Assembly: GCA_002104945.1 (NCBI GenBank)
Contig: MCFH01000209.1
Coordinates: forward strand, 1-16,721
Source: Piromyces finnis finn
Lineage: Eukaryota > Fungi > Neocallimastigomycota
Direction: 5' to 3'
DNA length: 16,721 nt
The translations under genes were made by a program, and so were the position numbers. Under the pieces are notes generated by a model. The model did not search any database. It saw only the letters and a program-made list of their open reading frames with translations, and was not told where the DNA came from. This document shows, one piece after another, positions 1 to 16,721 of this stretch. The first letter of the stretch is position 1. The number at the start of each line of letters is the position of its first letter.

Positions 1-140
1 AAGTGAAATCAACATACTAATTCACTTATTTCTCAATATATTTAAATAATTTTAAAATTTTATTAACTTTTTCTTAATTTTCTTTCTTTTTAAATAAGTT
101 TTAATTTTCTTACTTTGTAATTAATTTTTTGATTTAATTT

Positions 141-278
141 ACTCTTTTAATTGTATATATCCAATTTAATTTATAATATACTATGTATAAAAGATGTCGC
201 TCAGACTCTATCCTATCAAACGGTGTCGAGCGAGTTCTTTTTATAGTATATTATAATTAAATTTAATTTTAAAAGAGT
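141..278. repeat. Long imperfect inverted repeat (hairpin) with a GC-rich core
   Basis: ACTCTTTTAA (141-150) pairs with TTAAAAGAGT (269-278). AATTTAATTTATAATATACTAT..AAAAGA (163-194) pairs with TCTTTTTATAGTATATTATAATTAAATT (236-263). TCGCTC-A-GAC (197-206) pairs with GTCGAGCGA (225-233) around an 18-nt loop. Confidence 0.75.
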
Positions 279-360
279 TTCATCAATTTAAAAACAAGAG
301 TATTTCATAAATATATTTCTATTAGTATTACAGATAGATTTTATATATAAAGATTTCATT

Positions 361-640
361 GTTCCATACAGTAGAGTTACACTTATTCCAATTCCAATAT
401 AAAAAGGAAAGTTTCACAGAGTAGAAGTTCCACAAGCAAAGTTCCACGAGATTCGTTCAAAAGAATTCCACGAAGGAAGGATTTCACAAGGTAGTGTTCC
501 ACAAGTAGGTAAAAATTCCACAATTATAGTTCCACAAAGTAGTGTTTCACAAAATTTATTTAGAATTTCACAAAGTAGGGTAACACAAAATTAATGTTAC
601 ACTGACAGAAGTTACACCATAAATAGTTCCACAAGGTAGG
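361..640 (+). repeat. Degenerate minisatellite, ~15-bp period, core RTT(C/T)CACA
   Basis: About 16 cores, at 361, 376, 411, 427, 441, 465, 481, 496, 515, 529, 544, 565, 580, 596, 611 and 626. Spacings are mostly 14-16 bp and cores are often followed by (A)AGTAG. Confidence 0.8.
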
Positions 641-1011
641 CTACTCAAGTAGACAAAAAAGAAATTTCCGAAGAGAAAAAATTTCCGAAAAGTTCCAAAT
701 TTTCTACGGTAGCAATTCCCAATGTTGTAACTTCAGAAAATAAAAATTGTTTTATTATTAAATATAAAACGTGTTTTTTAATAAGAAAAGGTAATTGTTA
801 TTGTAAAAGTATAAAATTTAAAACAGATTTCATACTTAAAACAAAACAATTTTTATTAACACAAAAATAAAAAAATAAAACATTAAATCTTTATTTTAAG
901 AAAACATTTTATTTAAACTCTTAAAAATATTATTAGCTATATAATAGTTAATAATTAAAAAATTGAAAATAACAATTACATCGATTTAACAAATAAAAAT
1001 TACATGTATTT

Positions 1012-1016
1012 ATATT
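1012..1016 (+). repeat. Target-site duplication, left copy (ATATT)
   Basis: Directly precedes the TGTTAG start of the 5' LTR and is identical to 6209-6213. Confidence 0.9.
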
Positions 1017-1290
1017 TGTTAGAAATATTAAAAAACAAAGAAATATTTCTTTTTGAATATATATAATGAATTTAAATTAAATTAAGATCGTTGTTAAAAT
1101 ATATTAAAGTATATTTTTACATCTCATTGTATTATTTTGACATGTATTATTAACAAGCCACAATTAGTATAATTATGATTGTAATTTTCCATTTTTGTAA
1201 TACTTTGTAATTACCAAAATATAAAATATATTTTATTATTAAATAAAGTTTATTATTAAAAACATATTATAAAACGTTTTGTAATTAATA
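1017..1290 (+). repeat. 5' LTR of copia family 1 (274 bp, TGTTAG...TTAATA)
   Basis: Direct repeat of 5935-6208. Compared base by base by eye, the only mismatch found is T1173 vs A6091. Confidence 0.97.
1155..1175 (+). promoter_or_regulatory. LTR promoter motif AAGCCAC-N6-TATA box, variant TATAATTA
   Basis: The same motif and spacing occur in the 3' LTR (6073-6093, TATAAATA) and in the family 2 LTR (14785-14805, TATAAATA). Promoter function is inferred. Confidence 0.6.
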
Positions 1291-1310
1291 GATTAAGAGT
1301 CTCAGACTGA
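1291..1310 (+). promoter_or_regulatory. Primer-binding site complementary to an internal (5' half) region of tRNA-Lys(CUU)
   Basis: GATTAAGAGTCTCA abuts the LTR end. Its reverse complement TGAGACTCTTAATC is the anticodon arm with anticodon CTT in the eukaryotic tRNA-Lys(CUU) sequence as I recall it. The next bases GACTGA complement the D-arm TCAGTC. Confidence 0.85.
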
Positions 1311-1321
1311 CAAAAAACAAA

Positions 1322-4300
1322 ATGAATGCTGCTAATTATTTTTACTCAGATGAACGTCTTGACAAATCCAATTTTGACTGCTGGTATCCAACTGTTGAAT
1401 CTGTTTTAAAATCAAAAGGACTTCTAAAATACATTGAAAATGACATCATTTCAGACGCTCAAAATAAAGTCAAAGCTGGAGCTATGCGAAGCGAGGAATT
1501 AGAAAAACTGGAAGAGGAAGATTCTAAAGTTAAAGTATTTCTCTTGATGAGTACTACCTTAGAAGTAAAAGGGAAAATCAGAAAAGAAAGAACATCTTAT
1601 GAAATTATAACAAAAATCAAAGAATTATATGACCCCAAGAGAAAAAAAGATGTCACTCAATATCTTCGTGAGTTAAATACATTAAATGCAAAAAGTCTGG
1701 ATGTAAGTCTTGATATAATTGACAAGATAATTGAAATCTTTAATATACTCGACGAAAAGAATTATAAGTTGGGTAATTTGGAAAAAACGAAGTATATATA
1801 TGCCGCATTGCCTATTGAAGTTCAATCAAGATTAACCCTTGACCCAGATATTGAACCAAATAAGTTTATTGAAGAAGCCAAGAAAATCGTTAATGTTTTA
1901 CAATATTATTTAGGAAAAACATCAAAAAATGAAAATAAACCTAAGAATATCGATGATTTAATGGATATTGATTATGTAACCAAATTTAGACCAACTAAGC
2001 CACTCGATAATAAAATTAAAAGAGAAGAAAATTATTGCTATATATGTGAAATGAAAGGACATAGTACTAATAAATGTGGATTTAATATAAAAGTACGTGA
2101 AGAAAGAAGAAGAAACAGATCTAAAAATAAAAAACATTATAATAAATGGAACAAAAAAGGAAAACACATTGGAAATGTTGAAAGAACCAATAATCACTTA
2201 CATGAAGATATTGATAATGATAATATTTGCTTTGATGAACTCCAACCATTATTTGAAAAACATGTTGATCATATTGAGGTATGTTCAATAAAAGAAAAAT
2301 ACATTGATAAAACAAACAAGACTTCAACTAGCCAAACAGAAAATAATAAATTTTACAAAAATATAAATAGCATAGATAATGCTTGCAACAATGAAGTATT
2401 GTGGACATATGACACAGGATGTTCAGAACACATAACAAATAACAAAAATATTTTACAAAATTTTCGCCTTGAAAATATACATATGAAATGTGCCAACAAT
2501 ACTACATGTGAATTCAAAGGTATTGGTACATTTATTGGTAAAATAAACAACGAAACAATCCGTTTAGATAATGTATACTATTCAGACAAAATTAACAAAA
2601 ACCTAATTAGTGGTATCAAACTAACACAAACAGGATATCCATGTGAAATCGATTATATAAATAATAAAACAACATTAATTCTTAAGAAATATAACAATAA
2701 CAAAAAATGTAAACAAGAAATTGGAAGATATATAGCTGACCCTTCCAACATCATTAAGATACCAATAAACGTTTTAAAATCTTCAATTTCTAATGTATCT
2801 ACTAATAAAAATGAACTAGACGAATACAGTAATCGTCTTTGGCATAAACGCCTTGGACATTTCTACCAAGACAATCTTACAAATTACTTAAGCCTTCACA
2901 ATATTAAAAAACCAGATTGTCTACAATGTAAAATTTCAAAACTTAAAAGATTACCTCACAAAGGTAAAACACCTGTTGCATCAAGAATCCTTGAAACAAT
3001 ACACTCCGATGTGATGGGACCAATGAATCTTATTTCTAGTACAGGTAAAAGATTCATTTTAACTTTTATTGATGAATTTTCTAGAAAATCATGGGTATAT
3101 TTACTAAATAATAAAAAGGAAGTTGCTAAAAATGTTATAGAATTTATAAAATATATTACAAACAAATATGATCTCAAAGTTAAGTACTTTAAGACTGACA
3201 ATGGAAAGGAATACATGAACAAAAAGATTATTAATTTCTGCTCAAGAAATGGTATTAGTAAGGTTTACTCGCCACCATATACTCCTGAAATTAATGGAAA
3301 AGCAGAAAGGTTTAACCAAACGTTAGTCAATTGTGCTAAAACTCTTTTAGCTTCTAGTAGATTAGACACAAGATTCTGGGATTATGCTATCAACTATGGA
3401 AATTTCTTATATAATATTAACCCTCATAAAGGTATTGGAAATTCTATCCCTAATGAAGTATTTTTTAACAAGAAAGTTGACCTAAAATATGTAAAAACAT
3501 TTGGATGTATAGCATACTATAAGGATTATTCACAAAACAAAGGAAAATTTGATAACAACTGTAAAGAAGGTGTTTTTTTAGGACTTAGTTTTAAACATGA
3601 CTGTTACATTATAATGGATTATCAAGATTATAAATTACACCTTGTCCGTGAAGCCGTATTTGAAGAAGATAAACCATCCAATTTCAATTTATCGAAAGGA
3701 AACCTAGATGATAATTTTAAACTACCCTCAGATGATAGATTTTCAAATGACACTGATGAAAAAATACAAAATGCAAACAATAATCATATTAATTTTACAG
3801 ATATCAATTTTCAAAATACTTATGAAAATTTAGATAATAATGATATTATATCAACTCATAAAAATGACAATAATACTAATGATGAGATAAATGATAGTAC
3901 ACACTCTTTCGATGAAGACTCAGAAATTATTAGTATAACAACTGATAATAATATACAAGATAATAGCAATAATACAACTATTAATGAAGTTGCTATTGAA
4001 AACAATAATAGAATCAACAATACAAACACTTGTTCCAAACAAAGTTATACAATGGAAGATGTCATAGAACTTTTAGATAATTTCAAAATTTCACCAGAAA
4101 ATGATTATTCTTTTAATCCAAAAAATGCTAATATAGATAAAACAAAATTAAAAAGAAGACACAGTTTTAATGATATATCTTACAACAAAAAGAAGAAAAT
4201 ATATCAAGAATATTTTAATTCAATAGTAAAAAGAAAATTAAATGACAACGACTATAAAATAAGTAATAAGAAATATAAAATTAATGAAATAATTAACAAT

Positions 4301-5920
4301 TTACCTGTTAAAAGACCTGGATGTAAAATAGATAATAATAATGTTAAACGTGCTACAAACATTAATTATGATAGGGAAATTGCAAATATAAACATGGATT
4401 CTCCACTAACATTTAATGATGCTATAACAAGCAAATATAAAAATAAATGGATAGAAGCAATTAAAAATGAATTAAAAAATTTATACGATAACAATATTAT
4501 GAATTTAGTTTCAAAATTACCTGAAAATAAAAATCCAATTAAAACAAAATGGGTTTTCACAATAAAACGTGACAGTAATAATGATATTGTAAAATTCAAA
4601 GCAAGATTAGTAGCAAAAGGATATAGTCAAATAAGAGGAATTGACTATGAATTAACATTTTCTCCTACTCTTAGCATCGATAGTATTAAACTTATTATTT
4701 CATTATCAGCAAAATTTCATTGGAAAATATTTCAACTTGATATTAAAGCTGCTTACCTTAATGCAAAATTAGATAAGGACATATATGTTACAATCCCACA
4801 AGGAGACAAAAATTATGGAAGAGGATACTGGAAATTAAACAAAGCTTTATATGGCTTAAAACAGTCTGGACGTCAATGGAACGAAACAATTACTTTATTT
4901 CTTAAAAATAATGGTTTCAAACAACTGATTTCTGAACAATGCATTTTCAAAAGAGAACGAAATGGTATTACAACATGCATTATAGGTATATATGTTGATG
5001 ATATGATCATCACTGGGAAAACGTTTGAAATTGAAAAAACTATTAAACTGATAAAAAACAATTTTAAAATATCAAATTGTGAAAAAATAAATTATTTACT
5101 TGGAATAAAAATAGAAAATAATGGTTTTAAATATTCAATATCACAAACAAATTATATTGAAAACATTTTATCTAAATATAATATTAAAAATACTCGTAAA
5201 GCAAAAACACCATGCACAGGAGATAATATAAACGAAAATAAAACACCATTCGAAAAAACCACATACAAAAGTGTTTTAGGTTCTTTGATTTATTTATCAA
5301 AATGTAGCCGCCCAGATATTGCCTATGCAGTAAATAAAGCAGCCAGAAATGCGGAAAATCCAACAATATCTGATTGGTATAAGGTAATGAATATCTTAAA
5401 ATATTTAAATTATACTAAAAATTATAAAATCGAATATTCAGGAACAGGGGAAATTTTAGCTTATTCAGACTCAGACTTAGGAGGTGACCCAAAAGATAAA
5501 AAATCAACATCAGGTCACATAATTTTGATGGGAAATGATCCAATATGTTGGTCCTCAAGAAAACAATCTACAGTAGCTACTTCATCAATGGAGGCTGAAT
5601 ATATAAGCACAACGGAATGCTCAAAAAAGGTATTATGGATAAGAAGCATATTACAAGAACTATTCAATTTTAAAAAACCAATAAAAATCTTTACAGACAA
5701 TTTATCAAGTAAAACTTCTATTGAAAATGGACAATTAAACTCAAAATTAAAACATATAAATATAAAATTTTATTTCAATCAAGACCACATTAAAAATAAA
5801 AGAATAATTTTAGAATACATCAATACAGAAGACATGTTGGCTGATGTTCTAACTAAAAATGTTAATGGACCAAAAATGAAGAAATTCTCAAACATAATTT
5901 TCAAACATGCAGAAAATTAA
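1322..5920 (+). CDS. gag-pol: Ty1/copia Gag-Pol polyprotein, 1532 aa, uninterrupted
   Basis: Copia Gag N-terminus (SNFDCW...LKSKGLLKYI); CCHC knuckle CYICEMKGHSTNKC (2036-2077); protease WTYDTGCSEH (D codon 2411); integrase HHCC (WHKRLGHF...CLQC) and DDE core (IHSDVMGP, KTDNGKEY, NGKAERFNQTL); RT (KARLVAKGYSQ, QLDIKAAYLN, LYGLKQSGRQW, YVDD at 4991-5002); RNase H (YSDSD, MEAEY, FTDN, KHINIK, MLADVLTK). Confidence 0.98.
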   Translation: MNAANYFYSDERLDKSNFDCWYPTVESVLKSKGLLKYIENDIISDAQNKVKAGAMRSEELEKLEEEDSKVKVFLLMSTTLEVKGKIRKERTSYEIITKIKELYDPKRKKDVTQYLRELNTLNAKSLDVSLDIIDKIIEIFNILDEKNYKLGNLEKTKYIYAALPIEVQSRLTLDPDIEPNKFIEEAKKIVNVLQYYLGKTSKNENKPKNIDDLMDIDYVTKFRPTKPLDNKIKREENYCYICEMKGHSTNKCGFNIKVREERRRNRSKNKKHYNKWNKKGKHIGNVERTNNHLHEDIDNDNICFDELQPLFEKHVDHIEVCSIKEKYIDKTNKTSTSQTENNKFYKNINSIDNACNNEVLWTYDTGCSEHITNNKNILQNFRLENIHMKCANNTTCEFKGIGTFIGKINNETIRLDNVYYSDKINKNLISGIKLTQTGYPCEIDYINNKTTLILKKYNNNKKCKQEIGRYIADPSNIIKIPINVLKSSISNVSTNKNELDEYSNRLWHKRLGHFYQDNLTNYLSLHNIKKPDCLQCKISKLKRLPHKGKTPVASRILETIHSDVMGPMNLISSTGKRFILTFIDEFSRKSWVYLLNNKKEVAKNVIEFIKYITNKYDLKVKYFKTDNGKEYMNKKIINFCSRNGISKVYSPPYTPEINGKAERFNQTLVNCAKTLLASSRLDTRFWDYAINYGNFLYNINPHKGIGNSIPNEVFFNKKVDLKYVKTFGCIAYYKDYSQNKGKFDNNCKEGVFLGLSFKHDCYIIMDYQDYKLHLVREAVFEEDKPSNFNLSKGNLDDNFKLPSDDRFSNDTDEKIQNANNNHINFTDINFQNTYENLDNNDIISTHKNDNNTNDEINDSTHSFDEDSEIISITTDNNIQDNSNNTTINEVAIENNNRINNTNTCSKQSYTMEDVIELLDNFKISPENDYSFNPKNANIDKTKLKRRHSFNDISYNKKKKIYQEYFNSIVKRKLNDNDYKISNKKYKINEIINNLPVKRPGCKIDNNNVKRATNINYDREIANINMDSPLTFNDAITSKYKNKWIEAIKNELKNLYDNNIMNLVSKLPENKNPIKTKWVFTIKRDSNNDIVKFKARLVAKGYSQIRGIDYELTFSPTLSIDSIKLIISLSAKFHWKIFQLDIKAAYLNAKLDKDIYVTIPQGDKNYGRGYWKLNKALYGLKQSGRQWNETITLFLKNNGFKQLISEQCIFKRERNGITTCIIGIYVDDMIITGKTFEIEKTIKLIKNNFKISNCEKINYLLGIKIENNGFKYSISQTNYIENILSKYNIKNTRKAKTPCTGDNINENKTPFEKTTYKSVLGSLIYLSKCSRPDIAYAVNKAARNAENPTISDWYKVMNILKYLNYTKNYKIEYSGTGEILAYSDSDLGGDPKDKKSTSGHIILMGNDPICWSSRKQSTVATSSMEAEYISTTECSKKVLWIRSILQELFNFKKPIKIFTDNLSSKTSIENGQLNSKLKHINIKFYFNQDHIKNKRIILEYINTEDMLADVLTKNVNGPKMKKFSNIIFKHAEN

Positions 5921-5924
5921 GTTT

Positions 5925-5934
5925 GACAGGGGAA
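5925..5934 (+). promoter_or_regulatory. Polypurine tract of copia family 1
   Basis: GACAGGGGAA lies immediately 5' of the 3' LTR TGTTAG, just after the ORF stop. Confidence 0.85.
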
Positions 5935-6208
5935 TGTTAGAAATATTAAAAAACAAAGAAATATTTCTTTTTGAATATATATAATGAATTTAAATTAAAT
6001 TAAGATCGTTGTTAAAATATATTAAAGTATATTTTTACATCTCATTGTATTATTTTGACATGTATTATTAACAAGCCACAATTAGTATAAATATGATTGT
6101 AATTTTCCATTTTTGTAATACTTTGTAATTACCAAAATATAAAATATATTTTATTATTAAATAAAGTTTATTATTAAAAACATATTATAAAACGTTTTGT
6201 AATTAATA
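5935..6208 (+). repeat. 3' LTR of copia family 1 (274 bp)
   Basis: Matches 1017-1290, is preceded by the PPT and is followed by the TSD ATATT. Confidence 0.97.
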
Positions 6209-6213
6209 ATATT
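6209..6213 (+). repeat. Target-site duplication, right copy (ATATT)
   Basis: Identical to 1012-1016. It fixes the LTR 3' end at ...AATA (6208). Confidence 0.9.
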
Positions 6214-6845
6214 TTTTCATAATTATATTCTAATATATTATTCTATTTAAATAAACATATATTTAATATAAAATAAACAAAACTAATTTAATTAAATAAT
6301 AAAATAACAGAACTAAACTAAACTAATTCATTATACTTTTAATTCAATTTGAGTAAACTCAAAATTGAATAAAGCCCATGTATTTTCTATAAATTAATTT
6401 AATATTATCAATACTATTCTTAATATATTTCCTATTGAAATATAAATAAATCTATTTTTAAAACTAAGTTAAAATTATTAAACTATTCTAAATTTAAATA
6501 AAAAAGTATAATCTATTCTAAAATTAAATAAAAAGTATTTAAAAAATATTTTAATTATTTTAAATATTTGAAATATTTAAATTTAATTAAAATTCTTTTA
6601 TTCCTTAAACTTAAATATTTATCTTAATTTAAATTTAACGGAATTATTATAAAATAATTTATTATTAAATTATTCCATAAAATTTACTCAAAAATTTTAT
6701 AATCAGTTTTGCTAAATATTAATTTATTATTTAATAATTAATAATTAATTATTAAATAATCTAAAGATATATCTTATATCTTTACAATATTAGACTTTAT
6801 TTTCAACCAAGAAATTTTGAAAGCGATTTTCGACCATTTCGCAAA

Positions 6846-8000
6846 ATGAATAAATTTAAAATAAAAAACAATTTAATTACTTATAACGATTTAATTTATA
6901 TTCCAGAAAAATTAAGATTAGAATTCTTAACTAAGTACCATGAAAATCCAGCTGCAGGACATTTAGGTGTAAAAAGAACATTAGAATTAATTACAAGAAA
7001 TTTCTGGTGGCCTAAAGTTGAAAAGGATGTTACAAATTTTGTTAAATCATGCGAAGTTTGTGCCAGGAATAAAATAAATAGACATAGAAAATATGGATTA
7101 TTACAACCACTTGAAGTTCCAGATAAACCCTGGGAATCTATCGAAATTGACTTCCTATGCGGTCTGCCTGAATCTAAAGGTTACACGATAATAATGGTGG
7201 TTGTAGACAGGTTCTCAAAAATGATACATTTAATACCTTTTAAACAAATACCTGATGCCAAAGAAACAGCCAAAGCATTCATGGAAAACATATTTAAATT
7301 ACACGGCTTGCCGAAGAATATTTATTCTGATCGCGGTACTCAATTCACAAGCGCATTATGGCAAGAATTAATGGAAATGCTTAATATTAAATCTATTTTA
7401 GCCACAACTGACCATCATGAAACAGTCGGTCAGGTTGAAAGATGCAATGCTTTCATTACTCAATACTTGAGGTGTTATTCAAAAGCCTACTACCACAATG
7501 ATTGGGTAGACTGGTTATATTTAGCAGAATTTTCTTATAATAATGCAATTAATGAATCAACAAAAGAATCACCATTTTTCATAAATTATGGTTTTCACCC
7601 AGCAATGGATGATAATTTTCTTCTTTCTGATGCAGATACCAATTTAAAAATAGCTAGAAATATTAGTGATAATTTCAATCATATTAAAGATGTTTTAACC
7701 AGATCAATTGAATTATATAAACGTGCTGCCGATAAGAAAAGAATGGTTGCACCTATTTTCAAAGTAGGTGATCTTGTATGGATACAAGCTCCTCCATCCT
7801 TTAATACTGAAGAAAGAACAAAACTTGCTCCATGTAAATATGGACCTTACAAAATTCAAGAAGTTTTGAAATTTAACAATTATAAAATAAATATAAAAAA
7901 TTCACCATTCCCAAAGTATCATTCAGTATTTCATATATCAGAACTAGAACCATTTATTCCAACTCCAAAAAATTTTATAAAAAGAAATTCACATCAATAA
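6846..8000 (+). CDS. Ty3/gypsy-type integrase, 384 aa (H2C2 zinc finger, DDE core, GPY/F module)
   Basis: HENPAAGHLG...WWPKV...CEVC; GLLQPLEVPDKPWESIEIDF; VVVDRFSKM; YSDRGTQFTS; GQVERCN; FKVGDLVWI...KLAPCKYGPYKI; HSVFHISELEPF. Confidence 0.93.
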   Translation: MNKFKIKNNLITYNDLIYIPEKLRLEFLTKYHENPAAGHLGVKRTLELITRNFWWPKVEKDVTNFVKSCEVCARNKINRHRKYGLLQPLEVPDKPWESIEIDFLCGLPESKGYTIIMVVVDRFSKMIHLIPFKQIPDAKETAKAFMENIFKLHGLPKNIYSDRGTQFTSALWQELMEMLNIKSILATTDHHETVGQVERCNAFITQYLRCYSKAYYHNDWVDWLYLAEFSYNNAINESTKESPFFINYGFHPAMDDNFLLSDADTNLKIARNISDNFNHIKDVLTRSIELYKRAADKKRMVAPIFKVGDLVWIQAPPSFNTEERTKLAPCKYGPYKIQEVLKFNNYKINIKNSPFPKYHSVFHISELEPFIPTPKNFIKRNSHQ

Positions 8001-8234
8001 TCTATTAAAGATATAATTGAAATTTCAGGATTTAGAACTAATTATAAATTAAAACAATATGAATATAAAATCAGATATAAATATAGTTCTAAATACCACT
8101 GGGTTCCTTCTAGCGAAGTCGAAGACAATCCCAGAAATCAAAAGATTTATTTATTATATTTAGAAAATAAAAGAAAACCGGTTTCTATTGCGTATAACAA
8201 AAAATTTATAAATAATATAATTAATTTAAAATAA
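8001..8234 (+). pseudogene. Divergent chromodomain-like segment in frame with the integrase, after a single TAA (nonsense mutation or readthrough)
   Basis: My translation from 8001 is SIKDIIEISGFRTNYKLKQYEYKIRYKYSSKYHWVPSSEVEDNPRNQKIYLLYLENKRKPVSIAYNKKFINNIINLK*. It fits the chromodomain pattern (I..I...R, Y.IRY for YLVKW, HWVP..EV for TWEP..NL) at the position expected in chromoviruses. Confidence 0.7.
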
Positions 8235-8715
8235 TAATTTTTCTTATTGCGATATAATTTTAAATAATAATAGTTAACATTTCCCAATTTTCAAAATTTT
8301 CAAAAATTTTATTTTTAATTTTTATTAATAAATTTATAATATTTATACACAAAATAAGCAATATAAAACATTTTTTCATCAAAAATAAGCAATTTTTTAA
8401 TTTTTGAAATTTTCAAAATTTCAACATTTCAATATAAATCAAAAAATTTTACAACGAAATTTATATTAATTTTTATATATTCTTAATCAGCGATATCGAT
8501 TTCCATAACAAAATTTTAATTTCATCAAAAAATTCAACAAAAAATTTTTTCGCAAAGTGCACATGGCCAATTGAATCTAAAAGGATTCAAGTGCCCTTTC
8601 GAAGTAATTACTTCTTCTCGAGAAAAATCAAAAATTTTCCAAAAATTTTTTCAAACCTTAAAAACCTTAAATTTTAATATTTAATACTTTGTAATTCGCC
8701 TGGAATGCGAATTTT

Positions 8716-8727
8716 AAAGGAGGGCGT
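8716..8727 (+). promoter_or_regulatory. Polypurine tract of the Ty3-like element
   Basis: AAAGGAGGGCGT directly before TGTCAAG, the start of the repeated LTR. Confidence 0.8.
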
Positions 8728-9435
8728 TGTCAAGAATAGAAGACGATTAAAAAATAAATTAAATATTCAAATAAACAATTTAAAAATCAAATTTATATTT
8801 CAAAAATTATAAAACACTTTTAAAAATAATTAAAAGATCACTTGAAAAAATTTAATATTGAAAAGGGTTAAGGATCACAAAAATTTAATTTTCAATAAAT
8901 TAACCCTTGAGAAGAAAATGTTATTATACGAAACCTAGTGATAACTTCTGAATCTCGTGTCCTATTTTCCTTTTCTAGAGACTTCAAACCAATTTTATTA
9001 GAAAGTACTAGTTGAGATCTATATTCTCACAAATTATCAGCTAATTTAGACCACTAGTTCTTGAGATATAGCTATTTAAAGAATTAATTAGTTCCAATTA
9101 ATATATAATAATATATATTAAAATGATTAATATTAATTTATATAATTAAAGTCATTATTCAAGTCATCCAACTTTCTATAAATAATTTAATTTAAAAATT
9201 CTCCATTATTATTAAATAAGGTTAGATAATAAATATTCTTGATTACAAACCTAATCAATTATAAAAATTAATTAATAAATTTTCAAATAATTTTGATTAA
9301 TAACCTCAATCATAATCAAACCAAAAAGCCTTTGGATCAAAAATCATTAGTTATAATTATTAATTAATTAATCATGAGAATATATAATTAGTATCAGTAA
9401 TTGTTATTCTCAATTTATAATATTAAATATTTACA
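8728..9435 (+). repeat. 3' LTR of the Ty3-like element (~708 bp, TGTCAA...TTTACA)
   Basis: Follows the PPT, has TG...CA termini with a 5/6 terminal inverted match, and is homologous along its length to 10853-11502. The right end could lie a few bp further because both copies continue with ATTTAA. Confidence 0.85.
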
Positions 9436-10038
9436 ATTTAAAATGGTTAAAACAATACTTTTATTTTAAAAGTAATTTAAAAGATTAATCTTAAGATCTA
9501 TCATATGAATTCATATTATTAATATCAATATCAATTATTAATACTTTAATTATTTTATTTTTATTATCAATATTAATATCAATATTAATATCAATGTAAT
9601 TTTATTATATGTAAGAAAAAAATATTTAAACAAAGAATTGAAATCAATTTTGAAATTCTTTGTAAGATTATTAATTATTAATTATTAACTATAATATAAC
9701 TTAATAAATATTATCTTAATAAATAATTAATTAATAATAAAAAAATATAATAACTTATTAATTGTATACAAAGTAAAAATTAATATTTAAAATATCAGGT
9801 ATACAAAAAAATATTATAATTGAAATAATAAAAATATTCAATGAAATATCATATAAAAAGTATATTAAAACTTATTATTAAAACATCGATATTTTAAAAA
9901 AATATTATAAATATCATTTATTTAAAATTGAAATATATTTATATATATAAAAGATTATAAATCATAAATATATTATACAATGCTTTCATTAAATAATATT
10001 TCATTATTTTTACAATATATGAAATATTATATTAATGC

Positions 10039-10196
<158 letters not shown>

Positions 10197-10852
10197 GCTT
10201 TACATTATAATTTGTAAGAATTAATATTAAATTAATATTTATTCTTATATAATTAAACATTAAATAGAAATTTAATGAATTTATTTAGTATATATTTATT
10301 TATTCATTAATATAATATAGTAAGTTTATTTAGTACATTAATTATTCATACACTAATTACATTATAAAATGTTTATTTAAAATATATTTATTTATTTATT
10401 TAAATAATATAGCAAATTTATTCAATATATTAGTTTTACGTACATTTAGATTAATTAATAATATTTATTTAGAGATTTGTGATTCATTCATTCATTTATT
10501 GGTAAAATTATTATACAAAATTTTCATATATTAAAACATTTTATTTTATTTTGTTTAATATATTAGAAATATCGGATATTAAGGTTTTTTCTTTATTAAG
10601 TTTTACTTAATATTACGATAATTAATATGTATAAAATATCAATCAAATTTCTTTTTAGGTTTTTCCTCTAATCTTTTCCTAAAAAGATATTTGTTAAAAT
10701 TAGAAATTAATTATTAAATTTTAAATTTTGATAAAATTATAAATAAGAGGACTTTTGGAGTTCACTAAAGAATCCAAAGTTATTATTATAATCATTACAA
10801 TATATGTAAGAAATAATAACTATTTAATGTATAATTAATATTTCTTAGTTAA

Positions 10853-11502
10853 TATCAAGAATAGAAGACGATTAATAAATAAATTAAATATTTAAATAAT
10901 AATTTAAAAATCAATTTTATATCTCAAAAATTATAAAATATTTTAAAAATAATTAAGAGTACTTTGAAAAAATTTAATATTGAAAAGGGTTAAAGATTAC
11001 AAAAATTTATTTTTCAATTTTTCAATACATTAATTTTGAGTAAAGAATGCATTATACAAAACTAGCGATAGCTTTTGAATCTCACGTCCTATATCCGTTT
11101 TCTAGGGACAGTCAAATTGGTTTTATTGGAGAGCAAGGGTTGGGATCTATATCCTCACAAATTTTCAGCTATTTTAGATCACTAGTTTTAAAGATATTGT
11201 TAATATTAATTTATATAATTAAAGTCATTATTCAAGTCATCCAACTTTCTATAAATAATTTAATTTAAAAATTCTCCATTATTATTAAATAAGGTTAGAT
11301 AATAAATAATCTTGATTTCAAACCTAATAAAAACTAATAATTTTTCAAATAATTTTGATTAATAACCTCAATCATAATCAAACCAAATAACCTTTTGATA
11401 AAAAAACCTTAGATTAGTAATAATTATTAATTAATTAATCATGAGAATATATAATTAGTATCAACAATTAGTATTCTCAATTTATAATATTATGCATTTA
11501 CA
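10853..11502 (+). mobile_element. Diverged solo-LTR-like copy of the Ty3 LTR (~650 bp)
   Basis: Starts TATCAAGAATAGAAGACGATTAA (vs TGTCAAGAATAGAAGACGATTAA) and shares blocks such as AAAGTCATTATTCAAGTCATCCAACTTTCTATAAATAA. It has many substitutions and lacks about 55-60 bp in the middle. No PPT precedes it and no clean TSD is visible. Confidence 0.85.
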
Positions 11503-11855
11503 ATTTAATATAGTACAAAGAAAGGTAAAAAAAAAATTATTTTTCAAAAATATTTTTAAATAGTTATATCATAACATTTTGAGTATTAAAAGAAATAATA
11601 ATTGAAGTGAATTATTTACTTTATAAGAAGTAAAAATTATAATAGTTGTATATGAAGAAAAAAAAATATCTTTTTTACATTTATCTTTTTCTTATTTAAT
11701 AAATAATAACAAAATTATTTTTATATCAATAAAATTTATAATTTTAATTTCTTTCCTTATTGTTACTTTTGATATATAATATAATAATAATAATATAATA
11801 ATAATAATAATAATAAAAAGTGTATTATTTTATTTATGTATATTATTTATATTAT

Positions 11856-14288
11856 TTACTTAATTAAATGAATTTGATAAAATTCAAATAATTCATGAAA
11901 ATTTTTATCATTTTGTGGATATCTTTGTTTAGAAAGAATAACAAGATTTAAAATGAGAGGTATCAAGGTATTATCTTTTTCAAGGATGGGTATTATTTTC
12001 AAAGAAGGAGACAATAAAATTTCTCTTGGTAATTTGAACAATAAAGAATGATCTAAATAGACACATCTCAATCTTGGCATATGCCATAAACTGTTGGGAA
12101 GTGCATGTAAAAATTTATTTTTTCGCAAATCTAATAGTTGCAAGTATTGGAGTATGAAAATATTTGGAGGAATTTCTAGTAATTGATTCTCACTTAAATT
12201 CAAGCTTCGTAGTGATCTATAATTGATGATGTCAAGCGGGAGTAACGTTAAATTCTTATTTTTCAAGTTTAACCAAACAACATTATAAAGATAATTTCCT
12301 AATTTTTTTTCTTCCTCTTCATATTTAAAATGATAATACATACCAGTTGTCATATCTCCCTTATGAATATAATGTTGAATAGATAATAATTCATCAAGAG
12401 AAATATATCTTAATTTCATTAAATTTCCCATTTCTTTTGGAAGTTCAGTTAATTTTATATTCACTCGAAGTGATAGCCTTTTTAAATTGGTTAAATTTCC
12501 CATTTCTTTTGGTAATTTGGATAAAGCATTATTATGAAGGTAAATTTCATTTAGATTTATCATATTACCAATCTCTCTTGGCAATTCAATCAATTCGTTA
12601 TAGGTGATGTCAAGTTTTTTTAAATTTGTTAAATTACCAATTTCACTTGGTAATTTAGTTAACCCATTGTTATTTATTAGAAGTGTATTTAAATTTGTTA
12701 AATTACCAACGTCATTCGGTAATTCTGTTAATTGATTATAAGAAATGTCTAGCTCTTTTAAATTTATTAAACAACCTATTTCCTTAGGTAATTTTTTTAA
12801 ATGAATATAGCTCATATTTAAGATCGTTAATGAGGTCAATGATCTAATTTCCTTCGGAAGTTCGTTTATATAATTAATGAATAAGGTTAATTCTATTAAT
12901 TTACTTAGATTTCCTATTTCAGCTGGTAATTCTGATAGCCTATTTTGATAAAGGAACAATTTTTTTAAATGGATTAAGTTCCCTATTTCTAGGGGAAGTC
13001 TATTTAATTGATTATAATCACACATAAGCACTTTTAAATTTATCAAATTACCAATTTCATTTGGTAACTCTATCAGCCTATTGCTATTTAAATTTAATTC
13101 AACCAACTTTTTTAGTTGGCCTATTTCTTTTGGTATTTTCTCTATCACATTGAAATTAATATTTATTTTAGTTAAATTGATTAAATTTCCTAATTCTTTT
13201 GGTAATAAAGTTAATTTATTCATTTGTAAGTATAACTTTGTTAATTGAACTAAATTTCCTATTTCTTTCGGAATTTCTACTATTTCATTATTACTAACAT
13301 CTAAAGTTTTTAAATTTATTATTTGTCCTATTTCTTTTGGTAAGCTCTCTAAAAAATTACTTTCAAGACTCAACATAATGAGTTGATGTAAATTTCCAAT
13401 TTCTTTTGGTAATTTTGATATATGATTTTTTTCTAATATTAATTCAGTTAAATGAGTTAAATTACCTATTTCTTTTGGAAGTGTTAAAAGTTTGTTTTGT
13501 TTTATATTTAATTTAACTAATTGAACTAAATAACCAATTTCTTTTGGTAATTCTGTCAATTCATTTTTTAAAAGATAAAATTCAGTTAGATGAACTAAAT
13601 TACCTATTTCTTTTGGCAATTCAATTAAGTTATTATTGGCTAGATTTAGTATTTTTAAATTTATTAGACTTCCTATATCTTTTGGTAAATCATTTAAAAG
13701 ATTATTTTGAAGTTTTAATTCGATTAAATATTTTAAATTATTTATTTCTTTTGGCAATCCCTTTAGATAATTGTAACAAATACTTAATTTTTTTAAATTA
13801 GTCAATTTTCCTATTTCTACAGGCAAATTACTTAATCTATTCTTATTTAGGTTTAATTCTGTTAAACTAGTCAAATTTCCAATTTCTATTGGTAATTCCG
13901 ATATTTTATTCTTTTCAAGATTTAGTTTTGTTAAACGAATCAATTTACATAGTTCTTTTGGTAATTCATATAATTGGTTTTGACAAAGATTTAATTCTAC
14001 TAAATTAATTAAATTTCTTATTTCTTTTATTAATTCTGTTAATTGTATTTGTTTCATTTCTAGTACCTGTAATGATGTTGCTTTTCTTAATAATAGTGCA
14101 AGATTATTTTCTAAATTTGCATTTTTGGTTTGCTTATATATAATTGTTAATTCTTTTAAATTGGAAAAGGAGAGTTCTTCCACAGGAATATTTTTGAACT
14201 TTTTCCAGTTGGTAACAATTTTTTTTCTATCATATTTATTCAAATTTAGAATTAATTGGGATAGGTTTAAATTCTTTTCGCTTTCCAT
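11856..14288 (-). CDS. Leucine-rich-repeat-only protein, 810 aa, about 28 LRRs of the 23-residue LPKEIGNL type
   Basis: Uninterrupted ORF with about 23-24 consecutive repeats (consensus LPKEIGNLTNLKELNLxxNxLTE), a non-LRR insert (SIQHYIHKGDMTTGMYYHFKYEEEEKKLGNYL) and about 4 further repeats. I see no signal peptide or catalytic domain. Confidence 0.93.
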   Translation of the reverse strand: MESEKNLNLSQLILNLNKYDRKKIVTNWKKFKNIPVEELSFSNLKELTIIYKQTKNANLENNLALLLRKATSLQVLEMKQIQLTELIKEIRNLINLVELNLCQNQLYELPKELCKLIRLTKLNLEKNKISELPIEIGNLTSLTELNLNKNRLSNLPVEIGKLTNLKKLSICYNYLKGLPKEINNLKYLIELKLQNNLLNDLPKDIGSLINLKILNLANNNLIELPKEIGNLVHLTEFYLLKNELTELPKEIGYLVQLVKLNIKQNKLLTLPKEIGNLTHLTELILEKNHISKLPKEIGNLHQLIMLSLESNFLESLPKEIGQIINLKTLDVSNNEIVEIPKEIGNLVQLTKLYLQMNKLTLLPKELGNLINLTKININFNVIEKIPKEIGQLKKLVELNLNSNRLIELPNEIGNLINLKVLMCDYNQLNRLPLEIGNLIHLKKLFLYQNRLSELPAEIGNLSKLIELTLFINYINELPKEIRSLTSLTILNMSYIHLKKLPKEIGCLINLKELDISYNQLTELPNDVGNLTNLNTLLINNNGLTKLPSEIGNLTNLKKLDITYNELIELPREIGNMINLNEIYLHNNALSKLPKEMGNLTNLKRLSLRVNIKLTELPKEMGNLMKLRYISLDELLSIQHYIHKGDMTTGMYYHFKYEEEEKKLGNYLYNVVWLNLKNKNLTLLPLDIINYRSLRSLNLSENQLLEIPPNIFILQYLQLLDLRKNKFLHALPNSLWHMPRLRCVYLDHSLLFKLPREILLSPSLKIIPILEKDNTLIPLILNLVILSKQRYPQNDKNFHELFEFYQIHLIK

Positions 14289-14578
14289 TAACTATTTATT
14301 TATTCTTTTTTAAGACTTGAAAGAGAATAAACACTATTTTTATTTATGTATTATTATTATTGTTGTTTCTGCTATTGCTGTTATTATATTTATTATTACA
14401 TTTACTATTATAATTGTTACAATGAATTCTTTAATTTTCTTTAATTTAAAAAAAAAGAAATTAATATAAAATTACTAATTAATAATTAATTGAAATTTTA
14501 AAATAATAGGCGTATAAAAACATTCTCTTTTTTAAAAAAAATAAAATATTATCACTCATATCTATTCATTTTTATCAA

Positions 14579-14581
<3 letters not shown>

Positions 14582-14628
<47 letters not shown>

Positions 14629-14647
14629 AAATAAATAAATAAATAAT
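14582..14647 (+). repeat. (AAAT)n microsatellite, 15 units with two AAT interruptions
   Basis: Read directly. It ends exactly at the TGTTAG start of the family 2 LTR. Confidence 0.95.
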
Positions 14648-14894
14648 TGTTAGAATACAAAGAATGAATTAAAGATTAAATAAGTGTCAACGAAATTAAA
14701 TATAATTGAAAGATATTTTAGATTATTTGAATGACTTAGTTGTTCTTTTAAACATTGTATTAAATTATTCATTGTTAAATACATAAGCCACTTTTAGTAT
14801 AAATAAGAGTAAATTTTCAAATATTTTGTAATATATAATCAATAATTACTTATTATTAATAAATATAAATAAACTTTATTTATAAAAACCAATA
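14648..14894 (+). repeat. 5' LTR of copia family 2 (~247 bp, TGTTAG...CCAATA)
   Basis: Same start hexamer, AATA end, AAGCCAC-N6-TATAAATA motif and abutting PBS as the family 1 LTR. Its partner LTR is outside the window, so the boundaries are set by analogy. Confidence 0.85.
14785..14805 (+). promoter_or_regulatory. LTR promoter motif AAGCCAC-N6-TATAAATA, family 2
   Basis: Conserved with family 1 in otherwise diverged LTRs. Confidence 0.6.
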
Positions 14895-14914
14895 GATTAA
14901 GAGTCTCAGCTCTA
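14895..14914 (+). promoter_or_regulatory. Primer-binding site complementary to the 5' half of tRNA-Lys(CUU)
   Basis: GATTAAGAGTCTCA followed by GCTCTA, the complement of tRNA positions 40-27 and 25-20 (TAGAGC), skipping position 26. Confidence 0.85.
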
Positions 14915-14928
14915 ATATTACCTGCGAC

Positions 14929-16721
14929 ATGTCTGCTGAAACCAAATTAAGAACCGAAGAAATTCTTAACAAGAACAACTTCGAGAACTGGAAATTCCTT
15001 ATCAATAACATCCTGAGAGCTACAAAATCATGAAGTACGCAAATGAAGATGTTATTGGAAATTTAAAGAAAAAATCTTGAACAAGAGAAGAAAAAATCAC
15101 CTTCTGAAAAAACACTCAAGACAATTAAGGACTTGGAAAAAGATATTGAAAAGGCGAAACTGAAGATGCATTAGCATGAACTATCATCAGTAACAATGTT
15201 AGTCAAGAGGCATTAAGTTACTTTAGATATCTTAAAACCGCTTACGATATTATGCAAAAATTGAAGGTCCTGTATAGAAAAAAGAAAATTGCTGATCCCA
15301 ACTACTGGTTGAAAAAATTATATTCTTTAAAAGCTAAGAATCTCACTGATTGCAAGGATATTATTAACCAGATCAATGAAATATTTTATGTGATGAACAG
15401 AAATAATATCCAACTTGGAACATGGGAAAAGATCAGAGTTTTATACTTGTCCTTTCCTAAAAATCTTAGAGAAAAAATCCATCCAAACGGAAATGAATCG
15501 GGTGAAGAAAAATCGGATGAATCAACTATATCATTAGTTATAGATTCACCAGATAATAAGACAATATGGACTTTTGATACTGGTGCTTCAGAGCACATTA
15601 CGAATAATAAAGATATATTAACCAATTTCGAAGAAGAAAAAGTCATTTTAAAATGTGCCAAACGGATCTACCTGTGAGTTTGATGGTTTTGGAACTTATG
15701 AAGGTAGCATCAATGGGTATGATATAAAATTAGAAAATGTACTTTACTCTAAAGACGTTAACAAAAACCTATTAAGTGGTATTAAACTTGTTAAAAATGG
15801 CATGGAATGCAGTTTAAAATCTAGAAAGGATAAAGTATTTCTCTCCTTAAAAGTAACAAAAAATAATAAAAGAACTGTTAACATAGGAACTTTCAAAGCA
15901 AATAAAAATAATATAATCAGAATCATATCTGAAAATAAAATAAAATCAGAAACATTTATTGATGCTATTTCCGATGAAGATTTTATAGATATCAATGATC
16001 AGTCAAAGTTGTTATGGCATAGATGACTTGGTCATTTTTTTCAAGAAAATTTAAACGAGTACTTAAGGTTACATAATGAAAAACCCATAAAATGTTTGGA
16101 GTGTAAAATTACTAAGCTAAATAGAAAAACACACAACAAGAAAACACCCAAAGCTAAATTCCCATTAGAAGTAATACATTCTGATGTGATAGGTCCTATA
16201 GTAAAATAATACACTGGAAAGACATATATTTTAACTTTTATTGATGAATTCTCAAGAAAAAGCTGAATATTTCTCTTAGAAAGAAAATCAGAAGTACCAA
16301 GAATAATCATAAATTTTTTAACTTATCTGAATAATCAATTTCATAACAATGTGAAAATATTCAGATCAGATCAAGGTACTGAATACAACAATAAGAAAGT
16401 ACTTAACTACTGCAAGAGCCATAGTATAGTAAAAACATTTTCACCACCCTCACAATCCACAAAACAACGGTGTTGCAGAACGTTTTAATTACACACTTGT
16501 AAGCTGTGAAAAAACGTTACTTAAATGGAGCAAAATGTCTACTGACTTCTGGGATTACGCTGTTAAGCATTCCAATATGTTATATATTATTACTCCACAC
16601 AAAGGCATACATAATAAAATTCCAAATGAAATATTTTATAGAAGAAAAGTTGAGTTAAAATATATAAAAGTATTTGGTTGCGTAGCACACTACAAAGATT
16701 TTGAGCAAAATATAATGAAAA
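14929..16721 (+). pseudogene. Disrupted copia Gag-Pol (Gag, protease, integrase part)
   Basis: ATG at 14929 (MSAETKLRTEEILNKNNFENWKFLINNIL), stop at 15031-15033; protease WTFDTGASEH; frameshift near 15660; WHR*LGHF (TGA 16024-16026); IHSDVIGP; KS*IF (TGA 16264-16266); RSDQGTEY; +1 frameshift near 16450 in SPPHNPQNNGVAERF; KVFGC. Confidence 0.92.

Follow-up and report, generated by a model that had tools for sequence, protein, structure and literature searches.

A tRNA-Lys(CUU) fragment as the probable primer of copia-type retrotransposons in the anaerobic fungus Piromyces finnis

Two copia-type retrotransposons in a 16,721-nt stretch of Piromyces finnis DNA (the whole stretch that we analyzed, referred to as the window) raise the question of which molecule primes their reverse transcription: Directly after the LTR, where a TGG would mark a primer binding site (PBS) for a tRNA 3' end, neither element has this triplet, and the sequence starts with GATTAAG in both. 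A previous interpretation of the letters alone (the sequence-only reading) had noticed this absence together with an identical 14-mer that follows both LTRs without a spacer, and had proposed a cleaved or unfolded tRNA-Lys(CUU) as primer. We therefore examined the two elements, the tRNA-Lys(CUU) of the host, and the distribution of the 14-mer within and beyond this genome.

Two copia-type elements in the window

A complete LTR retrotransposon, element 1, occupies 1017-6208 on the forward strand; its parts and the flanking duplications are:

1012-1016 (+): left target-site duplication ATATT; the same 5-mer stands at 6209-6213
1017-1290 (+): 5' LTR, 274 nt, TGTTAG...TTAATA; direct repeat with 5935-6208
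1291-1304 (+): candidate PBS, GATTAAGAGTCTCA; complements positions 27-40 of the host tRNA-Lys(CUU) without a mismatch and adjoins the LTR
1305-1310 (+): GACTGA, proposed as the 'D-arm box' of family 1 and unsupported; the host D-loop has TCAATC, not TCAGTC
1322-5920 (+): intact gag-pol ORF, 1532 aa, with Pol_BBD protease, integrase, and RVT_2 reverse transcriptase
5926-5934 (+): purine-rich stretch ACAGGGGAA, a putative polypurine tract by its position directly 5' of the 3' LTR
5935-6208 (+): 3' LTR; direct repeat with 1017-1290
6209-6213 (+): right target-site duplication ATATT; the same 5-mer stands at 1012-1016

The two LTRs of 274 nt each differ by a single mismatch at 1173, and the end of the 5' LTR was placed at 1290 because the 5-bp duplication ATATT is found on both sides of the element. 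The Pfam domains of the polyprotein follow one another in the order Pol_BBD (residues 361-439), rve (560-655), SH3_retrovirus (715-785), and RVT_2 (1058-1298). Element 1 thus shows the Ty1/copia (Pseudoviridae) arrangement, in which the integrase lies upstream of an RVT_2 reverse transcriptase within one gag-pol, as well as the corresponding LTRs and 5-bp duplication. Judged by its intact ORF, its near-identical LTRs, and its target duplication, it looks recently active.

Several observations concern the presence of element 1 in public data. In contigs from the source DNA run and from a horse metagenome, the flanks ending at 1011 and starting at 6209 are joined without the element, with 6 letters in common at the joint; this suggests either an empty site or a repeated flank, and the very high word depth of the flanks makes a repeat possible. 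Part of element 1 itself is also present in a horse metagenome. Short, near-identical pieces of its internal region were found among the assembled contigs of one public run that we guess to be RNA, which lends weak support to transcription.

Element 2 starts close to the right end of the window and comprises:

14648-14894 (+): 5' LTR, 247 nt, starting with TGTTAGAA and ending with CCAATA; its 3' partner lies beyond the window
14895-14908 (+): candidate PBS, the same 14-mer, directly after the LTR
14909-14914 (+): GCTCTA, complement of tRNA-Lys(CUU) positions 20-25 (3' strand of the D-stem); the base opposite G26 is missing
14929-16721 (+): degraded gag-protease-integrase in ORF pieces, with a Pol_BBD match and tblastn matches to element 1 in three frames

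Its coding region is interrupted by stops and frame changes and runs past the end of the window. Both elements share the LTR start TGTTAGAA, the LTRs as a whole align only partially (about 71% over 113 nt), and the encoded proteins are 48-59% identical in the protease-integrase part and 32% identical in gag. By these sequence comparisons they are two diverged Ty1/copia families, as had been proposed.

The remainder of the window holds further repetitive and coding sequence. Just downstream of element 1, a 384-aa ORF (6846-8000, +) with Integrase_H2C2, rve, and Tf2-type SH3 domains constitutes a stand-alone Ty3/gypsy integrase remnant, and upstream of element 1 a dense array of GTTCCACAA- and GTTTCACAA-like motifs with a period of 14-15 nt covers 361-720. 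A segment of about 700 nt is present twice (8730-9455 and 10855-11522; 76-92% identity, 2.06-2.13 kb apart), with a long (ATA)n run at 10044-10200 between the copies, and on the reverse strand 11856-14288 encodes an 810-aa leucine-rich-repeat protein in which a 69-nt (23-aa) unit is repeated about 22 times.

Within the window the 14-mer occurs exactly twice, at 1291-1304 and 14895-14908, both times on the forward strand and immediately after LTR ends at 1290 and 14894. None of 200 shuffled windows contained two matches to it, even with two mismatches allowed. Two established modes of priming, which the sequence-only reading had itself listed as competing possibilities, were ruled out for both elements: tRNA 3'-end priming by the lack of a TGG site after either LTR, and Tf1-type self-priming by the finding that the longest complement of the 14-mer in the element's own LTR measures 5 nt.

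The host tRNA-Lys(CUU) and the proposed priming route

The genus Hemivirus is defined by half-tRNA priming, and hemivirus cDNA synthesis starts within the anticodon stem, where nucleotide 40 of the tRNA provides the 3'-OH (PMC1181622). A pattern search of the genome yielded one real tRNA-Lys(CUU) gene:

G000:C227:117727-117800, equal to L036:1486-1558 (-): tRNA-Lys(CUU) gene; ARAGORN anticodon CTT, Rfam 66.4 bits

The gene is followed by a T run, and its product has C25, a G at position 26, and the D-loop AATCGG. Positions 27-40 read TGAGACTCTTAATC, which is the exact complement of the 14-mer. The sequence-only reading had assigned the 14-mer to precisely this register as a half-tRNA site and had named a host tRNA-Lys(CUU) devoid of the matching sequence as the outcome that would overturn the assignment; the host gene bears the assignment out. 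The geometry is that of a hemivirus: The 14-mer complements the anticodon stem-loop, the 3' end of the primer falls on nucleotide 40, and the site adjoins the LTR. The tRNA species is Lys(CUU) rather than the initiator tRNA-Met, a trait that is usual for this group, not defining.

The gene lies at the very end of its contig, and a single copy was found, compared with dozens of identical copies for other tRNAs; about 165 candidate primer sites would depend on it. A BLAST search of the gene against the genome returned itself as the sole match. In the general tRNA family search 63 of 2914 candidates were scored, and the match between PBS and tRNA rests on the gene found by pattern.

On the basis of these sequence relationships we consider it highly probable that a 5' fragment of the host tRNA-Lys(CUU), cut after nucleotide 40, serves both elements as the primer of minus-strand DNA synthesis. 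The proposed route would begin when the anticodon stem is cleaved in its 3' strand and this 5' fragment is released. The fragment would anneal to the 14-mer, and reverse transcriptase would extend its 3'-OH into the LTR. In the exact match to 27-40, C40 is the partner of the site's first base, which places the priming 3'-OH at nucleotide 40; since an uncut tRNA has no 3'-OH there, we take the primer to be a 5' fragment produced by cleavage. Of the two forms suggested previously, the cleaved tRNA is hence retained and the unfolded one is dropped. Later in the cycle, plus-strand strong-stop synthesis would copy the primer from nucleotide 40 back to 27 and would normally stop at G26 if this base is m2,2G, which is unable to pair with C. 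Every cycle would in this way renew the 14 nt from the tRNA and leave the flanks to drift.

A variant of this scheme is that the primer is not a fragment cut at 40, but a ready-made host tRNA half or another tRNA-Lys isodecoder missing from the assembly. The position of the single gene at a contig end speaks for this variant insofar as further copies may be unassembled, and so does an 'AT' that often follows the 14-mer and that the found gene, with C25 and G26, does not explain. Stress-induced tRNA halves, however, are normally cut in the anticodon loop and not in the stem after nucleotide 40; moreover, every site starts with the complement of C40, and the found gene already matches all 14 nt. 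We regard this variant as improbable and retain the fragment cut after nucleotide 40.

The 14-mer across the genome and its D-arm extensions

The genome assembly (56.46 Mb in 232 contigs) is very AT-rich. Counting both strands, it contains the 14-mer 166 times, compared with no occurrence of the reversed control, and variants at the anticodon wobble base are restricted to four sites. The letters preceding the 14-mer are ...CA in 97 copies and ...TA or ...AA in 67; one copy is the tRNA-Lys(CUU) gene, the only one among all genomic copies that continues as a tRNA. The genome contains no classical iMet half-site AGGTTATGRGCCC adjoining an LTR-type A.

For a census of families we read 60 distinct sites of the about 165, located roughly on contigs C1-C152. 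All 60 are junctions between an LTR-like end and the 14-mer, with no tRNA gene among them. Clustering sorts them into 15 families, and between families the sequence on either side of the 14-mer is unrelated. A copia-type gag or protease lies just downstream in at least 10 of the 15 families (nine by Pfam scan plus the family of element 1), and the five families without an ORF near the site may be non-autonomous. An invariant stretch of 14 nt between drifting flanks would be explained by repeated recopying from the tRNA.

Further features were noticed at individual sites. In copies of the families F2 and F4 (for example L006:1501-1560 and L019:1501-1540) the site is followed by repeats of GACTC or GTCTCAAG that are able to pair with its 3' half; the terminal GAGTC of the site, for instance, finds a complementary GACTC a few bases further along. 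In F2, no ORF is present in the vicinity of the site. Two F4 copies have a tRNA gene no more than about 450 nt away, namely Arg-TCT (L012:1003-1076) and Ser-TGA (L017:1955-2036), and may reflect tRNA-directed insertion. At another locus (L024; G000:C35:22198 and 22595) two F4-type primer sites stand on opposite strands about 400 nt apart.

The ability of the GACTC or GTCTCA repeats in F2 and F4 to pair with the site could mean that RNA structure matters, and the 14-mer might then be a different cis signal, serving packaging, dimerization, or end recognition by the integrase, with another primer and a merely coincidental resemblance to the tRNA. We judge this to be very improbable, since a match of 14 out of 14 nt at the exact hemivirus register is expected by chance with a frequency of roughly 1e-7, given about 45 tRNA species. 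Furthermore, the elements lack a TGG site as well as a self-complement in the LTR, and relatives just outside the clade carry an iMet half-site at the same place (see below). A primer function of the 14-mer is thus the reading that we pursue.

The sequence-only reading had gone one step further and had interpreted the six letters after each 14-mer as family-specific boxes, both complementary to the D-arm of the same tRNA. Both hexamers are present (GACTGA at 1305-1310 and GCTCTA at 14909-14914), and GCTCTA of family 2 indeed complements tRNA-Lys(CUU) positions 20-25 while skipping G26. GACTGA of family 1, in contrast, pairs at 5 of 6 positions with the D-loop of the host, which reads AATCGG where the vertebrate tRNA has AGTCGG, and the longest exact match of the family 1 extension to the complement of tRNA positions 1-26 is 3 nt, which corresponds to chance level. 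Within the window, the argument from two different boxes that match one tRNA consequently fails.

Across families the picture is more favorable. D-arm runs of at least 5 nt that lie within 2 nt of the register occur in 4 of 15 families versus about 0.5 expected (P about 0.001; 0-2 in the reversed and sense controls), and exact in-register D-arm complements occur in 3 of 20 cases, comprising the 15 families and five outside loci (P about 0.0009), whereby both P values are rough, as thresholds were set after inspection of the data and the families are related by ancestry. The in-register runs include CTCTA in F3 (positions 20-24) and CTACCGA in F5 (16-22), the F1 extension reads GCTCT, and in L106, an outside locus, the extension matches at 13 of 20 positions including GATTGAG (11-17) and forms a near-continuous complement of positions 10-24. 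Most families, the intact element 1 included, show no extension beyond chance. On this sequence evidence we take the D-arm complementarity to be real, optional, confined to a minority of families, and mostly in register.

The boundary between the site and its extensions is sharp: Conservation of the 14-mer ends exactly at tRNA position 27, and the base opposite G26 is never a C (12 A, 5 G, and 3 T among the 15 families and five outside loci). In eukaryotic cytosolic tRNAs with an encoded G26, this base is m2,2G in 127 of 160 cases (PMC10275265), and the prediction for G26 of the host tRNA-Lys(CUU) is that it is very probably m2,2G as well. Because conservation ends at 27, no C stands opposite G26, and m2,2G is usual at this position, we infer that the strong-stop product would end at G26.

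The extensions beyond this boundary could have been left by synthesis that now and then ran past G26, or they could lengthen the primer duplex in an auxiliary role and be under selection. The latter possibility becomes a rival proposal in its strict form, in which 14-mer and family-specific D-arm box together make up a bipartite functional PBS, both parts being needed for primer selection or initiation in the manner of the Ty1 boxes. The hexamer of family 2, the extensions of F1, F3, F5, and L106, and their excess over expectation both near and exactly in register are compatible with such a function. A required box should, however, be present in element 1, which is intact and recent-looking and yet stands at chance level like most families; the GACTGA of family 1 mismatches the host D-loop, and in-register matches fit passive copying of the primer equally well as selection. 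A bipartite PBS in this strict form appears unlikely to us for these reasons. Of the conserved extra boxes that characterize a Ty1-like bipartite PBS, element 1 shows none, element 2 a 6-nt match, and a minority of families matches above chance. Somewhat better placed, though still tentative and on balance doubtful, is the idea that the in-register D-arm complements, the skipped G26 in element 2, and the A opposite G26 in most families are footprints that reverse transcriptase left when it passed the modified G26 during plus-strand strong-stop synthesis. If this footprint reading were true, these genomes would keep a natural record of the strong-stop end and of the way in which the enzyme handles m2,2G, and the whole copia clade of anaerobic fungi would stem from one primer switch from iMet to Lys(CUU). 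The abrupt loss of conservation at G26 and the in-register D-arm remnants lead to testable predictions on the plus-strand strong-stop end on a half-tRNA primer.

Relatives and known half-tRNA primers

A search with the reverse transcriptase region returned many full-length polyproteins: The closest, among them an Orpinomyces protein, are 57-74% identical and mostly come from short contigs of about 5 kb, and a further group is 40-45% identical. The same 14-mer was found either where the LTR ends or immediately ahead of gag in four of the relatives (L099, L101, L103, and L106; 40-64% RT identity, GC 24-27%), and after an adjacent LTR in L100. Three more distant loci with 38-39% RT identity, on contigs of higher GC, carry a different sequence directly after the LTR, namely GGTTATGGGCCCA in L104 and L107 and AGTTATGAGCCCA in L108; this is the classical iMet half-tRNA site of the copia/Ty5 type. 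L102 and L105 have no recognizable LTR-PBS junction. In L106 and L100 it is the LTR behind the gene that the Lys site adjoins, and the start of the contig repeats its end, which suggests either tandem elements with a common LTR or an assembly that wraps round.

In a maximum-likelihood tree of the reverse transcriptases, all verified Lys-site rows fall into one clade of 16 rows (support 100/99) and are spread over both of its deep branches, whereas the three iMet-site rows lie outside; the tree is unrooted and was calculated without an outgroup and without named reference elements such as copia, Ty5, or Tca2. Within the limits of three outside relatives and an unrooted tree, the Lys clade most likely descended from copia elements that were primed by an iMet half-tRNA and subsequently switched the tRNA.

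Such switches have precedents: Among the copia lineages of fungi and plants, half-tRNA priming has moved to another tRNA species on several occasions (PMC10886601, PMC6317226). Published half-tRNA primers comprise iMet, Arg, Ile, Tyr, and Asp; the iMet half-tRNA is used by copia, Ty5, 1731, Osser, and several plant lineages, not by Tca2 or Bianca. No report of Lys half-tRNA priming was found in the literature searched, which excludes most subscription journals and Repbase, and a literal search of it for the core of the 14-mer, spelled as DNA and as RNA, brought up no paper on retrotransposons. Half-tRNA priming as such is known; to judge by the sequence match, Lys(CUU) would add a tRNA species to it, which is incremental and overturns nothing. 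The elongator tRNA-Lys(CUU) would thereby join a short list of half-molecule primers, and one primer would be common to a whole deep copia clade of anaerobic gut fungi, apparently including non-autonomous dependants. In practical terms, PBS finders that seek tRNA 3' ends would miss about 165 elements in this genome, for which the 14-mer is a simple marker.

How do the Piromyces elements compare with known systems? Like copia, Ty5, 1731, and Osser, they have a site directly after the 5' LTR that complements the anticodon stem-loop, with the 3'-OH at nucleotide 40 and no TGG, and they share with hemivirus-type elements the order gag-protease-integrase-RT and the 5-bp target duplication; this likeness is one of features, not of sequences, and unlike those four, which use the initiator tRNA-Met, they match an elongator tRNA. 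In yeast Ty1, tRNA-iMet primes with its 3' end, and conserved boxes are complementary to its T and D arms. Like Ty1, the Piromyces elements have, downstream of the core site, additional sequence that complements the primer tRNA; in contrast to Ty1, however, only a minority of families carries such extensions, which mostly keep to the register and are missing from the intact element 1. Also comparable are copia elements from an ascomycete yeast, in which the primer site is complementary to the interior of a tRNA other than the initiator (PMC4139406) and which differ in tRNA species and host. The Copia families of Puccinia and the Helenus TRIMs use an anticodon loop, that of tRNA-Tyr, Ile, Asp, or iMet, plant Bianca uses a half tRNA-Ile, and non-autonomous elements use the site of their autonomous partners (PMC10886601, PMC6317226). 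The Piromyces elements depart from Puccinia, Helenus, and Bianca: Lys(CUU) lies outside the primers reported there, the genome yielded no classical iMet half-site, and one primer would here serve about 15 families and both deep branches of an RT clade.
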